Below are positions 1 through 64,000 of a DNA stretch of 64,000 nucleotides, one piece after another (the first letter of the stretch is position 1; the number at the start of each line of letters is the position of its first letter). The stretch is from a virus. The DNA lies in the IMG/VR virus record IMGVR_UViG_3300043444_000221, positions 1 to 64,000 of that record. One strand, written 5' to 3'. The notes beneath the pieces are model-generated. The model worked only from the letters and a program-made list of their open reading frames with translations. It made no database searches and was not told the origin of the DNA. The translations under genes and the position numbers were made by a program.

Positions 1-239
1 AGAAGCCACAGATCAACATCAACGTTGAGCAATGGGCTGCAGACGCTTTAATTGAATCATATGGCATATCAGAATGCTATGATCTTCTGGCACACTATTT
101 TGATGTTGCACAGAATCCAAGTTGGAAGTACTTTGCCAACTACGCACAAGAAATAATTGATAAAAAAGAACAGCTACAAGAAGATATCAAAGAAAGGGCA
201 AAGAGAAGAGAGATGGCGAAGAGGTGGCTAAGTGAGTAA
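1..239 (+). CDS. Hypothetical protein, 3' part only
   Basis: Open frame from the window edge to TAA at 237-239, overlapping the helicase start. Confidence 0.7.
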   Translation, partial: KPQININVEQWAADALIESYGISECYDLLAHYFDVAQNPSWKYFANYAQEIIDKKEQLQEDIKERAKRREMAKRWLSE

Positions 240-1452
240 TTCAGAATCCAAACTAATTTCCGCTGTTCTACAAGATAAGCAGATTCACGTATTGCTACAG
301 GCAAACGTTGACAATATTCTCAAGACCCATAAAGATATCTGGAACTTTATCAGATTATATTTTGAGCAGAACGGTTCGACTCCTCCGCAGTCATTAGTTG
401 TAGAGAAGTTCCGTGATTTTCAGCCAGAGTCTGGGGTAGGTGCAACAAAGCACCACCTAGAAGAGCTACAGGCAGAGTTCATGAATGATAGCCTAAAGGA
501 TATCATTAGAAATGCTGCTGCAGAGGTTCAGGCAGACAAAGGCCTAGATGCACTTGAACTGCTTATCTCAAAAACATCTGAGCTAAGAAAGAATACTGCA
601 GCAATCCGTGATATTGATGCCACAGATCTTGAGTCTGCAATTGCTTACTATGAAAATGTAAAGAAGCAGGCAGAGCTAGGTTTGGCTGGTATCAAGACTG
701 GTTTGCCAGGATTTGATAACTATCTTCCAGCAGGAATTATGCCAGGACAGCTAGGCGTAATGCTTGCATATCCAGGTATTGGTAAGTCGTGGCTATCTCT
801 ATATTTTGCGGTACAGGCATGGAAGCAAGGCAAGTCACCAATGATTGTATCGCTTGAAATGAGTGAGACAGAAGTTCGTAACCGTGTATTTGCAATCATG
901 GGAGAAGGTCTTTGGTCACACCGAAAGCTTTCTGCTGGACAAATTGAGATTGATGACCTAAAGATGTGGCACCAGAAGGCACTTCAAGGCAAGCCAGAAT
1001 TTCATATCATCTCTAATGATTCTGGTGGAGAGGTTACGCCATCTGTGTTGCGTGGTAAGATTGACCAGTATAAGCCAGACTTTGTTGTGGTTGACTACCT
1101 TCAGCTTATGTCTCCAAACCAAAAGTCAGATAACGAAACTGTGCGTATGAAGAACCTTTCTCGTGAACTAAAACTTATGGCTATTAGCGAAGAAGTGCCT
1201 ATTATTGCTATCTCATCTGCTACACCTGATGATGTAACTAAGCTAGATACTGTTCCTACACTTGGACAAACTGCTTGGTCTCGTCAGATTGCTTACGATG
1301 CTGACTGGGTGCTTGCCCTTGGTCGTGGAACAAACTCTGATATTATTGAGTGTGTATTCAGAAAGAACCGTAATGGTTTTATGGGAGAGTTCTTGGTTCA
1401 GGCAGACTTTGACAAGGGATACTACAAGTACAAGGATTTCGAGGATAACTAA
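232..1452 (+). CDS. dnaB: DnaB-like replicative helicase
   Basis: Walker A AYPGIGKS, SLEM, Walker B VVVDYLQLM, KNRNG. Confidence 0.95.
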   Translation: MSNSESKLISAVLQDKQIHVLLQANVDNILKTHKDIWNFIRLYFEQNGSTPPQSLVVEKFRDFQPESGVGATKHHLEELQAEFMNDSLKDIIRNAAAEVQADKGLDALELLISKTSELRKNTAAIRDIDATDLESAIAYYENVKKQAELGLAGIKTGLPGFDNYLPAGIMPGQLGVMLAYPGIGKSWLSLYFAVQAWKQGKSPMIVSLEMSETEVRNRVFAIMGEGLWSHRKLSAGQIEIDDLKMWHQKALQGKPEFHIISNDSGGEVTPSVLRGKIDQYKPDFVVVDYLQLMSPNQKSDNETVRMKNLSRELKLMAISEEVPIIAISSATPDDVTKLDTVPTLGQTAWSRQIAYDADWVLALGRGTNSDIIECVFRKNRNGFMGEFLVQADFDKGYYKYKDFEDN

Positions 1453-2369
1453 TGGCTGCATATACTCCTGATCAAATTAAGAAGGTACTGATTGGTGCAG
1501 GTCTCACTATTGAAAAAGAGATTGACTCTGATTACATTATCTTCTGTCCTTTTCATGCTAACAATAGAACTCCAGCAGGAGAAGTAGACAAGAATACTGG
1601 AAAGTTCTTTTGCTTCTCATGCCACCATGTTGCAGATTTGGTTGAGGTAGTTATGCATACAACAGCAAGAACATATTTTGAGGCAGCACGGTATATTAAG
1701 TCAAAAGAAGGGCTATCGTCTATTATTGGTGATGTAGAGAAAAAGCTTATTAGCATTCCAGAATACACTCAGTATGACCAAGTTCTCATTAAGAGACTAA
1801 ACCAGCAAGCACTTGAATCGCCAAGAGCAATGAGATATTATGCTGGAAGACTTATAACAGAGGCATCAGTAAAAAAGTTTCAGCTTGGATATTCAGAAAA
1901 GCAAGATATGGTTACGATTCCAGTGGCTGCACCTGATGGAATGGAAGTTGGCTTTGTTGGCAGATCTATTGAGGGTAAAGATTTTAAAAATACACCTGGA
2001 TTGCCAAAGTCAAAGATTTTGTTTAATTTACATAGAGTTAAAACATCTAACAGGGTTTATGTGGTAGAATCATCTTTTGATGCTATTCGTTTAGATCAGG
2101 TTGGAATTCCAGCTGTTGCCACACTAGGGGCAATGGTATCTACAAAACAGATAGAACTTCTTCGTAAGTACTTCAACTCTGTTTTTGTTATAGCAGATAA
2201 TGACGAAGCAGGAGGTAACATGAGAGACAAGATTATTAAAAGTCTTGGAGCAATGGTTACTACTGTTAAGTTGGATTCAGCTTACAAAGACATTGGGGAT
2301 ATGCAAGATGAAGATATAAAAAGGCTAGATATGTCATTTGACAAATCAATAATGGCCATGCTACAATAA
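1452..2369 (+). CDS. dnaG: DNA primase (CHC2 zinc finger + TOPRIM)
   Basis: CPFH...CFSC zinc finger; VVES..D, DNDEAG and KDIGD TOPRIM motifs. Confidence 0.92.
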   Translation: MAAYTPDQIKKVLIGAGLTIEKEIDSDYIIFCPFHANNRTPAGEVDKNTGKFFCFSCHHVADLVEVVMHTTARTYFEAARYIKSKEGLSSIIGDVEKKLISIPEYTQYDQVLIKRLNQQALESPRAMRYYAGRLITEASVKKFQLGYSEKQDMVTIPVAAPDGMEVGFVGRSIEGKDFKNTPGLPKSKILFNLHRVKTSNRVYVVESSFDAIRLDQVGIPAVATLGAMVSTKQIELLRKYFNSVFVIADNDEAGGNMRDKIIKSLGAMVTTVKLDSAYKDIGDMQDEDIKRLDMSFDKSIMAMLQ

Positions 2370-2398
2370 TATAACAAACAAAAAATAAGGAGAACACC

Positions 2399-3052
2399 AT
2401 GGGTGTAATTAAAGGGCTAAAGGATATCAATGCAATTCTTGATAAGCCAAAGTATGAAAGCACAGGAACAAAGGTTCGTTGGGTAAAGCTAGCTGACGGA
2501 CAGGCTGCAAAGATTCGTTTCGTAGAGGAATTGGATCAGGACTCAGCACACTATGACGAGGCTCGTGGCCTCTCTGTGGTAATCGCACAGCACACCAATC
2601 CAAAGGATTACAAGCGTATGGCTGCTTGTACAATGGAGACTGAAGGTCGCTGCTTTGCATGTGAGATGGCACGTAAGGAGCCAAAGGCTGGATGGCGTTC
2701 AAAGCTTCGCTTCTACTGCAACGTGCTAGTTGATGACGGCCTTGAGGCACCATACATTGCTGTTTGGTCGCAGGGTGTCACTAAGCAGTCTGCATTCAAC
2801 ACTATTCGTGAGTATGCACTAGAAACTGGCTCAATCTCAAACCTTGAGTGGAAGCTAAAGCGTAATGGTCAGGGAACTGAAACAAATTATACACTTCTTC
2901 CTACCAAGCCAGATGCAGAGCCATTTGTATGGGGCGACTATGAGTTCCATAATCTTGAAAAGGTTGTTCGTGAAGTTCCATATCCAGAGCAGGAAGCATT
3001 CTACTTTGGGTTTGATACTCCGTCTGTTACATCAACCAACATTGATTGGTAA
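2399..3052 (+). CDS. Single-stranded DNA-binding protein (gp32-like)
   Basis: Lies between primase and polymerase; KIRF, H..C..C..C, KRNGQGTETNY pattern, tail ending in DW. Confidence 0.7.
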   Translation: MGVIKGLKDINAILDKPKYESTGTKVRWVKLADGQAAKIRFVEELDQDSAHYDEARGLSVVIAQHTNPKDYKRMAACTMETEGRCFACEMARKEPKAGWRSKLRFYCNVLVDDGLEAPYIAVWSQGVTKQSAFNTIREYALETGSISNLEWKLKRNGQGTETNYTLLPTKPDAEPFVWGDYEFHNLEKVVREVPYPEQEAFYFGFDTPSVTSTNIDW

Positions 3053-3064
3053 TTAAGTTTGATT

Positions 3065-3092
3065 TGGGGGTAACTTCGGTTGCCCCCATTTC
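3065..3092 (+). terminator. Intrinsic terminator
   Basis: TGGGGGTAAC-TTCG-GTTGCCCCCA hairpin followed by TTT. Confidence 0.7.
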
Positions 3093-3162
3093 ATCTTACC
3101 TATTGACAAAATATATTTAAAATGCAATAATTATATACACAACAATTTAGATAAAGGAAATT

Positions 3163-6100
3163 ATGAGTTACGCTGGCTTGCATGTCCACACACACTACTC
3201 GCTATTTGACGGAATTGCAACACCACAGGAATATGTGGATCGTGCCGTAGAGCTGGGAATGCCAGCAATTGCAATCACTGACCACGGAAGTCTATCAGGA
3301 CACCGTGAAATGTATCGTGCTGCTAAAGAAGCAGGAATTAAGCCAATCCTTGGCATCGAAGGGTATATCACAAAAGACCGCTTTGACCACACAGACAAGA
3401 AGGAAAAGAATGATCCTCTTGATCTAAATTACAACCACCTAATCATTATTGCAAAGAATGCTAAGGGGCTACAGAACCTCAACAAGCTTAATGAGATTGC
3501 TTGGACAGAAGGATTTTATAAGAAGCCACGCATTGACTGGGATATCCTTGAAGAGTATAAGGATGGTCTCATTATTACATCTGGATGTTTGTCTGGTGTA
3601 TTGGCTAAGGCTATCGAAGCAAATGAGTTTGCATATGCTAAGGAACATATTACAAAGTGTAAGAAGATTTTTGGCGATGACTACTATATTGAGGTTATGC
3701 CACACAACCCACCTGAGATTAATAAGGCACTGCTTGAACTAGCAGATGAGTTTGGTGTAAAGCCAGTTGTTACTCCAGACTGTCACCACTCTGATCCTTC
3801 ACAGAAGGAAATTCAGGAACTTAAGTTGATTCTAAACTCATACTCAAATAAGGTTGAGAAGGGTGCAACTTATGAGGGATCCAAAAAGTATGATAATTTG
3901 ATGGACCGTCTAGATTACCTATATGGTGCAGACCGCCAGATGTCATTTAATAAGTTTGAGATTCACCTACTTTCTGACGAAGAAATGCATAATGCCATGA
4001 AGGCCCAAGGCATTGACCGTGAAGATATGTATGAGGCTACTATTGAAATTGTTAATAAGGTAGAAGACTACAAGATTAAAGATCACCAAGACCTTCTTCC
4101 TGTGCAGTATCAGAATCCTAACAAAGAGTTACGAGAGCTTGCCCTTGCTGGCCTAAAAGACCGTGGCATTGAGACAGAAGAATATCTAGCACGTCTGGAT
4201 GAAGAGCTAGAAGTAATTGAAGCAAAGAACTTTGGACCATACTTCCTTGTTGTACGCTCAATGATTTCCTGGGCTAAAAAAGAAGGAATTATGGTTGGTC
4301 CAGGTCGTGGTTCTGCAGCAGGCTCACTACTCTGCTATGCTCTAGGAATCACAGACATTGATCCAATTCAGCATGGACTATTGTTCTTCCGATTTATCAA
4401 CCCAGAGCGTAATGACTTCCCAGATATTGATACTGATATTCAGGACTCACGTCGTGAAGAAGTAAAGGATTACCTAGTGCGTCAGTATAAGCATGTTGCG
4501 TCTATTGCAACATTTTTACAGTTCCGTGGCAAGGGCATGGTCCGTGATATTGCACGTACACTCAACGTACCGCTAGCAGATGTTAATAAGGTTCTAAAGG
4601 TTGTTGATGACTGGGACGACTACTGCTCTTCAAAGCAGTCAGCATGGTTCCGTGAAAAGTATCCTGAAATTGAGACTTATGGTGACCTTCTTCGTGGAAG
4701 AATTCGTGGCACTGGTATTCACGCTGCAGGTGTTGTTACATCTAAACAACCTATCTTTAAGTTTGCTCCACTAGAAACTCGCACGTCTCCAGGAAACAAG
4801 GAACGCATTCCTGTTGTGGCGGTAGACATGGAAGAAGCAGAGCGTATTGGTCTAATTAAGATTGATGCACTTGGACTCAAGACATTGTCTGTTCTACGAG
4901 ACACTCTAGACATTATTGAAGAACGTCATGACAAGAAGATTGACCTATTGTCAATTGATATGGATGATGCAAATGTATATAGAATGCTATCTGATGGATA
5001 TACAAAGGGTGTGTTTCAGTGTGAGGCAACACCATATACAAATCTTTTGGTAAAGATGGGTGTAAAAAATCTAGATGAGCTTGCTGCTTCTAATGCTCTA
5101 GTTCGTCCAGGTGCTGCAAATACAATTGGTAAGGACTACATTGCACGTAAGCAAGGTAGACAGAATATTGATTATAAGCACCAAGTGATGAAGTCTTTTA
5201 CTGCAGAAACGTATGGGTGTATTCTATATCAGGAACAGGTCATGCAGGCTTGTACAGAGCTAGGCGGTATGACGATGGCTGAGGCTGACAAGGTTCGTAA
5301 GATTATTGGAAAGAAGAAAGATGCTAAAGAGTTTGATCAGTTCAAAGATAAGTTTATTGATGGTGCTAGTAGGTTTATTTCTCCTAACGCTGCTATGGAC
5401 CTATGGCACGATTTCGAAGCACACGCAGGTTACTCTTTCAACAAGTCCCACGCCGTTGCCTACTCAACACTCTCATATTGGACAGCGTGGCTAAAGTATC
5501 ACTATCCACTAGAGTTTATGTACTCAATTCTTAAGAATGAAAAAGATAAGGATGCACGTACAGAATATCTGATTGAGACAAAGCGTATGGGAATTCCTAT
5601 CAAGCTCCCACATGTTAATGATTCAGATGCTGACTTCAAGATTGAGGGCAAGGGTATTCGATTTGGACTAACTGGAATTAAGTATATCTCTGACAATATT
5701 GCATCTAAGTATATGGCTGCTCGTCCATTTAATAGCTACAAGGAACTTGAAGAGTTTACGTTTGGCAAGGGTAATGGCGTTAATAGTCGTGCACTACAGG
5801 CAATGAGAGTAATTGGTGCTGCTACATTCCAAGATCAGCCACGAAATGACCAAGAGATTCGTGAGAACCTATACGAGTATCTAAATCTACCAGAATTTAA
5901 TATCACAGTGCCTCAGCACTATCACGCATTCATCAGTGACGTAGAAGAGTTTGAGGAAAAGGGTTCGTTCATTTTGATGGGTATGGTAAAAGAGATTAAG
6001 CGTGGCAAGGGTTGGTCACGTGTAGAAATTTTAGACAAAACAGGAAGTGTAGGTATATTTGACGATGAGCAGTCTGCAATCGAAACTGGAAAGACATATC

Positions 6101-6438
6101 TTATTTTGGCTAGCGATAATCGCATTACTGAAGCCATCCAGATTGATGAGATTGGTAAGGTTGATTCGGCACTTGTGAAGTATCTAAACTACAAGCAGTT
6201 GCCATATAAAGACGAAGAAATGTTTGTTGTCTCATTTAAGTCACGCATAACCAAGGCTGGCAAGAAGATGGCAACACTTACTTTGGCAGATGCATCTAGA
6301 GAACTGCACCCTGTGACAGTATTCCCTACTGCATATGCTAAGGCTTATATGAAGATTCAGGAAGGATCTGCATACAAATTTGATTTGGGTAAAACCAAGG
6401 ATGGAACAATAATTATGGAGGATGTACATGCAATTTGA
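3163..6438 (+). CDS. dnaE: DNA polymerase III alpha subunit
   Basis: PHP domain (HVHTHYS, ITDHG), GRGSAAGS, PDIDTD, HAAG, KIDALGL, YSFNKSH. Confidence 0.97.
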   Translation: MSYAGLHVHTHYSLFDGIATPQEYVDRAVELGMPAIAITDHGSLSGHREMYRAAKEAGIKPILGIEGYITKDRFDHTDKKEKNDPLDLNYNHLIIIAKNAKGLQNLNKLNEIAWTEGFYKKPRIDWDILEEYKDGLIITSGCLSGVLAKAIEANEFAYAKEHITKCKKIFGDDYYIEVMPHNPPEINKALLELADEFGVKPVVTPDCHHSDPSQKEIQELKLILNSYSNKVEKGATYEGSKKYDNLMDRLDYLYGADRQMSFNKFEIHLLSDEEMHNAMKAQGIDREDMYEATIEIVNKVEDYKIKDHQDLLPVQYQNPNKELRELALAGLKDRGIETEEYLARLDEELEVIEAKNFGPYFLVVRSMISWAKKEGIMVGPGRGSAAGSLLCYALGITDIDPIQHGLLFFRFINPERNDFPDIDTDIQDSRREEVKDYLVRQYKHVASIATFLQFRGKGMVRDIARTLNVPLADVNKVLKVVDDWDDYCSSKQSAWFREKYPEIETYGDLLRGRIRGTGIHAAGVVTSKQPIFKFAPLETRTSPGNKERIPVVAVDMEEAERIGLIKIDALGLKTLSVLRDTLDIIEERHDKKIDLLSIDMDDANVYRMLSDGYTKGVFQCEATPYTNLLVKMGVKNLDELAASNALVRPGAANTIGKDYIARKQGRQNIDYKHQVMKSFTAETYGCILYQEQVMQACTELGGMTMAEADKVRKIIGKKKDAKEFDQFKDKFIDGASRFISPNAAMDLWHDFEAHAGYSFNKSHAVAYSTLSYWTAWLKYHYPLEFMYSILKNEKDKDARTEYLIETKRMGIPIKLPHVNDSDADFKIEGKGIRFGLTGIKYISDNIASKYMAARPFNSYKELEEFTFGKGNGVNSRALQAMRVIGAATFQDQPRNDQEIRENLYEYLNLPEFNITVPQHYHAFISDVEEFEEKGSFILMGMVKEIKRGKGWSRVEILDKTGSVGIFDDEQSAIETGKTYLILASDNRITEAIQIDEIGKVDSALVKYLNYKQLPYKDEEMFVVSFKSRITKAGKKMATLTLADASRELHPVTVFPTAYAKAYMKIQEGSAYKFDLGKTKDGTIIMEDVHAI

Positions 6439-6748
6439 TGATTGGGCAGAAGAGCTACACAAGACTGCCGTAGCTAAAGGCTTTTGGCCAGAAGACGTAG
6501 ATGATATCTTCATTACAAAGCAATTGATGATGATTGTGTCAGAGGCTGTAGAGGTCATGGAGGCTATCAGAAAAGATAAGGGAGAAGACCAAATCGCTGA
6601 TGAAATGGCAGATATCCTTATTAGAACTTTTGATCTATACGCAGGGCTAGTGGAGCATGGCTATACCAGAACTTCGCTAGACTATGCTATGGAGAAGAAG
6701 ACAAGCTTCAACAAGACACGACCAGAAAAGCACGGGGTAAAGTTCTAA
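6422..6748 (+). CDS. MazG-like nucleotide pyrophosphohydrolase
   Basis: SEAVEVME...DEMADILIR (ExxE...ExxD). Confidence 0.8.
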   Translation: MYMQFDDWAEELHKTAVAKGFWPEDVDDIFITKQLMMIVSEAVEVMEAIRKDKGEDQIADEMADILIRTFDLYAGLVEHGYTRTSLDYAMEKKTSFNKTRPEKHGVKF

Positions 6749-7761
6749 TGACAGTAAGTGTAGAAGACGTACTAGCACAGCTTAATCCAAAGCTACGTAA
6801 AAACATTATGGTTGGAGATTCAGTTCCAGAGACAGAGTTTCAACCAACACCAAGCTTTGGCCTTAATAGAGCACTTAATGGTGGATTGCCATATGGTCGC
6901 CAGGTATTGATTTGGGGATCTAAATCATCTGCAAAGTCATCTGTATGTCTACAGACAATTGCTCTTGCACAAAAAGAGGGAAAGATCTGTGCATGGATTG
7001 ATGCTGAAATGTCGTATGACAAATCATGGGCAGAACGCCTAGGTGTAGATACATCAAAGCTTATCGTGTCTCAAGCACGTACAATCAATGACATGGTTGA
7101 TGTTGGCACCCAGCTGATGAATGCTGGAGTAGACATAATCGTTGTTGACTCTATTACATCTCTGCTGCCTGCAATCTACTTTGAGAAAGACTCTGATGAG
7201 CTCAAGCAGCTAGAAAATACTAAGCAGATTGGTGCAGAAGCTAGAGACTTTAGCAATGCAGTAAAAATGCTTAACTATGCAAATAACAAAGTTAAGCCTA
7301 CGCTACTAATCTTTATTAGTCAATCAAGAAATAATATTAGTGCCATGTATACTAGCCAGCAGCCAACTGGAGGTACATCTGTTAAGTTCTATTCATCCAC
7401 TATTATTAAACTATTTTCGTCTGAATCAGACAACCAAGCAATAAAGGGGAAGATCCATGTTGGAGATAAGTTCATTGAAGAAAAGATTGGTAGAAAAGTT
7501 CGCTGGGACCTTCAGTTCTCTAAGACTTCGCCTGCTTTCCAGGGTGGCGAGTATGATTTCTATTTTAGAGGCGATGATGTTGGTGTTGACAGTATTGGTG
7601 ATCTTGTTGACACAGCAGAACAGCTAGGAATTGTCAATAGAACTGGTGCATGGTATCAGCTAGATGATGGAACAAAAATCCAGGGTAGAGATGCCTTTGT
7701 GGCTAGAGTAAAGGAAGACCTAGACCTTCAAGACTCTATTAAGGCAAAGCTTAATGGCTAA
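6748..7761 (+). CDS. recA: RecA-like recombinase
   Basis: GGLPYGR, WIDAE, IIVVDS, TGG..VKFYSS, GAWY. Confidence 0.93.
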   Translation: MTVSVEDVLAQLNPKLRKNIMVGDSVPETEFQPTPSFGLNRALNGGLPYGRQVLIWGSKSSAKSSVCLQTIALAQKEGKICAWIDAEMSYDKSWAERLGVDTSKLIVSQARTINDMVDVGTQLMNAGVDIIVVDSITSLLPAIYFEKDSDELKQLENTKQIGAEARDFSNAVKMLNYANNKVKPTLLIFISQSRNNISAMYTSQQPTGGTSVKFYSSTIIKLFSSESDNQAIKGKIHVGDKFIEEKIGRKVRWDLQFSKTSPAFQGGEYDFYFRGDDVGVDSIGDLVDTAEQLGIVNRTGAWYQLDDGTKIQGRDAFVARVKEDLDLQDSIKAKLNG

Positions 7762-7930
7762 GTACACAGTTTACAATGGCAAGTTTCCATGCCATACATG
7801 TAAGATAGAAGTAACATCACTACGCTCATATCCAGATACTAAAGAGCTAACTTGGATGTGCAAAAATGGTCACATTAGCAAGGTATCTCTAGCAACCAAA
7901 AAGAAGAAGGACTATGAGCGAGAGAAGTGA
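7754..7930 (+). CDS. Small zinc-finger protein (58 aa, not in ORF track)
   Basis: MAKYTVYNGKFPCHTC...WMCKNGH; overlaps both neighbours. Confidence 0.7.
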   Translation: MAKYTVYNGKFPCHTCKIEVTSLRSYPDTKELTWMCKNGHISKVSLATKKKKDYEREK

Positions 7931-8198
7931 GAGCAAGAGGATAGGTGCTAAGCAGCATAAGAATTCTGGTAGAAATACCAAGAAGGGCGATGCTACTTGG
8001 CATAACTTCACTGTAGACTTTAAGGAATATCCAAAGGGTTTTACAGTTAACAAGGATAACTGGGCCAAAGCAGTTACTGATGCTATCAAAAATGGCAATG
8101 ACCCAGCTATCTTTGTTGTTCTTGGCGAGGGTAACCAAAAGGTACGCCTAGCCATAATTGAGGTTGAAATGCTTGAGCAATTAATAGATAATGTATAA
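7914..8198 (+). CDS. Small PD-(D/E)XK nuclease, Holliday-junction resolvase-like
   Basis: SG...KGD...VDFK motif. Confidence 0.6.
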   Translation: MSERSESKRIGAKQHKNSGRNTKKGDATWHNFTVDFKEYPKGFTVNKDNWAKAVTDAIKNGNDPAIFVVLGEGNQKVRLAIIEVEMLEQLIDNV

Positions 8199-8205
8199 TA
8201 GTAAT

Positions 8206-8742
8206 ATGGCAGAGCAAATTAAAAACCTATTTGATATAGAAGAGGCAGAGTACCTCAAAAAGCTTATAGATGATGAAAAGGCAAAGCGTACAGTCTTTGT
8301 TTGGGATGAGTTTGGCGGAGACCAGTTTCCACAAGAGATGATGGATAGTGCTGAGCATATGGTTCAAAATGTTAGCCTTGGAAAAATAATGTTTAATCTT
8401 AGCATCCCAGACTCACTCAAAGACAAGCTTGTTGGAGTAGCAAAATATATGGGGTATGATGTTGAATACTTTTGTGCAACCTACACAGAATATTCTAGAG
8501 ACTATGGTAGCCCAGTGTTAACGCCACACAAGGATAAGCAAAACTTTTGTCTTATTGATTATCAATTAGACGCTAACACATCGTGGCCACTATTTGTTGA
8601 GGAACAGATTTTTGATCTATCGAACAATGATGGCTTAATCTTCCTACCATCTCAGATGGTTCATGGAAGACCAGAAAAAGTATTCCTAGATAAAGAGTTT
8701 GTCAAGATGATCTTTTTTGATATGAAGTTGGTTAATGAATGA
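8206..8742 (+). CDS. 2OG-Fe(II) oxygenase-like protein
   Basis: HKD...HGR; start moved to a leaderless ATG 6 nt after TATAAT. Confidence 0.7.
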   Translation: MAEQIKNLFDIEEAEYLKKLIDDEKAKRTVFVWDEFGGDQFPQEMMDSAEHMVQNVSLGKIMFNLSIPDSLKDKLVGVAKYMGYDVEYFCATYTEYSRDYGSPVLTPHKDKQNFCLIDYQLDANTSWPLFVEEQIFDLSNNDGLIFLPSQMVHGRPEKVFLDKEFVKMIFFDMKLVNE

Positions 8743-9314
8743 TCCCATTAGACAATTTTATTATAGATAATATATTTACTGATGAAGAAATCTCAACAAT
8801 CTATGATCATGTAAATAATACTCCAGAGGAAAAGAGATACCTCCAGGATTGTTTTGGACACACCGCTTATTTTTCCTGGCTTCCAGAAAGTATTATTAAA
8901 AAGATTGAAAAGGTGGTTGCTGAAAATTTTGATATGCCACTAGTACTTAGAGAGCTTTCTTTTGCAAGATATGATACAGCAGATGGAAAGAAGCCAGCCC
9001 TATATCCTCATTTTGATGAAACATTTCAGGAACAAAGGGTAACTGTAGATATCCAAGTTAAATCAACAATGCCATGGTCAATCGTTGTTGAGGATAGTCC
9101 ATATGTTCTTAAGGATAATCAAGCTTTAGTGTTTGGTGGAACACATCAAATTCATTGGCGAGAAAAGGTTCAGTTTTCAGATGCTGATTACGTAGATATG
9201 ATATTCTGCCATTTTTCAGAACCAATTGGGGTGGCAATTCCTAACTCACCAGAACACCTAAAAGAAATGTCTAAAAAACAGCAAAAATATAGAGATGCCT
9301 ATTACGCAAACTAG
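8739..9314 (+). CDS. 2OG-Fe(II) oxygenase-like protein
   Basis: IIDNIFTDEE, HFD...HWR. Confidence 0.75.
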   Translation: MIPLDNFIIDNIFTDEEISTIYDHVNNTPEEKRYLQDCFGHTAYFSWLPESIIKKIEKVVAENFDMPLVLRELSFARYDTADGKKPALYPHFDETFQEQRVTVDIQVKSTMPWSIVVEDSPYVLKDNQALVFGGTHQIHWREKVQFSDADYVDMIFCHFSEPIGVAIPNSPEHLKEMSKKQQKYRDAYYAN

Positions 9315-9352
9315 AGTTTTATGGTAAAATTGTATAAACTGAGAGGTACAAA

Positions 9353-10150
9353 ATGAATAATAATAATGTAGCACCAATGCATAAATGGCTAACAGACTTT
9401 GATAAGTACAACAAGCCTTTGCCAATCTATATCGAAAAACCATTCAATGAGCAGCAGATTGAGCTATTGCGTGGGGTAATTGAAAATAACCGCAGCCTAA
9501 TGAATAACGCTCAGTATGATCGTCTTCAGGGCAGCCAAGAGCAGTACTATGGCGAGACAAGATTCCACCCAAAGAAGATTGTTCACATGTCAAGACTACT
9601 CATTGAGTTTGTATGCCCACCAGAGATTGAGGCGGTAATGGATTCCTATGCAAAGCCTTTGCACCAGGATCCAGTCAGACTAACTCACTATAATTATATT
9701 GACTACAATATGGCATATGGAGATGGCAAGCATGCACCATCACTGCCACCACACCTAGATGCAGATGAGAACTTGGTAACATTCAACTACTGCCTTGACC
9801 AGAATATTGAAGACTGGACATTGTGGGTAGAGGATAAAGAGTATGAGCTAAAGAAGGGTGATGCCATCATCTTTAGTGCTGTTAACCAGGTTCACTGGAG
9901 ACCAAAGCGTAAGTGGAAAGAAGGAGAGTTTTGCGAAATCGTAAGCTTTGACTACTGTCCAGTTACAAACTATAGATGGACTGGACAGACAAACCCCATT
10001 GATCCAATGGAGAGATTTGCTGAAAGACAGGCATATCAGGATGAAGTGGCCAAGCACCCAAAGATGGTTGCTGCATGGGAAATTTACAATGCTATGGGCC
10101 TAGATGCTGGCATTCCACAGCAAGATATTGCAGGTTTTGTAAATGAGTAA
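9353..10150 (+). CDS. 2OG-Fe(II) oxygenase-like protein
   Basis: HLD...GDAIIF...HWR. Confidence 0.75.
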   Translation: MNNNNVAPMHKWLTDFDKYNKPLPIYIEKPFNEQQIELLRGVIENNRSLMNNAQYDRLQGSQEQYYGETRFHPKKIVHMSRLLIEFVCPPEIEAVMDSYAKPLHQDPVRLTHYNYIDYNMAYGDGKHAPSLPPHLDADENLVTFNYCLDQNIEDWTLWVEDKEYELKKGDAIIFSAVNQVHWRPKRKWKEGEFCEIVSFDYCPVTNYRWTGQTNPIDPMERFAERQAYQDEVAKHPKMVAAWEIYNAMGLDAGIPQQDIAGFVNE

Positions 10151-10445
10151 TGAAACAACACTAGATATGATTAACGGTCTTGCAGAGGTAGCAGATTACA
10201 TGCAGGACGAGGAATTGACAACGGCACTAACGTTTATAGCTAAGCTTATTGTTAAGCCAGATATTCCTCTACAAGTTGCAACAATTGAGATCGTACGCCT
10301 ACAGGCAATTGCTGCTAAAATGTCTTTTAAGGCAACCTGGATGGCAAACGTAGATAAGGGAGATAGAGCGAAGAAGAACTTGTACTTTACTGCTGCAGAA
10401 TCAATCAATAACTTGGTTGCTGCTCTTAAGTACATCACTCGCTAA
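10143..10445 (+). CDS. Hypothetical helical phage protein
   Basis: Coupled ORF within the operon. Confidence 0.7.
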   Translation: MSNETTLDMINGLAEVADYMQDEELTTALTFIAKLIVKPDIPLQVATIEIVRLQAIAAKMSFKATWMANVDKGDRAKKNLYFTAAESINNLVAALKYITR

Positions 10446-10453
10446 GTGGTAAT

Positions 10454-11287
10454 ATGGCTAAAAATTTATTGAGTCAGGTAATGTTGAAAAAGGTTGAAGA
10501 AAAGCCTAATATGTTTATTAAGCCTGAAGAACTAATCGAAAAGATTCATCATGGATATACCGTAACTCGTGTAGCAAAGTTTCAAAAAAAGAAGACATTT
10601 GCTCCTAGCACGATTGCATACTCGCATGGTGAGTGTCCAAGATACTGGTACCTAGCATTTGATGGTGCCATGTTTGAAGACAATGCTGATGCATATGGCG
10701 TGGCAAACATGACATCTGGAACCCTATCTCACGATAGAATTCAGACAGCCATGCTGAATGCTGGCCTAGCAAAAGAGTTTGTTGATGATAACGGCAACAA
10801 GACTACTGAATTTAAAATCGTTAGCCAGGATCCACCAATTTTTGGATATGGCGATGCAATGTTGGAATGGGCAGGGGAAGACATTGTTGGAGAAATTAAA
10901 ACCATGCCAAGCGAAGGATTTGAGTATAGAAAGGCACATGGTAAGCCAAAGACTGGCCACCTAGTTCAGCTTCTCATCTATATGAAGATTCTTGGCAAAT
11001 CAAAGGGTGTTCTTATATATGAGAATAAGAATAACCATGACTTGTTGGTACTACCTATTGAGGTAAAGCCAGGAAGTTATCTAGTATCGTGGGTAAATCA
11101 GGCTTTTGATTGGATGAGAGAAGTTCGTAAGGCGTGGACAGATAGAACATTGCCAGAAAAGAACTACCGTTCAAATTCAAAAATTTGCAAGACGTGTCCT
11201 ATTCAGGCTGCGTGTGCAGAGGCTGGCAAGGGAGAGATCAAAATTAAATCTCTGGAGCCAATAGATGAAACATTGTCAATGGTGTGA
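10454..11287 (+). CDS. Cas4/RecB-like exonuclease
   Basis: CPR, GT..H, D...EIKT, QL..YM, C-terminal CKTC..C. Confidence 0.88.
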   Translation: MAKNLLSQVMLKKVEEKPNMFIKPEELIEKIHHGYTVTRVAKFQKKKTFAPSTIAYSHGECPRYWYLAFDGAMFEDNADAYGVANMTSGTLSHDRIQTAMLNAGLAKEFVDDNGNKTTEFKIVSQDPPIFGYGDAMLEWAGEDIVGEIKTMPSEGFEYRKAHGKPKTGHLVQLLIYMKILGKSKGVLIYENKNNHDLLVLPIEVKPGSYLVSWVNQAFDWMREVRKAWTDRTLPEKNYRSNSKICKTCPIQAACAEAGKGEIKIKSLEPIDETLSMV

Positions 11288-11588
11288 TACTAACTTTACA
11301 CCAAAAACTTCTTACCAGATATATTGCTCAGCACTTTGCCGTGACCAAGCAACAAAAGAAAAAATTGCACAGCGTTATGAAAAGACACGTAGGGAAAGAC
11401 GAAAAAACAAAGATCGTCGTTGCAAAATTTGTAATGCCATATTGTCAATTTATAACGATGAAAAGACATGTGAGTCATGTCTGATTGATCCTAAACAGAT
11501 TAATCGTGTACTTAGACAAATTAAGGGGATAGCTAGTGGTAAAACTGAACTCAATAGTGGGGAAGCCAGCCAAGATTCTAGCAATTGA
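11265..11588 (+). CDS. Zinc-finger protein
   Basis: CQWC, YCS..C, CKIC, CESC. Confidence 0.7.
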   Translation: MKHCQWCDTNFTPKTSYQIYCSALCRDQATKEKIAQRYEKTRRERRKNKDRRCKICNAILSIYNDEKTCESCLIDPKQINRVLRQIKGIASGKTELNSGEASQDSSN

Positions 11589-12114
11589 TGCAAGCACTAA
11601 TAGCCTTGCATTTGCCATGTTTGATTCTAAGGATCTAGTTTCTTTTGGAAAAATAAAATATAGTGGTATCACAACATACGACAAGGTCATAGATGCATGC
11701 AAGAAAACAAAAGCTTTCTTGGACATCTATGGCCCTGTTGATGCCATTGTGATTGAACATACTGTATTTATGAACAGCCCAAAGACAGCAGCTGACTTGG
11801 CATTGGTGCAGGGCGGACTTCTTGGTGCAGCTGGACTGTCTGGAGTAACACAAATAAAGTCTGTGGCACCAATCACATGGCAAAATTATATTGGCAATAA
11901 GAAGCTCACTAAAGAAGAAAAGTTTGCTATACGTCAGCAAAATCCTGGAAAATCAGAATCGTGGCTTAAGACCTATGAAAGAAATCTCAGAAAAGAAAAA
12001 ACTATTAATTATATTAATATTCAATACGATAGGGTGGTTAGCGATAATGACGTTGCTGACGCTATTGGTATTGGGCACTATGCGATAAATAACTGGGAGA
12101 GGTTGACAAACTAA
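11536..12114 (+). CDS. RuvC-like Holliday junction resolvase
   Basis: ILAIDAST, IVIE, DVADAIGI. Confidence 0.85.
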   Translation: MVKLNSIVGKPAKILAIDASTNSLAFAMFDSKDLVSFGKIKYSGITTYDKVIDACKKTKAFLDIYGPVDAIVIEHTVFMNSPKTAADLALVQGGLLGAAGLSGVTQIKSVAPITWQNYIGNKKLTKEEKFAIRQQNPGKSESWLKTYERNLRKEKTINYINIQYDRVVSDNDVADAIGIGHYAINNWERLTN

Positions 12115-12266
12115 TGGCAAAGCTGTATACTAATGAGCTATGGCTTCGAAAAAGATTTGTGATAGATAAGAAGTCACCTGAAGACATTGCAAAGGAATGC
12201 GGAGTTAGCCTAGAGACTATCTATGTATATCTTGCAAAATTTGGACTAAGAAAGAGTAGAAGATGA
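12114..12266 (+). CDS. Small HTH DNA-binding protein (50 aa, not in ORF track)
   Basis: SPEDIAKECGVSLETIYVYL; coupled at both ends. Confidence 0.75.
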   Translation: MAKLYTNELWLRKRFVIDKKSPEDIAKECGVSLETIYVYLAKFGLRKSRR

Positions 12267-12499
12267 GCGATAAACTTAAGATTACGGTTGATCAGGTCAA
12301 CCACCCAACACACTATACCAGCCATCCAAGCGGTATTGAGGCATTGCAGATTACTAGACACATGAACTTTAACCTTGGAAATGCCATGAAGTATATTTGG
12401 AGAGCAGGCATTAAGAGCGAAGACAAGCATATAGAAGATCTTGAGAAGGCAATCTTTTATATTCAGGATGAGATTAAGCGTATTAAGGGTGAGTTTTAG
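12263..12499 (+). CDS. DUF3310-like phage protein
   Basis: VNHPTHY...FNLGNAMKYIWRAG...EDLEKA. Confidence 0.85.
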   Translation: MSDKLKITVDQVNHPTHYTSHPSGIEALQITRHMNFNLGNAMKYIWRAGIKSEDKHIEDLEKAIFYIQDEIKRIKGEF

Positions 12500-12796
12500 T
12501 TGGGTCGTAAAAAAGGTATTGCACCAGTAGCTCCTAGCAAGTTTGCAAGAGAGCACTCAATGCTAATTAACGGATTTGAGATTGTCCGTGGTGATATAAT
12601 TAAAATTAGTGGAGAATACGGACTAAAGTTCAAGTTTGATGCTGTAGTGACAAATACTGAGACAGGTTCTGTCTGGGTAGATTGCTTTGAAATCTATAGA
12701 GGGCAATCGCATAGCTATAGGTCATTCGCTATTGACAAGGTCAAGAGAATTCCACAGAAGGGCAAGAGGGCAAGAAAGAATGTCTCCGCAAATTGA
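12500..12796 (+). CDS. Hypothetical protein
   Basis: Coupled ORF with TTG start. Confidence 0.6.
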   Translation: MGRKKGIAPVAPSKFAREHSMLINGFEIVRGDIIKISGEYGLKFKFDAVVTNTETGSVWVDCFEIYRGQSHSYRSFAIDKVKRIPQKGKRARKNVSAN

Positions 12797-13520
12797 ATAT
12801 CTAGATTCGCCAACAAGAGTCTGGATCATTGATGACTTTTTAAGTACAGAGCTTGCTACACAGCTTTCTGACGAGTTTTATAGCTATGATGATGAGAGAT
12901 GGCTAACAAGGAACAACTCAGAGTTTGAAGAGAAGCTTCTTTCTACACATTGGGACTGGTATCCTAAATCTTTTTATAAGACATTCTTTGATTTGACATC
13001 TGCTGAGTTTACAAAGGTTCTTGGAGAGCTGACTGGTATTGATGGGCTTATTGCAGACTATGGCTTACATGCTGGTGGAATGCACCTACACGCAAGCAAT
13101 GGCAGACTTAACCTGCACCAGGATGCAAAGATGCATCCAAAACTTGATCTAGTAAGAAAGCTAAACCTAATTGTTTATTTAAACAAAAACTGGGAAGATG
13201 AATGGGGTGGAGAGCTAGAGTTCTGGAGTGATAAGGACGGAGAGCCTAATGAGCTAGAGTTCTATGTCGAACCAAAGTTTAATCGTGCAGTCCTATTTGA
13301 AACAGATAGAGATTTTTGGCATGGTCTTCCAGAGATGATTGCTGCACCTAATGGTGAAAACAGACAAAGCATTGCCATCTTTTATTACATTAAGTCTGAT
13401 GATGCTATTGATATGCCAACAAGATCGAAGTTTGCATTAACTGATGAGCAAAAGATGAACCCAGAGCTTGTGGCTAAGAACGAAGAAAGAATGAGAACGG
13501 CTTTTAAATATGGAAGATAA
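12780..13520 (+). CDS. 2OG-Fe(II) oxygenase (prolyl-hydroxylase-like)
   Basis: LHQD, RKLNLIVYLN..W...WGGELE, PKFNRAVLF, WHG, RQS; likely start ATG 12780. Confidence 0.9.
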   Translation: MSPQIEYLDSPTRVWIIDDFLSTELATQLSDEFYSYDDERWLTRNNSEFEEKLLSTHWDWYPKSFYKTFFDLTSAEFTKVLGELTGIDGLIADYGLHAGGMHLHASNGRLNLHQDAKMHPKLDLVRKLNLIVYLNKNWEDEWGGELEFWSDKDGEPNELEFYVEPKFNRAVLFETDRDFWHGLPEMIAAPNGENRQSIAIFYYIKSDDAIDMPTRSKFALTDEQKMNPELVAKNEERMRTAFKYGR

Positions 13521-14040
13521 ATTAGTAGAACATTTGGATAATGTTAACAAGGTAGTGGAGAGGTACCTTGCTGGCAGTGATCCAACACAGATTTCTAAAG
13601 AGCTTGCTATGCCAAGACAAACTGTTGTTGGCTATATTTCAGAATGGCGACAGATGGCTGCAGACAATGCTGCTATTCGTGCTCGTGCTAAAGAGGCATT
13701 GGTTGGTGCTGACACACACTACAGCAAGCTAATCTCCAAGGCCTACGAGGTTATTGATGAAGCAACAACAACTGCAAATCTTAATGCAAAAACCCAGGGT
13801 ATTAAGTTGGTTATGGATCTTGAGAAGACACGTATTGAGATGCTTCAGAAGGCAGGATTGCTTGAGAATAAGGAGCTTGCCGAAGAAATGATTGAAATTG
13901 AGGAAAGACAAGAAGCCCTAATTCAAATTCTAAAAGACATTGCGTCTGAATATCCAGAAATTCGTGATGAAATTATGAGAAGGCTGTCTAAGGTTAGTAA
14001 ACAAAAAGAGACAATAACGATTGTGAATAATAATGTTTGA
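13510..14040 (+). CDS. HTH protein, possible terminase small subunit
   Basis: N-terminal HTH (PTQISKELAMPRQTV); directly upstream of the large terminase. Confidence 0.55.
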   Translation: MEDKLVEHLDNVNKVVERYLAGSDPTQISKELAMPRQTVVGYISEWRQMAADNAAIRARAKEALVGADTHYSKLISKAYEVIDEATTTANLNAKTQGIKLVMDLEKTRIEMLQKAGLLENKELAEEMIEIEERQEALIQILKDIASEYPEIRDEIMRRLSKVSKQKETITIVNNNV

Positions 14041-15811
14041 TGACTTTTTAGAGGCACTAAAGGCTGATAATTTTGAAGAGCGTCCAGTAGATGCTAAAAC
14101 CTTTGTTGAGGGTGAGGACTATCTCAATCAGCCACCGCTATCTGAAATTCAGTATGACATTGTGGAGGCCATGAGCCAAATCTACAAACTGGAAGATCTT
14201 ATTGATCTAATGGGAGAAACTGATGGTAGAAGGTATTACAAGAAGTATACTAAGAATGAAGTTATTCTTCAGCTGGGCAAGGGTTCAGGTAAAGACTTTA
14301 CTTCTACGGTTGCATGTGCTTACATTGTGTATAAGCTACTTTGCCTTAAAGATCCTGCACGTTATTTTGGTAAGCCTAGTGGCGATGCCATTGATATCAT
14401 TAACGTTGCTATCAACGCACAACAGGCGAAGAACGTATTCTTTAAAGGCTTTAAAACAAAAATTGAAAAGTCGCCATGGTTTGCTGGAAAGTATAACCCA
14501 AAGGCAGAGTCTATTGAGTTTGACAAATCTATCACAGTATACTCAGGTCACTCCGAAAGAGAGTCTCACGAGGGTCTCAACCTTATCCTTGCAGTTCTTG
14601 ACGAGATCTCTGGTTTTGCTACAGAAATTGGAACTGGTAATGATCAGGGTAAAACTGCAGACAATATTTACAAAGCGTTCCGTGCATCTGTTGACTCTCG
14701 TTTCCCAGATCTTGGAAAGGTAGCACTACTATCGTTTCCACGTTTTCCTGGAGACTTTATTTCTACAAGATACGATGCAGTAATTGCAGAAAAAGAAGTT
14801 GTCACAAAACAGCATAAATTTATTATGAATGAAGATTTGCCAGCAGATGCTGAGGGTAACTCTTTAGAAATTGAGTGGGATGAAGATACCATCGTTAGCT
14901 ATAAATATCCAGGTATGTTTGCCCTTAAGCGTCCTACCTGGGTAGTAAATCCAACTCGTAAGATTGATGACTTTAAGCTTGCATTCTTTACTGACATGGG
15001 TGATGCTATGCAACGTTTTGCCTGCGTACCTACATATATGTCTGATGCATTCTTTAAGCAAAGAGACAAGGTTCGTGCAGCAATGACTGTCAGGAATCCT
15101 CTAGATCAGTTTAGAAGATTTGAGCCATCATTTGAGCCAGATCCAGAAAAACTTTACTTTGTTCATGCTGACCTTGCACAGAAGCACGACAAATGTGCTG
15201 TTGCAATTGCTCACGTAGAAAAGTGGGTAAATGTCCAGGTAGTTAAAGACTATCAGCAAATTGCTCCAATCGTAGTAGTAGATGCAGTAGCATATTGGGA
15301 GCCAAGAATTGAAGGGCCAGTTGACCTGTCTGAAGTGAAGCAATGGATTCAAAACCTAAGAAGAGTTGGATTCAATATTGGATTGGTATCATTTGACCGC
15401 TGGCAATCATTTGATATTCAGAATGAGCTGAAGCAGATTGGCATGAGAACGGACACTGTTTCTGTTGCCAAAAAGCATTATGAAGATATGGCTATGCTAG
15501 TCTATGAGGATAGATTGGCTATGCCTGCAATAGACCTGTTGTTCGAAGAACTAACAGAGCTAAAGATTACTAAGAATGGTAAGAATGTTGACCACCCACG
15601 AAAGCTGTCTAAGGACTTAGCAGACGCTGTGTGTGGTGCCATTTTTGGTGCTATAAGTCACACACCAAGGGACCTAAACCTTGAAGTTGAGGTTCATACC
15701 TTTAAAGATAGACCAAAGACTGAACTTGACAAGCAAAAAGATAGTGTGATACAATATAAATCTATGCCAAAAGAGGTAAAAGACTATTTGGATAGATTCA
15801 ATTTAATCTAA
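14033..15811 (+). CDS. Terminase large subunit
   Basis: Walker A GKGSGKD, Walker B VLDE, nuclease motifs HADLA..D and DHP....KDLADA. Confidence 0.9.
   Translation: MFDDFLEALKADNFEERPVDAKTFVEGEDYLNQPPLSEIQYDIVEAMSQIYKLEDLIDLMGETDGRRYYKKYTKNEVILQLGKGSGKDFTSTVACAYIVYKLLCLKDPARYFGKPSGDAIDIINVAINAQQAKNVFFKGFKTKIEKSPWFAGKYNPKAESIEFDKSITVYSGHSERESHEGLNLILAVLDEISGFATEIGTGNDQGKTADNIYKAFRASVDSRFPDLGKVALLSFPRFPGDFISTRYDAVIAEKEVVTKQHKFIMNEDLPADAEGNSLEIEWDEDTIVSYKYPGMFALKRPTWVVNPTRKIDDFKLAFFTDMGDAMQRFACVPTYMSDAFFKQRDKVRAAMTVRNPLDQFRRFEPSFEPDPEKLYFVHADLAQKHDKCAVAIAHVEKWVNVQVVKDYQQIAPIVVVDAVAYWEPRIEGPVDLSEVKQWIQNLRRVGFNIGLVSFDRWQSFDIQNELKQIGMRTDTVSVAKKHYEDMAMLVYEDRLAMPAIDLLFEELTELKITKNGKNVDHPRKLSKDLADAVCGAIFGAISHTPRDLNLEVEVHTFKDRPKTELDKQKDSVIQYKSMPKEVKDYLDRFNLI
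15726..15755 (+). promoter_or_regulatory. Sigma70-type promoter
   Basis: TTGACA-N18-TACAAT upstream of 15842. Confidence 0.6.
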
Positions 15812-15841
15812 ACAAACAATATAGAAAAGGAAAACATATAT

Positions 15842-16840
15842 ATGACTTCACTTAAGAAGATCGCATTTGGCTTGGTTGCAGCCACAGCTATTGCAACATC
15901 ACTCATTGCAACACCTGCAAGTGCTGCAGTATCTACTGCTCTAACTGTTGGCGGATCATCTGCTGTTGGCGGTACTGCTGTATCAGCACCTGTTGCACTT
16001 CCAGTACCTGCAGATAACTCTGTAGATGCTGCTGACGCACTAAAGATTGCCCTAACAGGCCTTGACACTGGAACTACTGTTTCTGCTGTCGCAACTAACG
16101 GTAAGATCGTTACTGCACTTGCAACTGTTTCAGCACCTGTAACTGCTGCTGCAGGTACTTCAAATGTATCAATTAACACTGGTACTGGTACTACTGCAGA
16201 CATTTACGTATTCACTACAACTACTGCAGTTGGTACTGTAGCAGTTACTGTTGGTGGAAACACAACCACATACTACTTCCAGGGTACTGCTGGTGCACTA
16301 AACGCAATTGAACTTGCTGGTGCAACTTCAGGTGCTGCAGGAACCGTATACACTGCAACTGTACGTGGTGTTGACGTTTTTGGTAACACAAAGGGTGGTG
16401 CATCAATCAGCCTTCAGGTTGTAACAAACACTGCATCTACCACATATGCACTAACAACTGATACTGCAACTGCAACTCTTGGAACCAAGACTCAGGACAT
16501 CACGCTTCCTGCTGCTGGAACTGTTCGACTCATTGCAACTGCAACTGTTGCATCTGCTGTTACTGGCCTAGCAACTCCTGTTGCTGTTCGTGTTGCTGAT
16601 GTCACAGTTCGTGATCTTGCATCAGAGCTAACTGCTAAGAACGCTGAACTTGCTGCTGAGAAGGTTGCACATGATGCAACTAAGGCTGAGCTTGCAAAGG
16701 TAAAGGCTGAGCTTGCTCTTGAGCAGGCAAAGTCTGTTGCTGAAGCAAAGAACTCAGCATCTGCAAAGGCAAAGTATAACGCACTTGCAAACAAGTGGAA
16801 CAAGAAGTTCCCAAAGGCTAAGGTAGCCCTACTTAAGTAA
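15842..16840 (+). CDS. Secreted Ala/Thr/Val-rich surface protein with a C-terminal coiled coil
   Basis: Signal peptide ending PASA, beta-rich body, basic C-terminus; own promoter and terminator. Confidence 0.75.
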   Translation: MTSLKKIAFGLVAATAIATSLIATPASAAVSTALTVGGSSAVGGTAVSAPVALPVPADNSVDAADALKIALTGLDTGTTVSAVATNGKIVTALATVSAPVTAAAGTSNVSINTGTGTTADIYVFTTTTAVGTVAVTVGGNTTTYYFQGTAGALNAIELAGATSGAAGTVYTATVRGVDVFGNTKGGASISLQVVTNTASTTYALTTDTATATLGTKTQDITLPAAGTVRLIATATVASAVTGLATPVAVRVADVTVRDLASELTAKNAELAAEKVAHDATKAELAKVKAELALEQAKSVAEAKNSASAKAKYNALANKWNKKFPKAKVALLK

Positions 16841-16852
16841 TAGGTAGAAAAT

Positions 16853-16888
16853 AGTAGGGGGAGGGAGTAAAATCTCTCCCCTTACTTG
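16853..16888 (+). terminator. Hairpin terminator
   Basis: AGTAGGGGGAGGGA / TCTCTCCCCTTACT stem. Confidence 0.65.
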
Positions 16889-16914
16889 TCTAAAAATATT
16901 AGGAGTGAAAGTAG

Positions 16915-17308
16915 ATGACAGTCAAACTGGTTTATTTTTCAAACCATTCTGGTAATACAAAAAGGTTTGTGGGTAAACTAAACTATGACTCAGTACAAAT
17001 TCCAATAAAATGGAATGAAGAAGAACCCCTAATTGTTGACTTTAAGTATGTATTGTGTGTCCCAACATATGGTGGAGGCAATGACAACACATCAATCCCG
17101 AAACAAGTCAAAAAGTTTTTGAATGTTCCAATTAATAGATCAAATTTAGTTGGTATAATAGGTTTTGGAAATACTAATTTTGGAGAGCATTTCTGCAAAG
17201 CTGCAGATATGATATCTCAAAAAACTGGGGCACCAGTAATTGCAAGGGTAGAAATTTTTGGCACGTCAGAAGATGTGCAAAGAGTAACAGATAGGTTGGG
17301 AAATATAG

Positions 17309-17316
<8 letters not shown>
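16915..17316 (+). CDS. nrdI: Flavodoxin-like NrdI
   Basis: [25 protein letters not shown]. Confidence 0.95.
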
Positions 17317-20384
<3,068 letters not shown>

Positions 20385-20398
20385 AAATATATAAGACT

Positions 20399-20426
20399 AG
20401 CCCCTCTTCGGAGGGGTTTTTCTTTT
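20399..20426 (+). terminator. Intrinsic terminator
   Basis: GCCCCTC-TTCG-GAGGGGT followed by a T tract. Confidence 0.85.
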
Positions 20427-20485
20427 AGTAAATTGGTGTATAATTATATTACCAAACTTCTAACCCCACAAAGGAGACCCCTACT

Positions 20486-22744
20486 TTGAAGAAGTCCTGG
20501 GCGATATTTGCCCTACTTATGTTAACTGGAGTAATGACACTCTGGCCACTCTCAGCATACGGCGATGAAGTGGTAAATAGTGCTACCGTAACAGTTGTTC
20601 AAGAGGGAGACTTGGCAACAGTTGTAGTTCAAATAGAAACAGCCAACTCTGATTTAGTAGTAATTTCTCAAAATATGGACTCTGCCTTGCAAAGCTCAAG
20701 CTCTGTATCTATAACTGAAGCAATATCTACAGCAATCAATACAGCAACACAAGCAATTGAGGTTGCTACCAATGCTGTAGACTCTGCAGAAATTGCGGTA
20801 GAGCAGGCTAATATTAAGATTTCTGTAGTAGATGGTGCTACAGCAACGGTTACTCAGGCAGAGTCTAATCTAAACAATGCACAACAAAACTTGGTGAATG
20901 CTACAGCAGACTTAGCTGAGGCATCTGCAGATGTTGACGCACAAGAAGTTATAGTTGCAACAGATATTCAGGATGTACAGGCTGCACAGGCAGCAGTTGA
21001 TCAGGCTATAGGTAGTGCTCCTGGGCTAAAGGCTGAAATATACAATATGGCTGGGTATAATAATGCCCCACCGCTTCCAGAGCAGCTTGGTAAAACTCCA
21101 ATCCTAACAACAACAGTAACTCAGATTAATTTTGATTGGGGAAGTGGAGCAGCATTTAATACGCTGTCTGAAGATTTTATAGTTAAATTTAGTGGCAATA
21201 TAACTTCCCAATATACTGGCACTATTGGTTTGTATGCCCCTGCTGACGATGGAGTTATACTTAAGCTAAATGGACAGACGGTAATTAATGACTGGTATGA
21301 CAAAGGCGGTGGAGGTACTGCAATTACATATAATGTTCAAGCAGGACAGTCTATACCACTAACGCTATACTATTACGAAAATGGTGGTGGAGCAAACGTT
21401 AAATTAATGTGGACTCAGGGTGGCAGCTGGGGTATTGTTCCAACAAGTGCATTTACCACTACAACTGGAACCGCAACACAAGAACAACTTGCTGCATTAT
21501 CAAGTGCACAATCTGATCTGCAGTCAAGCCAAACTACCTTGACTCAGCTACAGACCATAGAGGCTAATGTCCAGGATAATGTTGCTTCAGCCAATGATGC
21601 TGTAGCCTTAGCTGAGCAAGCAGTCGTAGATGCCCAATCTGCGGAAGATGCAGCAATACAAGATGCCAATGAAGCAATAGCAACTGCTGTAAGTTTATCA
21701 GCAATTGCAGTTGAGGCCGTTATCCAAGCAGATGCATCAGTAGATAATTTGTCAACAGTTATTGCTCAGCAATCTGCAGCAGAAGAAGCTGCTAGACAGG
21801 CTGCCATCGCTGCAGAGCAAGCTAGATTGGCAGCAGAGGCTGCAGCAAGGGCAGAAGCAGAAAGACTTAGGTTAGAAGCTGAAGCTAAGGCAGCTGCAGA
21901 AGAGGCAGCACGACTTAAAGCTGAGGCAGAAGCAAAAGCTGCTGCAGAAGCTGCTGCAAAAGCTGAAGCAGAACGAATTGCTGCAGAACAAGAAAAGCTA
22001 AGATTAGAAGCTGAAGCTAAGGCAGCAGAAGAAGAAAGATTAAGGCTTGAAGAAGAGGCAAGGCTTGCTGCAGAAGCAGAGGCTAAGGCTAAAGCAGAAG
22101 CAGAAGCATTGGCTAAAGCTGAGGAAGAGGCAAGATTAGAAGCAGAAAGATTGGCTGCAGAAGAGGCTGCAAAGCTTGAGGCAGAAAGAATAGAAGCAGA
22201 AAAGATTGCAGAAGCAGAAAGGTTGGCAGAAGAGAAGGCAAGACTAGAAGCTGAGCAGAAAGCTGCAGAAGAAGCTGCAAAGACTGAGAATCTTGTAGAA
22301 GATGCTAAGGCAGACGGGGTAGTTACAGAAGAAGAGAAAGAAGCAATTGTTTCATCTCTAGTAGAAGAGCTAAAGCCAGGAGAAGCATTGTCTAGTGAAC
22401 AAATACAAGCAGCAGGAATATCCTATTCTGATCTTCCACCATCAACACCAGTTGATGTTAGAACAGATGAAAATGGAAATGCTGTAGTTATTACAGCTGC
22501 AGTAGCAGCAAATATTGAATTGATTTCTGACCCAGCAGCATTCGTAGGAGAATTGCTGTCTAATCCAGTAGCAGCTATTGCTGCCCTTGGTTCTATTGGT
22601 GCAGATATGAGCCCTGCTGAGAGAGAAGAGGCTCAACACATGGTAGTCGCAACAGTAGTTGCTGCAGGTGCAGCGATGAATGCAGTCTCTGTTGCTTCAT
22701 CAGGTGGTACTACAGGTGGGTCTAACAATACAAGGAGACAATAA
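20486..22744 (+). CDS. Secreted or membrane protein with PA14 domain and Ala/Glu/Lys coiled-coil repeats
   Basis: Signal peptide; INFDWG, ADDG, YYENGGGA (PA14); EAEAKAAEE repeats. Confidence 0.8.
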   Translation: MKKSWAIFALLMLTGVMTLWPLSAYGDEVVNSATVTVVQEGDLATVVVQIETANSDLVVISQNMDSALQSSSSVSITEAISTAINTATQAIEVATNAVDSAEIAVEQANIKISVVDGATATVTQAESNLNNAQQNLVNATADLAEASADVDAQEVIVATDIQDVQAAQAAVDQAIGSAPGLKAEIYNMAGYNNAPPLPEQLGKTPILTTTVTQINFDWGSGAAFNTLSEDFIVKFSGNITSQYTGTIGLYAPADDGVILKLNGQTVINDWYDKGGGGTAITYNVQAGQSIPLTLYYYENGGGANVKLMWTQGGSWGIVPTSAFTTTTGTATQEQLAALSSAQSDLQSSQTTLTQLQTIEANVQDNVASANDAVALAEQAVVDAQSAEDAAIQDANEAIATAVSLSAIAVEAVIQADASVDNLSTVIAQQSAAEEAARQAAIAAEQARLAAEAAARAEAERLRLEAEAKAAAEEAARLKAEAEAKAAAEAAAKAEAERIAAEQEKLRLEAEAKAAEEERLRLEEEARLAAEAEAKAKAEAEALAKAEEEARLEAERLAAEEAAKLEAERIEAEKIAEAERLAEEKARLEAEQKAAEEAAKTENLVEDAKADGVVTEEEKEAIVSSLVEELKPGEALSSEQIQAAGISYSDLPPSTPVDVRTDENGNAVVITAAVAANIELISDPAAFVGELLSNPVAAIAALGSIGADMSPAEREEAQHMVVATVVAAGAAMNAVSVASSGGTTGGSNNTRRQ

Positions 22745-22746
22745 GA

Positions 22747-22917
22747 ATGGTTAAATTCTTTAAAGATATGGTAGACCAACTTTGGACACTCCTAGGCATG
22801 TTTATTGCTTGGGTAGTTCTTGATGGTAGTGCCAAAACAATCGTTGGGTATGCGATCTTAGGAACCCTATTCGCATGGGTTGTTACCTATCCTATCAGAA
22901 ACAGAGAGGAAGACTAA
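22747..22917 (+). CDS. Small two-TM membrane protein (56 aa, not in ORF track)
   Basis: Two hydrophobic segments; coupled to the next gene via TAATG. Confidence 0.7.
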   Translation: MVKFFKDMVDQLWTLLGMFIAWVVLDGSAKTIVGYAILGTLFAWVVTYPIRNREED

Positions 22918-23207
22918 TGGCAGCTAAAAAAGAAGCAGGAACAGTGCCAGCAAAACCCCAGGGCCAAAAGGCTCTGTCTAATGTCCTCATGAGAATCGTT
23001 GCAGTATTTGCAGCAAACGGTCTTGGAGTACTTGGTGCAGGAGCTGTTGTGGGTATTGATACCCTACAGGCAGTATTCTTGGCAGGTTTGCTGGGCGTAG
23101 CCACAGTCGTAGAGAAGCTTGCAAGAGCATTTCTTGACGATGGCAAGCTCACAATTGCTGAAATTAATGACGCATTTGCAACAGTTGATAAGAAACAAGT
23201 TAAATAG
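22917..23207 (+). CDS. Membrane protein, holin-like
   Basis: Hydrophobic segments and a DDGKLT..EI tail. Confidence 0.55.
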   Translation: MAAKKEAGTVPAKPQGQKALSNVLMRIVAVFAANGLGVLGAGAVVGIDTLQAVFLAGLLGVATVVEKLARAFLDDGKLTIAEINDAFATVDKKQVK

Positions 23208-23286
23208 TCATTTTTAAGGGGTCGTTGACAAAGTCCCCTAGCTGGTGTATACTTATACGTAGGTATCTAAAGCTAGGGGATTTTCT

Positions 23287-23811
23287 ATGACCTGTATCGT
23301 TGCAGCAAGACAGAATGAAAAAATTTACATGGCAGGTGACCGTGGTGCATCTGAAAGCAACCTTATCATGTCATTAACCAGTCCAAAAGTTTGGAAGCAC
23401 GGAGAATATATATTTGGTTACTGTGGATCAATGGATGGCGATAGAATGAAGTATAACTTTAAGCCACCAGCACCAAAAGGTGAAGATCTAGATAAGTTTA
23501 TGTATACAGATTTTTTAATTGCACTTCGTGTATTCTATGAAAATTGGTGGGTAGATGTTTCTAATGATTCTGACTTTGGTCTACTCATTGGTATTCGTGG
23601 AAAGATCTATGAACATAACGCAGTTGATATGTCACTAAATCAATACATGCATGACTATGTTGCAATGGGTTCAGGAGCAGAATATGCATACGGATCAATG
23701 TACTCTACTGAAAACTTAAAGGATACAAGAAAGCGTGTAATGAAAGCAGTCAGTGCTGCTATTAAATTTTCTACATCCTGCCAAGGTCCAGTTGACATTG
23801 TCAGTACGTAA
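23287..23811 (+). CDS. HslV/proteasome-beta-like Ntn hydrolase
   Basis: N-terminal (M)TCIVA nucleophile Thr, AGD, K, AMGSG. Confidence 0.8.
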   Translation: MTCIVAARQNEKIYMAGDRGASESNLIMSLTSPKVWKHGEYIFGYCGSMDGDRMKYNFKPPAPKGEDLDKFMYTDFLIALRVFYENWWVDVSNDSDFGLLIGIRGKIYEHNAVDMSLNQYMHDYVAMGSGAEYAYGSMYSTENLKDTRKRVMKAVSAAIKFSTSCQGPVDIVST

Positions 23812-23820
23812 TGTTATAAT
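23792..23820 (+). promoter_or_regulatory. Consensus sigma70 promoter of a leaderless gene
   Basis: TTGACA-N17-TATAAT-N6-ATG. Confidence 0.85.
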
Positions 23821-23826
23821 TAACTT

Positions 23827-24678
23827 ATGTACAATACTAGAACTCCAATGTATGAGAATTCAAATTTTAGAACTAATCCTTTTAAGAAAAATCCAAATAC
23901 TTCTCATACATATAAAACAAACATTGTCTTTGGCTCAATGCCAATAGGCAATCCAATGGACATATCTGTGAATGCTCTAGAGCACATTATGGAAGCTGAT
24001 ATTCTATTGGTAGAGTCTCACAGAGAGTTTAGCAGATACATCACAATGCTAAATAATCTTGAGGTTAGAACTCATATTGATCTGCAGCCTGGTGCAGTTA
24101 TATACCAGTACCAGTTTGAATCAGAGCCAGGGAAAAATGATGAAATAAATTCAATCCTTATTCACGAGGCAACTGTTAATAATAAAAAAGTATTTGTTGT
24201 TTCTGATGAAGGGCAGTCAGTATTCCTTGAACCAACCCAATCTCTTAAGTATAAGATGATTGAAAGCAATATTCCATATACAGTATTGCCAGGACCATTT
24301 TCTGGAATTCAGTCTGTAGTGTCATCAGACTTTTTTATAAGACAGTTTTTCTTTGGAGAAAGCTTGCCAAGCATAAGTCAGCAGGGCAGAGTTGATACAT
24401 ATAAAAGAATAATTGCTGCTGGAGTTCCAGCAATCTTTTTGCTTACTGCTGAAGATTCAAAGTGGTGCGTTGAAGAGCTAAAGCAGTTCTTCGGTGCTGA
24501 CTGGACTGCAGACTTTCAGATGAGTCTTACCATGGAAAATGAAACCCATGTGTATGGAACGTTAGATGAAATACTTAACTATATAGATAGTGTTGATTAT
24601 CTTTTTAAGAATGAAAATCAGGAAAAGAAATTTGCTATTTTGCTATTTCCTAATAAAAATATTGAACACACATATTGA
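23827..24678 (+). CDS. Divergent RsmI-like (tetrapyrrole methylase fold) methyltransferase
   Basis: PIGNPMDIS..ALE....D...E..R, VSDEG, LPGP. Confidence 0.75.
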   Translation: MYNTRTPMYENSNFRTNPFKKNPNTSHTYKTNIVFGSMPIGNPMDISVNALEHIMEADILLVESHREFSRYITMLNNLEVRTHIDLQPGAVIYQYQFESEPGKNDEINSILIHEATVNNKKVFVVSDEGQSVFLEPTQSLKYKMIESNIPYTVLPGPFSGIQSVVSSDFFIRQFFFGESLPSISQQGRVDTYKRIIAAGVPAIFLLTAEDSKWCVEELKQFFGADWTADFQMSLTMENETHVYGTLDEILNYIDSVDYLFKNENQEKKFAILLFPNKNIEHTY

Positions 24679-24709
24679 CAAAATCTCAGCTAGGTGGTAT
24701 ATTTAATAC

Positions 24710-24889
24710 ATGACAGATAAAAACTTTGATGAGCTATACGATTGGCTCCAGCACGGAATTGAAAAAGGTTGGGTAACAGAACCATTCTGCTACACACATG
24801 ATGGTGATCCATACATGACAGAAGAAGAAGAGCAAGAGTGGGAAGATGGAGGAGACCCATGTTGTCCCGTAGTAAAACTTATTCAGTAG
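24710..24889 (+). CDS. Small acidic hypothetical protein (59 aa, not in ORF track)
   Basis: Leaderless after TTGACA-N17-TATATT; C..HDG...DPCC. Confidence 0.7.
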   Translation: MTDKNFDELYDWLQHGIEKGWVTEPFCYTHDGDPYMTEEEEQEWEDGGDPCCPVVKLIQ

Positions 24890-25749
24890 GAATATCTTTA
24901 TCAGTTGCTGCATCAATATTTGCTGCAAGTCCTGCACATGCAATCTATGAAGGCTATGATGCAAATGGAGACAAGCTTGTGTCAGCAACATACATGGGGA
25001 ATGGTTGTTCAGTAGCACCAATTGCTAAGCGACTATTGGTTATGGCTCAGCATTGCCCAGCTATCCCAAATCAAACCAAGTATGTATATCCTGGTGAACC
25101 TGCAAACTCTAATAATACAGTAACTGCACTAAAAACTTTTGTTCCACAGGGAGAGTTTAAGGGTGGCCGTGAATACGACATCATGATTGTTGTGGTTGAT
25201 AAGGATCTTCCATTATCAGACAATCTGCTGATTGCAACTGAGCAGGATGTGCAAAGATTTATTGCAAACAATAATGAGATAGTTACATATGGATTTGGTC
25301 TGACAGAGTCAAAGTCTTCATCTACCACTGCAAAAAAGGCAGTCTTTAAAATGTTTGAGGGCATAGATGGGGCAGTTTCTAGTTCATATAAGTACTCACT
25401 CTCTCTGACTCCAGTTAATGGTAAGCAAGAAGTATGTAATGGAGACTCAGGTGGACCATCATATGTGTTTGACTCTGACAAGATCTACTACATTGGTGCA
25501 ACTATTGCTTCAAATAAAATGAATGGATGTGGATCAGATCAACATCTTGCACCAATTGCAAGAGTACAAACTCTATATCCATTTCTAGATATTTTTAAAA
25601 ATGCTAGTGATTGGGTGTTGCAAACTCAGCCGAAATCTGATACAATAGTAGAACCAAAGCAGGAAACAATTACTGCGGTGGCAAAACCTGTAGTTAAAAA
25701 GAAGGTTGTAATTAAGAAACCTGTCAAGAAAACTACAAAGAAAAAATAG
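24859..25749 (+). CDS. Secreted trypsin-like serine protease
   Basis: Signal peptide ending PAHA; AQHC, DIM, GDSGGP triad; Lys-rich tail. Confidence 0.88.
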   Translation: MLSRSKTYSVGISLSVAASIFAASPAHAIYEGYDANGDKLVSATYMGNGCSVAPIAKRLLVMAQHCPAIPNQTKYVYPGEPANSNNTVTALKTFVPQGEFKGGREYDIMIVVVDKDLPLSDNLLIATEQDVQRFIANNNEIVTYGFGLTESKSSSTTAKKAVFKMFEGIDGAVSSSYKYSLSLTPVNGKQEVCNGDSGGPSYVFDSDKIYYIGATIASNKMNGCGSDQHLAPIARVQTLYPFLDIFKNASDWVLQTQPKSDTIVEPKQETITAVAKPVVKKKVVIKKPVKKTTKKK

Positions 25750-25755
25750 AATAAT

Positions 25756-25828
25756 TGCCCTATAGCTCAGCTGGCAGAGCGTCCGACTGTTAATCGGCAG
25801 GTCCCTGGTTCGATCCCAGGTGGGGCAG
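25756..25828 (+). tRNA. tRNA-Asn(GTT)
   Basis: Cloverleaf; TGCCCTA/TGGGGCA acceptor stem; GTTCGATC. Confidence 0.93.
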
Positions 25829-25832
25829 CAAA

Positions 25833-26014
25833 CACATTGACGACGGTTGATGTGGAGTATGACCGAATAATTCCCAAAGTCAAATGGGGGGAATAAGGTA
25901 CTATCGGATCTTAGCGGATCGTCTTAGCGGACAAACGGTAGGTGTGCTCAAAAGCGGTACTTGATGAACCGTATTGACTAGGCACTGGTGGTAAAAGGCA
26001 ATCCACCTACTCAC
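25833..26014 (+). ncRNA. Candidate structured ncRNA A (between tRNAs)
   Basis: Several nested helices, tandem TTAGCG-loop hairpins, possible pseudoknot; no ORF. Confidence 0.65.
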
Positions 26015-26018
26015 TCTT

Positions 26019-26092
26019 GGTCCTGTAGCTCAGTTGGTTAGAGCACTACCCTGTCACGGTAGGGGTCGCCAGTTCAAGTCTGGTCAGGATCG
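26019..26092 (+). tRNA. tRNA-Asp(GTC)
   Basis: Cloverleaf; CTACC-CTGTCAC-GGTAG anticodon arm. Confidence 0.93.
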
Positions 26093-26093
26093 C

Positions 26094-26260
26094 TCAGAAG
26101 CATAAGTCTGAACAACTTATGTGGAGATTGTTATACTGAAATCTGCACCGTGGACGCATCATACGAAGGGGTTCAGCCCGATGGAGATTGCTCTGCTAAT
26201 CCACTAGGTATAACAGCCAATGGGAATAGTTCCTTAACCAAAAGGTGACCACGATTGGCA
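26094..26260 (+). ncRNA. Candidate structured ncRNA B (between tRNAs, pseudoknotted)
   Basis: Compact H-type pseudoknot plus further helices; no ORF. Confidence 0.6.
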
Positions 26261-26263
26261 AAT

Positions 26264-26338
26264 GCCTTCTTAGCTCAGTGGTAGAGCAACGCACTTGTAA
26301 TGCGTAGGTCGTCAGTTCAATCCTGACAGAAGGCTCCA
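26264..26338 (+). tRNA. tRNA-Thr(TGT)
   Basis: Cloverleaf with encoded CCA. Confidence 0.95.
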
Positions 26339-26339
26339 T

Positions 26340-26411
26340 GGCCCCATCGTCTATCGGTTAGGACTTCAGATTTTCAATCTGGCAAGACGGGTTCGATTCC
26401 CGTTGGGGCTG
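26340..26411 (+). tRNA. tRNA-Glu(TTC)
   Basis: Cloverleaf; TCAGA-TTTTCAA-TCTGG anticodon arm. Confidence 0.9.
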
Positions 26412-26432
26412 CTATAATAGTATTGGAAAGGT

Positions 26433-27125
26433 TTGGATATGGAAAAGCCTCCTATTATAACGCATGACATCAATAATTTTGAGATCTGGTATGAAACCAA
26501 AGATCCAAACTTTACTGAACTATCAAGACGATCAAACATCCCAATGAATTGGATGTCATATCAAGTGGTCCTATCTGGAGATAACAAGGACTCAATCATT
26601 AAGCCTATAAATAGGTATGTTGAAAGACTAGTTCCGCCACCAAAGCTAATAAGTATTAAAGATAATATTGTTAGACTTCGTCAGGGCAACCACGCAGAAA
26701 TGTTTTTGCTAGAAAAAGAAGACGGAGAGTTTTATAATGTTGATCGTCCGTGGCAAAGACAATACTATAATACTGCCCTAGACCTTGAAGCAGAAGACTG
26801 CTTTCCTGGAACTTTTAAATTCTATGTCCCATGGTTTATTGACGAAAACATTCCAGTGTATTTTCATCCATCAGAAGAAGAAAGCCCATTCTACACGTTT
26901 CCAACAATGGCTCCATATCACAAAGTACCGTCAGACGTAAGATTTGTTGAGCCACACTTTGTTCCATTTAGATTTAAGAGAGTTGGCTCTCATATGATCA
27001 ACGATAAGTTTGGTAAAATACCAAGACAGTCTGCAATGTATGACATGGTTTTCTATGCAGATGATATAATAATAGAAAGAGTAAAGGAATTCTATGACAA
27101 ACATAATTCAGTTTTATCCGCTTAA
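26433..27125 (+). CDS. Hypothetical protein
   Basis: Long ORF heading the operon; start uncertain. Confidence 0.7.
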   Translation: MDMEKPPIITHDINNFEIWYETKDPNFTELSRRSNIPMNWMSYQVVLSGDNKDSIIKPINRYVERLVPPPKLISIKDNIVRLRQGNHAEMFLLEKEDGEFYNVDRPWQRQYYNTALDLEAEDCFPGTFKFYVPWFIDENIPVYFHPSEEESPFYTFPTMAPYHKVPSDVRFVEPHFVPFRFKRVGSHMINDKFGKIPRQSAMYDMVFYADDIIIERVKEFYDKHNSVLSA

Positions 27126-27816
27126 TGAAGACGTGCCTGCATTTGTGCCAGAACCACAGCCTGCATCTAGAAATCTTCCACAGTGGTATAAGGATACACC
27201 AGGGTCAATTGACTCAGGAGAAATGATGGCTCAGATTGGCCAGCCTGCAAGCACGGTAAAGAAGTGTATGCCAATCTTTGATGCAATAACAGCAGGATAT
27301 ATTCTAAGACTACCAATGGATGTCTTTGTAGATGCTACTGGAGAAAAGCTGACCTATCAGATTCCACTTGCTATGACAAAGTTCAAGGGTGACATGTTCG
27401 CTACACATGAGCGTAGACAGTATGAAAAGTATCCATATGGGGATAGATGGCACCAAGACCTTCTTCGCATTATGCCATTTTGGATTATCAAAACACCAAA
27501 GGGGTTTAGTACACTAATTACACAGCCATTCCATGGAGACAACTCTCCGCTATACGCAGTAACTGGATTGGTTGATACAGATGGATTTGGAACTGATGGA
27601 CACTTCTCATTTTGGGTTGAGAAGGGTTTCAAGGGTACAATTCCACAGGGCACTCCAATTGCACAACTAATTCCATTCAGACGTGAGGACTGGAAGATGG
27701 AGCTAGAAACATATGAAGAAACTAAGAAAGATATTCTTCCACAACGCTTTAATCTTCGCAGCACATTCAGTAATGGATACAAGAATAAGTTTAGAAGCCG
27801 TAAAGAATATAAGTAA
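27094..27816 (+). CDS. Conserved phage protein (DUF6065-like), paralog 1
   Basis: KKCMPIFDAITAGY...GLVDTD...GTPIAQLIPFRR. Confidence 0.7.
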   Translation: MTNIIQFYPLNEDVPAFVPEPQPASRNLPQWYKDTPGSIDSGEMMAQIGQPASTVKKCMPIFDAITAGYILRLPMDVFVDATGEKLTYQIPLAMTKFKGDMFATHERRQYEKYPYGDRWHQDLLRIMPFWIIKTPKGFSTLITQPFHGDNSPLYAVTGLVDTDGFGTDGHFSFWVEKGFKGTIPQGTPIAQLIPFRREDWKMELETYEETKKDILPQRFNLRSTFSNGYKNKFRSRKEYK

Positions 27817-28589
27817 TGGATAATCCGCTAAAGATTACATTCATACCAGCCAACAGAGACGCTGAGCAGAGTGGTGCAATGTCTGCACCTGAGCCAGCAG
27901 CAAGACATATACCAGAGTGGTACAGGTCATTGGCTAGGCATGACCTATCAAATGATGACATTACTCTGAGGCCAGAAAATCATATTGGCACTGATGGTGC
28001 TCAGGTTTCAACTAAGATGTGTATGCCATTCTTTGACGCAATTACGGCAGGGTATCAGTATTGCTTAGAGGATGATCTTTATGTGGATATGGATGAAAAT
28101 GGTCATCCAATTATGCACTGGAAGGGCAACGTTATGTTGGTAGATACAAGACCAATATTTGATGTACCACTTCCAGATAATTGTCACCCAATACATTTTG
28201 GATGGAGAATGAACTGGTTTTATGAAACTCCACCTGGATATTCTGTACTGATTACACACCCAATGAACAGGCACGACCTTCCGTTTTATACTCTTTCTGG
28301 AATTGTTGATGCTGATATTTGGGGACTGCCAGTGTTTACAGCTTTCTTCTTGAAACGTAATTTCCGTGGGGTAATTCCAAAGGGCACACCAATCTTCCAG
28401 ATGATTCCATTTAAAAGAGATAACTGGGAGCTTGAGGTTGATAGCCGTCAAGATACGATAGATGAGCATTGGTTCCGTGGAGAAAACAGAAGATCCATGC
28501 TATATGGATATTACAAGAAGACCGCATGGAGAAAAAAGCTATTTGGGATTTTAGGTAAAAAAGAAAAAGAGGTGAGGCATGATGATTAA
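27816..28589 (+). CDS. Conserved phage protein (DUF6065-like), paralog 2
   Basis: KMCMPFFDAITAGY...GIVDAD...GTPIFQMIPFKR. Confidence 0.7.
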   Translation: MDNPLKITFIPANRDAEQSGAMSAPEPAARHIPEWYRSLARHDLSNDDITLRPENHIGTDGAQVSTKMCMPFFDAITAGYQYCLEDDLYVDMDENGHPIMHWKGNVMLVDTRPIFDVPLPDNCHPIHFGWRMNWFYETPPGYSVLITHPMNRHDLPFYTLSGIVDADIWGLPVFTAFFLKRNFRGVIPKGTPIFQMIPFKRDNWELEVDSRQDTIDEHWFRGENRRSMLYGYYKKTAWRKKLFGILGKKEKEVRHDD

Positions 28590-29445
28590 TGAGCATATCT
28601 CTATTATTGTTATTGCCTACAAGGATAAAAATCTAGCAGACTTTGTTTCATCTATAAAGAAGAATACAAGGTCTCATCACTCAATAGAAGTTTTTGATCA
28701 GCATCCCATTGACCACCGTAAAGAATTTGAGGGTATCGAAGAATGCTCGTATGATCATAAAATATGGGATGATATTGCTGGACCAACGATTAAGCGTACA
28801 GAGAAGATATCAAATAGAATGCATAATGCAACACACATATGCGTAGTGACACCAGACTCTGTTCTTGCCCCAGGATGGGATGTTGAGTTATTAAAGCTAT
28901 CTAGCAAAAATAAAGCTGTGTTTTCTGGTAATGGCAAGGCCATTGTTTCAAATAAGGACCTATTTTCATTAAACGTAGAATATCTTCCATTTAACGAAAG
29001 CATTAAGAATCAATTTGTTACCAAGAACTTTATCTTTGCTGAATCACAGGCATTCCGTAATATACGGATGCCAGATTTTTTAAAGTATGCTGGAGAAGAT
29101 GAGTATTGGACATTAGCTTTTATGTCTCAGGGATATGACATATACTCTGTTCCCACACATATTTATCATGATACAAAATATCGCTCAATAGAAAATACAT
29201 ACCACACCTTCTCTGCAGAACACAACTACAACATTGTGGTAGATCTAATGCATAAGGTTAATCTGGAAGAGTATAAGATTTCAGTGGCAGCAGTGGATAA
29301 CTTTTTTGAGTTTCACAAAATAGATCCAAGCAGTATCAAAAAGCTTCCATATGCTACCAACGATGTATCATACAATCCGTATAACCTACAGATGCACGAT
29401 GTTGATGCACGAAGGTTTATAGCAGGCACAAAAGCAGTCTATTAG
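28579..29445 (+). CDS. GT60-like glycosyltransferase (degenerate)
   Basis: IIVIAYKD, GWD..L, NFIFA, GEDE, GYDIY; lacks DSH. Confidence 0.6.
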   Translation: MMINEHISIIVIAYKDKNLADFVSSIKKNTRSHHSIEVFDQHPIDHRKEFEGIEECSYDHKIWDDIAGPTIKRTEKISNRMHNATHICVVTPDSVLAPGWDVELLKLSSKNKAVFSGNGKAIVSNKDLFSLNVEYLPFNESIKNQFVTKNFIFAESQAFRNIRMPDFLKYAGEDEYWTLAFMSQGYDIYSVPTHIYHDTKYRSIENTYHTFSAEHNYNIVVDLMHKVNLEEYKISVAAVDNFFEFHKIDPSSIKKLPYATNDVSYNPYNLQMHDVDARRFIAGTKAVY

Positions 29446-29464
29446 AATAGGGTATAATATAATC

Positions 29465-30064
29465 ATGCACAGTATTAAAGTCATTAATGATTTCGTAGAG
29501 CCAGCAGATGCTCAATTGTATATGGATGAGGCTAGGACTCCTAGCAATGTAGAGCCGTTCCCAGACTACTATAAAGATCGCTTTGGTGGAACTGCTCTGC
29601 CATATAATGAAAACACTAGATACCTAAACAAAAAGTATGGCAGAAAAGCTGCTGAACTTGTCCAAGAGCTATACGGATTTGTTAATCCAGTTTATGTTTA
29701 TAAAGTTTTTATGAATCATACAACAAAGCCAGGATACTCTGGACCAATCCATACAGACTCAGTTGACCCTGAGCCATGGATTGAGTGGAGTGCTGTTCTG
29801 TATGTTAATGATGACTTTGAGGGTGCTAAGCTCCACTTTCCAAATCAGGCTTTTGTGTATGACCCAGCACCACGTGACGCTGTATTTTTCCCATCAGCAG
29901 GTGCGGAATACATGCACGGCATCTCTGAGATGAAGTCTGGTGAAAGATTTTCTATAGTAGTATGCTTGACTAGCAAACCACAGTATGCTGATCCAGACAT
30001 GCTGGAGCCAGGGGATGATATGAATTATAGGGCGACAATGTATGATATGGAGGCAAATAGTTGA
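29465..30064 (+). CDS. Prolyl-4-hydroxylase-like 2OG-Fe(II) oxygenase
   Basis: HTD, SAVLYVNDDFEG, FFPS, MHG, GERF. Confidence 0.88.
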   Translation: MHSIKVINDFVEPADAQLYMDEARTPSNVEPFPDYYKDRFGGTALPYNENTRYLNKKYGRKAAELVQELYGFVNPVYVYKVFMNHTTKPGYSGPIHTDSVDPEPWIEWSAVLYVNDDFEGAKLHFPNQAFVYDPAPRDAVFFPSAGAEYMHGISEMKSGERFSIVVCLTSKPQYADPDMLEPGDDMNYRATMYDMEANS

Positions 30065-30711
30065 AGCATGAAATATTAGACTTGGGTCTAGTTTATTACA
30101 CAGATGTTTTTGACAGCCACAAAGATCTTGTAGCAAAGATAGAGTCTATGATGGACAGGATTGCTAGGCATGAGCATGGTAGCAATGAGATTCAGGCAGA
30201 GGACTGGCAGCCTTGGTGGGATGATCACATGGACAAGCCATTCAACTATAAAAGACCAATCTTTAGAAAAGACTCTATTTCTCCAGATGGACACTATGCT
30301 AAAGAGCTTTTGGAAATCTCTGAAATTGTTTATACCGCACTAGATGCAGCATTTGAACACTACGCATCTGAGCTGTATCCATTTGCAAAAAACAATATTA
30401 AGTCAGAAGAGTTTGGTGATGGCATACTAAAGTACGTTGACAGTGGACACCTGCCAGCTCATCATGACCATGGTGTGAGCAGTCGTGTGCTTTCAGCAGT
30501 CATTTATTTAAACGACGACTATGATGGTGGCGAGATTGAATTCCAGCAATCAGGAGTAAAAATCAAGCCAAAAGCTGGAAGTATTATATTCTTCCCATCA
30601 AACTTTTTATATATCCATGAGGTTATGCCAGTTTCAAATGGTACAAGGTATGCAATACCACACTGGTATCACAATATGACCAAGCCAATTTTGTCGAATG
30701 GAAGCGAATGA
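30061..30711 (+). CDS. Prolyl-4-hydroxylase-like 2OG-Fe(II) oxygenase
   Basis: HHD, SAVIYLNDDYDGGE, FFPSN, HEV, GTRY. Confidence 0.9.
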   Translation: MKHEILDLGLVYYTDVFDSHKDLVAKIESMMDRIARHEHGSNEIQAEDWQPWWDDHMDKPFNYKRPIFRKDSISPDGHYAKELLEISEIVYTALDAAFEHYASELYPFAKNNIKSEEFGDGILKYVDSGHLPAHHDHGVSSRVLSAVIYLNDDYDGGEIEFQQSGVKIKPKAGSIIFFPSNFLYIHEVMPVSNGTRYAIPHWYHNMTKPILSNGSE

Positions 30712-30794
30712 AAAGAATAATATTTTTAATTAAGTTTAAGCTTTGGAAGATTAAGAATCGCAAAAAGCTAAAGAAGAAAGAATATATTTATTAA
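30708..30794 (+). CDS. 28-aa basic peptide (not in ORF track)
   Basis: MKRIIFLIKFKLWKIKNRKKLKKKEYIY; ATGA and TAATG overlaps with its neighbours. Confidence 0.55.
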   Translation: MKRIIFLIKFKLWKIKNRKKLKKKEYIY

Positions 30795-31696
30795 TGTCAG
30801 TAGATATTGGTAGCAACATTAATTTTGGACACATCGTAAACGGTAGTGTCATGGAATTCTCAACACAATTTGGATATAGTGGGTGGACAAAGACTGGCCC
30901 TGGACCAGGACTTGGTAAGCATAACTGGTATGACCAAATTGACTTATATATAAATTCACATGGATTTAGGTGTGATGAATTTGTAGAAAAAGATAAGCAT
31001 GATGGCATGCACCTTTTGTTTGCAGGATGTTCTGTAACTTGGGGAGATGCTACAAAGAGCAAAGATCTTTGGGCAAAAAGGGTATATGACAAAATATCTT
31101 CAGTTCACAAGACTAGCGGATACTTTAATATAGGTTTCCCAGGGATGAGCATTATACAAGAAATATTCTGGATCATAAAGTATTGTAAAGCTTTTGGGAA
31201 CCCAGACTTTATATTTTTTCTTATGCCAAATGTTGGCAGATTTGTTAATGTTGGCTACATTGGCGGTGGAGATAGTCCAGTACTTGGAAGCTCATTGATG
31301 GATACAGAAAGTAAAGACTTTGATACAAACTCTTTATTGTTAGCAGCCTACCTAACATTTGAGGCCTACCTAATGCTTGATGAATATTGCAAGGCATCAG
31401 GGATAACCCTAATATCCAGTACATGGTCTGATCATCCAAATGAAAGAATAAACCACGGTAACTCGTTTATAAACCCAACAGCTAGTTTGCTAAAGGGTAA
31501 GTTTGACACATTCTTTGACTTTATGCAAGATGGTGTTGACAAATTGGAATGGATGTATGAGTATATAGTTAAAAATCCAGAAGCAACATTAAGAGCAATT
31601 GATGATATACATCCAGGCTCAGCAGAACATGCGTACTTTGCTACCAGAATGCTAGACAGATACAGAGAGATAACAAGTGAAGATATTAGGCTTTAA
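30794..31696 (+). CDS. SGNH/GDSL-like hydrolase or acyltransferase
   Basis: FAGCSVTWG, NIGFPG, DDIHPG. Confidence 0.7.
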   Translation: MSVDIGSNINFGHIVNGSVMEFSTQFGYSGWTKTGPGPGLGKHNWYDQIDLYINSHGFRCDEFVEKDKHDGMHLLFAGCSVTWGDATKSKDLWAKRVYDKISSVHKTSGYFNIGFPGMSIIQEIFWIIKYCKAFGNPDFIFFLMPNVGRFVNVGYIGGGDSPVLGSSLMDTESKDFDTNSLLLAAYLTFEAYLMLDEYCKASGITLISSTWSDHPNERINHGNSFINPTASLLKGKFDTFFDFMQDGVDKLEWMYEYIVKNPEATLRAIDDIHPGSAEHAYFATRMLDRYREITSEDIRL

Positions 31697-33095
31697 CGAA
31701 ACTTCTCATGATGCAGCTGTTGCTGTTGTTAAAAATGGAATGATTCTATTTGCAGGGCATGCAGAACGGTATAGTAAAGAAAAGAATGACTGGTACACAA
31801 ACGATGATTTGTGGAATGATGCACTTAGATGGGGAAAGCCAGACGCAATAGCTTACTACGAAAAGCCATGGCTAAAGAAATTTAGGCTTTGGAAAAATGG
31901 TGGGGCAGCGGACTGGAAGCCCAAACACAGATATGATGTATCATTTAAGCACCACTACTCTCACGCATGTGCTGGATACTACACAAGTACATTTGATAAA
32001 GCAGCAATAGTTGTCCTTGATGCAATGGGAGAATTTGCAACATCTACCGTCTGGTCTGGTGATGGCGAAGAGATTAAGCTTGTCAAAGAAATAAAGTATC
32101 CACTTAGCTTTGGATTATTCTATACAGCATTTACAAAACTTATCGGACTCAAGCCAAACGAACATGAGTATATCCTTATGGGTATGGCAGGGTATGGAGA
32201 TCCAGCGAGATACTTTAAAAAGGTATCTGAGTATTTCCCATACACTGGTAAGCAGAAGTACAACTACCACAAGGGCATTACTGATTGGAATGAGCCAATT
32301 GATGAGCAAGCTAAATTTGATATAGCTGCTGCAGTTCAGAGAGTTTATGAATATAGGCTGTGGGACTTTATGTCTCAGGTAAGAAATGAATTACTGCCAA
32401 ATTATGGCAACCTTGTTTTTATGGGTGGTTGTGCATTGAATGCATCTGCAAATACAATGTTGTGGAAGATATTTGATAACATTTGGATTATGCCAAATCC
32501 AGGGGATGCTGGCAGTTCTTTGGGGGCTGCCCTTGCACTTCGTGGAAAGCATGTAAGGTGGGAAGGCCCATACCTTGGGTACGATCTTGGTAATGAGTAT
32601 CCAGTAGACGCAATCTTTAATGAAATAATGACAAACAAAGTATGTGCAGTAGCTGCAGGAAGAGCAGAGTTTGGTCCACGTGCACTTGGTAATAGAAGCA
32701 TCTTGGCAGACCCAAGAGATCCAGACATCAAGGATAAGGTTAATAGAATAAAGCAGCGTGAACTCTTTAGGCCATTTGCCCCAGTGGTTATGGCTGAGCA
32801 TGCATCTGAATGGTTTGATATGAATTATGAATCTCCATATATGCAGTACACTCCAAAGTGTCTAAAGCCTGAAATCATTCCATCAGTTGTACACGTAGAT
32901 GGAACTTCCAGAGTTCAGACAGTTACAAGAGAACAGCATCCAGGACTATATGCAGTCCTAGAAAAGTTCTACAATGAAACTGGTGTTCCAGTATTGCTTA
33001 ATACTAGTCTGAATGTTAAGGGGCAGCCATTACTTAACGATGAAGATGACATTAAGCTTTGGGAAGAAACCTATAATACTAAGATTGTGAGATAA
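31677..33095 (+). CDS. Carbamoyltransferase (NodU/CmcH family)
   Basis: HDAA, HHYSHA, MGMAGYG, GGCALN, GDAG, EFGPRALGNRS, RPFAP, NTSLN. Confidence 0.95.
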   Translation: MKILGFNETSHDAAVAVVKNGMILFAGHAERYSKEKNDWYTNDDLWNDALRWGKPDAIAYYEKPWLKKFRLWKNGGAADWKPKHRYDVSFKHHYSHACAGYYTSTFDKAAIVVLDAMGEFATSTVWSGDGEEIKLVKEIKYPLSFGLFYTAFTKLIGLKPNEHEYILMGMAGYGDPARYFKKVSEYFPYTGKQKYNYHKGITDWNEPIDEQAKFDIAAAVQRVYEYRLWDFMSQVRNELLPNYGNLVFMGGCALNASANTMLWKIFDNIWIMPNPGDAGSSLGAALALRGKHVRWEGPYLGYDLGNEYPVDAIFNEIMTNKVCAVAAGRAEFGPRALGNRSILADPRDPDIKDKVNRIKQRELFRPFAPVVMAEHASEWFDMNYESPYMQYTPKCLKPEIIPSVVHVDGTSRVQTVTREQHPGLYAVLEKFYNETGVPVLLNTSLNVKGQPLLNDEDDIKLWEETYNTKIVR

Positions 33096-33098
33096 GTC

Positions 33099-34043
33099 AT
33101 GAAAGATAAAACAATTTTTATAACAGTTCCTGCCTACAATGATCCAGCACTAATCAGAACTATTGAGGGTGCGTTGGAGAATGCCTTGTTCCCAGAAAGA
33201 TTATTTTTTTGTATAGGAATGCAGTATCATGATGACAGAATGCCAGACATCTCTAAGTATTTGGATAACCCAAACTTTAAGTTTTTATTTTATGATGTAG
33301 AGACTCGTCCAGGAGTTTACTGGGTAAGACGAGAGATGGCAGAGCAGCATAGCGGACAAGACTATTTCCTAATGATAGATTCTCATATGGTGTTTGCAAA
33401 GTATTGGGATGCTACACTAATCAATGACTATGATGCACTTGTTAGGTTGCATGGGGAAAAGACAGTATTGTCTAGGCCAACCATGAAACACGTTGGCTCA
33501 ACCTTTGATAATGGTTTTGTAACTGATGCTGTTTATTGGGGCATAACACCAAATAATGATTTAAATGTTATTGATAGGACAATTAGTCCAGCAGCAGATA
33601 GTGAACCATGGGATGGTACTAGGTACAGAAGAAGCTTCCAGTCATGCAGCCACTTCTTCTTTACAAATAAGAACTATTTAAAAGATGTTGGATTCTTCCC
33701 AATTATAAGATCATACACAGAAGAATACACCATATCTATAGCAAGCTTCTTGTCTGGATGGGATTATTACTATAACACTGAATATATTCCTATAGGTCAC
33801 GATGATGAAGAGACTACCATGGCAATTTATGGTAAGCCAATGTATACTATGGGTCAGGGAAAGCCTTATCAGGCACTATACGAAAGTCCTGATGAGAGGG
33901 TTGAGATGGCAAAGTTTCAATTCTTAGACAGCTCTTCTGTCTTTAAGGTTAAGAATCAAAGGCGTACAATAGAAGAGTTCTATGACCTGAACCCTCAACT
34001 AAAAGATATAAGGCAGATGTACATAGCAATGCTTGGCCTTTAA
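33099..34043 (+). CDS. GT60-like (Skp1 GlcNAc-transferase-like) glycosyltransferase
   Basis: IFITVPAYND, YFLMIDSHMVF..WD, EE, GWD. Confidence 0.82.
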   Translation: MKDKTIFITVPAYNDPALIRTIEGALENALFPERLFFCIGMQYHDDRMPDISKYLDNPNFKFLFYDVETRPGVYWVRREMAEQHSGQDYFLMIDSHMVFAKYWDATLINDYDALVRLHGEKTVLSRPTMKHVGSTFDNGFVTDAVYWGITPNNDLNVIDRTISPAADSEPWDGTRYRRSFQSCSHFFFTNKNYLKDVGFFPIIRSYTEEYTISIASFLSGWDYYYNTEYIPIGHDDEETTMAIYGKPMYTMGQGKPYQALYESPDERVEMAKFQFLDSSSVFKVKNQRRTIEEFYDLNPQLKDIRQMYIAMLGL

Positions 34044-34085
34044 TATTCTGGTATAATTTTGTACTGTCGTATAAGGAGGCCAAAT

Positions 34086-34664
34086 ATGGCAGACAAAAAC
34101 ACAGCAGCCCTATTAGTTGAGGTTGCAAAAAAGGAACTTGGAACTATTGAGGGTCCAAAGGATAACGAAACCAAATATGGTAAATTTACAAAGGCAAACT
34201 TTCAAGCTTGGTGCGGATCATTTGTTATGTGGTGTGCAGATCAAGCAGGTGTAAAGGTGCCAAACACTGTCTATACTCCTGCAGGTGCAGAAGGTTTTAA
34301 GAAGATGGGTACTTGGGTTGATGCTAAGAGCGGAGAAGCTCCACAGCCAGGTGACATTCTTTATTTTGATTTTCCAGAAGACGGTGTCAATAGAATTTCA
34401 CACGTTGGTATTTGTATTAAGGCTGGCAAAGATGGACTATGCACAACCATAGAAGGCAACACATCTGGGACTGCAAAGGGAGACCAGAGAAATGGTGGAA
34501 TGGTTGCAGAAAAGGTTCGTGGATATGCAAAGAATAAAAAGGGTATTCAGGTGTCTATTGTTGGATGGGGTAGACCAAAGTTTTCTCCTAATACTTCGGT
34601 AGCAGAAAAGCCTTTTGACACAGACTCAGTCACAGAAATTTATTGTGACTATTTAGAAGCATAA
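34086..34664 (+). CDS. CHAP/NlpC-like peptidoglycan hydrolase
   Basis: WCGSFV, PQPGD, SHVG, IEGNT. Confidence 0.88.
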   Translation: MADKNTAALLVEVAKKELGTIEGPKDNETKYGKFTKANFQAWCGSFVMWCADQAGVKVPNTVYTPAGAEGFKKMGTWVDAKSGEAPQPGDILYFDFPEDGVNRISHVGICIKAGKDGLCTTIEGNTSGTAKGDQRNGGMVAEKVRGYAKNKKGIQVSIVGWGRPKFSPNTSVAEKPFDTDSVTEIYCDYLEA

Positions 34665-34699
34665 TGTGTTAAAATATATTTATATAGAAGGAGGGCCAC

Positions 34700-35458
34700 A
34701 TGGCCAAATATCAATATCCGATTGACGGAGGAAAAAACAAAGGCTGGAAAATCAGCAGCAAGATGGGCTGGAGAATTCACCCAGTCCAGAAAACTAAGAA
34801 GCACCACAATGGTACTGACATCTTTGGACTTGGAAAGAAGCCATGGTACATCGAAGCATTCGCAGATGGAAAGGTTCTAAAGGCACAGAAGTCAACTGCT
34901 GCAGGTGGTGGATTTGGATACTATGTAGTTCTTTTGCACAAGATTGATGGAGAATTTTATACATCACTATACGCTCACATGGAAGAAGGATCTTTGCAGG
35001 TAAAGCCTGGACAGACAGTTACCGCTGGTACAGTTCTTGGAAAGATGGGAACTACTGGTATGTCAACTGGTGTTCACCTACACTGGGAGATCTGGAAGGG
35101 TAAGGAGCATGGATGGTCTGCAGACGGCAAGGGCTTTGTTGAGCCAATTGGATTTGTAGAAGCACTCATGGCAGCAGAAAAGGCAAAGGCATCAGCTGAT
35201 GAGGTAACCCCTTCTGACGCTCCAGCACAGCCACTGCCAGCTCACTCAACTATGCCAGAGGAAAAGCCAAAGCCAGCACCAAAGCCAGTTGCTAAGCCAG
35301 TTGCAAAAGCACCTGCTAAGGTGTATACTGTTAAGGCAGGGGATACACTGAGTGGTATTGCTACAAAGAACAAAACAACAGTAGCTAATCTAGTAAAGAT
35401 TAACGGGATCAAGGATGCTAATAAGCTATCTGTTGGTCAAAAAATTAAGCTAGCCTAG
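34700..35458 (+). CDS. M23 peptidase with LysM (endolysin)
   Basis: HNGTD, YAHM, STGVHLH; YTVKAGDTLSGIA LysM. Confidence 0.93.
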   Translation: MAKYQYPIDGGKNKGWKISSKMGWRIHPVQKTKKHHNGTDIFGLGKKPWYIEAFADGKVLKAQKSTAAGGGFGYYVVLLHKIDGEFYTSLYAHMEEGSLQVKPGQTVTAGTVLGKMGTTGMSTGVHLHWEIWKGKEHGWSADGKGFVEPIGFVEALMAAEKAKASADEVTPSDAPAQPLPAHSTMPEEKPKPAPKPVAKPVAKAPAKVYTVKAGDTLSGIATKNKTTVANLVKINGIKDANKLSVGQKIKLA

Positions 35459-35529
35459 TTGACAGATAATCACAGGGGTGGTATACTTTATATAGTATGC
35501 CACCCTTTGTGGCCTTTATAGGAGGAAAT

Positions 35530-35730
35530 ATGGAATCCAATAAAAGAAGTTTGATTAAGACATTGAGCTGGGAAACATTCCATCTCATTGGAGTAGCTGG
35601 TGTAATTTATCTTTTCACTGGCGAATGGGAGTATGCAAGCCTTGGTGCCTTGATTTATATTGCCTGGGAATCTCTAGGGTATTACATCCATGAGCGTCTT
35701 TGGGCTAAGTTTGGCAAGAAGGTAAAGTAA
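35530..35730 (+). CDS. DUF2061-like membrane protein
   Basis: RSLIKTLSW...YYIHERLW. Confidence 0.8.
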   Translation: MESNKRSLIKTLSWETFHLIGVAGVIYLFTGEWEYASLGALIYIAWESLGYYIHERLWAKFGKKVK

Positions 35731-35906
35731 TGCCAGTATATGAGTATGCATGTACATCATGCGATCATTCATTTAAAGAGACAAGAAGTATCCACGACCC
35801 ATCACCTGAGCATTTGTGCGAAAAGTGTGGGTATAGAATGCGTCAAGTAATTGGCACACCTGCTATCCAGTTTAAGGGTAGCGGATTCTATCAAACAGAT
35901 AAGTAG
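35730..35906 (+). CDS. FmdB-family zinc ribbon protein (58 aa, not in ORF track)
   Basis: MPVYEYAC..C...C..CG...FKGSGFY.TD. Confidence 0.88.
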   Translation: MPVYEYACTSCDHSFKETRSIHDPSPEHLCEKCGYRMRQVIGTPAIQFKGSGFYQTDK

Positions 35907-35914
35907 GAGTAGGC

Positions 35915-36151
35915 ATGGAAATTGCAATATCTCATGAATGGACATTGACAGCTAATGATCGTTGCGACAGCTGTGGTGCACAGGCATATGTACAGGTAAC
36001 TGGAGTATCTGGAGACCTACTGTTTTGTTCTCACCACTACAATAAGATTGTAGATAATGCTGTTGGATATGACAAAATGATGAAGTTTGCATTCAAGATA
36101 GTTGATGAGCGAGAACGTCTTGAAGAGAATCGGACAAAGGGTGAAGACTAA
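35915..36151 (+). CDS. Small zinc-binding protein of actinobacterial type
   Basis: LTANDRCDSCGAQAYV...LLFCSHH. Confidence 0.75.
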   Translation: MEIAISHEWTLTANDRCDSCGAQAYVQVTGVSGDLLFCSHHYNKIVDNAVGYDKMMKFAFKIVDERERLEENRTKGED

Positions 36152-37145
36152 AAGAGTATTGCTTACTGGCGGTGCTGGATTTTTGGGTAGTCACGTCTTA
36201 AAGCGTATCCTAGATACAACTGATTGGGAAGTTGTCTGCCTAGTTACATTCAAGCATCATGGCATTCAGGATAGACTTGTATTTGCAACTGAAAATTTGC
36301 CAGAAAAGCTTGGTAGGGTAAAGGTTCTGACCTGCGACCTATCTTCGCCAATATCGTCAGTAACATCAAATAAGATTGGCAAGATTGACTATGTTCTAGA
36401 TTTAGCAAGTGAAAGCCATGTAAACAGAAGCATTGAAGATCCTGCACCATTTATTATTAATAATGTTCAGGTTATTTGTCATATGCTTGAGTGGGCCAGA
36501 GAAGCAAAGCCTGAAAAGTTTATTCACATATCTACTGATGAAGTGTTTGGTCCATATCAGGGAAGACATTTTACTGAGTGGGACACACACTTGCCAAGCA
36601 ATCCATATAGTGCATCTAAGGCTGCACAAGAAGATATTATGTATTCCTATTGGAGAACATACTCTATGCCTTTGGCAATAGTAAACATCATGAATATCGT
36701 TGGCGAGTGCCAGAATGTTGAAAAGTTTACACCAATGATAATTAAAAAAATTATTAATAATGAGACCGTAGACATTCATACATATGACAATGGCAAAATT
36801 GGCAAGAGATACTGGCTTTATGCTGGCAATATGGCATCAGCACTACTGCACATACTGACAAAAGATTTTGTGCTGCCATCTGATTCTAGCAAACCACTAA
36901 GGTTTAATATTGCTGGAGATAAAGAGTACTCTAATTTAGAGTGGGCAGAAAAGATCTCGTCAATACTTGACAAAAAATTAAATTATCAGATGGTTGATTC
37001 ATCAGTTTCACGTCCAGGATATGACTCTAGCTATGCTCTAGACAATAGCAAACTAATAGAGTCTGGTTGGTCTGCACCGTATGATCTTGATCAAGAAGTA
37101 AGCAACATAGTTAAATGGTATATGGAGAACCCAGAATGGTTATAA
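36141..37145 (+). CDS. dTDP-glucose 4,6-dehydratase-like
   Basis: TGGAGFLG, ASESHVNRSI, ISTDEV, YSASK, RPG.D. Confidence 0.9.
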   Translation: MKTKRVLLTGGAGFLGSHVLKRILDTTDWEVVCLVTFKHHGIQDRLVFATENLPEKLGRVKVLTCDLSSPISSVTSNKIGKIDYVLDLASESHVNRSIEDPAPFIINNVQVICHMLEWAREAKPEKFIHISTDEVFGPYQGRHFTEWDTHLPSNPYSASKAAQEDIMYSYWRTYSMPLAIVNIMNIVGECQNVEKFTPMIIKKIINNETVDIHTYDNGKIGKRYWLYAGNMASALLHILTKDFVLPSDSSKPLRFNIAGDKEYSNLEWAEKISSILDKKLNYQMVDSSVSRPGYDSSYALDNSKLIESGWSAPYDLDQEVSNIVKWYMENPEWL

Positions 37146-38332
37146 GGGATAAGTGTCGTGCATGCAATAGCACAAAACTATTTACAGCGATTGATCTTGG
37201 GCTACAGCCTTTGGCAGGTGGCTTCATAAAAGATAAAGAGCCAGCATACTTGTATCCAAATGCTATGTTGGTTTGTGAGGATTGCGGTCTTGGCCAACTT
37301 TCTGTTGATGTCACTCCTAGTGAGCTGTATAAGAATTATAACTGGAGAACATCAACAAGTAAGTCTTATCTTGACTACATATATGATTTTGCAGATAAGC
37401 ATATTATTCCAAGAATAAACCCAGGGGAATGGGTCCTTGAAATTGCAAGTAATGATGGATATCTATTAAAATATCTAAAATCAAAAGGTATTGATGTTCT
37501 GGGGGTAGACCCTGCAGAGAATATATCTAGATATGCTATCTGTGATGGTGTACCAGTAATCACAGATTTTTTTGGAACTGCTGTTGCAGAAGACATAGTT
37601 AGACTAAAGGGCAAGCCTAAGTGGATTGTTGCTAATAATGTTATGGCACATACACCAGATATTCAGGACTTTATGGCAGGCATATCAATGCTGTCTGATA
37701 GGGATACTATTGTTACGGTAGAGAATCCAACTATCATGAACATTATTGATCACGATCACTTTGACGTTATTTTCCATGAGCATTATTCCTATTTGTCTGC
37801 ACATGCAGTTGCAAAACTTGCTAATCGCATGGGGCTATCACTATTTGATGTTCAGTCAGTGCCACCGCAGGGTGGGTCAAATAGGTACTGGATAAAGCAG
37901 GGCGGAGAGCCAACTGAGGGAGTTAGGGTTGCAGTTAGAGAAGAGTTGGAGTATGGTCTACTAAATAAAGATAAGTGGCAAGCTACTCAAGATAGGATTA
38001 CACGTAATGCCAAATCTTTTGCTGGCAAGGTAGAATCTATTTGGCAGTCTGGTGGCACCATTTGTGGAGTTGGAGCATCTGCAAAGTCAACTGTTGTTTT
38101 AAATTTTGCAGGAATACAGTCGCACAGAATCTCTGCAGTTGCAGATGATGTAAAAGAAAAACAGGGATACAATATTCCTGGACCAATTATTCCAATTACA
38201 AGCATGGAAGATATGCTAAAATTGAATCCAACTGATATAATAGTTTTTGCGTGGAATATTAGAAAAGAACTAGAGAGTAAGCTACGCAACTTGGGATACA
38301 CAGGAAAAGTCTGGGTATGGAACGGAGAATAG
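37136..38332 (+). CDS. NDP-hexose C-methyltransferase
   Basis: CRAC...C..C zinc domain, EIASNDG, NVMAH, HEH, GASAK, AWN. Confidence 0.88.
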   Translation: MVIRDKCRACNSTKLFTAIDLGLQPLAGGFIKDKEPAYLYPNAMLVCEDCGLGQLSVDVTPSELYKNYNWRTSTSKSYLDYIYDFADKHIIPRINPGEWVLEIASNDGYLLKYLKSKGIDVLGVDPAENISRYAICDGVPVITDFFGTAVAEDIVRLKGKPKWIVANNVMAHTPDIQDFMAGISMLSDRDTIVTVENPTIMNIIDHDHFDVIFHEHYSYLSAHAVAKLANRMGLSLFDVQSVPPQGGSNRYWIKQGGEPTEGVRVAVREELEYGLLNKDKWQATQDRITRNAKSFAGKVESIWQSGGTICGVGASAKSTVVLNFAGIQSHRISAVADDVKEKQGYNIPGPIIPITSMEDMLKLNPTDIIVFAWNIRKELESKLRNLGYTGKVWVWNGE

Positions 38333-38333
38333 T

Positions 38334-38750
38334 ATGTACGAATATTATGTAAATGAAGTAACTAACGTAGTAGATGGAGACACCATTGACGTTGTAATTG
38401 ATCTAGGCTTTGATATCCTGTTCAAGAGTCGTGTTCGTCTGGCTGGTATTGATACCCCAGAGTCACGTACATCTGATAAAGCTGAGAAGGCACTTGGACT
38501 TGAGGCAAAGGAATATCTTAAGAAAAATATCAAGGCTGCCAAAAAGGTTGTTATTCGTACAGAGAAGATGGATTCTTCTGAGAAGTATGGCCGTATCCTT
38601 GGTTGGGTCTATCTAGATGGAGATTCTGAATCTATTAACAACAAGATGATTAACGAAGGCTATGCGTGGGGTTATCTTGGTGAGACTAAGATTAAAGATT
38701 TTGATGCACTTGCAAAAGCACGTGCTAATGCAGCAACCAAAAATAAGTAA
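38334..38750 (+). CDS. Thermonuclease (SNase-like)
   Basis: VVDGDT, VRLAGIDTPE, KYGRIL. Confidence 0.92.
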   Translation: MYEYYVNEVTNVVDGDTIDVVIDLGFDILFKSRVRLAGIDTPESRTSDKAEKALGLEAKEYLKKNIKAAKKVVIRTEKMDSSEKYGRILGWVYLDGDSESINNKMINEGYAWGYLGETKIKDFDALAKARANAATKNK

Positions 38751-38775
38751 TCACTAATAGCAGTATAATATTATC

Positions 38776-39213
38776 ATGGAATATATACTTGGTGCTATTG
38801 TGACGCTAGCCACTATTGCCTTTATTTCTAATAAAATAAACAATAGCAAAACCATGCGTCTTAGGGTCAACATTCAATACAACCAAACACGTGCATTTGA
38901 GCTTACTAAGCCATTAGATCTTTTCAATGCTATGGTTGATATGGTTGCAAATCCCATCATTACTCAGACTACCAAACATCATGACTCTATGCATGTAAAG
39001 GTTGTTATTGCAGACAATGAAGCCTACTGGATTTCAAACAATAAATTTTATGTGGCTGATGTTAGAGATAAAATGGTTATCCAGGAATCAGCAAGAGAAG
39101 TTGACACAATGACCATGGATGATGTAGAATTGAAAAAGATAAGCGAAATTGTAGAGATACTTAGGAAGGAAGATAAGAATGATCGTGGTAGTTCAGGGAA
39201 CAAAAAACTTTAA
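38776..39213 (+). CDS. Hypothetical membrane-anchored protein
   Basis: Leaderless start; N-terminal TM segment. Confidence 0.7.
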   Translation: MEYILGAIVTLATIAFISNKINNSKTMRLRVNIQYNQTRAFELTKPLDLFNAMVDMVANPIITQTTKHHDSMHVKVVIADNEAYWISNNKFYVADVRDKMVIQESAREVDTMTMDDVELKKISEIVEILRKEDKNDRGSSGNKKL

Positions 39214-39529
39214 TGACTACTCAATCTTTTTGTCTGGTATGCGTTCAGCACTCATACGCAAGGACGAGGCTGACAAAGAGTTTATAGTATTTACAGCAGG
39301 ACCCATAAACATAAACAATATGGCTATGGAGTTTCTTAATGTTACAGAACGAAGCCTAAAGGCTAAGGGCATTAAGAGCAAGCTTGTAAAAATTCCACCA
39401 AGGTGGATTGAAGATAATCATGCCGAAATTGATTACTTCGCCTTCTACTGCCTGCCAAAAGAATCACTTCCAGACTCTGTGCAAACTGCCAGAGCCAAGG
39501 ATGTTGACGTGCAGGTATATAGGCACTAA
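39179..39529 (+). CDS. YspA/SLOG-like protein
   Basis: MIVVVQGTKNFNDY resembles the IIVAGSR.F.DY pattern. Confidence 0.55.
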   Translation: MIVVVQGTKNFNDYSIFLSGMRSALIRKDEADKEFIVFTAGPININNMAMEFLNVTERSLKAKGIKSKLVKIPPRWIEDNHAEIDYFAFYCLPKESLPDSVQTARAKDVDVQVYRH

Positions 39530-39566
39530 CAAAATAAACAATAATATGTACACAAGGGGTATATAA

Positions 39567-39776
39567 ATGAACATTAAGTCACTAGACAAGATGGAATCAA
39601 TTGTAAAATCAAACAAGTCACTAAGCTGGCGTGGTTGGGACGTGGTCAATATCATTCCTAATCCAACTGCATGGTCAAAGCCAAATGGTGCGTTTGTCCG
39701 TGGTCGCTGGTATATTAAGCAGGTGTTCCCAGTAACCGAAAATGGATGGGATATTCCAGACAGATTTGTGAGGTAG
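39567..39776 (+). CDS. Hypothetical protein
   Basis: ORF within the operon, Trp-rich. Confidence 0.7.
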   Translation: MNIKSLDKMESIVKSNKSLSWRGWDVVNIIPNPTAWSKPNGAFVRGRWYIKQVFPVTENGWDIPDRFVR

Positions 39777-39779
39777 TCT

Positions 39780-40067
39780 ATGGCAAGAGCTAAAGACGAA
39801 TGGATAGAAAAAGCTAGATGCAAAAACTTTGATACTAATCTATTTTTTGATACATATGAGGAAGACCTAGAGATCCGTGAGGATGTTGATACGCTTTGCT
39901 CAATGTGTCCAGTTGCACGTCATTGCTTTGCTGTTGGAGTATCGCAAAAAGGCTGGGGTGTCTGGGGAGGAATCTATCTGGAAGATGGAGAGATCTCTCG
40001 TGAGTTTAATAGACACAAGAATAAGGCCAAGTGGGCTGCAACCTGGAAGTATTTGACGGTAGATTAA
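39780..40067 (+). CDS. whiB: WhiB-family transcription factor
   Basis: Four Cys (C...CSMCPV...C) and GVWGG. Confidence 0.92.
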   Translation: MARAKDEWIEKARCKNFDTNLFFDTYEEDLEIREDVDTLCSMCPVARHCFAVGVSQKGWGVWGGIYLEDGEISREFNRHKNKAKWAATWKYLTVD

Positions 40068-40068
40068 A

Positions 40069-40311
40069 GTGTATACAGATTCAATGAAGACAGCATTTAG
40101 ATCGCTGGCACATTATGCACCAAAGGGATTTAAGGTAACCATTATAGACAATGACACCTTTATCACTGTAAAGGCAAATGAGCCAGATTTTATGAAACTA
40201 CTTGACGAAGACAAGCGTCGTGCTGTAGAATATATGGTAAGGGTCAAGAAGGCCTTAGAAGATAATGGAGCTATCGTACTACTGGTACGAGAGGGTGGAA
40301 AGGACATATAG
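40069..40311 (+). CDS. Hypothetical protein
   Basis: Coupled ORF. Confidence 0.7.
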   Translation: MYTDSMKTAFRSLAHYAPKGFKVTIIDNDTFITVKANEPDFMKLLDEDKRRAVEYMVRVKKALEDNGAIVLLVREGGKDI

Positions 40312-40805
40312 TGCAAACTTTTTTGCCGTCCAAAGATTTTGATACTGCTGCTAACATGCTTGACTCAAAGCGATTGAACAAGCAGATTCTTGAAGCATAT
40401 CAAATTCTCAAGGTGCTATCAAACAATGATCCAAAAGCAGCATGGCGTAATCATCCTGCAGTAAAGATGTGGCGTGGACATGAGCATGGGCTGTTTGTCT
40501 ATGCACTTGCCATGGTTAAGGAAGCTAAGAGTCGTGGCATCAAAACAGATAAGAACATGGATAATCTGGTATCACTTCGTGTCATGCATCTAAAAAACTG
40601 GGGACATGGGATGCCAACATGGTATCAAAATTCTGAAGAAATGCATAGGATTACCGTGACGCATCGTGCACGACTAAGTGTTAAAGATCCAATCTATTAT
40701 GCACATTTCTTCATGTTCCGCAACCATGCTGACAATACACCATGCTGTGAAACCTGTCAGTACTATTGGCCAACACATGTATCAGATCGAAAGGTTGTAA
40801 AATGA
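40311..40805 (+). CDS. Pyrimidine-dimer DNA glycosylase-like protein
   Basis: MQTFLP, LD.KRL.KQ..E..Q, HPAVKMW, Y.WP. Confidence 0.85.
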   Translation: MQTFLPSKDFDTAANMLDSKRLNKQILEAYQILKVLSNNDPKAAWRNHPAVKMWRGHEHGLFVYALAMVKEAKSRGIKTDKNMDNLVSLRVMHLKNWGHGMPTWYQNSEEMHRITVTHRARLSVKDPIYYAHFFMFRNHADNTPCCETCQYYWPTHVSDRKVVK

Positions 40806-41221
40806 TTGAAACAATTATAATTGCAATTCAGTCTATACTACTTATCGTTGCACTTTATGGATGGATCTTTCTTAAGAAAACTCAGGTAAACTTGGTACTT
40901 AAGCTAACTCAGTCACAGCTTGACCAAAACATGTTGCAGCAAAAGTTGGCACAAATAAATGAAGACAAAAGACTTCTTGAGTCAGAAGAGTTTATGCAAT
41001 TCTTGACATCAAGCAGAGAATATGCTTTTGAGTATATTGAGGCAGTGCAAGAGGCTATTTCAGAATATAACAGTGTGGTTGAGCCAATCCTAAACTATCA
41101 CAAAAATTATGGTATGGCTTTTGGAATGGACAGTGTTCCATTCCGAAACCTTGAGGATATCTCAAAGGCACATGAAGCATTGATGGAAATAATGCCATCT
41201 GAACCAAATAAACTAAACTAA
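40802..41221 (+). CDS. Hypothetical membrane-anchored protein
   Basis: N-terminal TM; FL..SREYAFEYIE. Confidence 0.7.
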   Translation: MIETIIIAIQSILLIVALYGWIFLKKTQVNLVLKLTQSQLDQNMLQQKLAQINEDKRLLESEEFMQFLTSSREYAFEYIEAVQEAISEYNSVVEPILNYHKNYGMAFGMDSVPFRNLEDISKAHEALMEIMPSEPNKLN

Positions 41222-41229
41222 GGAATATA

Positions 41230-41388
41230 ATGAGAGACATTTTCTTTTCAGTTTTAACTGGCTTTATCTGTGGTGTAGCATTTGCTGCATTTAGATTGCC
41301 AGTTCCTGCACCACCAGTATTTGCTGGGGTAGCAGGCATTATTGGCCTATGGGCTGGTTATGCTATACTAATAAAGGTAATATCCTAG
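41230..41388 (+). CDS. XapX/DUF1427-like small membrane protein (52 aa, not in ORF track)
   Basis: LPVPAPPVFAGVAGIIG. Confidence 0.8.
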   Translation: MRDIFFSVLTGFICGVAFAAFRLPVPAPPVFAGVAGIIGLWAGYAILIKVIS

Positions 41389-41397
41389 GAGGAAACC

Positions 41398-41688
41398 ATG
41401 AATGAACAACTAAAGGCAATGCTTGCATCATACGGACGCTCAGTCCTTGGTGCTGCATCAACACTATATCTTGCTGGCGTAACTGATCCAGCAGATCTTG
41501 TTTGGTCACTTGTAGGTGCTATTGCACCAGTAGTAATTCGCTACGTCAATCCAAACGACCCAGCATTTGGTCGTGCACCAAAGGTGGAAGAGGTTGAGGT
41601 TGCTCTCGCTACAGCAAAGCCAAAGAAGGCTCCTGTAAAGAAGGCACCTGCTAAGAAGGCTCCAGCAAAGAAGCCAGCTAGCAAGTAA
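41398..41688 (+). CDS. Holin-like membrane protein with PAKK tail
   Basis: SYGRS...NPNDPAFG; KKAP repeats. Confidence 0.65.
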   Translation: MNEQLKAMLASYGRSVLGAASTLYLAGVTDPADLVWSLVGAIAPVVIRYVNPNDPAFGRAPKVEEVEVALATAKPKKAPVKKAPAKKAPAKKPASK

Positions 41689-41703
41689 ACCTAATATAGA
41701 TTT

Positions 41704-41735
41704 GGCAGGCTGCAAATTGTGGCCTGCCTTTTCTT
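41704..41735 (+). terminator. Intrinsic terminator
   Basis: GGCAGGCTGC / GTGGCCTGCC followed by TTTTCTT. Confidence 0.8.
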
Positions 41736-41799
41736 ATGCTATAATTATTATGCCTGCCATTTGGGGGCAATTAACTCGCTTAATAAAGGAGATGATACT

Positions 41800-42186
41800 A
41801 TGGTTATTAACACACCATTCGCAGGACTTGGTCTAGATATTGACAAGTTCTTTGCACTAAATACAACTACCCCAGCATACCCACCATATAACGTTGTCAA
41901 GATTCATGACGATAAGGTTGTACTTGAGTTTGCGGTTGCTGGATTCAAGAAGGACGACATCAGTATTGTAACTGAAAAGAATGTCCTATCAATCAAGGGT
42001 GAGAAGCAGGTTGATGAGCGTACATACCTACACAAGGGTATTGCTGCTCGCAAGTTTGCAAGATCATTCACACTACCAGAATATTTTGAGGTAGAATCGG
42101 CAGGATATGAGGATGGCATTCTTTATATTGATTTGATCCGCAATATCCCAGAAGAAAAGAAACCAAAGCAGATTAGTATTAACTAA
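41800..42186 (+). CDS. Small heat shock protein Hsp20
   Basis: YPPYNV, AVAGF, HKGIA.R.F.RSF.L, DGIL; AGGAG RBS. Confidence 0.93.
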   Translation: MVINTPFAGLGLDIDKFFALNTTTPAYPPYNVVKIHDDKVVLEFAVAGFKKDDISIVTEKNVLSIKGEKQVDERTYLHKGIAARKFARSFTLPEYFEVESAGYEDGILYIDLIRNIPEEKKPKQISIN

Positions 42187-42190
42187 TCAA

Positions 42191-42218
42191 AAGCCCTGGG
42201 CATGGCTTAAAACTGCCC
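42191..42218 (+). other. H-type RNA pseudoknot motif, copy 1
   Basis: AAGCC-CT-GGGCA-T-GGCTT-AAAAC-TGCCC, 4 nt after the hsp20 stop. Confidence 0.7.
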
Positions 42219-42239
42219 ACACTATGCTATAATAATCCT

Positions 42240-42521
42240 ATGACTCAGCATGCACTAGTAACCCTTTCAAGCTCTACAGCTACCAGGCTAACCCCTAATG
42301 GAATACATTCAGGACTAGATATAACTCTTCAGAATGTAGACGATGTAGCATATGTTTATATTGGAGGAGAGGGAGTTACCAGATTAAATTATGGATATCG
42401 TATTGCCCCTGGTCATGCAATATCTTGGGAGCTTCCAGGAAATGATTCTCTTTATGCAATCACAGATACTAACCTATCCAAGCTAGCAATTTTAAAAACA
42501 AGTCTTGAGAGTGGAAGTTAA
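42240..42521 (+). CDS. Hypothetical beta-rich protein
   Basis: Leaderless start; QN....VYIGG..V....G. Confidence 0.7.
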   Translation: MTQHALVTLSSSTATRLTPNGIHSGLDITLQNVDDVAYVYIGGEGVTRLNYGYRIAPGHAISWELPGNDSLYAITDTNLSKLAILKTSLESGS

Positions 42522-43036
42522 TGTCAAGATTTACTAATCATACAGATGGAACACCAGGACCACAGGGCCCTGCTGGCGAACCTGGATACGGAGCACTTAC
42601 TAGATGGTCACCAAATTTTAAGGCAACTGGACTTTCTTTTACTGGAACAGGAAGCTCTTACCCAACATACAACTCTTATTATGCTAAAAATGGTCACATA
42701 GTTAGTTTTTGGATTGAAATTGATCTAGATACTGTTACTAATTTTGGAACTGGTCAGTACATAACAGAGTTGCCCTTTATGCCAATTGCTGGCTCAATGA
42801 ATCACTTTTCTGGCTGGGCACTCGTTGATCCAACACAAAACCCAGATCTCGCAGGGCATATTATTCTTAATGCAGACCACCTTGTAAATACAAAAGACCT
42901 TGATCTTCACTACATAAAGCAAGCAGGCGGATCAAAAACTGCTATTATGGAAGCAATGTTTACCCAAGATAATCCAGTAACTCTAACTACAGATACAACC
43001 ATTTATATCAATGGAACATATCTTACTAATGAATAG
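42521..43036 (+). CDS. Tail-fibre-like protein with a short collagen-like stretch
   Basis: GTPGPQGPAGEPG; LPF motif; C-terminal INGTY. Confidence 0.6.
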   Translation: MSRFTNHTDGTPGPQGPAGEPGYGALTRWSPNFKATGLSFTGTGSSYPTYNSYYAKNGHIVSFWIEIDLDTVTNFGTGQYITELPFMPIAGSMNHFSGWALVDPTQNPDLAGHIILNADHLVNTKDLDLHYIKQAGGSKTAIMEAMFTQDNPVTLTTDTTIYINGTYLTNE

Positions 43037-43050
43037 GATATAATATAGTT

Positions 43051-43500
43051 ATGAATGAAATAATTAATACACTCAAAAGGCTACTTGCAGACAACATTGC
43101 TCTCAAGTTCAAAGCACATGGATATCATTGGAATGTAGAGGGTGATGACTTCAAACAATTCCATGATTTTTTCGGGGATATTTATGAAAGCTATGATTCT
43201 GCAACAGATACATATGCAGAATGGCTAAGAATATTTAAAGAATACGCTCCATATAGATTGGCAGATTTCTTTGATGCCTCCTCTATTGGTGAGCCATCTA
43301 TTGTGGGTGACCCACAGCCCATGTTGGCTGACCTTTACTTATCTATTGAAAAGCACATTGCAGACTTAATTGTTGCAGGCAAAGCTGCTACTGCAGCAAA
43401 TGAGTTTGGATTAGCAAACTTCTTTGCAGATCGTCAAACTATTTCTCAAAAGTTCTGCTGGCAGATTCGTGCAAGTATCGAAGCTGAGGAGATGGACTAA
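43051..43500 (+). CDS. dps: Dps/ferritin-like protein
   Basis: HGYHWNVEG..F..FH.FF...Y, D..AE. Confidence 0.88.
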   Translation: MNEIINTLKRLLADNIALKFKAHGYHWNVEGDDFKQFHDFFGDIYESYDSATDTYAEWLRIFKEYAPYRLADFFDASSIGEPSIVGDPQPMLADLYLSIEKHIADLIVAGKAATAANEFGLANFFADRQTISQKFCWQIRASIEAEEMD

Positions 43501-44171
43501 TGCCATATCATGTTGGAGAAAAAGGATCTTACGGTTGTAACGGATACCCTGCACTAAAAGATGACGGAACAGTAATGGGATGTCATGACACCAAAGAACA
43601 GGCAGCAGCCCAAATTTATGCAATTAATCAGTCTGAAGGCAATATAGATAAGCAGTCCCCATGTTGGGATGGATATGTTCAGCGTGGTATGAAGCCAAAG
43701 AATGGAAAAATGGTTCCAAACTGTGTACCTGCTGCCAAGGCTGATGACCTGTGGGAAGATGACGATGATGTTATTTATGATAATGACTCTATGTCAAAGG
43801 CAGATGGCTACTCTCCACCAGCAGGGGCTAGAGCAGCAGCTCGTAAAGCAATTAAGTTTAAGGAAGATGGCAAAGCAGGTGGTGCAGGCACAGCAGTTGG
43901 CTGGACACGTGCACGTCAGCTGGCAAATGGTGAAAGCCTATCTCTAAGTACTGTAAAGCGTATGTACTCATACTTCTCACGCCATGAAGTAGACAAAAAG
44001 GGTAAGGACTGGGCTAACCAGGCTAATCCATCTAATGGCTACATTATGTGGCTTGCCTGGGGTGGAGATGCAGGATACTCTTGGTCTCGCAGAATTGTAG
44101 AGAGCGAAAAGAATAAATCTTTGTTTGCTGACTTTGGTAAAGATTATACAAAGTCAACAAGAGTGCTATAA
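43500..44171 (+). CDS. Modular phage hypothetical protein
   Basis: GCH...A..QI.AI module, PCWDGY...VPNCVP module, RA.QLA...RMYSYFSRH...WGG module. Confidence 0.75.
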   Translation: MPYHVGEKGSYGCNGYPALKDDGTVMGCHDTKEQAAAQIYAINQSEGNIDKQSPCWDGYVQRGMKPKNGKMVPNCVPAAKADDLWEDDDDVIYDNDSMSKADGYSPPAGARAAARKAIKFKEDGKAGGAGTAVGWTRARQLANGESLSLSTVKRMYSYFSRHEVDKKGKDWANQANPSNGYIMWLAWGGDAGYSWSRRIVESEKNKSLFADFGKDYTKSTRVL

Positions 44172-44178
44172 TAATATT

Positions 44179-44265
44179 GTCCCTCATACAGGCATCGCTC
44201 TTAGGATGGATTAGTTACCTATTTTATGACCGTGGCCTATTGCAGGTTGATCCTGTATGGGGGAT
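44179..44265 (+). ncRNA. Candidate small RNA C (~87 nt)
   Basis: TGCTATAAT-N6 start; 14-bp closing stem between 5' and 3' ends; two internal hairpins. Confidence 0.65.
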
Positions 44266-45035
44266 TACTTAATTCCCAAATCACGCTGTCTTTTATCAAA
44301 TGCCTCCAATGCCTTGGCATAGTCATCTTCAAGCTTTGATGTAAGGTGAAACTTCTTGACCATCTCTTTGATTATGTAGTATTCCTCTGGCTTTTCTACT
44401 GGAAATGCATTTGCTGCACCACTGGAAAAGTTGATATCACTCTTAGCACGTTCAATGTGGTGTGCCAAATGCTGATCAATTTGTTCCTGTGTCTTCAAAA
44501 TACACTCTCCAGTGCCACCAGAAAGCCTGTAGAGGTGTGGAAGAACATTTGGCAGGTCTTCTGTTACCTGCTCAAATGTAAATGGCACTATGCGGTCTAT
44601 AGCAATCATTGAGCCATAGGTATAGCCCTCCCACATCCTAGATTCCTGATACATGGACTCACGGATATACTCTTCCTTTCTTTCACGGAAGAATGCCATA
44701 TTGCCATCAACAATCTCTGGTCTTCCAGCAATCGTTGAGCTTCCAAATCCATACGATGTCTTAAGTATTTGAGATGTAATGGCATCAACTGGGTCTCTAA
44801 GTACAGTAGTCATTGTTACACCAGGCAATTCTGCACGGAATAGAAGTGGTTCATGACATAGAATAACCCAGTTATCCATCTGACTCCATTCACCTGCCAC
44901 ACGTGGATCTAAATGGTCACGTAGGTTATGACCGTACATGTCTCTAATTAGATCAAAAAAGAAAAAGCCACCAGTTCTTGGCATGGTGTTAAGAATAATT
45001 TTATACACGAGGTTCCCTTCTAGTGTGTGGATCAT
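44265..45035 (-). CDS. Sulfotransferase-like P-loop protein
   Basis: MPRTGG, H, LRDPVDAITS, FE. Confidence 0.6.
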   Translation of the reverse strand: MIHTLEGNLVYKIILNTMPRTGGFFFFDLIRDMYGHNLRDHLDPRVAGEWSQMDNWVILCHEPLLFRAELPGVTMTTVLRDPVDAITSQILKTSYGFGSSTIAGRPEIVDGNMAFFRERKEEYIRESMYQESRMWEGYTYGSMIAIDRIVPFTFEQVTEDLPNVLPHLYRLSGGTGECILKTQEQIDQHLAHHIERAKSDINFSSGAANAFPVEKPEEYYIIKEMVKKFHLTSKLEDDYAKALEAFDKRQRDLGIK

Positions 45036-46095
45036 TAATGATGCTATCTGTATCTGTTATGCCAGTTAGTTGAGTTATAGTTTTACTAAAAATCTCATCA
45101 GTTATAATTATAGCATTATCCATATCTATCTGTGGGTCTCTGGTAATTTCCAGTGTAAATGGGTTATATCCGATAAAGTCTATAAAATCCTCTACAGATC
45201 TTTCCCTGAAGGCACCAAAATCTTTATTATGCCTTATTTCTGGGTCAGTAAATATCTTTTTAAACTTATCATATGACTCTAAATTTGCTGCCCTAATTCT
45301 AGCCTGTTGCTCTGGCCTATCCCACCTAATATGTCTAACAAACTTATCACTTCTTTCACTTGGATTCCAGTAGTTAAAGTTATTGGTATATAGGTGTATT
45401 GGGGACACTACTTCATATCCTGCAGTCCAAGCACGAAGCATAGAAAGCTGTTGCTCAAAGCACTGTGCCATATTTTTCGCAAATGGGACTTCCCTGATAT
45501 AGTCTGAATATGAAAATACCATATTTCCGTTATAAAAGTTTTCTTTGATCATTAGGTTGTTTGGTTTTGCAACCACCAAGCCATTAAGAGCGATTGGCTC
45601 TGGGAAGTCTAGAGTCTTTCCAATTACCTCCCACTCACCCATGTCTGGGTATGAAGTTAGTGGGTCAGCAATCAGCTCATCCTTCCAGCTATCAAAATAA
45701 ATAGTTTGAGAATTTATTATGCTCTTGCCAAAAACTATGTTGGCTATCAAAAGCTCTGCCTCAAGCATTACGTCCCAATTTTTTCTAAACTTTGTGTGAC
45801 AGTCTACTTGCATATAGTAAGCTTCGTCAGTCATAAACTCATCAATGATCATCTGCTTAATGTCGCATAAATAGTCTGGTGCATCATCTCCATGCACCTT
45901 CTTAATGTTGATATTAGCATCTGGAAGTTTATCTTGAATAGAGTCAACCATCCAGTCATCTTCTGGGTAGCCTTGGAACAACACACCAAATACAAGTCTA
46001 TCTTTATTATAGGCTTGATCATATGCTGACTTTATTGTTTCATAAACAAATGGATCTCTCCAGCTTGGCATTGATACAAAAATCTTATTAGTCAT
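45001..46095 (-). CDS. GT60-like glycosyltransferase
   Basis: IFVSMPSWRDP, YYMQVDCHTKF..NWD, RAWTAGY. Confidence 0.82.
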   Translation of the reverse strand: MTNKIFVSMPSWRDPFVYETIKSAYDQAYNKDRLVFGVLFQGYPEDDWMVDSIQDKLPDANINIKKVHGDDAPDYLCDIKQMIIDEFMTDEAYYMQVDCHTKFRKNWDVMLEAELLIANIVFGKSIINSQTIYFDSWKDELIADPLTSYPDMGEWEVIGKTLDFPEPIALNGLVVAKPNNLMIKENFYNGNMVFSYSDYIREVPFAKNMAQCFEQQLSMLRAWTAGYEVVSPIHLYTNNFNYWNPSERSDKFVRHIRWDRPEQQARIRAANLESYDKFKKIFTDPEIRHNKDFGAFRERSVEDFIDFIGYNPFTLEITRDPQIDMDNAIIITDEIFSKTITQLTGITDTDSIINDPHTRREPRV

Positions 46096-46330
46096 TATTG
46101 TTTCTTTCATATTCACGTTGCTTGTGGCAATTTGCACAGACAACATCACACTTCTTTACCTCTTTCCAGGCTGCATCTTTTCCATATTTTCGAAGAACAC
46201 GATAAACTAAGTCTATCTTCTTTGCTCCTGGACGATGGTCAAACTCAAGTATGTAGTGAGGGTAGTGGACCTTGCAATCCTTGCACCCCATCTTCTCTTT
46301 ATACGCCTGAAATTGAGAGTATTGATTCAT
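46088..46330 (-). CDS. Small HNH endonuclease
   Basis: CKDC, EFDH, KC.VVCANCH. Confidence 0.85.
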   Translation of the reverse strand: MNQYSQFQAYKEKMGCKDCKVHYPHYILEFDHRPGAKKIDLVYRVLRKYGKDAAWKEVKKCDVVCANCHKQREYERNNND

Positions 46331-46366
46331 TACATATATTATAGCAAATAGAGGTATAATATTATT

Positions 46367-46591
46367 ATGAATCTTGAAGCTTTCGACTATGATTTAGACG
46401 AAAGGCATGCCCTGCTTTTACAAAGAATTGATGACATTACATCAGAGATCTATTCTATTGGGGCATATGAAGAAAGAAAAGCCATCTTTGACCACATGCG
46501 TAAACTTATTCAAGATAAAGATGTTGCTGGCGATATGATTGCTGTAGAAGTTCTTTGCTGGACACTTGACCAGCTTGCCTCAGAAGGCTAA
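46367..46591 (+). CDS. Hypothetical protein
   Basis: Leaderless TATAAT-N6-ATG start. Confidence 0.65.
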   Translation: MNLEAFDYDLDERHALLLQRIDDITSEIYSIGAYEERKAIFDHMRKLIQDKDVAGDMIAVEVLCWTLDQLASEG

Positions 46592-46635
46592 ATCTGGTAT
46601 AATTAAATTCTTAATCATAAGAAAAGAGAAACTTA

Positions 46636-47529
46636 GTGATACTAGTAACAGGTGGTGCAGGCTTCGTTGGCTCCCACCTAGTTGATAAGTTAATTGATCT
46701 TGGTTATCATGTTCGTGTAATTGATGATGAATCTGCAACAGAAAACAAAAAGTTCTATTGGAATCCGAAGGCAGAAAATTACAAGCTTGATATTTTAGAC
46801 TATGAATCTACACGAAAACTATATGATAATGTTAAAATAGTTTATCATTTTGCAGCTAGATCAAGAATTCAGCCATCAGTTATAAATCCAGGCAATACTC
46901 TCAATACAAATGTTTTAGGAACATTCAATGTTCTAAAATGTGCATCAGAGGCTGGGGTAGATAGACTAATATTTTCTTCATCGTCATCTGTTTATGGAAA
47001 TAACCCTCCACCAAACATAGAGACTCAAAGCCCAGATTGTCTCACAGTGTATTCTGCAAGCAAGTTGGTTGGTGAAAACCTTTGTTTTAGCTTCAATATG
47101 ATGTCTAAAATTAAGACACTATCCCTGAGATTTTTTAATGTCTATGGAGATAGACAGCCAACGGTTGGGGAATATGCAACAGTGATTGGTAAGTTTATTG
47201 AACAGAAAAATGCTGGCAATCCATTAACAATTGTTGGTGATGGAGAACAGCTGAGAAGCTTTACAAATATATCTGACATTGTAGAGGCATGTCTACTAGC
47301 TGGAATGCTTGATGTTGAGGGTCATAATTTTGGAAAGTCATACAATGTTGGTTTTGAAAAAGAGTACAAAATAAAAGATATTGCAGGTATGATATCTGAT
47401 AATTACATTCACATACCAAAAAGGGTTGGTGAATCTAATGCGACGATAGCAGACTCTTCTAGGTTCAAACATGTATTCGGCTGGAAACCTACAGTATATC
47501 TAGAAGACTGGATACGAAATAATGTCTAA
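46636..47529 (+). CDS. NAD-dependent NDP-sugar epimerase/dehydratase
   Basis: TGGAGFVG, SSSSVYG, YSASK, RFFNVYG, GDGEQ.R. Confidence 0.92.
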   Translation: MILVTGGAGFVGSHLVDKLIDLGYHVRVIDDESATENKKFYWNPKAENYKLDILDYESTRKLYDNVKIVYHFAARSRIQPSVINPGNTLNTNVLGTFNVLKCASEAGVDRLIFSSSSSVYGNNPPPNIETQSPDCLTVYSASKLVGENLCFSFNMMSKIKTLSLRFFNVYGDRQPTVGEYATVIGKFIEQKNAGNPLTIVGDGEQLRSFTNISDIVEACLLAGMLDVEGHNFGKSYNVGFEKEYKIKDIAGMISDNYIHIPKRVGESNATIADSSRFKHVFGWKPTVYLEDWIRNNV

Positions 47530-48274
47530 CATTCTTATCATTGGTAGGGGAAATGTGGGGCTAGCAACTGAGCGTAGCATGCCACTGTTAAATGCAGACT
47601 TTCATGATCCATACAAAGGTTTTATCGCAAACAATCCAAATACATATGAGTATGCAATAGTCTGCGTTGACACACTTCAGTCTGGACCAGATGATTACAA
47701 AGACTTAGACAGTGTGATTGAGTATCTAAACAATTACTCTGGCACTGTGGTAATTAGAAGCACAATATCTCCAGATAAAGCATTGGAAATTAACTCTAAG
47801 CTTTCTGGCCCTCTTGTTATGTTTCCTGAATTTATGGACCATAAGGATTTTAAAAATGGTACTGACTCATCTTCCAGAATTGTGTTAGGTGGTAGTCACG
47901 ATACAACAAAAGACTTCTTTAAAACAATATCTAATTATGGCTATGATACAAATAAAGAAAAATTCTTTGTATCTATTGAAGAGGCATGCATAATTAAACT
48001 TTCTTCTAATGCAGCACTTGCTACCAAAGTTATTTTGTTTAACTCTATATATAAAATTTGTCAGGGGTATGGGGTATCATATGATGAAGTCAGAAAAGCA
48101 ATTGGCATAGATAGTAGAATTGGTATTGGTCACACTCTTGCTCCAAGTCCAGATGATGGAATGCTTGGCTTTGGTGGTCATTGCTTACCCAAAGACATAA
48201 AAGCTATTGCAAAAATGGACAAATTGGGACTTTTTGAACATATAGAAAAAATTAACCACGATCTTGGCAGGTAG
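47522..48274 (+). CDS. UDP-glucose/GDP-mannose dehydrogenase-like (short form)
   Basis: G.GNVG, IRST, PEF, K...N, GFGGHCLPKD. Confidence 0.88.
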   Translation: MSNILIIGRGNVGLATERSMPLLNADFHDPYKGFIANNPNTYEYAIVCVDTLQSGPDDYKDLDSVIEYLNNYSGTVVIRSTISPDKALEINSKLSGPLVMFPEFMDHKDFKNGTDSSSRIVLGGSHDTTKDFFKTISNYGYDTNKEKFFVSIEEACIIKLSSNAALATKVILFNSIYKICQGYGVSYDEVRKAIGIDSRIGIGHTLAPSPDDGMLGFGGHCLPKDIKAIAKMDKLGLFEHIEKINHDLGR

Positions 48275-48384
48275 TCCAAATTGTGGTACAATATATAAAC
48301 TTTGTTACAAAAACGTAATAATTCAAACAAGAAATCGTCTAATACAATTGTATAATTGTATTTATACAACTAAAGGAGATATTT

Positions 48385-48606
48385 ATGACTACGGTTTATT
48401 CAAAACCAGCTTGTGTCCAGTGTGACATGACAAAGAAAATGCTAGATAAGAATGGTATTGAATATACTGTGATAGATATCACAGAGGATGTCCAGGCCTA
48501 TGACAAGATTGTTTCTATGGGATTCATGTCTGTGCCTGTTGTTATTTCTGGCGACCAGGCATGGGCAGGTTTTCAGCCAGACAAAATTAATGCTCTTGCA
48601 GCTTGA
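48385..48606 (+). CDS. nrdH: NrdH-like glutaredoxin
   Basis: YSKPACVQC, PVV, WAGFQPDKI. Confidence 0.93.
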   Translation: MTTVYSKPACVQCDMTKKMLDKNGIEYTVIDITEDVQAYDKIVSMGFMSVPVVISGDQAWAGFQPDKINALAA

Positions 48607-48657
48607 CTTATAAAGCCATCGTTGGTATAATTTATAACATAGAGAAATGGGTATGCT

Positions 48658-48819
48658 ATGAATTGGCATTTAATTTGGGAAATGCTTTCTGATCCAAACC
48701 ATATTATTGTAGACTTTTTTTGGAATACAATATATGAGTTGACAGTTGCAGTTATTTCATATAAAGTTATAGTTAAGAAATTGGAAAAGAGATTTAAAAA
48801 TAATGACAGACAAAATTAA
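48658..48819 (+). CDS. Small membrane protein (53 aa, not in ORF track)
   Basis: HIIVDFFWN; promoter TTGACT-N17-TATAAT upstream. Confidence 0.6.
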   Translation: MNWHLIWEMLSDPNHIIVDFFWNTIYELTVAVISYKVIVKKLEKRFKNNDRQN

Positions 48820-49513
48820 GGTATTGGATGAAGGTTACGTCAGACTGGTTGATACTCTTGGAGATGACCTTAGCATTGTTAACGCTGCTCGTGTTAGTTA
48901 TGATAAGGAAAGTGACGAATTCTCTCAACGAGATACAAGACTTATTGAATTCCTTATTAGAGAAGGACACACAAGCCCATTTAGGCACACAGCCCTCACC
49001 ATGGAGATTTACGCACCGCTCTTTGTCGCAAGACAGTGGTGGAAATATGCAGTAGCTTCAACACATGTTGATGATCAAAATGGTTGGAACGAATCTTCTA
49101 GACGATACATCACAGAAGATGAGCAGTTTTATATTCCACTATCAGATGAGTGGCGTAGCAAGCCAGAGAATAGCAAGCAGGGTAGCGGAGAACCAATTGA
49201 TGAGGAAAAGGGTGCTTGGTATTTTGAAAAGCTTGTGCAAACAGTAGCTTCTGGTACTAGCCTATACCATCAAGCAATGGATGACAATATCGCACCAGAG
49301 CTTGCTAGACTGTTTTTGCCAGCGTATGGAATGTACGTGCGTTGGCGTTGGACAGCCTCTCTACAGGCCGTCATGACCTTCCTAGACCAGCGTCTAGAGC
49401 ATGACGCACAATGGGAAATTCAGCAGTATGCAAAAGCAGTACGTGACTTGACAAATGGAGCATTTCCACGTACAATGGAACTATACACAAATTTTAAGGA
49501 GAATAATGATTAA
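48803..49513 (+). CDS. thyX: Flavin-dependent thymidylate synthase
   Basis: NAARVSY, HTSPF, P.FVARQW, NESSRRY, AQWEI. Confidence 0.93.
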   Translation: MTDKIKVLDEGYVRLVDTLGDDLSIVNAARVSYDKESDEFSQRDTRLIEFLIREGHTSPFRHTALTMEIYAPLFVARQWWKYAVASTHVDDQNGWNESSRRYITEDEQFYIPLSDEWRSKPENSKQGSGEPIDEEKGAWYFEKLVQTVASGTSLYHQAMDDNIAPELARLFLPAYGMYVRWRWTASLQAVMTFLDQRLEHDAQWEIQQYAKAVRDLTNGAFPRTMELYTNFKENND

Positions 49514-49796
49514 GCCACTAGAAGATAAGGTAGTAGTAAAACCAATTGAGGAGTCTGAAAAGACAAGTGCAGGCGGTTTGATTATTGCAAATGTAAACAG
49601 CGAGAAGCCAACTGAGGCTATCGTAATTGCAGTTGGTCCAGGATTCACTGCTGCAAATGGAGACAAGGTTACTATTGACCTAAAGCCAGGGGATAAGGTT
49701 ATTTATTCTAAGTATGCTGGTACAGAGATTGAGCATAACTATGAGAAGCTAATTATCCTGCCATACCGTGATATCTTTGCTGTAGTAGAGGGATAA
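49506..49796 (+). CDS. groES: Co-chaperonin GroES
   Basis: IKPLEDKVVV, SAGGLII, AVGPG, GDKVIYSKYAGTE. Confidence 0.95.
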   Translation: MIKPLEDKVVVKPIEESEKTSAGGLIIANVNSEKPTEAIVIAVGPGFTAANGDKVTIDLKPGDKVIYSKYAGTEIEHNYEKLIILPYRDIFAVVEG

Positions 49797-49963
49797 TGCA
49801 CGATCTATTTGATGTAATGTTTGGCATTGAACATGTCATTGCCGAGTTTTTCTGGAATGCTGTATTTGCTCTAGCAGTATTTGCATTTTCTAAATCACGT
49901 ATTCTAAGCAGAATTCACAAGTACATTGATGATAGGCATGAGGTTAAGCATGACAAGTACTGA
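49796..49963 (+). CDS. Small membrane protein (55 aa, not in ORF track)
   Basis: HVIAEFFWN; coupled to groES. Confidence 0.6.
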   Translation: MHDLFDVMFGIEHVIAEFFWNAVFALAVFAFSKSRILSRIHKYIDDRHEVKHDKY

Positions 49964-50162
49964 GCTAAGGTGTAACTGGCCACATGGCTACCTGCATGTT
50001 ACACAACAGTTACTGGATGATCAAAAGAAACACCAAAGACTAAATGTTTACAATGAAATAATTAGTGAACTAGAGTCTGAGTTGTTTGCAAATAAAGAAG
50101 AAGATCCGTACTATGGATATTATCTAAAGGCAGTAATCGAACGAATACAGTCCAAGATATAA
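49950..50162 (+). CDS. Hypothetical protein
   Basis: Coupled ORF. Confidence 0.6.
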   Translation: MTSTELRCNWPHGYLHVTQQLLDDQKKHQRLNVYNEIISELESELFANKEEDPYYGYYLKAVIERIQSKI

Positions 50163-50168
50163 ATTCTT

Positions 50169-50245
50169 GGGGCAGTAGTTCAGAAGGTTAGAGCGTCACT
50201 CTTATAAGGTGAAAGTCGTGGGTTCAAGTCCCACCTGCCCTACCA
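50169..50245 (+). tRNA. tRNA-Ile(TAT)
   Basis: Cloverleaf; TCACT-CTTATAA-GGTGA anticodon arm; ACCA end. Confidence 0.9.
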
Positions 50246-50246
50246 T

Positions 50247-50320
<74 letters not shown>

Positions 50321-50331
50321 CAAATGATATA

Positions 50332-50898
50332 ATGAATAATATGGACGATGTAAAAGTAATAAATAATTTCATCACAGAAGATGATGCACAAACAATAATT
50401 GATTTTATTGAAGATAAGCTATCTCTATTTGTCTATAATAAAGATCGTAAGCGATACATGCTTAGGTTTGGCTATGACGAAGAGTTGCCAGAACAAGCTA
50501 TCCACTCTATGTTTATAGTAAAGCCAATCAAAGATTTGCTAATACAAATATTTGACAAAACAAATGATGTGGTTGGCAAAGACCTATTCCTAACATCTTG
50601 GTTCATATCAAAGCAAATTCCTGGTGCCAAGTTGCTACCACACAAAGACGGAACAAGGGGCATGAACGATCATCTTGAATATACAGCCATGCTATATCTA
50701 AATAATCTAGATAATAATGGAACAATATCATTCCCAGATTTAAATCTTGACATTACTCCACAACTTGGAGACTTGGTAGTCTTTAGGTCGCTTGATCATG
50801 AGCATATGGTTTCTGATGTAACTCAAGATAGATACTCACTTCCAATGTGGTTTACAAAAGATGAAAGCCTAAAGTTTAATGGACAAAATATTTATTAA
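50332..50898 (+). CDS. Prolyl-4-hydroxylase-like 2OG-Fe(II) oxygenase
   Basis: VINNFIT, HKD, TAMLYLN, GDLVVF, EH.V, RYSL. Confidence 0.88.
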   Translation: MNNMDDVKVINNFITEDDAQTIIDFIEDKLSLFVYNKDRKRYMLRFGYDEELPEQAIHSMFIVKPIKDLLIQIFDKTNDVVGKDLFLTSWFISKQIPGAKLLPHKDGTRGMNDHLEYTAMLYLNNLDNNGTISFPDLNLDITPQLGDLVVFRSLDHEHMVSDVTQDRYSLPMWFTKDESLKFNGQNIY

Positions 50899-51817
50899 CA
50901 TTGCAGCGTATCGTGATCCACTTTTGGTTAGGACACTTACGCAGGCTTATCAGAAGGCTGACCATCCAGAAAATTTAGTGTTTGCACTAGCAATGCAGTA
51001 TGAGCCAGAGATATATCCAGACCTATCCTTCATTCCAAAAGATCAAATACGTATACTGAATTATGACTTGGCTAGCAGGCCTGGCATCACTAGAATTAGA
51101 TATGAGCTAAGTAGGTCAGCATACATAGACGAGGATTATTTCCTAATGATTGACTCTCACATGAAGTTTCAAGATGGTTGGGACACATGGCTTAAGGTGT
51201 CACTAAATAACCTTGGTCCTAAAACAGTCATAACTGGTCTTGGAGAAATTCATAATGATCAGCTTAGATTAAAGACTTGTGAGATTATTCAGGGGCACAT
51301 GGACTTAGTCTTTCAGGGTAAAGAATACTATGTTCCAATGGACTATGAAAATGCAGGACGATTCTATAAAGCACCATATATATCTTGTGGGTTTATGTTT
51401 ACATATGGCTCTTTTGTAAATGATGTAGGATTTGATGAATATAGTCAATTTGATTCAGAAGAGCCCTATCTAAGTTGGAGAACCTTTATGTCTGGTTGGG
51501 ACATATATCAAACATCCTATTGGCCAATTACACATTCTCCAGATAATTATTATGACGATGCTTGGGGTGGCTTTGAAAATAGAAAATTCCTTCGTGATGG
51601 GCTTGAGAGCGTATTTAGAAGCAACCTAGTAATGTTAAAATCATTAGCATATGTATACAATGACTATTCAATATACGCAATTAAGAATTCCCCCAGAAAG
51701 CCAGTGGAATGGTTCTTGGAGTGTGGATATACTATTAGTGATTATAAAAAAATTCTTTTACATTTTGACAAAATGATACGCAATAACGTATCAGGAGATG
51801 ATATAATAATTCTATGA
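50879..51817 (+). CDS. GT60-like glycosyltransferase
   Basis: IFINIAAYRDP, YFLMIDSHMKF..GWD, EE..LS.R...GWDIY. Confidence 0.85.
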   Translation: MDKIFINIAAYRDPLLVRTLTQAYQKADHPENLVFALAMQYEPEIYPDLSFIPKDQIRILNYDLASRPGITRIRYELSRSAYIDEDYFLMIDSHMKFQDGWDTWLKVSLNNLGPKTVITGLGEIHNDQLRLKTCEIIQGHMDLVFQGKEYYVPMDYENAGRFYKAPYISCGFMFTYGSFVNDVGFDEYSQFDSEEPYLSWRTFMSGWDIYQTSYWPITHSPDNYYDDAWGGFENRKFLRDGLESVFRSNLVMLKSLAYVYNDYSIYAIKNSPRKPVEWFLECGYTISDYKKILLHFDKMIRNNVSGDDIIIL

Positions 51818-52017
51818 CTAATACGATTAAGTGTGCCTTTTGTGCCAATGAAAACATGGCTGAGGTTAAGTATGGCTTTCCAACACCAACGATGATTGAA
51901 CGTGCCAAGCAAGAGCTAATTGCTCTTGGTGGTCTATATGATCATGGAATCACCCACTACTGCTACTCATGCAATGAAACATTTCCACCAACCGAATGGC
52001 CTGGTTCTGTAGAATAA
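51814..52017 (+). CDS. Small zinc-binding protein
   Basis: CAFC...YGFP...LGG...CYSC. Confidence 0.7.
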   Translation: MTNTIKCAFCANENMAEVKYGFPTPTMIERAKQELIALGGLYDHGITHYCYSCNETFPPTEWPGSVE

Positions 52018-52033
52018 AAGAAAAGAGTTTATA

Positions 52034-52966
52034 GTGATTGGCCCTATAAGAGCTCATGAACTTGATAACGTTGCTGCTGAGATAACATCTAAAATTAAAC
52101 AGTACAACATGGGCAACTTTTTGGTACCTGCAGCTAAACCATTCCTTCAGCAACGCAGTGAAGGAAATTATTCTAAAATTTTTGGAACTGATGATGGATA
52201 TAAAGTTCTTGGTAAATTCAATGACTTCGGGTGCAGGTGCGACGATTTTAAAAAAGATCATGGCGGTAAGCTGCATGTACTTTTTGCTGGCTGCTCAATG
52301 ACATATGGCGAAGGATTGCCAATAGAAGATGTCTGGAGCTATTTGGTTCATCAATACATTAATAGTATTACAGAAACTAGTGGGTACTTCAATGTTGGTA
52401 AAACTGGAATTAACTTCCACGAAATGTTAAATCAAATTATGGGATATATGAAGTATGCTGGAAAACCAGATGTAATATTTTTAATGCTTCCTGAGATTGG
52501 TAGAGAATTCTTAGAATACCCAACGCAGATGTGGCCAATGAATGTTGATGCTTTAAATACTCCAGGTAAAGATGAAATACCAACAACAATCAAAAACTTC
52601 CGTGAAAGATTAATTAACTTTAAGATCATGTGCGATCTATTGGGTATTAAGTTAGTAATTGGATGCTGGGCAATGAACATGCGTAACCATGGATTAATTG
52701 TGTCTCAGTATTCGGACCCATTTAGAGATATTGAGGTTGTAAATGTTGCAGGAAAAACTCATTGGCTGCAAGATTTTAGAGAACACGACCTTGGTCATCC
52801 AGAAATTGAAAAAGAAATTTTAGATAGTTTAGATATAAAAGATCCAAGAAGAAAGATGGTTTATCTAGCATTAGATGACGCTCATCCTGGCTTGCTTGGT
52901 CAAAAGATCATGGCTCATTATATTATTGAGCATTTAAAGAAAAGTGATATATTTCACAAAAATTGA
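52034..52966 (+). CDS. SGNH/GDSL-like protein, paralog of 30794
   Basis: G.RCDDF, FAGCSMTYG, NVG..G, DDAHPG. Confidence 0.7.
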   Translation: MIGPIRAHELDNVAAEITSKIKQYNMGNFLVPAAKPFLQQRSEGNYSKIFGTDDGYKVLGKFNDFGCRCDDFKKDHGGKLHVLFAGCSMTYGEGLPIEDVWSYLVHQYINSITETSGYFNVGKTGINFHEMLNQIMGYMKYAGKPDVIFLMLPEIGREFLEYPTQMWPMNVDALNTPGKDEIPTTIKNFRERLINFKIMCDLLGIKLVIGCWAMNMRNHGLIVSQYSDPFRDIEVVNVAGKTHWLQDFREHDLGHPEIEKEILDSLDIKDPRRKMVYLALDDAHPGLLGQKIMAHYIIEHLKKSDIFHKN

Positions 52967-53061
52967 TTGCTGCTTGACAAGCACTCATTTACCATGATAT
53001 ACTAGTTAGTAAGTAGAGACACCCTTTAAAAAGGTGTCTTTATGTTTCTAAAGGAGGAAGC

Positions 53062-53667
53062 ATGATACAACCAGAAAATAATGGCAAAATCGGCTTAGCT
53101 GGTATTGCTATTGTCGTTATGTTGGCAGTTGCTTCAAGTGCAAACGCTAACGCTGATACCGTTTCCCCCCGTCCAGGAGCTAACGCAATCTCTACGAGAG
53201 AAGAGGCTGTGAAGTTCATGAACGTTTCGGTATCACCTACGCCAAGCCCGTTAGAACAGGCTACGCAAGTAGCAAAAACCGTTTCTAAAACTAAGTATGA
53301 CACTAATGACATGCTTACGGCAAAGGAGCTCAAGGCTGTGCTATACAGTGTTGGCTTCCGTGGCAACAATCTAAAAGAAGCATGGGCAATTGCGATGCGT
53401 GAGTCAAATGGAAGACCTATGGCTCATAATCGTAATTCCAGCACAGGAGACAATTCATATGGAATCTTCCAGATTAATATGATTGGCTCACTTGGTCCAG
53501 ATAGATTAGAGAAGTTTAACCTAAAGTCTAACTCTGATTTGTTTGACCCAGTAACTAGTGCAGAGATTGCATTCTTTATGTCTAATGGAGGCCAAGACTG
53601 GTCTGCATGGCATGGGATTACCTCAAGAGCTAAAGAGTTCATGAAAGATTTCCCTAGTGATTCATAA
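53062..53667 (+). CDS. Secreted lytic transglycosylase (lysozyme-like)
   Basis: Signal peptide; AIAMRES, SYGIFQIN, WSAW. Confidence 0.85.
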   Translation: MIQPENNGKIGLAGIAIVVMLAVASSANANADTVSPRPGANAISTREEAVKFMNVSVSPTPSPLEQATQVAKTVSKTKYDTNDMLTAKELKAVLYSVGFRGNNLKEAWAIAMRESNGRPMAHNRNSSTGDNSYGIFQINMIGSLGPDRLEKFNLKSNSDLFDPVTSAEIAFFMSNGGQDWSAWHGITSRAKEFMKDFPSDS

Positions 53668-54073
53668 TCTAATAATAGGTATTTCGCCTCATCCAGAAAA
53701 ATTTTGGATCAACCTTGAAACTCAGAATCTTCTGGGTGGGGCGAAGTTCCTTGGAGACGTTAACCAAACTATAGAAATAAAGTTTGAGAATTTATTAAGA
53801 AACCCTTTTGACTATGATGACCCTGAAACAGTTTTACATGTTAAAACATTAAGGTATGTTGTTGACTCTAGATTGCCAGAAATGGTGAACATAGATGATA
53901 TTGATAAGTTAGTTATTCATAGGGTTTGTGATCCATCTACATTTGAAATGCCATATGAAAAATATTGGCTATATTTTCCAGCAACAAATGCATTGGCAAC
54001 TGAGCGTCATCTGCCAGCAGACAAAAAGATTTTTGAAACTAGTCCAATATTCTTAGCTATTGTATTTAAATAG
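53657..54073 (+). CDS. Hypothetical protein
   Basis: Coupled ORF. Confidence 0.6.
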   Translation: MIHNLIIGISPHPEKFWINLETQNLLGGAKFLGDVNQTIEIKFENLLRNPFDYDDPETVLHVKTLRYVVDSRLPEMVNIDDIDKLVIHRVCDPSTFEMPYEKYWLYFPATNALATERHLPADKKIFETSPIFLAIVFK

Positions 54074-54509
54074 TTGCCCATTTAATAATGTTACACTGTC
54101 CATGAGATGGACGTACATTTTCAATTGTGTCAAGTCCACCTTTAGACAATGGGAATACATGGTCAATATGTAAAGACTTTTCCCATCCTGGCTTTCCACA
54201 CTGTCTGGGAGCATCAAGATCAATTGGACCAAGACAAATGTGACATCTAGCACCATACATCTGTACAACCTCAATGTCAGAGTATAGCCCAACATCACCC
54301 TTGTACCGTCTACCACGTCTATTTCCACCTGGTGTACGCTGTCTCCAGGCTCTTCTAAGGACATTTATCTCTTGATTGCGTTCTACACGCATAAGTTTCC
54401 AGTGGGCTCTCATAGCCTCTCTACAGGGCTCACAAGGCTCTTCTCGTAGCTTTCTGGTGTGTTTATTGTAGCCACTCATAGTGCCACAGTTGGGTAGTTG
54501 AGATGTCAT
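54066..54509 (-). CDS. HNH endonuclease with an N-terminal zinc module
   Basis: CGT..GY..H...C..C; CHIC, IDHVFPLSKGG...N....H..CN. Confidence 0.88.
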   Translation of the reverse strand: MTSQLPNCGTMSGYNKHTRKLREEPCEPCREAMRAHWKLMRVERNQEINVLRRAWRQRTPGGNRRGRRYKGDVGLYSDIEVVQMYGARCHICLGPIDLDAPRQCGKPGWEKSLHIDHVFPLSKGGLDTIENVRPSHGQCNIIKWATI

Positions 54510-54510
54510 A

Positions 54511-54726
54511 TTATTTTGGTGTACATACATTGCAGGAATCGCTTGAGCAATCCTGACAACTGTCCATAATCTTTCTAATTGTATTTGGGTTACGATAATC
54601 AAAATTAAATGTGATGCAGGCCACATATTCTCCACGCATGCCAAGAAGCCAAGCGACTGCGTTTAGCACTTTAGCTTTCCACTCTGGCATATTTAAAACT
54701 GTCATTGATGTTGGAGTTTTATCCAT
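54511..54726 (-). CDS. Hypothetical protein with a Cys-rich C-terminus
   Basis: Coupled ORF. Confidence 0.55.
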   Translation of the reverse strand: MDKTPTSMTVLNMPEWKAKVLNAVAWLLGMRGEYVACITFNFDYRNPNTIRKIMDSCQDCSSDSCNVCTPK

Positions 54727-55558
54727 TTAGATTAACCTTCTTTATATTTTCTACGTCAAGCATGTGTCCAAAGATAGAGCCATAGTGCATATGCCACAGC
54801 TTTTCCCATTGCGTACCGTGCTGCCATTCAGTTCCGTTGCCATGCCATGGTTTGTGTGGCCCAACAAAGTGAACAATCATTGGCTCAGGATTGTTGTGTG
54901 CAAAATGTTCCATGCTGGCCATCCACCAATAAAAACTGTTGAATGAAAATGGTAGTGGTGACCACACATCAATGAATGCATGGTTCATGGCATCCTGTTC
55001 GGGGCACATGGTAGGACCATTCTCTCTCACAAACTCTAACATTTTTTCTTCTGCATTGGAGTCTCGCCAATAGTTAAGATCAGCAATGAATACCCCATTG
55101 TTGAAGTATGGCCTATCTCTATCATTAAAACTTATGACATTCATAGAGTTATATTCAACCATAGCCATAAGCTTATTTCTCATTGGAAAATCTAGCAACT
55201 TATTAATATCACGACATACAACAACATCTGAGTCAATATAAATTGCCTTATCGTAATCACTCAAAACTGATCCAAGAAATATTCTGTGGTTGCAGTGGCT
55301 AGTGACGTGGTTAAATGGATGAGCATGACCGCTGTCAAGCATCTCTAAAAATTTGGGGGAACACCTAAACTCTATATCTAGATTAGGAGTGTTAAGCTTA
55401 TTAATATACTCTTGCTCTTCATTAAGAATATCTGGAGAAACAAGACATATAACCTTTAGTCTTTCTGGTCTTGAGTAATTGTATGATAAAGACTTTAGTG
55501 CTACCTGAGATGGCATAATGTAGTTCTTGTCAAATGAGGTCACGATGGCAGTCTTCAT
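54719..55558 (-). CDS. GT8-family glycosyltransferase
   Basis: FDKNY, IYIDSD, YFNNGV, EQDAMN, HFVG..KPW; leaderless start. Confidence 0.92.
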   Translation of the reverse strand: MKTAIVTSFDKNYIMPSQVALKSLSYNYSRPERLKVICLVSPDILNEEQEYINKLNTPNLDIEFRCSPKFLEMLDSGHAHPFNHVTSHCNHRIFLGSVLSDYDKAIYIDSDVVVCRDINKLLDFPMRNKLMAMVEYNSMNVISFNDRDRPYFNNGVFIADLNYWRDSNAEEKMLEFVRENGPTMCPEQDAMNHAFIDVWSPLPFSFNSFYWWMASMEHFAHNNPEPMIVHFVGPHKPWHGNGTEWQHGTQWEKLWHMHYGSIFGHMLDVENIKKVNLNG

Positions 55559-55610
55559 GTATCTATTATCGCACATAATTTATTTGTTGTCAAGGTGATA
55601 TAATAGTATA

Positions 55611-55775
55611 ATGGATCTTCACGAGGAAATTGGCAAGGTACTGTTCAGGATAGGACAGGATGTAAAGATACATAGAATGCCAGATGGACACCTAATAGTA
55701 GACATAGACTATGAAGATTACATTGAGGAAATCGTATGTCTTTTTGATGATTTTCTAGATACGATTTCGGAATGA
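55611..55775 (+). CDS. Small acidic hypothetical protein (54 aa, not in ORF track)
   Basis: Leaderless TATAAT-N6-ATG start. Confidence 0.6.
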   Translation: MDLHEEIGKVLFRIGQDVKIHRMPDGHLIVDIDYEDYIEEIVCLFDDFLDTISE

Positions 55776-55781
55776 GTATAC

Positions 55782-56060
55782 TTGAATAGATTATCTGATA
55801 TAGCAAGACCCTATATCAATCAGTTTAAAAGGTCACCACTTTGGGTAAAAATCATAGCATTTATTTGTCTGATGTGGCTAACAATGCCAATTGATCCATG
55901 GGATATCTTATTCCCCTGGCTGGCGTTTCATGATGATTTGTTTGTTGCTACAATACTCCTAAAGCTTTTACATAAATATGGTGGTTTACCAGACGAAGAC
56001 CAGACTACCCCAAAAGATATAATAAATAAGTTAGTTAAGAAAAAGCATAAGCACAAGTGA
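55782..56060 (+). CDS. YkvA/DUF1232-like membrane protein
   Basis: PID....P.....DD. Confidence 0.7.
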   Translation: MNRLSDIARPYINQFKRSPLWVKIIAFICLMWLTMPIDPWDILFPWLAFHDDLFVATILLKLLHKYGGLPDEDQTTPKDIINKLVKKKHKHK

Positions 56061-56082
56061 TAGAATTGTTTATGGAGGTATT

Positions 56083-56913
56083 ATGAAGATTAGCTGGATG
56101 CAAAGATTTGGTTGGGAGAACAACACCAAGGGTCTGATGGAAATGGCAAAGACACTTGATGACGCTGGAGTGTACTCAGTTTTACTACCATATGGATCTA
56201 CTAGCCCAGATTACTTTGCTTGGCTACCAGACCTAATTCATAGCACATCAAACCTAAAGTTTATGATGGCATTAAGACCATATACCTTTAGTCCAGAATA
56301 CGCCTCAAGAGTATTTAGAACAGCGTACGAAGTATATCGTGACAGAGTTACATTTAACGTAGTTGCAGGGGCACTGTCTCCAGAAGAACAAGAGTATAGT
56401 CTGAAGTATTATGCTGGAGACCCTGAAGACATTAACACTATAGATAAGAGAATTGCATTTACAGACAAGTGGACAGAACTGTTTTGTAGAATATTTGATG
56501 AGCAATTTGGTCCTATTAAGCCAGAGATGTACACAATAGCAAACTCCCCAATTACCCTAGAGCTTGCAAACAAGTACATGGACTGTGCAATTTACCACCA
56601 CCACAGACTTGAGCACAACATGGAGCATGGCAGAAAGGGCCTCAGACACGTTATTGTGATTGATCCACTTATAACTAATGACGATGGCACATGCGACGTT
56701 GAGTACCTATGGCAGCCAACCTCCCTGGAAAAAGCAAACAATAATAAGCTTACTAGAGATCAGATTCATCCAATCAACGGTACGTACGAGGAAGTGAAGC
56801 AGCAGCTTATAAACATGTCTCTCCAGCATGGGATTACAGAGTTTTTGGTGCACACTGACCAGAAAGATATAAGTAAGATTCTTCGTTTAGTTAAAGAACT
56901 ATCTACGCTGTAA
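56083..56913 (+). CDS. Luciferase-like (LLM) flavin monooxygenase fold protein, divergent
   Basis: G..SVLLP, LKFMMALRP...SP, R...NVVAG. Confidence 0.7.
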   Translation: MKISWMQRFGWENNTKGLMEMAKTLDDAGVYSVLLPYGSTSPDYFAWLPDLIHSTSNLKFMMALRPYTFSPEYASRVFRTAYEVYRDRVTFNVVAGALSPEEQEYSLKYYAGDPEDINTIDKRIAFTDKWTELFCRIFDEQFGPIKPEMYTIANSPITLELANKYMDCAIYHHHRLEHNMEHGRKGLRHVIVIDPLITNDDGTCDVEYLWQPTSLEKANNNKLTRDQIHPINGTYEEVKQQLINMSLQHGITEFLVHTDQKDISKILRLVKELSTL

Positions 56914-56987
56914 AGCTCGGCGGTAAATAAGAAGACAGTCCAAGCCAAAGGCTTGACAAATTCTCCCATCCGTGACATAATAGATAC

Positions 56988-57245
56988 ATGTTAGAAGATG
57001 ATCCTATTATTACCCTAGAGCATACCTCTAAGTTCTTTAGAGTAATGCATGCTGCAGATAAGTGTGCAGGAGAATACTGTACTATCCATAATCGTTCTGA
57101 CCACAAGATGAGAAGTTATCCACAATCATGGCGTGGTGATAGGAGAATTATGGAAAGGATTTGTCCACATGGTGTTGGACATCCTGACCCTGATGAAATT
57201 AACCAAGACAAAACACACGGATGCGATGGATGTTGCTATGAATGA
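56988..57245 (+). CDS. Small Cys/His-rich phage protein
   Basis: C.IH..S.H, ERICPHGVGHPDPD, HGCDGCC; leaderless start. Confidence 0.75.
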   Translation: MLEDDPIITLEHTSKFFRVMHAADKCAGEYCTIHNRSDHKMRSYPQSWRGDRRIMERICPHGVGHPDPDEINQDKTHGCDGCCYE

Positions 57246-57642
57246 TATTGAAAAACTACAAGAGATTAGCCGTTTGCTAGACGAAGCCTATAAGCACTAC
57301 TTCTCCTATGAGGGACACTGTAAGTCCTCTGAAGGCTGGATTAGCGTAAACTATGGTAACTACTGGGATCGCTCTGACAATCCATCTGAGCTGCCAATTA
57401 AGGGTGTAGAAATCTATTCCTATGTCTTCTGTGAACAAGGTCGCAGTCAGGATTTTGATAGCCTAGATGAGGCACTAGAGACTGTACGTGATTGGCATGC
57501 TAAAGAGATGGCATATGACTACAATGCACCTGAAGAGGTAGCAGCACGTGAAGAAATGGACCAATTTGCTGCTGAATGGTTGCAGGAAATGCAGGCTAGT
57601 GGTAAACTAGAGATACACATAATTGGAAGCGAAGATGATTAA
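57238..57642 (+). CDS. Hypothetical acidic protein
   Basis: Coupled ORF. Confidence 0.7.
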   Translation: MNDIEKLQEISRLLDEAYKHYFSYEGHCKSSEGWISVNYGNYWDRSDNPSELPIKGVEIYSYVFCEQGRSQDFDSLDEALETVRDWHAKEMAYDYNAPEEVAAREEMDQFAAEWLQEMQASGKLEIHIIGSEDD

Positions 57643-57931
57643 GTATAGACACTATGGACCAAACAGATTTGAGTCTAGCAAATACTATGGATTCTGCATT
57701 GATGTACATCCAAAGTACAAGGGCATAGATATTTATTTTGGTAGGCATGTATTTGTGTTTTGGAGAGGGTATAAGAGGTAATGGATAAAGCAGAACTAAT
57801 TCTACAGCACCTAGAGCGTAATCTAGGTATTGATCTTAAGAAGAGTAGCAATATGCCACAAGAGTGGTGTTTCCAATTTGCTAGAAAATACACGCAGTAC
57901 CTTCGTAATGCGTTTGACGTAAAGGAATAAT

Positions 57932-58156
57932 ATGGATATCAATAGCCTAGCTAACATGAGGTTGGAAGACTTCAGCAAAATCGGGGAACAGGAATACAAT
58001 AAGGGATTCAGAGCAGCCCTAGAGACAGTAATTAAAATCCTAGACAAGAAGCCTTGTGATGACTTTCAAGCTGACAACGTATGTGAGCATGGTGAGTGTG
58101 CCTATGCTGCAGAACTAGCTGAAGGGCTAATGGGTGTCAAGAATAACATTCAGTAA
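57932..58156 (+). CDS. Hypothetical protein
   Basis: AAGGA RBS. Confidence 0.65.
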   Translation: MDINSLANMRLEDFSKIGEQEYNKGFRAALETVIKILDKKPCDDFQADNVCEHGECAYAAELAEGLMGVKNNIQ

Positions 58157-58373
58157 GTCATGGATTGGCTCATGGCACATTAATCTATTTGATAAGATAG
58201 AGCTAATTATCGGAGTCAAAGATGGCTGGGGTATTGGATTCGATTTCAGTTGGTATGACAGAGCAATAACCTTTGACCTAATTAAGATTTATATTATTAT
58301 TGAGAAGCATTGGCCTCTATTTGATTCGTCTGATTTGGCGGTAGATGGATCTCAGTCCAAGGATGAAGAATAA
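58134..58373 (+). CDS. Hypothetical protein
   Basis: Overlapping ORF. Confidence 0.5.
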   Translation: MSRITFSKSWIGSWHINLFDKIELIIGVKDGWGIGFDFSWYDRAITFDLIKIYIIIEKHWPLFDSSDLAVDGSQSKDEE

Positions 58374-58395
58374 TCCATATAGTAGAATAAGCTCC

Positions 58396-58518
58396 ATTAA
58401 GAAGAAGCTTCCATGTTGAGGTGGCATCTGCATACATCAACATAGCCAAAGGTATCGTCTTCAACCTCTGCTATATCCCAGAACGCTGCTGGCTTGTCAC
58501 AGTACACACATTTATCCA
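58396..58518 (-). CDS. Small zinc-binding peptide (40 aa, not in ORF track)
   Basis: MDKCVYC...VCRCH; TATACT-N6-ATG. Confidence 0.55.
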
Positions 58519-58553
58519 TAGGTACAGTATAGCACATGACGTATAATGGTAAT

Positions 58554-58883
58554 ATGGACCAAACAATCTTGTATGTTTTATATCACAAGGAATTCCATGC
58601 TATCAAAATTGGGATAGCTGGAATAGGTAATACACGCTACAAGGCTCTCAAGACCAAGGGATGGAAGGTAGTAGCCTATTGGCCATTTTCCGAACGGGAT
58701 AAAGCAAGACACGTAGAATCCCTAGTACTAACTACACTAAGAATAAAACATGGTCATTATCTAACTAAAGAACAAATGCCCTATGGTGGATACACTGAGA
58801 CATTTGATGCTGATAAGGTAAGTAAGACTAGGTTGATCCGATTGGTCAACAAAGCCATAAAGCTAGCAAATAAGAGATCGTAA
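58554..58883 (+). CDS. GIY-YIG/T5orf172-like nuclease
   Basis: LYVL...IKIGI...R...E...GYTETF. Confidence 0.7.
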   Translation: MDQTILYVLYHKEFHAIKIGIAGIGNTRYKALKTKGWKVVAYWPFSERDKARHVESLVLTTLRIKHGHYLTKEQMPYGGYTETFDADKVSKTRLIRLVNKAIKLANKRS

Positions 58884-58894
58884 TACCCCCAAAT

Positions 58895-58970
58895 TTGTTA
58901 GGTTTAGATACCCCATTTTGTTAGGTTTTATCTTGAGTTGTTAGGTTTGATATCTCAATTTGTTAAGTTT
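58895..58970 (+). repeat. Four direct repeats TTGTTA(G/A)GTTT
   Basis: Starts at 58895, 58918, 58938, 58960. Confidence 0.85.
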
Positions 58971-59044
58971 ATACACATAGTTATCCACAGAGTTATACAC
59001 AATTTGATGTCTGATTTTGATAGTTATCCACAGGTTTATCCACA
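58969..59044 (+). promoter_or_regulatory. Five DnaA boxes (TTATNCACA)
   Basis: TTATACACA at 58969 and 58993; TTATCCACA at 58981, 59024 and 59036. Confidence 0.85.
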
Positions 59045-59283
59045 AGTAGATGTTACTGTCTTATTTCTCATATAGGGTTAGAGTGGATGGAAGTGGAGAG
59101 ATATGGAGAATGGTACGCCTTTAATCGTAGGCCATCGTAATCCTACCACAAATTAGCCCTTTTGTCAAATCGGACATATCCAAATTGTTACCAAATTGTG
59201 ACATTTATCATAGTTATCAAATTGTTACATTTGACAAATTGGGATATGTGTGCTATAAGGGCATAAAAAAATATGTCCAAATT

Positions 59284-59704
59284 TGGGAAAAATTTATTGT
59301 TATCGTAATGTTATTTTATTAAACATTATCCCAATTTGGACAAACTTCAAGAAACAGAATGTGTTTTATATACTGTAGTTATTGTATATAGTACTAGGGG
59401 ATTTGGGTATCTTTCGTAATACCCTGGCCCTTGGCCTGGTCCCCTTCGGGGAACGGTAGCACGGTAAATGAGAAGATCTTCTGAAGCCCAGTATACTTAG
59501 TAAAGGCATGCCATACAAATAGAGACATTTCATTGTGATCATCTCTCTGCTGTTGAGCAGCTTTAGGATATGACACTTGGAAGAAATGGTTTCTAGGACT
59601 CATAATATTATTATACACCAATTTGACAATTTGACAATGATCTGCTATGATCTGGGAAAATTTTTGATCCTTCGTAATCTGGGAATTTTTTAGGTCCTTC
59701 GTAA
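59284..59704. repeat. TGGGAA-N14-CGTAA motif (3 copies here, 2 more at 63131 and 63198)
   Basis: Same spacing at 59284, 59653 and 59680. Confidence 0.8.
59394..59603 (-). CDS. Hypothetical protein
   Basis: Leaderless TGTATAAT-N6-ATG start (MSPRNHF). Confidence 0.55.
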   Translation of the reverse strand: MSPRNHFFQVSYPKAAQQQRDDHNEMSLFVWHAFTKYTGLQKIFSFTVLPFPEGDQAKGQGITKDTQIP

Positions 59705-59736
59705 AGGAGCTATTTGGATCGACGGCGAATTTGGGT

Positions 59737-59760
59737 AAAAGAAAAGCCCCCGTAGGGGCT
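59737..59760 (-). terminator. Intrinsic terminator of the leftward operon
   Basis: AGCCCC-TACG-GGGGCT followed by TTTCTTTT on the minus strand. Confidence 0.8.
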
Positions 59761-59764
59761 AATC

Positions 59765-59887
59765 TCAAATAGGACAATCAGAATAGGGGAAGTATTCCTT
59801 TTCCTCGCAGGTGCAGAATCCAAACTCTTCTACCTGTGTAACGTGTGTCAAGTCTGCCAAATCAGACCAGTAATATACTTTATCCAT
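59765..59887 (-). CDS. Small acidic peptide (40 aa, not in ORF track)
   Basis: MDKVYYWSDLA...CTCE...DCPI; coupled to the upstream gene. Confidence 0.55.
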   Translation of the reverse strand: MDKVYYWSDLADLTHVTQVEEFGFCTCEEKEYFPYSDCPI

Positions 59888-60051
59888 TATGCTCCTACCT
59901 TCCATTCCATAGTATCAAATATGGTATCCATTGTCAAGTGCAAATTGCAGTCACATTCTCCACCATTCATATTCTCCATGAATTCAAAATGAGATAAATT
60001 GTCTTCATATATCTTGGTTACTAGTTCATCTACTGTATATGGTGTGCTCAT
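59887..60051 (-). CDS. Small hypothetical protein
   Basis: MSTPYTVDEL...CDC..H. Confidence 0.6.
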   Translation of the reverse strand: MSTPYTVDELVTKIYEDNLSHFEFMENMNGGECDCNLHLTMDTIFDTMEWKVGA

Positions 60052-60257
60052 GAATTTGCCATTACCCATTCTTCATCTACCTCGTCGTCATAGCAGCCAC
60101 AGCATTCAACACAGATAATCTCATTATCCTTGCTGCAGTTTGGACACAGATATTGGTCCATTGTCATCTCAGGGTTTTCACAGAACTCACAGATGGTTGC
60201 TGCAAGTTGTTCAATAGTATAATCTCTAATGTGGTCTGCCTTGAACATATGTTCCAT
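60048..60257 (-). CDS. Small Cys-rich acidic protein
   Basis: Three CxxC pairs. Confidence 0.6.
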   Translation of the reverse strand: MEHMFKADHIRDYTIEQLAATICEFCENPEMTMDQYLCPNCSKDNEIICVECCGCYDDEVDEEWVMANS

Positions 60258-60572
60258 ACTCCTTGTCTGCCGTCCATTTTGCAATCTCTTCTGAATCCAT
60301 ATCAGCGATATCAATCATTAGATTATTAGTGAACATCCAGTCCCTTACCCATTCGTATAGGTGTTCAGTTCCATACTCTAGGGTAAAGGCAGGGGTATCA
60401 GTATTGAGAGCATCCCATACGATATCCTGTGTACGAATATATAGTTCTTCATCTTGGTAGAACTGGTCAATGATGTCCCACACCCATAGCCACACAAGGC
60501 TAGGGAAATGGGTCTCATTTAGTTTAGTTAGTTTATCTAGAATCTCGTCTAGTTCTTGTCTTGGGGTTGTCA
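60226..60572 (-). CDS. Hypothetical acidic protein
   Basis: ORF in the leftward operon. Confidence 0.65.
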
Positions 60573-60586
60573 TAGTATCCATTCTA

Positions 60587-60859
60587 CTACTTGTCAAGGA
60601 TTTCGTCAAGTGTTGTAAAGCCTGTGTCTTGTACCTCTACCCCAGCCAGCAGCAAATCAAATGTCTCATTGATGAATGCCTTTGCCTGGTCTGACTTAGC
60701 CTCCACTACCCCACTATCAATTAGATAGGCAAGTGGTAGTCCAAGATCGTTATAGACAATAAAGTCTTCAAAGATCTCATCGTCACGATAGTTCAACCAA
60801 ATGTCAGCAAGTATGCTGCACTTATCTTGAAACTCTGTAGTTGATTGTGGTGAATCCAT
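60587..60859 (-). CDS. Hypothetical acidic protein
   Basis: YNDLGLPLAY. Confidence 0.75.
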   Translation of the reverse strand: MDSPQSTTEFQDKCSILADIWLNYRDDEIFEDFIVYNDLGLPLAYLIDSGVVEAKSDQAKAFINETFDLLLAGVEVQDTGFTTLDEILDK

Positions 60860-61037
60860 TGTTATCTCTTTCCTCTTGAGCAGACTCTGTCATTATCTCT
60901 AATCTGTGAAATGTGGTGCTAGGTCTCATTCGTGCTAGATAAATACCAACACGCTCAATGTCTAGTCTTAGGTCACAAATCATATTAGAAATCTTGACAG
61001 CGACTTTTTCTTCTTCTGTCATTCCTCTATGTATCAT
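60822..61037 (-). CDS. Hypothetical protein
   Basis: TEEEK.A...DLRLD...VG.YL; GAGG RBS. Confidence 0.65.
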   Translation of the reverse strand: MIHRGMTEEEKVAVKISNMICDLRLDIERVGIYLARMRPSTTFHRLEIMTESAQEERDNNGFTTINYRVSR

Positions 61038-61175
61038 TGTCACCTCACTCGTTCATTATAGCAAAAATATGGGGAGAGGGCAAGTAGTGAAAGTAGGAAA
61101 TGTCTACTCACCCCCTCCCTGGTGGTACAGCCGTCAACCCCTTAACAGCTGTACTATCCTAGGAGCTAAGCTCAA

Positions 61176-61562
61176 CTAGGAAGCTTTGTCATACCAGACC
61201 ATGGGCTCTCCAGATGGATTAAGCTCACGTACATCTACAAGACTGTTTAGCCAATCAAGAATAGATTGTGGGCATGCCTTAGACTCTTCTAGGAATGCAT
61301 CTACACCTGTCCAGAAATCAGTCCCATACTCATCTATAGGGAAGTCAGGAGCAATGGCCCTAGTCTCTGCTAGCGTAAGCTTTCTGATATCACCTTCATA
61401 TGTACGTGAACCAAGATGGTCATTAATATAAAGATATACCTGCATGGTTAGTAGCTCGTCCCAAGTGGTACCCAGCTCTTCATCCCATTGCTCTGCATAG
61501 AAGATGTTAAGGTCATAGGCCTTGGTCTCTTCGTAGGTAAACTTACTTGACGATGTCTGCAT
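61176..61562 (-). CDS. Hypothetical acidic protein
   Basis: ORF in the leftward operon. Confidence 0.7.
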   Translation of the reverse strand: MQTSSSKFTYEETKAYDLNIFYAEQWDEELGTTWDELLTMQVYLYINDHLGSRTYEGDIRKLTLAETRAIAPDFPIDEYGTDFWTGVDAFLEESKACPQSILDWLNSLVDVRELNPSGEPMVWYDKAS

Positions 61563-61971
61563 TGTCTTCTCCATAAATCTGCTTGAGGTCTTCTACGGTA
61601 TCGCAAGGAATGTCAATTGAACCTTCTTCACACTCTTCGCAGTTAGGGTCATAGTCACCGTCTTCTGTGGTGTCATAGCAGTCACATTGGCGGTAGGTCC
61701 AAGTAGGAATCTCTGTCCATTCGTCTTCCCATGGATTCTCAGTAATGTAGTAATGAATGCGATTTACAAAATGCCAACCTGCCACAATGTAAGTGCCCTC
61801 GTCACCATCTACTTCAGTCCAGATGTGCTTAGGGTCTTGAGCCTTGACAAAATCTACCTCTTCACCATAAGTTTCAAAATGAATAAGGCTCTCGTCAGGA
61901 TACTTACTAATAGTATTTTTGATTGGCTTGAATGTTTCTTCCCACCCACCATAGGTATAAAACTTAGACAT
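61543..61971 (-). CDS. Hypothetical acidic protein
   Basis: FETYG.E...IWT..D...G...VNR..YYIT..PW; CxC/CxxC tail. Confidence 0.75.
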   Translation of the reverse strand: MSKFYTYGGWEETFKPIKNTISKYPDESLIHFETYGEEVDFVKAQDPKHIWTEVDGDEGTYIVAGWHFVNRIHYYITENPWEDEWTEIPTWTYRQCDCYDTTEDGDYDPNCEECEEGSIDIPCDTVEDLKQIYGEDNADIVK

Positions 61972-62158
61972 CTAGGGTTACCTTCTTTCCATACTCTCTG
62001 ATTACGTCTTCGAACTTATCTCCCTCAAGTTCTCCAACTTCTTCCATAATAGCATCAAACTCACCCTGTGTCAAGTTCTTGGTATCTAATACATATAGGG
62101 GAAAGTTGCTCTGGTGCTCCCACCAGTCTCCATTAACATTAGCAATATAAACAGTCAT
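61964..62158 (-). CDS. Small acidic protein
   Basis: Coupled ORF. Confidence 0.65.
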   Translation of the reverse strand: MTVYIANVNGDWWEHQSNFPLYVLDTKNLTQGEFDAIMEEVGELEGDKFEDVIREYGKKVTLDV

Positions 62159-62346
62159 TAGCAGTCTCCGTTACTAGGAATCTTGTCTTCTGGTACACCC
62201 ATCATAGATAGGATAGCTTGGCTTCTTCCAATGATGCCCTCAAGGAAATCACCATATGGGTCATTGATATCCAAAGCCTCTCGTTCTGGAATCAGTTCAG
62301 TGATATCAGCAATAAGATAATCAATAATCTCCTGATTACTCGCCAT
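62158..62346 (-). CDS. Small acidic protein
   Basis: Coupled ORF. Confidence 0.6.
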   Translation of the reverse strand: MASNQEIIDYLIADITELIPEREALDINDPYGDFLEGIIGRSQAILSMMGVPEDKIPSNGDC

Positions 62347-62512
62347 CTTCATCCTCCTCATCAGACTCAAACTCTGCTACCTCAATGCTGTGGACAATGC
62401 CTGTGTGCGACCAGTCCTCATACTCCCAGCCTTGCTTTTCTGCTTCCTCAACGCTATCAGCTTCAACCTCATAGCAATACTCAACAGTTACAGTTACTTC
62501 ATAAGAACCCAT
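62336..62512 (-). CDS. Very acidic small protein (58 aa, not in ORF track)
   Basis: MGSYEVTVTVEYCYEVEADSVEEAE...; 21 D/E and 1 K. Confidence 0.7.
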   Translation of the reverse strand: MGSYEVTVTVEYCYEVEADSVEEAEKQGWEYEDWSHTGIVHSIEVAEFESDEEDEDGE

Positions 62513-62532
62513 TTATTTATCCTAACTTTCTC

Positions 62533-63069
62533 TTAGAAATGGAAGTCTACAGGAACAAGATACCACTTTTTGGAACCCTTGTCAAGTTCTTCCAGCATAT
62601 ATTTCGGGGTAGTGGTGTAGTTATCCAAATCATAGAAATATGAATCTTGATTCCAATAACCATTTAGCATAGAGGCAGCAGACCTAACATAGTATGCTGT
62701 CATATCAAATCTATCCTCATCTGATAGATTGCCATTGTTTTCAATAAAGGTATCAACAAGACTACTAAACTTATCTAGTTCTAGTCTTTCTCTGATACGC
62801 CCCATTTCTTCGCTACGAGCAGATAGAGAGCCTTGAAGAGTTTCCATAAACTTATCAGGATTATCAGCAAGTGAAACCACATCGTTGTGATTATCTTGGT
62901 ATTGATTATTAGGATTACTATTCCAACGCCCACCACCAACGACATACCAATCAGACCAGCCACCTAGTCCCTCACTTTCGGAATACATAGATTCAAACTT
63001 GTCTTTTACTTTATTGAAAGCCTCTTCTGCAGAATCAGCCTTTATTGCTATTTGTTGTAATACGTGCAT
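62533..63069 (-). CDS. Hypothetical protein
   Basis: MH...DWYVVGGGRW...VPVDFH; AGAAAGG RBS. Confidence 0.8.
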   Translation of the reverse strand: MHVLQQIAIKADSAEEAFNKVKDKFESMYSESEGLGGWSDWYVVGGGRWNSNPNNQYQDNHNDVVSLADNPDKFMETLQGSLSARSEEMGRIRERLELDKFSSLVDTFIENNGNLSDEDRFDMTAYYVRSAASMLNGYWNQDSYFYDLDNYTTTPKYMLEELDKGSKKWYLVPVDFHF

Positions 63070-63305
63070 TTGGGGTTGCCTTTCTACTTTGATACCTCAA
63101 TTTTACACGCTGCCACTGACATTGTCAAATTGGGAAAAGAATCAGCGTGTCGTAATTACTTTTATATAGTTATTTATATAAGCTCAGATCCAGAATTTGG
63201 GAAATTTGTTACACAAACGTAATACAAAATACTTGACTAATAGTATAAAGTGTGGTCGACCACATTGCGATCAGTTTGTCAAGCTCAACACGATCCCTGG
63301 AGGGA

Positions 63306-63333
63306 GGGCAGTTTTACGTGTTGCCCAGCACGT
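63306..63333 (-). other. H-type RNA pseudoknot motif, copy 2
   Basis: ACGTG-CT-GGGCA-A-CACGT-AAAAC-TGCCC, 4 nt after the stop of the DUF932-like gene. Confidence 0.7.
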
Positions 63334-63337
63334 TTTA

Positions 63338-64000
63338 TTATGCGTTAGCCATTACGCCTTGCACAACTTTTAGCAGGCGATTCTTCTCTGCATTTATCAT
63401 TGGGTCAAACCCACTTGCACTTGCAAGAATTGATTCGTTAGAACCGCCACGAGCAGAACGATACCAATCCAAACGCTCAGTAAGTGCATTGAACGCACCC
63501 CAAGCAGTGCCAGCAATCATGCCATTGTAAGTGCCAGTGTAAATGTCATTGATAACATCTACCTTGTTTTCCCACTTCTTGACAGCACCCTTAGTGTCCT
63601 TGTCAGGCTTAGGGTATGCAGACAGAATGATGTCATTGAACTGTTGTGCAGTTACTTCTTGCTGAATCATGGCGTGTGCCATCTTGTCGAATTCGTCCAT
63701 GTATTTGTTAGCAAGACCAAGAGTCTCACGAGCAACCGCAATCTTACCCTCTGCAGTCTGAGTGTGACGAATCTTGAAACTTTGCTTAGGGCCTTTGCCA
63801 CGAGAACCTAGAGCAAGGTTTAGAGTGTTAGCACATACAACACGAACAGGTGTGATAGACGCTTGAATAGCAATCGAACCGTCGTGTGATGTATTGATAA
63901 GAAGATAAGTCTTTACCTTATCTGAAACGCCGTTAGGGTCAAGAACGGTTTCACGCTCAAGAGCAAGAGAACCGAAGACAACACGTCCGCCCTTGATAGA
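63338..64000 (-). CDS. DUF932-like phage protein, 5' end outside the window
   Basis: SHDGS, TPVRVVCANTL, RHT, GTAWGAFNALTE..D. Confidence 0.88.
   Translation of the reverse strand, partial: SIKGGRVVFGSLALERETVLDPNGVSDKVKTYLLINTSHDGSIAIQASITPVRVVCANTLNLALGSRGKGPKQSFKIRHTQTAEGKIAVARETLGLANKYMDEFDKMAHAMIQQEVTAQQFNDIILSAYPKPDKDTKGAVKKWENKVDVINDIYTGTYNGMIAGTAWGAFNALTERLDWYRSARGGSNESILASASGFDPMINAEKNRLLKVVQGVMANA

Follow-up and report, generated by a model that had tools for sequence, protein, structure and literature searches.

A spacer of 189 nt between two phage tRNA genes raises the question of what it encodes, and whether its product serves the neighbouring tRNAs or acts in its own right. The DNA analysed here (hereafter the window) is a stretch of 64,000 nt, positions 1 to 64,000 of the IMG/VR virus record IMGVR_UViG_3300043444_000221, in which the complete spacer between tRNA-Asn(gtt) and tRNA-Asp(gtc) is the region 25830-26018 on the + strand. 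A first-pass annotation, made from the letters of the window, had put forward a novel structured non-coding RNA at this place, a novelty that would not survive a match to an Rfam family already described. Such a match was obtained when the 64-kb window was scanned with Rfam. The manA RNA family (RF01745) matches at 25835-26017 on the + strand with 64.8 bits (E 3.2e-14), above the curated gathering score of 55.2 bits, and the alignment is full-length, covering model positions 1-192 of 192. This is the sole manA match in the 80-kb viral record that contains the window. A covariance model of our own, R1, built from inter-tRNA relatives, places the element at 25829-26018 with 184.1 bits, and the alignment maps the window helices one-to-one onto the Rfam manA consensus. 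The RNA encoded by the spacer at 25829-26018 belongs to the manA family, in a divergent branch of it. The claim of a novel RNA falls with this match: taken as a single locus, the element is an ordinary representative of a catalogued family.

Other identities of the spacer were dropped. No ORF of at least 50 aa overlaps the manA-type RNA on either strand, which removes a small-ORF reading, and no Rfam match at the spacer corresponds to another family, a degenerate tRNA or a tmRNA. GOLLD and ROOL gave no Rfam match in the window at the gathering threshold, nor around the element at E values up to 1.

Weinberg et al. 2010 (PMC2864571) regarded manA as a riboswitch candidate that probably regulates in cis from 5' UTRs, and reported it from marine metagenomes, T4-like cyanophages and two gamma-proteobacteria; the 5'-UTR description is repeated in a cyanophage genome paper (PMC9964418). 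A preprint reports cryo-EM structures of RF01745 RNAs as pentamer-based octamers, decamers and a 60-subunit icosahedral-like cage, with intermolecular kissing loops (10.64898/2026.07.01.735769). These assemblies were obtained in vitro, at high RNA and Mg2+, from canonical manA only; the same preprint treats manA as a putative 5'-UTR element, and the word tRNA is absent from it. No paper found in the searchable literature describes manA in tRNA arrays.

The structural features of the family are found in the window element. The order of the helices is the same: a 5' GACG hairpin, a closing helix, an arm of the form UGAC-GAAUAA...UAAGG, a two-hairpin branch, the long P8 arm and a 3' hairpin with a GGUA-N6-AAUCC loop. 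Both RNAs are phage-borne, and the first-arm loop pairs with the long arm, in line with the contact proposed for manA ("pseudoknot?" in Weinberg et al. 2010). The genomic position is different, as there is no 5' UTR here, with tRNA-Asn directly upstream and tRNA-Asp 1 nt downstream of the element. Since a 5'-UTR position is a contextual and not a structural feature, the element is still filed in the manA family.

Fold, conserved loops and long-range contact

Table 1 Features of the tRNA-Asn/tRNA-Asp spacer and its flanking genes, in window coordinates
Feature	Position	Strand	Sequence and remarks
tRNA-Asn (anticodon GTT)	25756-25829	+	ARAGORN; Rfam tRNA 25756-25828, 62.1 bits; directly upstream of the manA-type RNA
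manA-type RNA, tRNA-array branch	25829-26018	+	Rfam RF01745; model R1; fills the whole inter-tRNA spacer
P1, 5' hairpin, 9 bp	25833-25854	+	CACATTGAC 25833-25841 / GTTGATGTG 25846-25854; conserved GACG loop 25842-25845
P2, 5' strand	25855-25859	+	GAGTA; pairs with 26008-26012; closes the multi-helix junction
P3/P4 arm	25860-25899	+	Conserved UGACCGAAUAA ... UAAGGU internal loop; P3 ACC/GGU; P4 AUUCCC/GGGAAU; 13-nt loop
P4	25870-25875 / 25889-25894	+	ATTCCC / GGGAAT
Pseudoknot or kissing strand, P4 loop	25878-25883	+	AGUCAA; pairs with UUGACU 25974-25979
P5, enclosing twin hairpins P6 and P7	25901-25941	+	CTATCG 25901-25906 / CGGTAG 25936-25941
P6 and P7, loops	25911-25916 and 25924-25929	+	P6 GAUC/GAUC, P7 GUC/GAC; loops UUAGCG
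P8 arm	25944-25985	+	Outer helix GTGC 25944-25947 / GCAC 25982-25985
P9 hairpin	25987-26007	+	GGTGG 25987-25991 / CCACC 26003-26007; conserved loop UAAAAGGCAAU (signature GGUAA-N5-AAUCC)
P2, 3' strand	26008-26012	+	TACTC (UACUC); pairs with 25855-25859
tRNA-Asp (anticodon GTC)	26019-26093	+	ARAGORN; Rfam tRNA, 66.2 bits; directly downstream of the manA-type RNA

The helices that the first-pass annotation had read from the letters are all present where it had placed them, and the mapping onto the Rfam manA consensus agrees with them (Table 1). The minimum free energy fold (-56.8 kcal/mol, z = -2.68 against dinucleotide shuffles) reproduces most of these helices. Among 35 distinct homologues, standard pairs are found in 87.9% of cells, compared with 60.3% in shuffles (a value reached in 0/500) and at most 45.3% in slid controls, in an alignment (n=35) that is model-based and fitted to the structure, and hence biased in its favour. 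The same 35 sequences show changes on both sides in 45/49 pairs and give a covariation score of 0.734, against 0.213 in shuffles (again 0/500 reach it) and no more than 0.163 in slid controls. A plain MAFFT alignment yields the same covariation picture. Because of the size of the effect, and because fully re-written stems can be seen by eye, there is no doubt that the fold is real despite the structure-fitted alignment. The idea of a structured non-coding RNA, for which covariation among homologues had been named as the check, is supported.

The support is spread over the whole element. All nine P1 pairs (9/9) are changed on both sides, with 88-90% of cells paired, and the closing helix P2 is 98.9% paired, with covariation at 5/5 pairs. 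In the first arm, P3 is 100% paired and P4 72.9%, all 6/6 P4 pairs covarying. The twin hairpins behave likewise, P6 being paired in 98.6% and P7 in 91-100% of cells with every pair covarying, while the outer helix of P8 reaches 94.2% and P9 100%. The inner part of P8 alone has no covariation support in the 35 homologues: the CGGT/ACCG pairing of the first-pass annotation can form in the window and in close relatives, yet not throughout the family, and the alternative Rfam register, GUAC/GUAU, is paired in 57% of cells only.

Regarding the loops, G13 of the P1 GACG loop is invariant in 29 sequences, as are GGTAA and AATCC in the P9 loop, and the P3/P4 arm has invariant bases at T31, G32, C34, G36 and A37. 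In the first of the twin loops UAGC is invariant across the 29 sequences; in the second, C99 and G100 are invariant and U95, U96, A97 and G98 are at least 90% conserved. Nearly invariant YUAGCG loops carried on freely covarying stems indicate that something conserved is recognised. A by-eye search for Watson-Crick complementarity among the conserved loops (YUAGCG, GACG and UAAAAGGCAAU) found none, which makes mutual kissing of these loops by simple pairing unlikely.

A different pair of loops is complementary. The 13-nt loop of P4 contains the 5' strand of a long-range contact, AGTCAA, whose 3' strand, TTGACT, forms the 3' internal loop of P8. This contact, first proposed as a pseudoknot from the letters, is upheld by the relatives, among which its strands occur in at least 12 sequence versions, complementary every time. 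It is paired in 93.9% of cells (66.7% in shuffles, at most 47.6% in slid controls), and in an unbiased, all-against-all scan of the alignment columns it emerged as the only additional covarying stack. The "pseudoknot" could be an intramolecular contact or an intermolecular kissing contact, two arrangements that covariation cannot tell apart.

A divergent manA branch in tRNA arrays

Relatives were collected by two pattern scans of viral contigs, filtered with Rfam and R1 (L numbers denote loci); in the second scan, about two matches in three were due to chance, and the counts are restricted to elements confirmed by R1. With Rfam, canonical manA RNAs reach 150-197 bits; R1 finds them full-length, at 19-68 bits. 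Conversely, the divergent branch that includes the window element reaches 92-190 bits with R1 against 38-73 bits with Rfam. The branch therefore straddles the Rfam cut-off: the window element, L071, Rhodococcus phage Francesca and L176 lie above it, and L160, L150, L219 and the phages P1201, Zion and Wakanda below. The twin YUAGCG loops are specific to the branch and missing from the Rfam manA consensus, the peripheral loops of canonical manA being different.

The two groups also differ in what surrounds them. According to an ARAGORN census, a same-strand tRNA adjoins 32/40 distinct branch members (80%), compared with 4/46 canonical cyanophage-type manA (9%). The upstream tRNA is found at a gap of -2 to +5 nt in 22/40 branch members and a downstream tRNA within 70 nt in 26/40; the remaining 8/40 have no adjoining tRNA within the DNA retrieved. 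Most tRNAs of the arrays that carry the branch are 0-5 nt apart, with no such element between them. Flush placement recurs in numerous phages unrelated to one another, four cultured groups among them. In Francesca the element fills the spacer between tRNA-Met and tRNA-Lys of a long array, in Corynebacterium phage Zion and its relatives it lies between tRNA-Trp and tRNA-Ser, and in Corynebacterium phage P1201 between tRNA-Arg and tRNA-Gly. Streptomyces phage Wakanda carries an enlarged manA-type RNA of 242 nt (L237:1495-1736; NC_070785 66234-66468; 39 bits with Rfam, 64 bits with R1), flush between tRNA-Gln and tRNA-Trp and unannotated in the record.

Unannotated copies of the branch are present in the Corynebacterium phages Zion, PotatoChip, PeteyPab, Kimchi1738, Stickynote, Darwin, C3PO, Cruella and P1201, as well as in Francesca and Wakanda, and every one of these cultured carriers infects Actinobacteria (Corynebacterium glutamicum in the case of P1201, C. 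vitaeruminis in that of the Zion group). Among 50,697 isolated phage records, Francesca is the sole relative of the window element at the nucleotide level, with 76% identity and an Rfam manA score of 72.9 bits, and blastn searches of the isolated-phage collection with L160 and L219 returned no match. The window DNA itself is present in freshwater metagenomes from many studies, outside the marine, cyanophage and Photobacterium range of manA, and its DnaE-type polymerase is closest to a Streptomyces phage DnaE (55% amino-acid identity). The window phage is probably a phage of freshwater actinobacteria, and the branch occurs in actinophage-type genomes of freshwater and soil, in contrast to the marine cyanophages and Photobacterium of canonical manA. 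The branch is a variant undescribed in the searchable literature, marked by its place in tRNA arrays, the twin YUAGCG loops, a range among actinophages and sub-threshold Rfam scores.

Cellular genomes were scanned as well. In about 186,000 representative prokaryotic genomes, an exact pattern, which could miss divergent copies, gave 36 twin-loop matches; none was real by R1 and none lay in a tRNA array.

Several further features of these arrays and contigs were recorded. About nine branch members carry a separate hairpin of 26-48 nt on the 3' side of the element, ahead of the next tRNA (L150, at 6240-6265, L129, L125/L148, L145, L151, L159, L178 and L213); in L150 it is followed by a U tract, and such hairpins may be terminators or processing signals. 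The arrays of two close relatives, L203 and L168 (12-22 tRNAs, otherwise 0-5 nt apart), contain spacers of 155-215 nt (L203:344-516 and L203:912-1125; L168:691-904 and L168:978-1132), which may hold additional uncatalogued structured RNAs. In the window, the next spacer (spacer B, 26094-26263, 170 nt, from tRNA-Asp to tRNA-Thr) is nearly identical in the arrays of L238, L168 and L203, relatives too similar to one another for covariation analysis. Spacer B has no Rfam match and its fold is not better than that of shuffles (z -0.88); it is covered by contigs from RNA libraries, with a common end at 26249 in three runs.

The window phage also encodes a DnaE-type DNA polymerase III alpha (3163-6438), RecA (6748-7761), a class I ribonucleotide reductase (17309-19423) and a sugar-modifying block (31677-38332) with a carbamoyltransferase, a GDP-mannose-dehydratase-like epimerase and a C-methyltransferase, and it has a second tRNA pair, Ile-TAT and Arg-TCT, at 50169-50321. 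The viral contig L219, which bears a manA-type RNA of the branch, has in addition a partial match to permuted or alpha-type tmRNA at 9389-9594 (49.9 bits against a cut-off of 50), truncated by the end of the locus. On cyanophage-like contigs, matches to the glutamine riboswitch (glnA leader) are located a few hundred bases from canonical manA (L080:2333-2381 and L005:2608-2659).

Probable release from the array and proposed mode of action

The arrangement points to an RNA that is made together with tRNAs. The manA-type RNA of this branch is built into tRNA arrays instead of 5' leaders, and we think it likely that it is cut out as a stable RNA and acts in trans. It would be co-transcribed with the flanking tRNAs, and the tRNA-processing enzymes of the host would free a discrete, stable RNA of about 170-190 nt. 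The RNase P cut at the 5' end of tRNA-Asp would set the 3' end of this RNA, and 3' processing of tRNA-Asn would set its 5' end, presumably by an endonucleolytic cut after the discriminator because CCA is not encoded (CAAACA follows the discriminator). These steps belong to established tRNA maturation and, given the flush, same-strand geometry, the enzymes that mature the neighbouring tRNAs would necessarily liberate the manA-type RNA. Release by tRNA processing had been anticipated in the first pass and it holds as an inference, with flush same-strand tRNAs in 32/40 relatives and with RNA-library contigs that cover the element. A promoter and terminator scan found no terminator-like site in 24700-26700, and its seven promoter-like sites, versus 5.1 expected, are uninformative on the start of transcription.

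Four freshwater metatranscriptome runs, each from a different study (X15-X18), provided contigs for comparison with the region 25500-26600. Three short contigs lie on the element: one from X16 (25848-25964, depth 2115, no mismatch), one from X18 (25845-25981, depth 1678) and one from X17 (25905-26006). A fourth, from X15 (25878-26249, about 370 nt, depth 696), runs from the 3' two thirds of the element through tRNA-Asp into the next spacer; such contigs cannot prove transcription, ends or strand, RNA libraries can contain DNA, and contig depth is a poor measure of abundance. In X16, Illumina adapter junctions were found at 25848 and at 26014, the latter 2 nt past P2. The contigs are compatible with an abundant RNA whose 3' end is 2 nt beyond the closing helix, with 4 nt left to the 5' end of tRNA-Asp. 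At the other side, RNA contigs begin at 25845-25848 (X18 and X16), inside the 5' hairpin at the 3' edge of the GACG loop and not at the 3' end of tRNA-Asn, and the picture of an RNA reaching from tRNA end to tRNA end may thus be wrong at its 5' side. The mature RNA could be about 167 nt long if the loop of the 5' hairpin is a cutting site; alternatively, strain variation could have broken the contigs at this point. No joints fall on the element in the contigs of the four runs, and nothing in these contigs hints at a circular or spliced form. No contig from these runs maps to the flanking ORFs (25500-25750 and 26430-26600), a missing cover that proves nothing.

Once freed, the manA-type RNA would be a folded particle that acts in trans. 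If canonical manA in vitro is taken as the model, it probably multimerises by loop-loop contacts into closed, RNA-only assemblies. The link with tRNA arrays suggests a role in the supply of phage tRNAs or with host factors that act on tRNAs.

The flush position between tRNAs also fits a passive or cis-acting structured spacer, which would aid folding or processing of the neighbouring tRNAs, or shield them from exonucleases, and then be discarded; further long spacers of the same arrays are conserved too. We consider this unlikely. The invariant loops and the covarying long-range contact argue against a mere spacer, which has no need for UAGC(G) twice, GACG and GGUAA-N5-AAUCC, nor for a contact of 5-6 bp that is preserved through sequence change. 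The tRNAs of the same arrays are mostly separated by 0-5 nt and do without such an element, and the homologous canonical manA is found without an adjoining tRNA in 42/46 cases. The RNA-library contigs on the element are of high depth, although contig depth measures abundance poorly.

The twin identical loops had also prompted the suggestion, in the first-pass annotation, of a protein-binding or decoy RNA. Such an RNA would titrate a dimeric or repeated host or phage protein, for example a tRNA-targeting defence nuclease or a tRNA-modifying enzyme. Nearly invariant YUAGCG loops on freely covarying stems are the pattern expected of loops read by a conserved partner, and phage tRNA arrays have been discussed as counter-measures to tRNA-targeting defences (PMC12803027). 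This pattern is explained equally well by tertiary or quaternary RNA-RNA contacts, as in the cryo-EM structures of the family, and inspection of the loops found no complementarity to tRNA features. The one experimental study of the family, the cryo-EM preprint, indicates homo-oligomers held together by loop contacts between RNAs, and not a protein partner. A decoy is in our opinion distinctly unlikely, and it can hold together with the explanation of a processed RNA.

A cis-acting riboswitch or attenuator, through which a ligand would govern how the downstream tRNAs are transcribed or how stable they are, is very improbable: the rating of manA as likely cis-regulatory came from its complex fold and its 5'-UTR positions (PMC2864571), and a hairpin, sometimes with a U tract, does stand between the element and the next tRNA in about nine relatives, but the window copy has 1 nt between the closing helix region and tRNA-Asp, no terminator-like site and no protein gene after it, so that an expression platform would lack space, a gene to be regulated is missing and the reading does not fit, while the 22/40 relatives with a tRNA directly upstream are array-internal and not leaders, and no manA ligand was found in the searchable literature.

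Comparison with known systems

What gives the element its interest is the branch of which it is part. Since 2010 manA has been an orphan "riboswitch candidate", and it is newly reported as a cage-former in vitro, without biological context. A tRNA-array branch without a gene to regulate argues for manA-type RNAs being products in their own right. The unannotated copies in cultured phages of tractable hosts make the function of the RNA directly testable.

A comparable organisation exists in phage T4, an enterobacterial myovirus, whose tRNA gene cluster encodes the small stable RNAs species 1 and 2 (rnaC/rnaD). These are non-tRNA products, co-transcribed with the phage tRNAs and matured by the tRNA-processing machinery of the host. 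The likeness to the manA branch is one of organisation alone, and we know of no homology between species 1 or 2 and the manA-type RNA.

The branch also places manA-type RNAs beside GOLLD and ROOL, the other cage RNAs of tRNA islands. These are RNAs of phages and prophages, "often near tRNA islands" or in tRNA arrays, that form closed, RNA-only cages (PMC12286853; PMC12990946). The location in tRNA islands of phages is shared with the manA branch, and cage formation has been reported for canonical manA. There is no homology in sequence or structure between them; GOLLD and ROOL are about 600-800 nt long, 3-4 times the 189 nt of the window element, and their cages have dihedral symmetry, whereas those of manA are pentamer-based. 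We tentatively raise the possibility, which we hold to be less likely than not, that manA-type RNAs are a third, small class of cage RNAs next to GOLLD and ROOL, derived from tRNA-array transcripts, in which the "pseudoknot" would be the intermolecular contact of the cage. If so, phage tRNA arrays would have cage-forming RNAs as a general accessory, with a function linked to the biology of tRNAs, and the cages would store or shield phage tRNAs, or trap host factors such as tRNA-targeting defence nucleases.

What the first reader, a model, noticed from the sequence alone, without database searches (positions are those of the whole stretch)
26094..26260. Pseudoknot-rich ncRNA candidate B directly after tRNA-Asp
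It begins 1 nt after the discriminator with a compact H-type pseudoknot, TCAGA-AG-CATAAG-TCTGA-ACAA-CTTATG. Next is the hairpin GTGGAGATT/AATCTGCAC, whose loop GTTATAC pairs with GTATAAC (26208). Further helices are GTGGA/TCCAC, CATC/GATG, GGG/CCC, and GCCAAT/ATTGGC enclosing CCTT/AAGG. tRNA-adjacent ribozymes are known in phages, but I could not fit this to the HDV-like or hammerhead cores.
Basis: partly seen in the sequence, partly recalled or inferred. Interest (0 to 1): 0.72.

Follow-up and report, generated by a model that had tools for sequence, protein, structure and literature searches.

The report
New folded RNA between phage tRNAs
The 171-base gap between two tRNA genes of this uncultured freshwater phage encodes a conserved, intricately folded non-coding RNA of an uncatalogued family that always sits flush between phage tRNA genes; its function is unknown, and it is not a recognisable ribozyme.

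Summary
Window 26093-26263 (+) is one member of a conserved structured RNA family: 64 hits (about 53 distinct sequences) on uncultivated viral contigs from about 50 datasets. It was absent from Rfam 15, from 50,697 isolate phages (blastn) and from a pattern scan of 185,579 prokaryote species.

Every complete member lies flush between two tRNA genes, and the tRNA identities vary. RNase Z/P-type tRNA processing should therefore excise it as a free RNA of about 170 nt.

Covariation supports nine helices: 95.7% of cells pair and 36 of 50 pairs show double changes, against 31-37% pairing in slid controls. It also supports a 6-bp loop-loop pairing, CUGAAY (26108-26113) with RUUCAG (26171-26176).

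The hairpin GTGGAGATT/AATCTGCAC and the helix CATC/GATG do not. The proposed 5' pseudoknot stem TCAGA/TCTGA is untestable by covariation and competes with the loop-loop pairing.

Freshwater metatranscriptome contigs cover the array but not the flanking genes.

The function is unknown. It is most likely a trans-acting stable RNA. The invariant loops might pair between molecules, as in the neighbouring manA RNA.

This scan has already noted the same family on other DNA.

The parts
26093..26263 (+). Whole RNA ('candidate B'), 171 nt, running from the base after the tRNA-Asp discriminator to the base before tRNA-Thr
   Evidence: Covariance model R1, built only from the other subfamily, scores it 114.9 bits, E 2e-26, full length. 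No ORF of 50 aa or more overlaps it. No Rfam match.
26093..26099 (+). 5' leader CUCAGAA.
   Evidence: helix 1: UA 48/49 and CG 48/49; only A-to-G changes opposite U; the G column is present in 9 of 49 sequences.
26100..26122 (+). P1 hairpin: 26100-26107 pairs with 26115-26122 (8 bp); 7-nt loop CUGAACA at 26108-26114
   Evidence: 100% paired; 5 of 8 pairs show changes on both sides. RNAalifold also found it on the MAFFT alignment.
26108..26113 (+). L1, CUGAAC: the 5' half of the loop-loop (kissing) pairing with 26171-26176
   Evidence: Six Watson-Crick pairs in 48 of 48 sequences. Five are invariant. One covaries (CG 42, UA 4, UG 2), on two different subfamily backgrounds.
26123..26129 (+). J1/2 linker GGAGAUU with a conserved AGAU core
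   Evidence: Invariant or near-invariant columns in A2.
26130..26214 (+). Long arm closed by P2: 26130-26137 pairs with 26207-26214. It encloses the J2/3 bulge at 26138-26149.
   Evidence: P2 is 99.7% paired; 7 of 8 pairs show double changes.
26150..26204 (+). P3: 26150-26153 pairs with 26201-26204 (plus A26154-U26200 in this copy). P3b: 26156-26157 pairs with 26195-26196.
   Evidence: P3 is 100% paired with four pair types at two positions. P3b is 98% paired.
26158..26190 (+). P4, the weakest helix; its register is uncertain in this subfamily. Model register: C26160-G26190, A26161-U26188, U26162-A26187. Alternative: GCAUC 26156-26160 with GA(U)UGC 26186-26191.
   Evidence: 78% paired overall, but all 7 pairs show double changes. 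The helix is clear in the type II subfamily: 92% paired on the MAFFT alignment A3.
26168..26179 (+). P5 hairpin: GGG 26168-26170 pairs with CCC 26177-26179. Loop L5 is GUUCAG, 26171-26176, the partner of L1.
   Evidence: 98.6% paired; 2 of 3 pairs show double changes.
26216..26259 (+). 3' domain. P6: 26216-26221 with 26254-26259. P6b: 26223-26224 with 26249-26250. P7 hairpin: 26232-26235 with 26242-26245.
   Evidence: P6 and P6b are 100% paired with double changes. P7 is 81% paired with variable content.
26260..26263 (+). 3' tail AAAU, abutting base +1 of tRNA-Thr (the expected RNase P cleavage site)
   Evidence: The downstream tRNA starts within 0-2 nt of the model's end in all 60 hits examined.
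26019..26092 (+). Upstream tRNA-Asp (GTC). Its 3' processing would define the 5' end of the RNA.
26264..26338 (+). Downstream tRNA-Thr (TGT). Its 5' processing would define the 3' end of the RNA.

Best explanation
Window 26093-26263 encodes a stand-alone structured non-coding RNA of a previously uncatalogued family that lives inside the tRNA arrays of uncultivated freshwater phages.

It is transcribed as part of the polycistronic tRNA precursor. It is then cut out by the enzymes that mature its neighbours: an RNase Z-type (or equivalent) cut after the upstream discriminator, and an RNase P cut before the downstream tRNA. This is 'tRNA punctuation'.

The released RNA of about 170 nt folds into three hairpin-type domains: P1, the long P2-P3-P4-P5 arm, and P6-P7. 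The near-invariant P1 loop (CUGAAY) base-pairs with the near-invariant P5 loop (RUUCAG).

Shown: family membership, the helices, loop complementarity with covariation, flush tRNA flanks, and presence in RNA libraries.

Inferred: the processing enzymes, and that the RNA acts in trans as a stable RNA during infection. My best guess is that it works as a scaffold that binds a protein or other copies of itself, rather than as a catalyst or a cis-regulator. Whether the loop-loop pairing forms within one molecule or between molecules is not resolved.
For: Family and structure:
- R1, built only from 11 type II sequences, finds the window copy at 114.9 bits. In all it finds 64 hits, about 53 distinct sequences.
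- On the MAFFT alignment A3, 96.1% of cells pair and 24 of 50 pairs show double changes, against 28-42% pairing and 4-5 such pairs in slid controls.
- On 49 distinct sequences (A6), 95.7% pair, 36 of 50 pairs show double changes, 0 of 500 shuffles reach this, and slid controls give 31-37%.
- RNAalifold independently recovers P1, P3, P5 and P6.

Loop-loop pairing:
- Six base pairs are present in all 48 alignable sequences. One position covaries (CG 42, UA 4, UG 2).
- Pattern scans that did not specify the loops still returned only members with these loops.

Excision by tRNA processing:
- The element lies flush between tRNAs on both sides in 58 of 60 hits by ARAGORN. Of the other two, L051's upstream tRNA was found by Rfam and L053 is cut by the contig end.
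- Flanking identities vary. Upstream: Asp, Asn, Gly, Met, Ile, Arg, Glu. Downstream: Thr, Leu, Trp, Gly, Arg, Ile, Asp, Ser, Met.

Expression:
- Contigs from three freshwater metatranscriptome studies cover 25845-26257 at word depth 180-2100.
- The flanking coding stretches 25500-25745 and 26402-26700 have none.

Not coding, and no internal promoter or terminator.

The known manA RNA occupies the previous spacer in the same flush way.
Against: - No experiment shows a discrete 170-nt species. The RNA evidence comes from assembled contigs, which cannot show true ends or levels.
- A recurrent adapter-tagged insert end at 26249, inside P6b and 14 nt short of the predicted 3' end, appears in two runs and as a contig end in a third. 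It could be a real 3' end that removes the P6 3' strand.
- P4 is poorly defined in the window's subfamily.
- Five of the six loop-loop pairs never vary, so the support rests on one covarying position plus invariance.
- No partner protein family is shared by more than 17 of 49 loci.
- The function is entirely inferred.
Confidence: 0.78

Rival explanations
1. RNA-only homo-oligomer. The L1 and L5 loops pair between molecules (head-to-tail), so copies of the RNA assemble into rings, cages or filaments, as shown for the neighbouring manA RNA and for the phage RNAs ROOL and GOLLD. This is a variant of the best explanation rather than its opposite.
For: - The two non-self-complementary 6-nt loops are invariant across all members, more conserved than pairing alone requires.
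- L1 caps a short 8-bp hairpin next to the base of the arm. L5 is at the far tip of an arm of about 24 bp plus internal loops, so reaching it within one molecule needs a fold-back.
- manA RNAs of under 200 nt form 8-, 10- and 60-mers through intermolecular kissing loops (bioRxiv 10.64898/2026.07.01.735769).
- In ROOL and GOLLD, which are often near tRNA islands, kissing loops first found by covariation proved to be intermolecular (PMC12286853).
Against: Covariation cannot separate cis from trans pairing in a homomer. The large J2/3 bulge and the J4/5 internal loop could bend the arm back for a cis contact. There are no structural or biophysical data for this family.
Confidence: 0.35
2. Self-cleaving ribozyme that frees the tRNA-Asp precursor's 3' end.
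For: The RNA has a complex conserved fold with invariant unpaired nucleotides. A recurrent RNA-library insert end at 26249 could in principle mark a cleavage site.
Against: - No match to hammerhead, HDV-like, twister, twister-sister, pistol, hatchet or any other Rfam model at E <= 10.
- Both ends lie exactly at tRNA ends, where RNase Z/P act, in every complete member.
- RNA contigs bridge the tRNA-Asp/B junction (records 2 and 10).
- One contig runs past 26249 to 26257.
Confidence: 0.04
3. Passive spacer or processing insulator. The structure only keeps neighbouring tRNAs from misfolding or sets the order of processing, and the excised piece is degraded.
For: It is always located between tRNAs. 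No partner or target has been identified.
Against: - Most tRNA junctions in the same arrays are only 0-5 nt, so no spacer is needed.
- About 170 nt, with nine covarying helices and invariant loops, is kept while the flanking tRNA identities are shuffled.
- High depth in RNA libraries relative to adjacent genes.
Confidence: 0.08
4. Cis-acting sensor (riboswitch or attenuator) controlling read-through into the downstream tRNAs, by analogy with the original riboswitch-candidate label for manA.
For: It has a conserved multi-helix fold with conserved junction nucleotides. manA was first proposed as a riboswitch (PMC2864571).
Against: No terminator or alternative-pairing expression platform is present. 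The downstream tRNA begins 0-2 nt after the element. The element appears before many different tRNAs.
Confidence: 0.05
5. Decoy for a host tRNA-directed nuclease or enzyme. The P1 loop CUGAAYA resembles the tRNA-Phe(GAA) anticodon loop.
For: The loop reads C-U-G-A-A-Y-A on a stem. Phage tRNA arrays are thought to counter tRNA-targeting defences (general knowledge).
Against: Position 37 is a pyrimidine rather than the purine that tRNAs have there (general knowledge). The loop covaries with the internal GUUCAG loop, which argues for RNA-RNA pairing. The resemblance may be coincidence.
Confidence: 0.04

Closest known systems
manA RNA motif (Rfam RF01745; Weinberg et al. 2010, PMC2864571), present in the adjacent spacer at 25835-26017
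   Same: Similar size (about 180 nt). It occupies a tRNA-tRNA spacer flush in the same arrays. It is found in uncultivated aquatic phages. It has a multi-hairpin fold with conserved loops. manA assembles through kissing loops.
   Different: No sequence or model similarity: manA does not hit 26093-26263 even at E <= 10. The helix layout differs. B also occurs in many arrays without manA.
Phage T4 species 1 and 2 RNAs (rnaC, rnaD), small stable RNAs at the end of the T4 tRNA cluster
   Same: They are stable non-tRNA RNAs of 119-139 nt encoded directly beside phage tRNA genes; rnaD starts 1 nt after tRNA-Arg. Their function is still unknown. They are presumably matured with the tRNAs.
   Different: Not homologous: R1 scores at most 6 bits across the T4 region with filters off. 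The T4 RNAs sit at the end of the cluster rather than between two tRNAs.
ROOL and GOLLD RNAs (phage and prophage 'ornate' RNAs, often near tRNA islands; PMC12286853)
   Same: They are phage-encoded, associated with tRNA clusters, and have no known protein partner. Their covarying kissing loops turned out to be intermolecular.
   Different: They are three to five times larger (about 580 to over 800 nt) and unrelated in sequence: no Rfam hit. Multimerisation of B is untested.
tRNA punctuation (mitochondrial transcripts), plant tRNA-snoRNA genes, and herpesvirus MHV68 tRNA-miRNA units
   Same: The same logic applies: non-tRNA RNAs are released by RNase P/Z cuts at flanking tRNAs. This comparison rests on my own knowledge.
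   Different: Those are eukaryotic or organellar systems and their cargo RNAs are unrelated.

Membership tests
manA RNA (RF01745) | Match to the Rfam covariance model at or above the gathering score (55.2 bits) | tested here: not met
   cmscan finds manA at 25835-26017 (64.8 bits) but nothing on 26093-26263, even at E <= 10 with permissive filters.
Known self-cleaving ribozymes (hammerhead, HDV-like, twister, twister-sister, pistol, hatchet, glmS and others in Rfam 15) | Match to a family model, i.e. the conserved catalytic core | tested here: not met
   No hit at E <= 10. The only hits in the region are noise-level snoRNA models at E 4.6-6.6.
Known self-cleaving ribozymes | Site-specific self-cleavage in vitro | not testable with these tools
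   This needs a bench assay. RNA contigs bridging the 5' junction argue weakly against fast cleavage there.
tRNA / tRNA-like | Cloverleaf recognised by ARAGORN or the Rfam tRNA clan | tested here: not met
   ARAGORN and Rfam call only the flanking tRNAs.
T4 rnaC/rnaD stable RNAs | Sequence and structure homology | tested here: not met
   R1 against T4 69000-75000 with filters off: best score 6 bits, E 0.67, and not on rnaC or rnaD.
tRNA-punctuated phage stable RNAs (a functional kind, not a homology family) | Both ends coincide with the ends of flanking tRNA genes | tested here: met
   58 of 60 hits by ARAGORN, with the upstream tRNA ending at the model start and the downstream tRNA starting within 0-2 nt. 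L051's upstream tRNA was found by Rfam. L053 is truncated by the contig end.
tRNA-punctuated phage stable RNAs | Accumulates as RNA | tested here: inconclusive
   Metatranscriptome contigs from three studies cover the element at high depth, and the flanking genes have none. Contigs cannot prove a discrete mature species.
RNA-only homo-oligomers (manA, ROOL, GOLLD type) | Conserved complementary loops able to bridge subunits | tested here: inconclusive
   L1 CUGAAY and L5 RUUCAG are invariant and complementary. Sequence alone cannot tell cis from trans pairing.
RNA-only homo-oligomers | Defined multimer seen by SEC, native gel or cryo-EM | not testable with these tools

The most novel reading that the evidence does not exclude
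The two invariant loops (CUGAAY on P1, RUUCAG on P5) pair between molecules, so this 170-nt RNA self-assembles head-to-tail into an RNA-only ring, cage or filament. The 5' leader UCARA would be a competing cap on L1. If so, phage tRNA arrays would encode a set of different self-assembling RNAs (manA, this family, and perhaps the other flush modules) that are produced stoichiometrically by tRNA processing.
Probability: 0.35. Interest if true: 0.85.

Novelty: new variant of a known kind. Interest (0 to 1): 0.68.

Why it matters
Stable non-tRNA RNAs in phage tRNA clusters have been known since T4 (rnaC and rnaD), and none has an assigned function. This family adds a well-defined, covariation-supported member with more than 50 distinct sequences and a clean design rule: always flush between two tRNAs, whatever their identity.

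It sits beside manA, an RNA long labelled a riboswitch candidate and recently reported to build RNA-only cages. It carries two invariant complementary loops of its own. That makes a concrete, cheap test possible: transcribe it, and run native gels, SEC or cryo-EM with loop-swap mutants.

More broadly, these freshwater phage arrays hold several further unrelated flush modules. This suggests that tRNA operons serve as a general production line for small structured RNAs.

Tried and rejected
- Rfam at gathering and at E <= 10: no family for the element.
- Single-sequence folding: not better than shuffles, so uninformative.
- blastn of three family members against 50,697 isolate phage records: no match, so no cultivable carrier was found.
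- Streptomyces BE-cluster phages Gilson and Coruscant, the nearest terminase relatives at 54-57% identity: neither R1 nor manA is present.
- Pattern scan of 185,579 prokaryote species genomes: 52 pattern matches, all chance, with 0 R1 hits.
- T4 rnaC/rnaD: not homologous.
- Column-pair covariation scan on the MAFFT alignment: swamped by the two-clade phylogeny and not used as evidence.
- Search for a co-occurring protein in 49 loci: no cluster is present in more than 17 loci.
- A kink-turn reading of the conserved YGAA/NAUGGA internal loop was considered by eye. It was dropped because the -1b:-1n position and an extra pyrimidine do not fit the canonical motif.
- The supplement of the 2023 IMG/VR structured-RNA catalogue (PMC10690425) was not available. 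I could not check whether its 'DNAVirus_1850', which overlaps a tRNA-Asp once, is this motif.
- The parts of 25500-26700 without RNA-contig cover, and runs with small word shares (X17 and others), are not used as evidence of absence or habitat.

Full report
**What is in the window**

The window is part of an 80-kb IMG/VR viral contig. ARAGORN and Rfam place four tRNA genes on the + strand:
- tRNA-Asn at 25756-25829
- tRNA-Asp at 26019-26092/3
- tRNA-Thr at 26264-26338
- tRNA-Glu at 26340-26412

The Asn-Asp spacer is a clear member of the known manA RNA family (RF01745): 25835-26017, 64.8 bits against a gathering score of 55.2. The finding concerns the next spacer. The discriminator of tRNA-Asp is G26092, so the spacer is 26093-26263, or 171 nt.

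It holds no ORF of 50 codons or more on either strand. It has no promoter-like or terminator-like excess. No Rfam family matches it even at E <= 10. Folded on its own, it is no more stable than shuffled sequence (z = -0.88).

**It is a family**

Flanking proteins led to related viral contigs with the same Asn-manA-Asp-spacer-Thr layout and an 88%-identical spacer. Three pattern scans of IMG/VR brought in more sequences. A fourth scan did not specify the loop sequences.

I built a covariance model, R1, from only the 11 sequences of the subfamily that differs from the window's copy ('type II', alignment A3). R1 finds:
- the window copy at 114.9 bits (E 2e-26)
- 64 hits in all, at 73-197 bits, about 53 of them distinct, from about 50 IMG datasets
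- a single copy in this genome

The family was not found in three other places:
- 50,697 isolate phage records, searched by blastn with three different members
- the nearest cultivated relatives by terminase, Streptomyces phages Gilson and Coruscant
- 185,579 prokaryote species, searched by pattern scan and then with R1

DNA and RNA runs that hold the stretch are freshwater or aquatic metagenomes.

**Structure**

RNAalifold on a plain MAFFT alignment of 22 sequences recovers P1, P3, P5 and P6, with compensatory changes in 14 of 23 pairs. A hand-curated structure was tested on three alignments:

| Alignment | Sequences | Cells paired | Pairs with double changes | Slid controls |
|---|---|---|---|---|
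| A3 (MAFFT, type II only) | 11 | 96.1% | 24 of 50 | 28-42% paired, 4-5 pairs |
| A4 (model-fitted) | 23 distinct | 97.1% | 33 of 50 | 31-38% paired |
| A6 (model-fitted) | 49 distinct | 95.7% | 36 of 50 | 31-37% paired |

For A6, 0 of 500 shuffles reached the observed values. A4 and A6 are fitted to the model and so lean towards it. A3 and the RNAalifold result do not.

In window coordinates:

| Element | 5' strand | 3' strand | Note |
|---|---|---|---|
| P1 | 26100-26107 | 26115-26122 | hairpin |
| P2 | 26130-26137 | 26207-26214 | closes the long arm |
| P3 | 26150-26153 | 26201-26204 | |
| P3b | 26156-26157 | 26195-26196 | |
| P4 | about 26158-26163 | about 26186-26190 | weak |
| P5 | 26168-26170 | 26177-26179 | hairpin |
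| P6 | 26216-26221 | 26254-26259 | |
| P6b | 26223-26224 | 26249-26250 | |
| P7 | 26232-26235 | 26242-26245 | hairpin |

P4 is the weak point. It is clear in type II (TAGAG/CTCTA, CTATTA/TAATAG and similar). In the window's subfamily, two registers are possible.

**The long-range interaction**

The P1 loop CUGAAY (26108-26113) is complementary to the P5 loop RUUCAG (26171-26176) in all 48 alignable sequences. Five of the six pairs never vary. The sixth is C-G in 42 sequences, U-A in 4 and U-G in 2, with no mismatch. The U-A cases lie on both subfamily backgrounds: L006, and L021/L022/L033.

Scans that did not fix the loops still returned only members with these loops. That includes the very divergent L174.

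It is a full 5-bp stem only in the 9 sequences that carry the extra G. Elsewhere, 3+1 bp are possible. Only A/G changes opposite U are seen, so covariation can neither confirm nor exclude it. It may be an alternative state.

Neither is conserved.

**Context and maturation**

In 58 of 60 hits, ARAGORN finds a tRNA ending exactly at the model's start and another starting within 0-2 nt of its end. Of the other two:
- L051's upstream tRNA was found by Rfam.
- L053 is cut by the contig end.

The neighbours vary widely:
- Upstream: Asp 24, Asn 12, Gly 11, Met 7, Ile 2, Arg 2, Glu 1.
- Downstream: Thr 25, Leu 11, Trp 10, Gly 4, Arg 3, Ile 3, Asp 2, Ser 1, Met 1.

The element thus behaves as a unit in the array equivalent to a tRNA gene. 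The simplest reading is excision by the tRNA-processing endonucleases. This is an inference from established knowledge of RNase P and RNase Z.

manA accompanies it in only some arrays. No protein family is shared by more than 17 of 49 loci.

**Expression**

Contigs from three freshwater metatranscriptome studies (runs X15, X16, X19) cover 25845-26257, which spans manA, tRNA-Asp and this RNA. Word depths are 180-2100. None of the four RNA runs laid covers the adjacent coding stretches 25500-25745 or 26402-26700. This fits abundant stable RNA rather than DNA carry-over.

Adapter sequence directly follows 26249 in two runs, on two different sequence variants, and a third run's contig stops there. 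One contig continues to 26257. I cannot tell a true 3' end from a priming bias.

**What it does**

The function is unknown. I commit to a trans-acting, stable, compactly folded RNA made by tRNA punctuation.

- A ribozyme role is unlikely. No known catalytic core is present, the ends are accounted for by tRNA enzymes, and the 5' junction is bridged in RNA contigs.
- A cis-regulatory role is unlikely. There is no expression platform, and the downstream partners are arbitrary.
- A mere spacer role is unlikely. Most junctions in these arrays are only 0-5 nt.

The most interesting open possibility comes from the neighbours. manA RNAs of under 200 nt form 8-, 10- and 60-mer cages through intermolecular kissing loops (bioRxiv 10.64898/2026.07.01.735769). 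In ROOL and GOLLD, both phage RNAs often near tRNA islands, kissing loops first detected by covariation turned out to bridge subunits (PMC12286853). The two invariant loops here, one on a short hairpin and one at the tip of a long arm, could do the same. I put this at about 35%.

**Novelty**

The kind is known: stable non-tRNA RNAs embedded in phage tRNA clusters. T4 rnaC and rnaD are annotated beside tRNA-Arg and are not homologous to this family. manA, ROOL and GOLLD belong to the same kind.

The family itself is not in Rfam 15 or in the literature I could search. A 2023 catalogue of IMG/VR candidate RNAs might contain it, but its supplement was not available.

Earlier notes of this scan describe the same family on other genomes. 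They include the same P1-loop-to-terminal-loop pairing and call the family uncatalogued. My analysis reached the same conclusion independently before I read them.

Noticed in passing
This placement does not fit manA's original label as a 5'-UTR riboswitch candidate. Adapter-tagged RNA-library inserts run from 25848 and to 26014.
   Followed up: partly
L084:5367-5530, L048, L059, L063, L067, L076, L081 (Trp-Ser/Leu/Gln spacers): A further family of about 140-165-nt modules lies between tRNAs in arrays that carry B: 7 loci cluster by blastn. No Rfam family was reported at gathering in the five of these loci that were scanned (L084, L048, L059, L067 and others).
   Followed up: partly
L004:831-1003, L043:1510-1682, L027 (Gly-Asp spacer), L051, L098: Another family of about 170-nt tRNA-flush modules lies upstream of tRNA-Asp. 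It is not manA at gathering score, and its 5' hairpins carry UAAUC-type loops.
   Followed up: partly
L084:5165-5294, L067, L076, L081; and L048, L080, L082 (276-287 nt): Two more clusters of inter-tRNA modules: about 125-130 nt between Leu and Trp, and about 280 nt after Asn. These arrays seem to hold a whole set of unrelated flush RNAs.
   Followed up: no
L004:1399-1612, L019:4707-4920, L031 (Glu-Trp spacer, 214 nt): A conserved 214-nt spacer contains an ATG-led short reading frame.
   Followed up: no
window 26249/26250: A recurrent RNA-library insert end falls between the two C's of the P6b 3' strand. It appears in two runs, on two sequence variants, and as a contig end in a third. It could be a real 3' end or a priming bias.
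   Followed up: partly
window 26108-26114 and 26171-26176: The P1 loop CUGAAYA looks like the anticodon loop of tRNA-Phe(GAA) except for a pyrimidine at position 37. Its partner loop holds the Phe codon UUC. This is probably coincidence.
   Followed up: no
window 14033-15811 (+): The large terminase is 54-57% identical to those of Streptomyces cluster BE phages (Stanwilliamsviridae). With 40% G+C and freshwater sources, this suggests a phage of low-GC freshwater Actinobacteria.
   Followed up: partly
window 50169-50321 (+): A second mini-array lies 24 kb downstream: tRNA-Ile(TAT) and tRNA-Arg(TCT), 1 nt apart.
   Followed up: no
L051:8170-8237 (-): The tRNA directly upstream of the element in L051 is missed by ARAGORN but found by Rfam (41 bits). 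It may be an unusual tRNA.
   Followed up: no

What the first reader, a model, noticed from the sequence alone, without database searches (positions are those of the whole stretch)
44164..44265. Stand-alone ~87-nt small RNA with its own promoter
TGCTATAAT is followed 6 nt later by GTCCCTCATACAGG, the same spacing that places ATG in this phage's leaderless genes. That 5' end pairs over 14 bp with CCTGTATGGGGGAT at the 3' end. The interior has two small hairpins (CATC/GATG, GGCCT/AGGTT) flanking an AU-rich strand. It lies between convergent genes and has no ORF.
Basis: partly seen in the sequence, partly recalled or inferred. Interest (0 to 1): 0.7.

Follow-up and report, generated by a model that had tools for sequence, protein, structure and literature searches.

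The report
Conserved small RNA gene in freshwater actinophages
This 87-base stretch is a member of a previously undescribed, widespread family of promoter-driven, three-armed structured small RNAs in phages of freshwater Actinobacteria; what it does is unknown, but it nearly always occurs with a tiny HNH nuclease gene.

Summary
An extended -10 box at 44164-44172 lies 6 nt before G44179. A 14-bp stem joins 44179-44192 to 44252-44265.

Comparison settles that it is an RNA gene. Homologues occur in more than 100 IMG/VR viral contigs, one per contig. Each has its own TATAAT/TACAAT box at the same spacing. The closing stem shows compensatory changes in 11 of 12 pairs, with many G-U pairs, so selection acts on the + strand RNA. 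The interior hairpin GAUGG-NNUAGUUAC-C is nearly invariant. The fold is a three-way junction (P1, P2, P3).

There is no match in Rfam, GenBank phages or the bacterial genomes searched. It is not a tRNA, no Ro gene accompanies it, and it does not code for protein. A plain terminator would not keep an invariant interior.

Its position shuffles at promoter repeats within an hsp20/dps/223-aa gene island. Its presence tracks an 80-90-aa HNH gene (26/1/1/52 in 80 loci).

Function is inferred only: most likely a stable, protein-binding trans-acting RNA. Transcript ends remain unmapped.

The same scan flagged this element on two other genomes.

The parts
44145..44150 (+). -35-like hexamer TATACA, 16 nt before the -10 box
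   Evidence: Consensus scan, 10 of 12 matches with TG. Not conserved across the family and not tested.
44164..44172 (+). Extended -10 promoter TGCTATAAT of the RNA; it contains the TAA stop of the upstream 223-aa gene
   Evidence: A -10 box at the same spacing is conserved in 58 of 65 unique family flanks.
44179..44265 (+). The small RNA (87 nt), with predicted start at G44179
   Evidence: Covariance-model match at 44181-44263: 76.5 bits on + against 18 bits on -, and 72.1 bits with model R2. It is the only copy in the window.
44179..44192 (+). P1, 5' strand
   Evidence: 14 pairs in this copy. In the family 11 of 12 pairs show changes on both sides, with 97-99.8% of cells paired.
44202..44209 (+). 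P2, 5' strand (UAGGAUGG)
   Evidence: Pairs with 44219-44226. The pair flanking the invariant GAUGG covaries (GU 20, UG 15, GC 8, AU 2, UA 2). L351 has lost one whole pair on both sides.
44210..44218 (+). L2, 9-nt loop AUUAGUUAC; the last seven bases are invariant in all members seen
   Evidence: Only the first two or three loop bases vary (AUU, CUU, CAU, ACU).
44219..44226 (+). P2, 3' strand (CUAUUUUA)
44233..44249 (+). P3 hairpin (UGGCCU / AUUGC / AGGUUG in this copy)
   Evidence: A small hairpin is found at this place in 54 of 55 members with different sequences, for example UGGGC/GCCUG, CGAGC/GCUUG, UGGC-GCAA-GUCA and UGC/GCA. The register differs between subclasses, so a single alignment counts it poorly.
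44252..44265 (+). P1, 3' strand; its last base overlaps the stop codon of the convergent 256-aa gene
46088..46330 (-). Mini-HNH endonuclease gene (80 aa). It is the window's copy of the gene that co-occurs with the RNA elsewhere. It is leaderless behind TGCTATAAT at 46338-46346 (-).
   Evidence: tblastn gives 40% identity to the HNH that starts 28-34 nt after the RNA in most contigs. Co-occurrence was counted. PHROG HNH families were matched.
41737..41745 (+). Second copy of TGCTATAAT (promoter of hsp20). Together with 44164-44172 it brackets a 2.4-kb gene block that related phages lack.
   Evidence: L083 and L340 align to window 46613->44164 and then directly to 41748->41380.

Best explanation
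Window 44179-44265 (+) is a gene for a conserved structured small RNA of WhiB-encoding freshwater actinophages. Its own extended -10 promoter at 44164-44172 is predicted to transcribe it.

Shown by comparison:
- The RNA folds into a three-way junction.
- A 12-14-bp closing helix (P1) ties the 5' and 3' ends together.
- A hairpin (P2) has an almost invariant stem and 9-nt loop, GAUGG-NNUAGUUAC-C.
- A small variable hairpin (P3) follows.
- The joining strands are conserved (CUURG before P2, GAAU-like before the P1 3' strand).

Inferred:
- Transcription starts at G44179. It ends at or just after P1, which is followed by a moderately U-rich tail.
- The product acts in trans as a stable, folded RNA that a protein partner recognises through the P2/L2 hairpin, as a decoy, cofactor or scaffold. 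This is judged more likely than action as an antisense regulator.
- The reason is that the paired bases of P2 stay fixed while P1 pairs change freely. That is the signature of sequence-specific recognition of a folded hairpin.
- The best candidate for a linked partner is the 80-90-aa HNH nuclease that co-occurs with the RNA. This link is only genetic.
- In the window's arrangement P1 probably also helps end transcription of the two convergent units, as a side effect.
For: 1. Family. blastn-short and a 15-mer scan found homologues in viral contigs. Of the first 100 loci from the scan, 84 hold exactly one member at 42-91 bits. Of 86 loci found through flanking proteins, 34 hold one.

2. RNA-level selection.
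- P1: 11 of 12 pairs have changes on both sides and 97-99.8% of cells are paired.
- For the whole P1+P2+P3 model, 0 of 500 shuffles reached any measure, and pairing collapses to 32-55% when partners are slid.
- About 36 G-U cells in P1 would be A-C mismatches on the other strand.
- Model scores are 62-92 bits on + against 16-24 on -.

3. P2. One flanking pair shows GU/UG/GC/AU/UA. A divergent member lost one full pair on both sides.

4. P3. Hairpins of different sequence occupy the same place.

5. Promoter. It is kept at fixed spacing in 58 of 65 unique flanks, and it is the best promoter-like site locally.

6. Context independence. The RNA lies after hsp20, before HNH, before the 223-aa homologue, before dps, or convergent as in the window. 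In L083 a different upstream region is fused to it exactly at the -10 box.

7. Not coding. Member lengths of 73-87 nt differ by non-multiples of three, and no frame is open in more than 10 of 55 members.

8. RNA libraries (weak). The commonest variant is held by 11 runs on record as RNA, from freshwater and lake studies. Contigs of two metatranscriptomes span hsp20, the RNA and HNH at 100% identity. A third contig carries 23 differences in the hsp20 part and none in the RNA.

9. HNH link. In 80 loci centred on the 223-aa homologue the counts are RNA+HNH+ 26, RNA+HNH- 1, RNA-HNH+ 1 and neither 52. The HNH gene is kept within 1.3-4.6 kb in rearranged layouts, including the window, where it is only 40% identical.
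Against: - No transcript end, strand or abundance has been measured. The RNA-library data are assembled contigs that also cover the flanking genes and could include DNA.
- No partner has been identified.
- The near-invariance of GAUGG..UAGUUACC is partly built in, because most members were found with that exact 15-mer. The members found without it still keep UAGUUAC.
- The RNA and HNH genes are usually adjacent, so joint gain and loss may be simple linkage in a mobile cassette. Only 2 well-supported independent contrasts exist on the 223-aa gene tree.
- L347 and L348 keep the HNH operon without the RNA.
- The tail after P1 is only moderately U-rich (about 6 T in 12). The terminator scan calls nothing here, so the 3' end is uncertain.
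Confidence: 0.6

Rival explanations
1. Base-pairing regulatory sRNA. The invariant 9-nt loop L2 (AUUAGUUAC) is a seed that kisses or pairs with a conserved host or phage RNA. P1 serves only as a stabilising clamp.
For: The loop is single-stranded and invariant. Loop-presented seeds are common in bacteria that lack Hfq (established knowledge). The RNA lies in a hub of translation-related small RNA genes, with tRNAs and one tmRNA nearby.
Against: The window holds no excess of sites complementary to the loop region: 4 matches with up to 2 mismatches against 3.85 expected, one of them the element itself. The paired bases of P2 and the junction strands are as conserved as the loop, which a seed model does not require. 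No host target could be searched properly because the host genome is unknown.
Confidence: 0.15
2. RNA partner of the mini-HNH nuclease. The RNA binds the 80-90-aa HNH protein as an inhibitor (antitoxin-like) or as a targeting or activating cofactor. The two together form a two-gene module.
For: Co-occurrence is 26/1/1/52. The HNH start lies 28-34 nt after the RNA in about 52 of 64 unbiased loci. The pair stays together in other layouts and at 40% HNH identity. The layout promoter, structured RNA, leaky stem, then nuclease gene resembles type III toxin-antitoxin loci.
Against: Adjacency alone predicts joint inheritance. The formal independent-contrast test is underpowered. L347, L348 and L065 carry the HNH without the RNA. 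In most loci the HNH gene has its own promoter. No RNA-dependent minimal HNH is known. No binding test was possible with these tools.
Confidence: 0.2
3. Only a transcription terminator or insulator. This would be bidirectional in the window, with the promoter-like box being incidental AT-rich sequence.
For: It fills the gap between convergent genes in the window and in about 10 related contigs. P1 is GC-rich at its base and followed by a moderately U-rich tail.
Against: In most contigs it lies between co-directional genes and is followed by another promoter. The 59-nt interior is conserved, with an invariant hairpin, which a terminator does not need. The phage uses ordinary compact terminators elsewhere, for example at 41704-41728. 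The scan calls no terminator here. The -10 box keeps a fixed spacing in 58 of 65 flanks. The G-U pairs favour only one strand.
Confidence: 0.05
4. DNA-level element. It would be a cassette boundary or recombination site (like the promoter-stem-loop cassettes of T4-type phages), or the recognition region of the neighbouring homing HNH.
For: A 2.4-kb block is gained or lost exactly at repeated TGCTATAAT boxes. The island is a series of promoter-headed cassettes. A free-standing HNH gene lies next to it.
Against: The recombination joint is the promoter box, not the stem or its interior. Compensatory changes with G-U pairs and strand asymmetry indicate selection on a folded + strand RNA. If the RNA gene were the HNH target, HNH-less genomes should carry it, yet 52 of 53 loci without the RNA also lack the HNH.
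Confidence: 0.05

Closest known systems
Y RNAs / bacterial YrlA (partners of Ro60/Rsr)
   Same: A ~80-110-nt RNA whose 5' and 3' ends form a long closing helix around a structured, conserved interior. It is a trans-acting RNP-type RNA and also occurs in phages.
   Different: No match to the Rfam Y RNA or YrlA models, even at E<=10. No TROVE/Ro gene in the 80-kb record. No tRNA-like module was called.
phi29-family packaging RNA (pRNA)
   Same: A phage-encoded, promoter-driven RNA with a three-way-junction core, a helix formed by paired 5'/3' ends, and two hairpin loops.
   Different: No Rfam pRNA match. It is half the size. It lies in an accessory and replication region, not beside packaging genes. 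No conserved complementarity between L2 and L3 was seen.
Promoter-early stem-loop (PeSL) cassettes of T4-type phages (from my own knowledge of Arbiol et al. 2010; not re-read here)
   Same: Accessory genes are organised as cassettes, each headed by a sigma-70-type promoter. Gene blocks are gained or lost by recombination at the repeated promoter, as shown here for 41737/44164.
   Different: PeSL stem-loops are simple hairpins with no conserved interior. Here the stem encloses a 45-65-nt conserved, covarying three-way junction that is kept as a unit in all contexts.
Type I 3'UTR-derived sRNAs (e.g. MicL, DapZ)
   Same: The sRNA promoter is embedded in the end of the upstream ORF; here the -10 box overlaps the stop codon of hsp20 or of the 223-aa gene. 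The sRNA would share its 3' end with the upstream mRNA.
   Different: Those are Hfq-dependent, with a linear 5' seed and a plain terminator. This RNA has both ends paired and a complex fold. Actinobacteria lack Hfq (established knowledge).
Type III toxin-antitoxin loci (ToxIN and similar)
   Same: The layout in most contigs runs promoter, structured non-coding RNA, stem with a U-rich tail, then a small nuclease gene about 30 nt downstream.
   Different: Type III antitoxins are tandem repeats processed by an endoribonuclease toxin. Here there is a single unit and no repeats. The protein is an HNH, usually a DNase fold, with its own promoter. The two genes are not adjacent in the window.
Stable small RNAs of unknown function in phage tRNA regions (T4 species 1 and 2 / RNAs C and D; from my own knowledge)
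   Same: A phage-encoded stable small RNA located among tRNA and tmRNA genes in several contigs, with function unknown.
   Different: No sequence or model similarity could be tested, and no tRNA-like precursor context is seen.

Membership tests
Y RNA / YrlA | Match to the family covariance models (Rfam Y_RNA, YrlA) | tested here: not met
   No hit at gathering score in the window or in 8 diverse members. No hit at E<=10 in 44050-44400.
Y RNA / YrlA | Ro60/Rsr (TROVE domain) protein encoded in the same genome | tested here: not met
   PF05731 search of the 80-kb virus record gave no match, and controls rang in 2 known genomes. The record is about 73% complete.
Y RNA / YrlA | Closing helix formed by the 5' and 3' ends | tested here: met
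   P1 of 12-14 bp, covarying.
tRNA / tmRNA / tRNA-like | Cloverleaf or tRNA-like domain detectable by ARAGORN or the Rfam tRNA/tmRNA models | tested here: not met
   ARAGORN finds 6 tRNAs elsewhere in the window and none here. The Rfam tRNA and tmRNA models hit neighbouring genes but never the element.
phi29-type pRNA | Match to the Rfam pRNA model | tested here: not met
   No Rfam hit.
phi29-type pRNA | Position beside packaging genes | tested here: not met
   The neighbours are hsp20, dps, a glycosyltransferase and HNH.
Intrinsic (bidirectional) terminator | Compact GC-rich hairpin (loop 3-8 nt) followed directly by a U run | tested here: not met
   The terminator scan reports nothing at 44179-44275 on either strand. 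The 'loop' is 59 nt of conserved structure. The tail in the window is UACUUAAUUCCC.
Promoter-stem-loop (PeSL-like) shuffling cassette | Repeated promoter at cassette borders where gene blocks are exchanged | tested here: met
   TGCTATAAT at 41737 and 44164 brackets a 2.4-kb block that is absent in L083 and L340, exactly at the repeat.
Promoter-stem-loop (PeSL-like) shuffling cassette | The stem-loop is a simple hairpin with no conserved interior of its own | tested here: not met
   The interior has an invariant hairpin and further helices.
Type III toxin-antitoxin RNA antitoxin | Tandem array of short direct repeats upstream of the toxin gene | tested here: not met
   There is a single unit and one model hit per locus. 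No direct repeats are seen in the element (and the sequence).
23S rRNA GTPase-associated centre mimic (L11-binding three-way junction) | Sequence and structure similarity to H42-H44 of host 23S rRNA | tested here: not met
   The actinobacterial region was fetched. Only short words (GGAUG, UUAG, AUU) are shared. There was no local hit to the Rfam LSU models at E<=10.
Small protein-coding gene | One reading frame kept open across homologues, with length changes in multiples of three | tested here: not met
   The best frame is open in 10 of 55 members. Lengths are 73, 77, 78, 80-85 and 87 nt.

The most novel reading that the evidence does not exclude
The RNA and the 80-90-aa HNH protein form a two-component phage system of a kind not yet described. 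A folded three-way-junction RNA would bind a minimal HNH nuclease through the invariant P2/L2 hairpin. It would either hold the nuclease inactive (an RNA antitoxin for a DNase) or direct or activate it during infection. The pair would move between phage genomes as a promoter-headed cassette.
Probability: 0.2. Interest if true: 0.8.

Novelty: new variant of a known kind. Interest (0 to 1): 0.6.

Why it matters
Phage-encoded structured small RNAs with known roles are few: tRNAs, tmRNA, Y-like RNAs, pRNA and RNA anti-CRISPRs. This is a well-defined new family with several useful properties.

- It has a clear promoter and a covariation-supported fold.
- It has an almost invariant recognition hairpin.
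- It has a wide distribution in phages of the abundant low-GC freshwater Actinobacteria, a virus-host system with almost no functional genetics.

Its invariance across phages whose proteins have diverged to 40-85% identity suggests a conserved partner. That could be a host core component or a phage protein. Its tight genetic link with a minimal HNH nuclease gives a directly testable hypothesis.

It also gives a clean example of gene-cassette exchange at repeated promoters in actinophages. The covariance model built here could be used to annotate the family in viral metagenomes.

Tried and rejected
- **Rfam.** The whole window at gathering score, 351 nt around the element at E<=10, and 8 diverse members all gave nothing for the element.
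- **GenBank phage isolates.** blastn with word 11 on the window copy and on the commonest variant gave no match.
- **Bacterial genomes.** A 15-mer scan gave only chance hits: the first 100 loci scored 26 bits or less with the model and none had the stem. Two actinobacterial MAGs and 151 genomes of their order gave no match.
- **RNA-seq.** Only assembled contigs were on offer, with no raw reads. No starts, ends, strand or level could be read. Run X6 had no cover over the RNA, and nothing can be concluded from that.
- **Y RNA idea.** There is no TROVE gene.
- **Two-codon mini-ORF.** An AUG-NNN-UAG is kept in the core across loop variants. It was dropped because the AUG sits in the P2 stem and has no spaced Shine-Dalgarno sequence. 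L351 shifts it.
- **23S GTPase-centre (L11 site) mimic.** The architecture is similar but there is no significant sequence or model similarity.
- **L2-J3/1 pseudoknot and L2-L3 kissing.** Complementarity is not kept across subclasses.
- **Complement of L2 in the window.** There is no excess.
- **Equivalent RNAs elsewhere.** A search for promoter plus long-stem RNAs in the 53 related loci that lack the element found none.
- **The 223-aa neighbour.** It belongs to a phage-only domain often fused to portal or protease proteins, which gives no RNA-related clue.
- **Catalogue of viral structured RNAs (PMC10690425).** The text does not mention this context and no supplement is held, so prior listing there cannot be excluded.
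- **Tree-based test of RNA/HNH co-evolution.** It was underpowered, with only 2 supported contrasts.

Full report
**What is in the window**

TGCTATAAT lies at 44164-44172. Six bases later, G44179 opens a 14-pair helix with 44252-44265, which includes two G-U wobbles. The 9-mer is over-represented in the window, with 8 copies against 1.3 expected. In several places it sits 6-7 nt before an ATG, so this phage uses it as a promoter for leaderless genes. The local consensus scan ranks this site first.

The + strand folds better than shuffles (-32.9 kcal/mol, z = -3.3) and better than the - strand (-25.3). The element fills the gap between convergent ORFs 43500-44171 (+) and 44265-45035 (-). A mechanical 31-codon TTG ORF spans it but is not conserved.

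**The phage**

The window is part of an 80-kb IMG/VR virus record with 40% G+C. It encodes:
- a PolIII-alpha-type polymerase, DnaB, a RecA/UvsX-like protein, ribonucleotide reductase and sugar-modifying enzymes;
- tRNAs and a manA RNA;
- a WhiB protein.

This is the signature of actinophages.

The genes around the element, in order, are:
- hsp20, 41750-42186;
- two ORFs of unknown function;
- a Dps/ferritin-like gene;
- a 223-aa gene of PHROG 2859;
- the RNA;
- then, converging on it, a 256-aa gene, a glycosyltransferase and an 80-aa HNH gene.

**It is a family**

Searching 86 related viral loci with the element found about 30 homologues. Their core was identical and their stems had changed in a compensating way.

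Of the first 100, 84 contain one full or end-truncated member by covariance model. Members found without the exact 15-mer show that only the first two or three loop bases vary.

A divergent member beside a 66%-identical HNH has lost exactly one base pair of P2 on both sides.

Nothing similar was found in:
- Rfam;
- GenBank phage isolates;
- the bacterial genomes searched.

**Structure**

On 50-55 distinct sequences, P1 is paired in 97-99.8% of cells. Changes on both sides occur in 11 of 12 pairs. For the full P1+P2+P3 model no shuffle reached the observed values, and sliding the partners destroys the pairing. About 36 G-U cells in P1, together with a 45-70-bit advantage for the + strand, show that the selected molecule is the + strand RNA.

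P2 is GAUGG paired with CYAUU around the loop NNUAGUUAC. Its sequence is almost fixed, but the next pair out covaries (GU, UG, GC, AU, UA).

P3 is a 3-7-bp hairpin whose sequence and loop size differ between subclasses. For that reason a single alignment scores it poorly.

The joining strands keep CUURG and a GAAU-like motif. In the window the parts are:
- P1: 44179-92 with 44252-65;
- P2: 44202-09 with 44219-26;
- L2: 44210-18;
- P3: 44233-49.

**Promoter and ends**

Of 65 unique upstream flanks, 58 carry TATAAT, TACAAT or TAAAAT, with a modal 6 nt to the first paired base. TG precedes the box in 25. One subclass starts about 37 nt further upstream and adds a 5' hairpin.

After P1 the sequence is moderately U-rich, and in some members it is a good U run. 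In most contigs a new -10 box follows within 15-25 nt and drives a leaderless gene.

No ends were measured. Eleven runs on record as RNA, from freshwater and lake studies, hold the commonest variant. Only contigs could be laid on the sequence:
- Two runs span hsp20, the RNA and HNH without a difference.
- A third run has 23 differences in hsp20 and none in the RNA.

This fits conservation and presence in RNA libraries but does not prove a discrete transcript.

**Context and mobility**

In 64 loci found by the core alone:
- hsp20 lies upstream in about 53;
- an 88-aa HNH gene starts 28-34 nt downstream in about 52;
- the 223-aa homologue follows in about 42.

Other layouts put the RNA directly before the 223-aa homologue, before dps, or convergent as in the window.

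Relatives L083 and L340 lack window 41749-44163 exactly between the two TGCTATAAT copies. In them the hsp20 terminator and promoter drive the RNA. The island is thus a chain of promoter-headed cassettes that recombine at the promoter. tRNA genes and one tmRNA lie nearby in several contigs.

**Link to the HNH gene**

In 80 loci centred on the 223-aa homologue, the RNA and the HNH are both present in 26 and both absent in 52, with one exception each way. By contrast, hsp20 is present in 30 of the 53 loci that lack the RNA.

The window keeps a 40%-identical HNH 1.8 kb away on the other strand. Ten of 14 relatives of that HNH have the RNA. Two loci were too short to tell, and two (L347, L348) lack it.

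On a quick tree of the 223-aa homologues the RNA changes state 12 times and the HNH 11 times. Only two contrasts rest on supported branches. The association is therefore strong, but it may reflect joint inheritance of neighbouring genes.

**What it most likely does**

Shown: a conserved, covarying, promoter-equipped three-way-junction RNA gene.

Inferred: it acts in trans as a stable folded RNA. Its ends are protected by P1, and its fixed P2/L2 hairpin is read by a protein. I prefer this to an antisense role for two reasons:
- Paired bases and junctions are as fixed as the loop.
- The phage holds no excess of complementary sites.

I reject a pure terminator role because of the conserved interior, the co-directional contexts, the strand asymmetry, and the compact terminators this phage uses elsewhere. 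A helper role in termination in the convergent layout is still likely.

The HNH partner idea is the most interesting reading that remains open, at about 0.2.

**Known families**

It resembles Y RNAs and pRNA in general design and PeSL cassettes in genome behaviour, but it fails the defining tests of each (see Membership tests). A resemblance to the L11-binding three-way junction of 23S rRNA was checked against actinobacterial sequences and dropped.

A 2023 catalogue of more than 10,000 candidate viral structured RNAs may include it without comment. This could not be checked.

**Earlier notes of this scan**

First readers had flagged the same kind of element on this stretch and on two other genomes. 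One lay between convergent modification genes and one between hsp20 and dps. Those contexts match the layouts found here. None had been followed up.

**Verdict**

This is a real feature and a new RNA family of unknown function. Interest is moderate to high because the family is widespread, cleanly defined and experimentally approachable, and because of the HNH link.

Noticed in passing
window 41737-41745 and 44164-44172; L083 3842-3853; L340 6176-6187: A 2.4-kb block (hsp20, two unknown ORFs, dps, 223-aa gene) is bracketed by direct repeats of the promoter TGCTATAAT. Two related contigs lack it exactly at that repeat. This points to gene-cassette gain or loss by recombination at promoters.
   Followed up: yes
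window 46088-46330 (-), promoter 46338-46346 (-): An 80-aa minimal HNH endonuclease gene, apparently leaderless, heads an operon with a glycosyltransferase and a 256-aa gene that converges on the RNA. It is homologous (40% identity) to the HNH that directly follows the RNA in most other contigs.
   Followed up: partly
L054 2340-2470; L042 2828-2920; 29 fetched loci in all: In relatives without the RNA, and upstream of it in many D-type loci, another conserved ~110-nt stretch follows hsp20 behind its own TAGTATAAT box. It has no Rfam match. It contains a ~44-codon ATG ORF, so it may be a small protein gene rather than an RNA.
   Followed up: partly
L094 8142-8387 (-): A phage-encoded tmRNA (Rfam, 112 bits) lies 1.4 kb from the small RNA. 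tRNA genes lie close to the RNA in L029, L009, L010, L152 and L351, and directly after the 223-aa gene in L003 and L011.
   Followed up: no
L013, L016, L029, L047, L079, L188 (about 37 nt upstream of P1): A subclass of the RNA has its -10 box about 37 nt further upstream. It carries an extra 5' segment beginning GUCGGGGGAGACAGCGAC, a possible extra hairpin.
   Followed up: no
window 44125-44160: A 12-nt inverted repeat (TTGCTGACTTTG / CAAAGTCAACAA, 12-nt gap) lies inside the 3' end of the 223-aa gene, just upstream of the RNA promoter. Its meaning is unknown.
   Followed up: no
window 39801-39977 (+): A WhiB-family gene (Pfam PF02467, 45.6 bits) marks the phage as an actinophage.
   Followed up: partly
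window 25835-26017 (+): A manA RNA motif (Rfam RF01745, 64.8 bits) lies between tRNA-Asn and tRNA-Asp in the first tRNA cluster.
   Followed up: no

Follow-up and report, generated by a model that had tools for sequence, protein, structure and literature searches.

A conserved DnaA-box module at the predicted boundary of a long terminal repeat in an uncultured lake phage

The window analysed here, 64,000 bp in length, comprises bases 1-64000 of an 80,320-bp IMG/VR record of an uncultured lake phage with a G+C content of about 40%. The list of open reading frames placed genes on the plus strand until 58883, on the minus strand from 59394 to approximately 72.3 kb, and on the plus strand again thereafter, leaving a gene-free block flanked by convergent genes, namely a plus-strand gene ending at 58883 and a minus-strand gene ending at 59394. 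The last gene of the long plus-strand block (58536..58883) encodes an endonuclease-like protein of 115 aa (phrog_681 match, E = 4e-10), homologues of which are 68-96% identical in three relatives, and the last gene of the minus-strand early block (59397..59603, minus strand), which is conserved in relatives, encodes 69 aa. Inspection of the sequence placed a leaderless-type promoter of the latter gene at 59610-59637 on the minus strand. Some gene starts, including those around 58530-58540 and 59603-59640, are located a few bases past a TATAAT-like hexamer and have no Shine-Dalgarno sequence; such short-leader genes look like sources of leaderless mRNAs, which are common among actinobacteria.

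A complete relative of 110.9 kb (G001) is collinear with this record, and its genes are ordered as a minus-strand block of about 13 kb of small genes followed by structural, replication and auxiliary genes. The sequence-only reading of this DNA had credited the phage with its own helicase, primase and DnaE, which was borne out: a DnaB-like helicase, primase, SSB and DnaE are all phage-encoded, as are a UvsX-like recombinase, a Cas4-type exonuclease and RuvC, and the DnaE protein is 54-55% identical to that of Stanwilliamsviridae phages of Streptomyces. Searches of the record and of G001 found no initiator or loader, and no homologue of DnaA domain IV, MraZ or the OmpR-type DNA-binding domain, while profile searches of the record and the relative assigned no recognisable family to most of the early genes. 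The block had no blastn match among GenBank phages, and Rfam identified no RNA family over 58000-60500.

At the left side of the block, a motif search identified four TTGTTARGTTT 11-mers on the plus strand (58895, 58918, 58938 and 58960; 58895..58970), which the sequence-only reading had noted and which are non-random, with 4 observed versus 0.10 expected and none of 100 shuffles reaching 4. The 11-mers are also present in G001 and are placed between boxes in G005; they are absent from the close relatives G002 and G003, and one mis-binned relative contig (L148) carries TGTGAGGTTT in their place. Because they are missing in close relatives, the 11-mers are considered to be variable and dispensable elements and not essential iterons.

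Next to the 11-mers, five co-oriented DnaA boxes had been claimed, and five boxes matching TTATNCACA are indeed located at 58969, 58981, 58993, 59024 and 59036, three of them being the perfect DnaA consensus site TTATCCACA. The first three (58969..59001, plus strand) follow one another at a 12-bp step as TTATACACA, TTATCCACA and TTATACACA, and the number and spacing of their equivalents vary among relatives. The other two (59024..59044, plus strand) are both perfect, are 3 bp apart and form the start of the core module described below. The perfect box TTATCCACA occurs 4 times in the 64-kb window versus 0.91 expected, and 9 times in the 80-kb record, mostly as pairs at a 12-bp step; these copies are located in the block, in spacers of the minus-strand block and at the divergent junction, with one exception at 57116, to the left of the block. 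In 20 related records, 83 perfect boxes were counted versus 3 for a reversed control word. The box stands as an exact 9-mer in an AG...GG context, and the E. coli R1 and R4 boxes have similar flanks. The boxes of Streptomyces oriC are TTGTCCACA (G-type), as opposed to the A-type TTATCCACA.

The core module, as defined by comparison of relatives, consists of two boxes 3 bp apart, a 5-nt gap, the 9-mer AT[C/G]TTACTG, a stretch of about 24 nt, GTGGWG repeated three times with a period of 10 bp, and ATATGnnnAAT[G/A]G. In this record the 9-mer is ATGTTACTG (59050..59058, plus strand), 5 nt past the proximal box, a gap that was the same in 71 of 80 loci. The 24-nt spacer that follows (59059..59082) is A+T-rich in most relatives; in this record its A+T content is about 65%, no richer than its surroundings. 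Three GTGGWG-like repeats (GTGGAT, GTGGAG and ATGGAG; 59083..59108, plus strand) correspond to the (G/A)TGGA repeats with a 10-bp period of the earlier reading, which are present as three RTGGA copies at 59083-59107 with 0 expected from shuffles. The published MraZ-binding pattern of B. subtilis, formed by the repeats of the mra promoter, is GTGGWG-N4 three times, and two of the three repeats in this record are each off from it by one base. Among 77 relatives, the perfect GTGGWG-N4 triple was found in 40, at 22-24 nt past the 9-mer, and a relaxed form in 25 more; these loci, 711 kb in total, contain 41 perfect triples, 40 of which are at this spot.

The core is kept nearly letter for letter even where the flanking protein is only 68% identical. 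It was present in one copy in each of the 11 related records examined, and wherever gene context was sufficient it was always located at the convergent junction in the same orientation; the box pair with the 9-mer was found in at least 120 IMG/VR contigs. A scan of GTDB for the module gave four hits (L148-L151), filed in Bacteroidia, Chitinophagaceae, Acidimicrobiaceae and Bacteroidetes MAGs. All four have the phage-type module architecture and three of the four have other sequence in common with this phage, and since the bins belong to unrelated phyla, these hits are probably mis-binned phage contigs; no bacterial oriC carrying the module was found in the scan.

To the right of the core module, consensus scoring identified a leftward promoter-like site, TTGACA-17-TAGGAT (59140..59168, minus strand), which points at the module. 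When scored against TTGACA-17-TATAAT, a leftward site within 330 nt was found in 64 of 71 relatives, versus 10 of 71 for the rightward control, and the exact TTGACA-17-TATAAT is present in most of the 40 relatives listed. Two MtrA-type sites, each an 8-bp direct repeat with a 3-bp linker, are located at 59184 and 59210 (59184..59228, minus strand), just upstream of the -35 of this promoter-like site, and comparison with the consensus identified a third at 59296..59314 (minus strand). All three have one mismatch to the C. glutamicum MtrA consensus, (A/G)TAACAAT-ttn-(A/G)TAACAAT (PMC3353115). The two GTTAY-CAAATT-GTKAC pairs of the sequence-only reading were recovered as GTTAYCAAATTGTKAC at 59187 and 59213, with 0 expected from shuffles. 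The MtrA likeness stood up against the published consensus, and just 8 of 71 relatives have MtrA-type sites in this position; weaker copies are enriched across the early block. The assignments to DnaA, MraZ and MtrA are sound as resemblances, and the syntenic comparison that had been proposed as a check confirmed the conservation of the core motifs but not of the 11-mers or of the MtrA-type sites.

The most A+T-rich part of the block contains an imperfect inverted repeat (59269..59347), and both G002 and G005 retain its arm cores, GTCCAAAT and ATTTGGAC. A motif search also identified four GGGRW-N12-16-CGTAA[T/A] motifs at 59284, 59397, 59653 and 59680 (59284..59705), all on the plus strand. 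The form GGGRW-N12-16-CGTAA[T/C] is biased to the plus strand by 17:1 in this record and by 14:1, 18:3 and 23:0 in three other genomes. The GGGRW motif is antisense to the early genes, with further copies at 63131-63224. Similar motifs, often the TCGTAA part alone, are present in Wakanda and in the terminal repeat of Jay2Jay, a BE1 phage, within its initial 700 bp. The possibility that GGGRW...CGTAAT is an ECF-type promoter was rejected because of an overly short spacing and an orientation opposed to that of the genes.

Cumulative GC skew, which had been proposed as another check, does peak at the block and has its minimum at the divergent junction, but it tracks gene direction throughout; it is uninformative on an origin and was rejected as origin evidence.

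Comparison with cultured phages offers another explanation for the change of strand. The Streptomyces phages of cluster BE1 have direct terminal repeats of about 11 kb (PMC5764925), and that of Jay2Jay is 11,438 bp with 100% identity between the copies. Its content is two annotated small plus-strand ORFs, which may not be real genes, since other BE1 records annotate nothing there, followed by a minus-strand block of small genes; two proteins of the minus-strand block described here are 53% and 46% identical to products of Jay2Jay repeat genes, with order and strand both preserved. An invariant pair, TTATCCACA-N13-TGTGGATAA, was found in the five BE1 phages aligned (Jay2Jay, Samisti12, LilMartin, NootNoot and Paradiddles), in the unique DNA adjoining the right repeat copy. 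The distance from this pair to the recorded genome end is 62 nt at the three left ends checked (Jay2Jay, Samisti12 and LilMartin), and in the same three phages the recorded end follows GTGTGTAAT[G/A], with G as the next base. Across 49 BE1 records, conservation starts either at the first box or some 20 nt ahead of it, and extends about 290 nt into the repeat. The two boxes of the BE1 module point towards one another over a gap of 13 bp, and the module lacks both triplets and spacer. Jay2Jay also has, at its inner repeat edge (11400-11470), a short, imperfectly palindromic stretch, GCATGTAT|CATACATC.

MAFFT aligned the module of the lake phages with that of BE1, including the 9-mer with GATGTTGCCTG, which is located between the two BE1 boxes, and the conserved ATATGGAGAATG|G (59101..59113, plus strand) with GTGTGTAAT[G/A]|G, which places the predicted outer edge of the repeat at 59112/59113. 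The box pair of the module, which ends at 59044, would accordingly lie about 68 nt before the edge predicted by homology with the cultured relatives. Logan contigs of the run that best represents the window (X1) have a depth of about 900-1150 up to 59015, with summed values of 1150-1201 at 59009-59015, and of about 1900-2000 from 59569, with summed values of 1993-2012 at 59569-59851, and two other runs have a similar rise across the block; this rise is suggestive of a repeat edge, though mixtures of strains give the same pattern. Four related contigs have end overlaps of 126-260 bp, which are typical of circular assemblies that hide repeats. By hand count, whole-contig loci ending within 700 bp of the module numbered 8 downstream versus 1 upstream (n=21); as these ends are not at one homologous position, they were rejected as evidence of a physical genome end.

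The gene order shared with BE1, the alignment of the edge motif and the rise in depth together place the edge near 59112/59113, and on the same three grounds we infer that this phage has a long direct terminal repeat carrying the early genes. The strand switch is most likely the junction of unique DNA and terminal repeat, hidden by circular assembly. The flanking genes do converge, as the sequence-only reading had stated, but the convergence is best explained by this junction, an explanation absent from that reading. The link to a boundary is not valid for every relative. Wakanda has three boxes at intervals of 3 bp (119,014-119,064), namely ATATCCACA, TTATCCACA and an inverted TGTGGATAA, located in a 1.4-kb non-coding gap, 5.5 kb before a terminal repeat of only 1,773 bp. 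The string across the first two Wakanda boxes is the same as in the lake phages, and the Streptomyces-type box TTGTCCACA is not enriched in Wakanda.

We read the block as a genome-end control module and not as a simple strand-switch origin or decoy. Our leading explanation of what it does, which we regard as possible rather than probable, is that of a cis-acting control region at the junction of unique DNA and long terminal repeat, where opening of the DNA by DnaA would start synthesis into the repeat. Host DnaA would bind the tandem boxes and open the DNA just downstream, on the side facing the repeat, an opening that transcription from the conserved leftward promoter-like site may assist. 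The phage helicase, primase and DnaE could then begin synthesis running into the repeat, and the outcome would be a start of replication, the regeneration of a second repeat copy before packaging, or both. The MraZ-type and MtrA-type sites may tie the opening step to the growth state of the host.

Several observations favour opening by DnaA. The boxes are real and enriched, and the phage sequences searched yielded neither an initiator or loader nor a DnaA domain IV. There is one module per genome, in a constant place and orientation, its spacings are fixed, and its box-plus-9-mer part is present in at least 120 contigs. The orientation of the boxes puts the spacer on the side of the unwinding element of oriC, the 9-mer can be read as three NTN triplets 5 nt past the box, as the rules of basal unwinding prescribe, and the leftward promoter-like site is conserved. 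Finally, the homologous pair of BE1 is 62 nt from an exact repeat edge, the order of genes in the minus-strand block is shared, and the depth rises across the block.

The likeness to a chromosomal origin is close in some parts only. The basal unwinding system of bacterial oriC consists of tandem DnaA boxes, DnaA-trios and A+T-rich DNA (PMC8287927). Two co-oriented boxes no more than 3 bp apart are present here (59024 and 59036, both perfect), as is the pair in all relatives examined, and ATG TTA CTG can be read as three NTN triplets after a short gap, inside the 16-bp limit from the box, with the required central base on the proper strand and in the right orientation. Unlike in oriC, the triplets are the bare minimum of three and are conserved as a fixed 9-mer word, and the BE1 homologue has facing boxes and no triplets. 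The BE1 layout thus counts against DnaA opening, as it shows that the oriC-like arrangement is not the conserved part, and so does the conservation of the 9-mer, which is far stricter than DnaA triplets would require. In this record the A+T content of the spacer is only about 65%, forks leaving the block would collide head-on with transcription on both sides, the rise in depth could reflect mixed strains, and BE1 phages keep TTATCCACA even though the oriC boxes of Streptomyces are TTGTCCACA. A plain origin would also not need the fixed distance to the genome end. An origin function of the block is nevertheless possible.

Iteron origins with DnaA boxes are known from P1 oriR, F oriS and pSC101, and like this locus they are non-coding blocks in which tandem DnaA boxes occur together with short direct repeats and A+T-rich DNA. 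They differ in that no Rep gene was found here, the 11-mers are missing in close relatives, and the phage is lytic with its own replisome. A Rep-dependent iteron origin was rejected, as the 11-mers are absent from G002 and G003 and no initiator was found. In T7, the promoter-origins phiOL and phiOR flank the concatemer junction, and the locus described here is similar in combining an initiation-type element and a promoter beside a terminal repeat, with a link to end processing; T7 differs in having its own RNA polymerase and a repeat of 160 bp, and we know of no described role of DnaA in its concatemer processing.

A T5-style entry stop or a packaging aid is nearly as likely as opening by DnaA. 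As an entry boundary, to which alone we give a rather low probability, DnaA, perhaps with MraZ, would be bound just beyond the repeat and halt entry or transcription until early proteins act; the early-gene repeat would enter first, drawn in by leftward transcription. T5-like phages have pairs of DnaA boxes in their terminal repeat, within an untranslated region, the injection-stop or iss region (Davison, bioRxiv 10.1101/866236). Both groups have lytic, siphovirus-type genomes of 110-130 kb with a terminal repeat of about 10 kb, in the present phage a predicted one, that carries early genes, and in both, consensus box pairs 3 bp apart occur in a repeat-rich non-coding stretch near the boundary of repeat and unique DNA, with putative roles in either case. 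The equal pair spacing directly beyond the predicted repeat argues for such a boundary, as does the fact that every repeat gene and the conserved promoter-like site read towards the module. In T5, however, the boxes are located inside the repeat, within large inverted repeats and eight per region, whereas the BE1 pair is 62 nt outside it and the same is predicted here, with one tandem pair just outside the repeat followed by the fixed 9-mer and GTGGWG, in phages of actinobacterial hosts. Even for T5, the involvement of DnaA in the stop is a hypothesis (bioRxiv 10.1101/866236), and for the lineage described here two-step entry is likewise hypothetical and the first-entering end could be either one. 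The T5 boxes are unlikely to be origins, since T5 origins are cited as being near the genome centre (bioRxiv 10.1101/866236).

Alternatively, the module may be part of a terminase recognition or cutting site, at which DnaA or a phage protein would bend or open DNA by the cut, as IHF does at lambda cos. This we consider improbable, although the 62 nt to the recorded end is fixed in the BE1 phages examined, the conserved block covers both sides of the edge, and the constraint on the 9-mer and edge motif is tighter than that expected of a regulator site. No known terminase uses DnaA, the Wakanda cluster is 5.5 kb away from its 1.8-kb repeat, and the position of the end in the present family is a prediction.

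Equally improbable is that DnaA, MtrA and MraZ regulate phage promoters here and are titrated by many phage copies, as a sensor of host state or a sponge. All three motif types match published consensus sites, and further box pairs with MtrA-type repeats are located between early genes, and the pair at record position 73206 extends over the -35 region of the TATAAT promoter of the divergent junction. The module itself, in contrast, is single-copy and fixed relative to the repeat edge, neither of which titration needs; no gene start adjoins it, MtrA-type sites at this position are confined to a small minority of relatives, and Jay2Jay has no boxes inside its repeat and yet keeps the boundary pair. 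A pure sponge role is therefore less likely for this module, and a sensor role fits the box pairs of the early spacers and the -35 pair of the divergent junction. Known MraZ repeats resemble this locus in having three GTGGWG separated by 4 nt, and known MtrA sites in consisting of an 8-bp direct repeat split by a 3-bp linker; the copies here differ in being at a phage genome-end boundary and not ahead of division or cell-wall genes, and the preferences of the host may differ.

It is very unlikely that phage proteins bind these sites and that the likeness to host factor sites is coincidental: most early genes have no recognisable family and BE1 phages keep an A-type box where host boxes are G-type, but three separate motifs match published host consensus sites in both sequence and spacing, the box is an exact 9-mer whose AG...GG flanks resemble those of E. 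coli R1 and R4, and searches of the record and of G001 for proteins related to DnaA, MraZ or OmpR-type regulators found none.

The module bears on the question of how phages with 10-kb repeats regenerate the second repeat copy and stage the entry of their DNA. Our literature search found no report of DnaA boxes at the repeat edge of an actinophage, and the only link between DnaA boxes and long terminal repeats that it found was the hypothetical idea for T5. A box pair fixed at 62 nt from an exactly known end in the cultured Streptomyces phages examined, inside a block that 49 BE1 records conserve, together with a large family of lake phages, makes the question testable in the laboratory. The module also corrects a likely mis-annotation, namely a genome end hidden by circular assembly, and offers a landmark from which the ends of related metagenomic phages can be predicted. 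A wider generalisation, which we regard as doubtful, is that lytic actinobacterial phages with long repeats use host DnaA, docked at the repeat edge, as a checkpoint, as T5 and perhaps T7-type phages would, in this family with docking of MraZ and MtrA as well, so that entry or regeneration of the repeat would be coupled to host replication and division. If this is true, the bacterial initiator would have a general, so far undescribed function at the genome ends of phages.

Box pairs were also observed elsewhere in the record. At the divergent junction (record 73206-73260), an inverted pair consisting of TTATCCACA, 3 bp and TGTGAATAA ends 16 nt before a perfect TATAAT, with an ATG 9 nt past the hexamer, and the first plus-strand gene there looks leaderless and controlled by DnaA. 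Five relatives have a comparable leaderless arrangement, with a DnaA box a short way upstream of a TATAAT-type hexamer. A second type of module was found in early-gene spacers at record positions 64426-64500 and 68260-68330, where a tandem pair of perfect boxes is followed by a G+C-rich GGnGYCGAC and adjoins GTAAC-N6-GTAAC (MtrA-type) direct repeats. This second type occurs family-wide, in both orientations and in several copies per genome.
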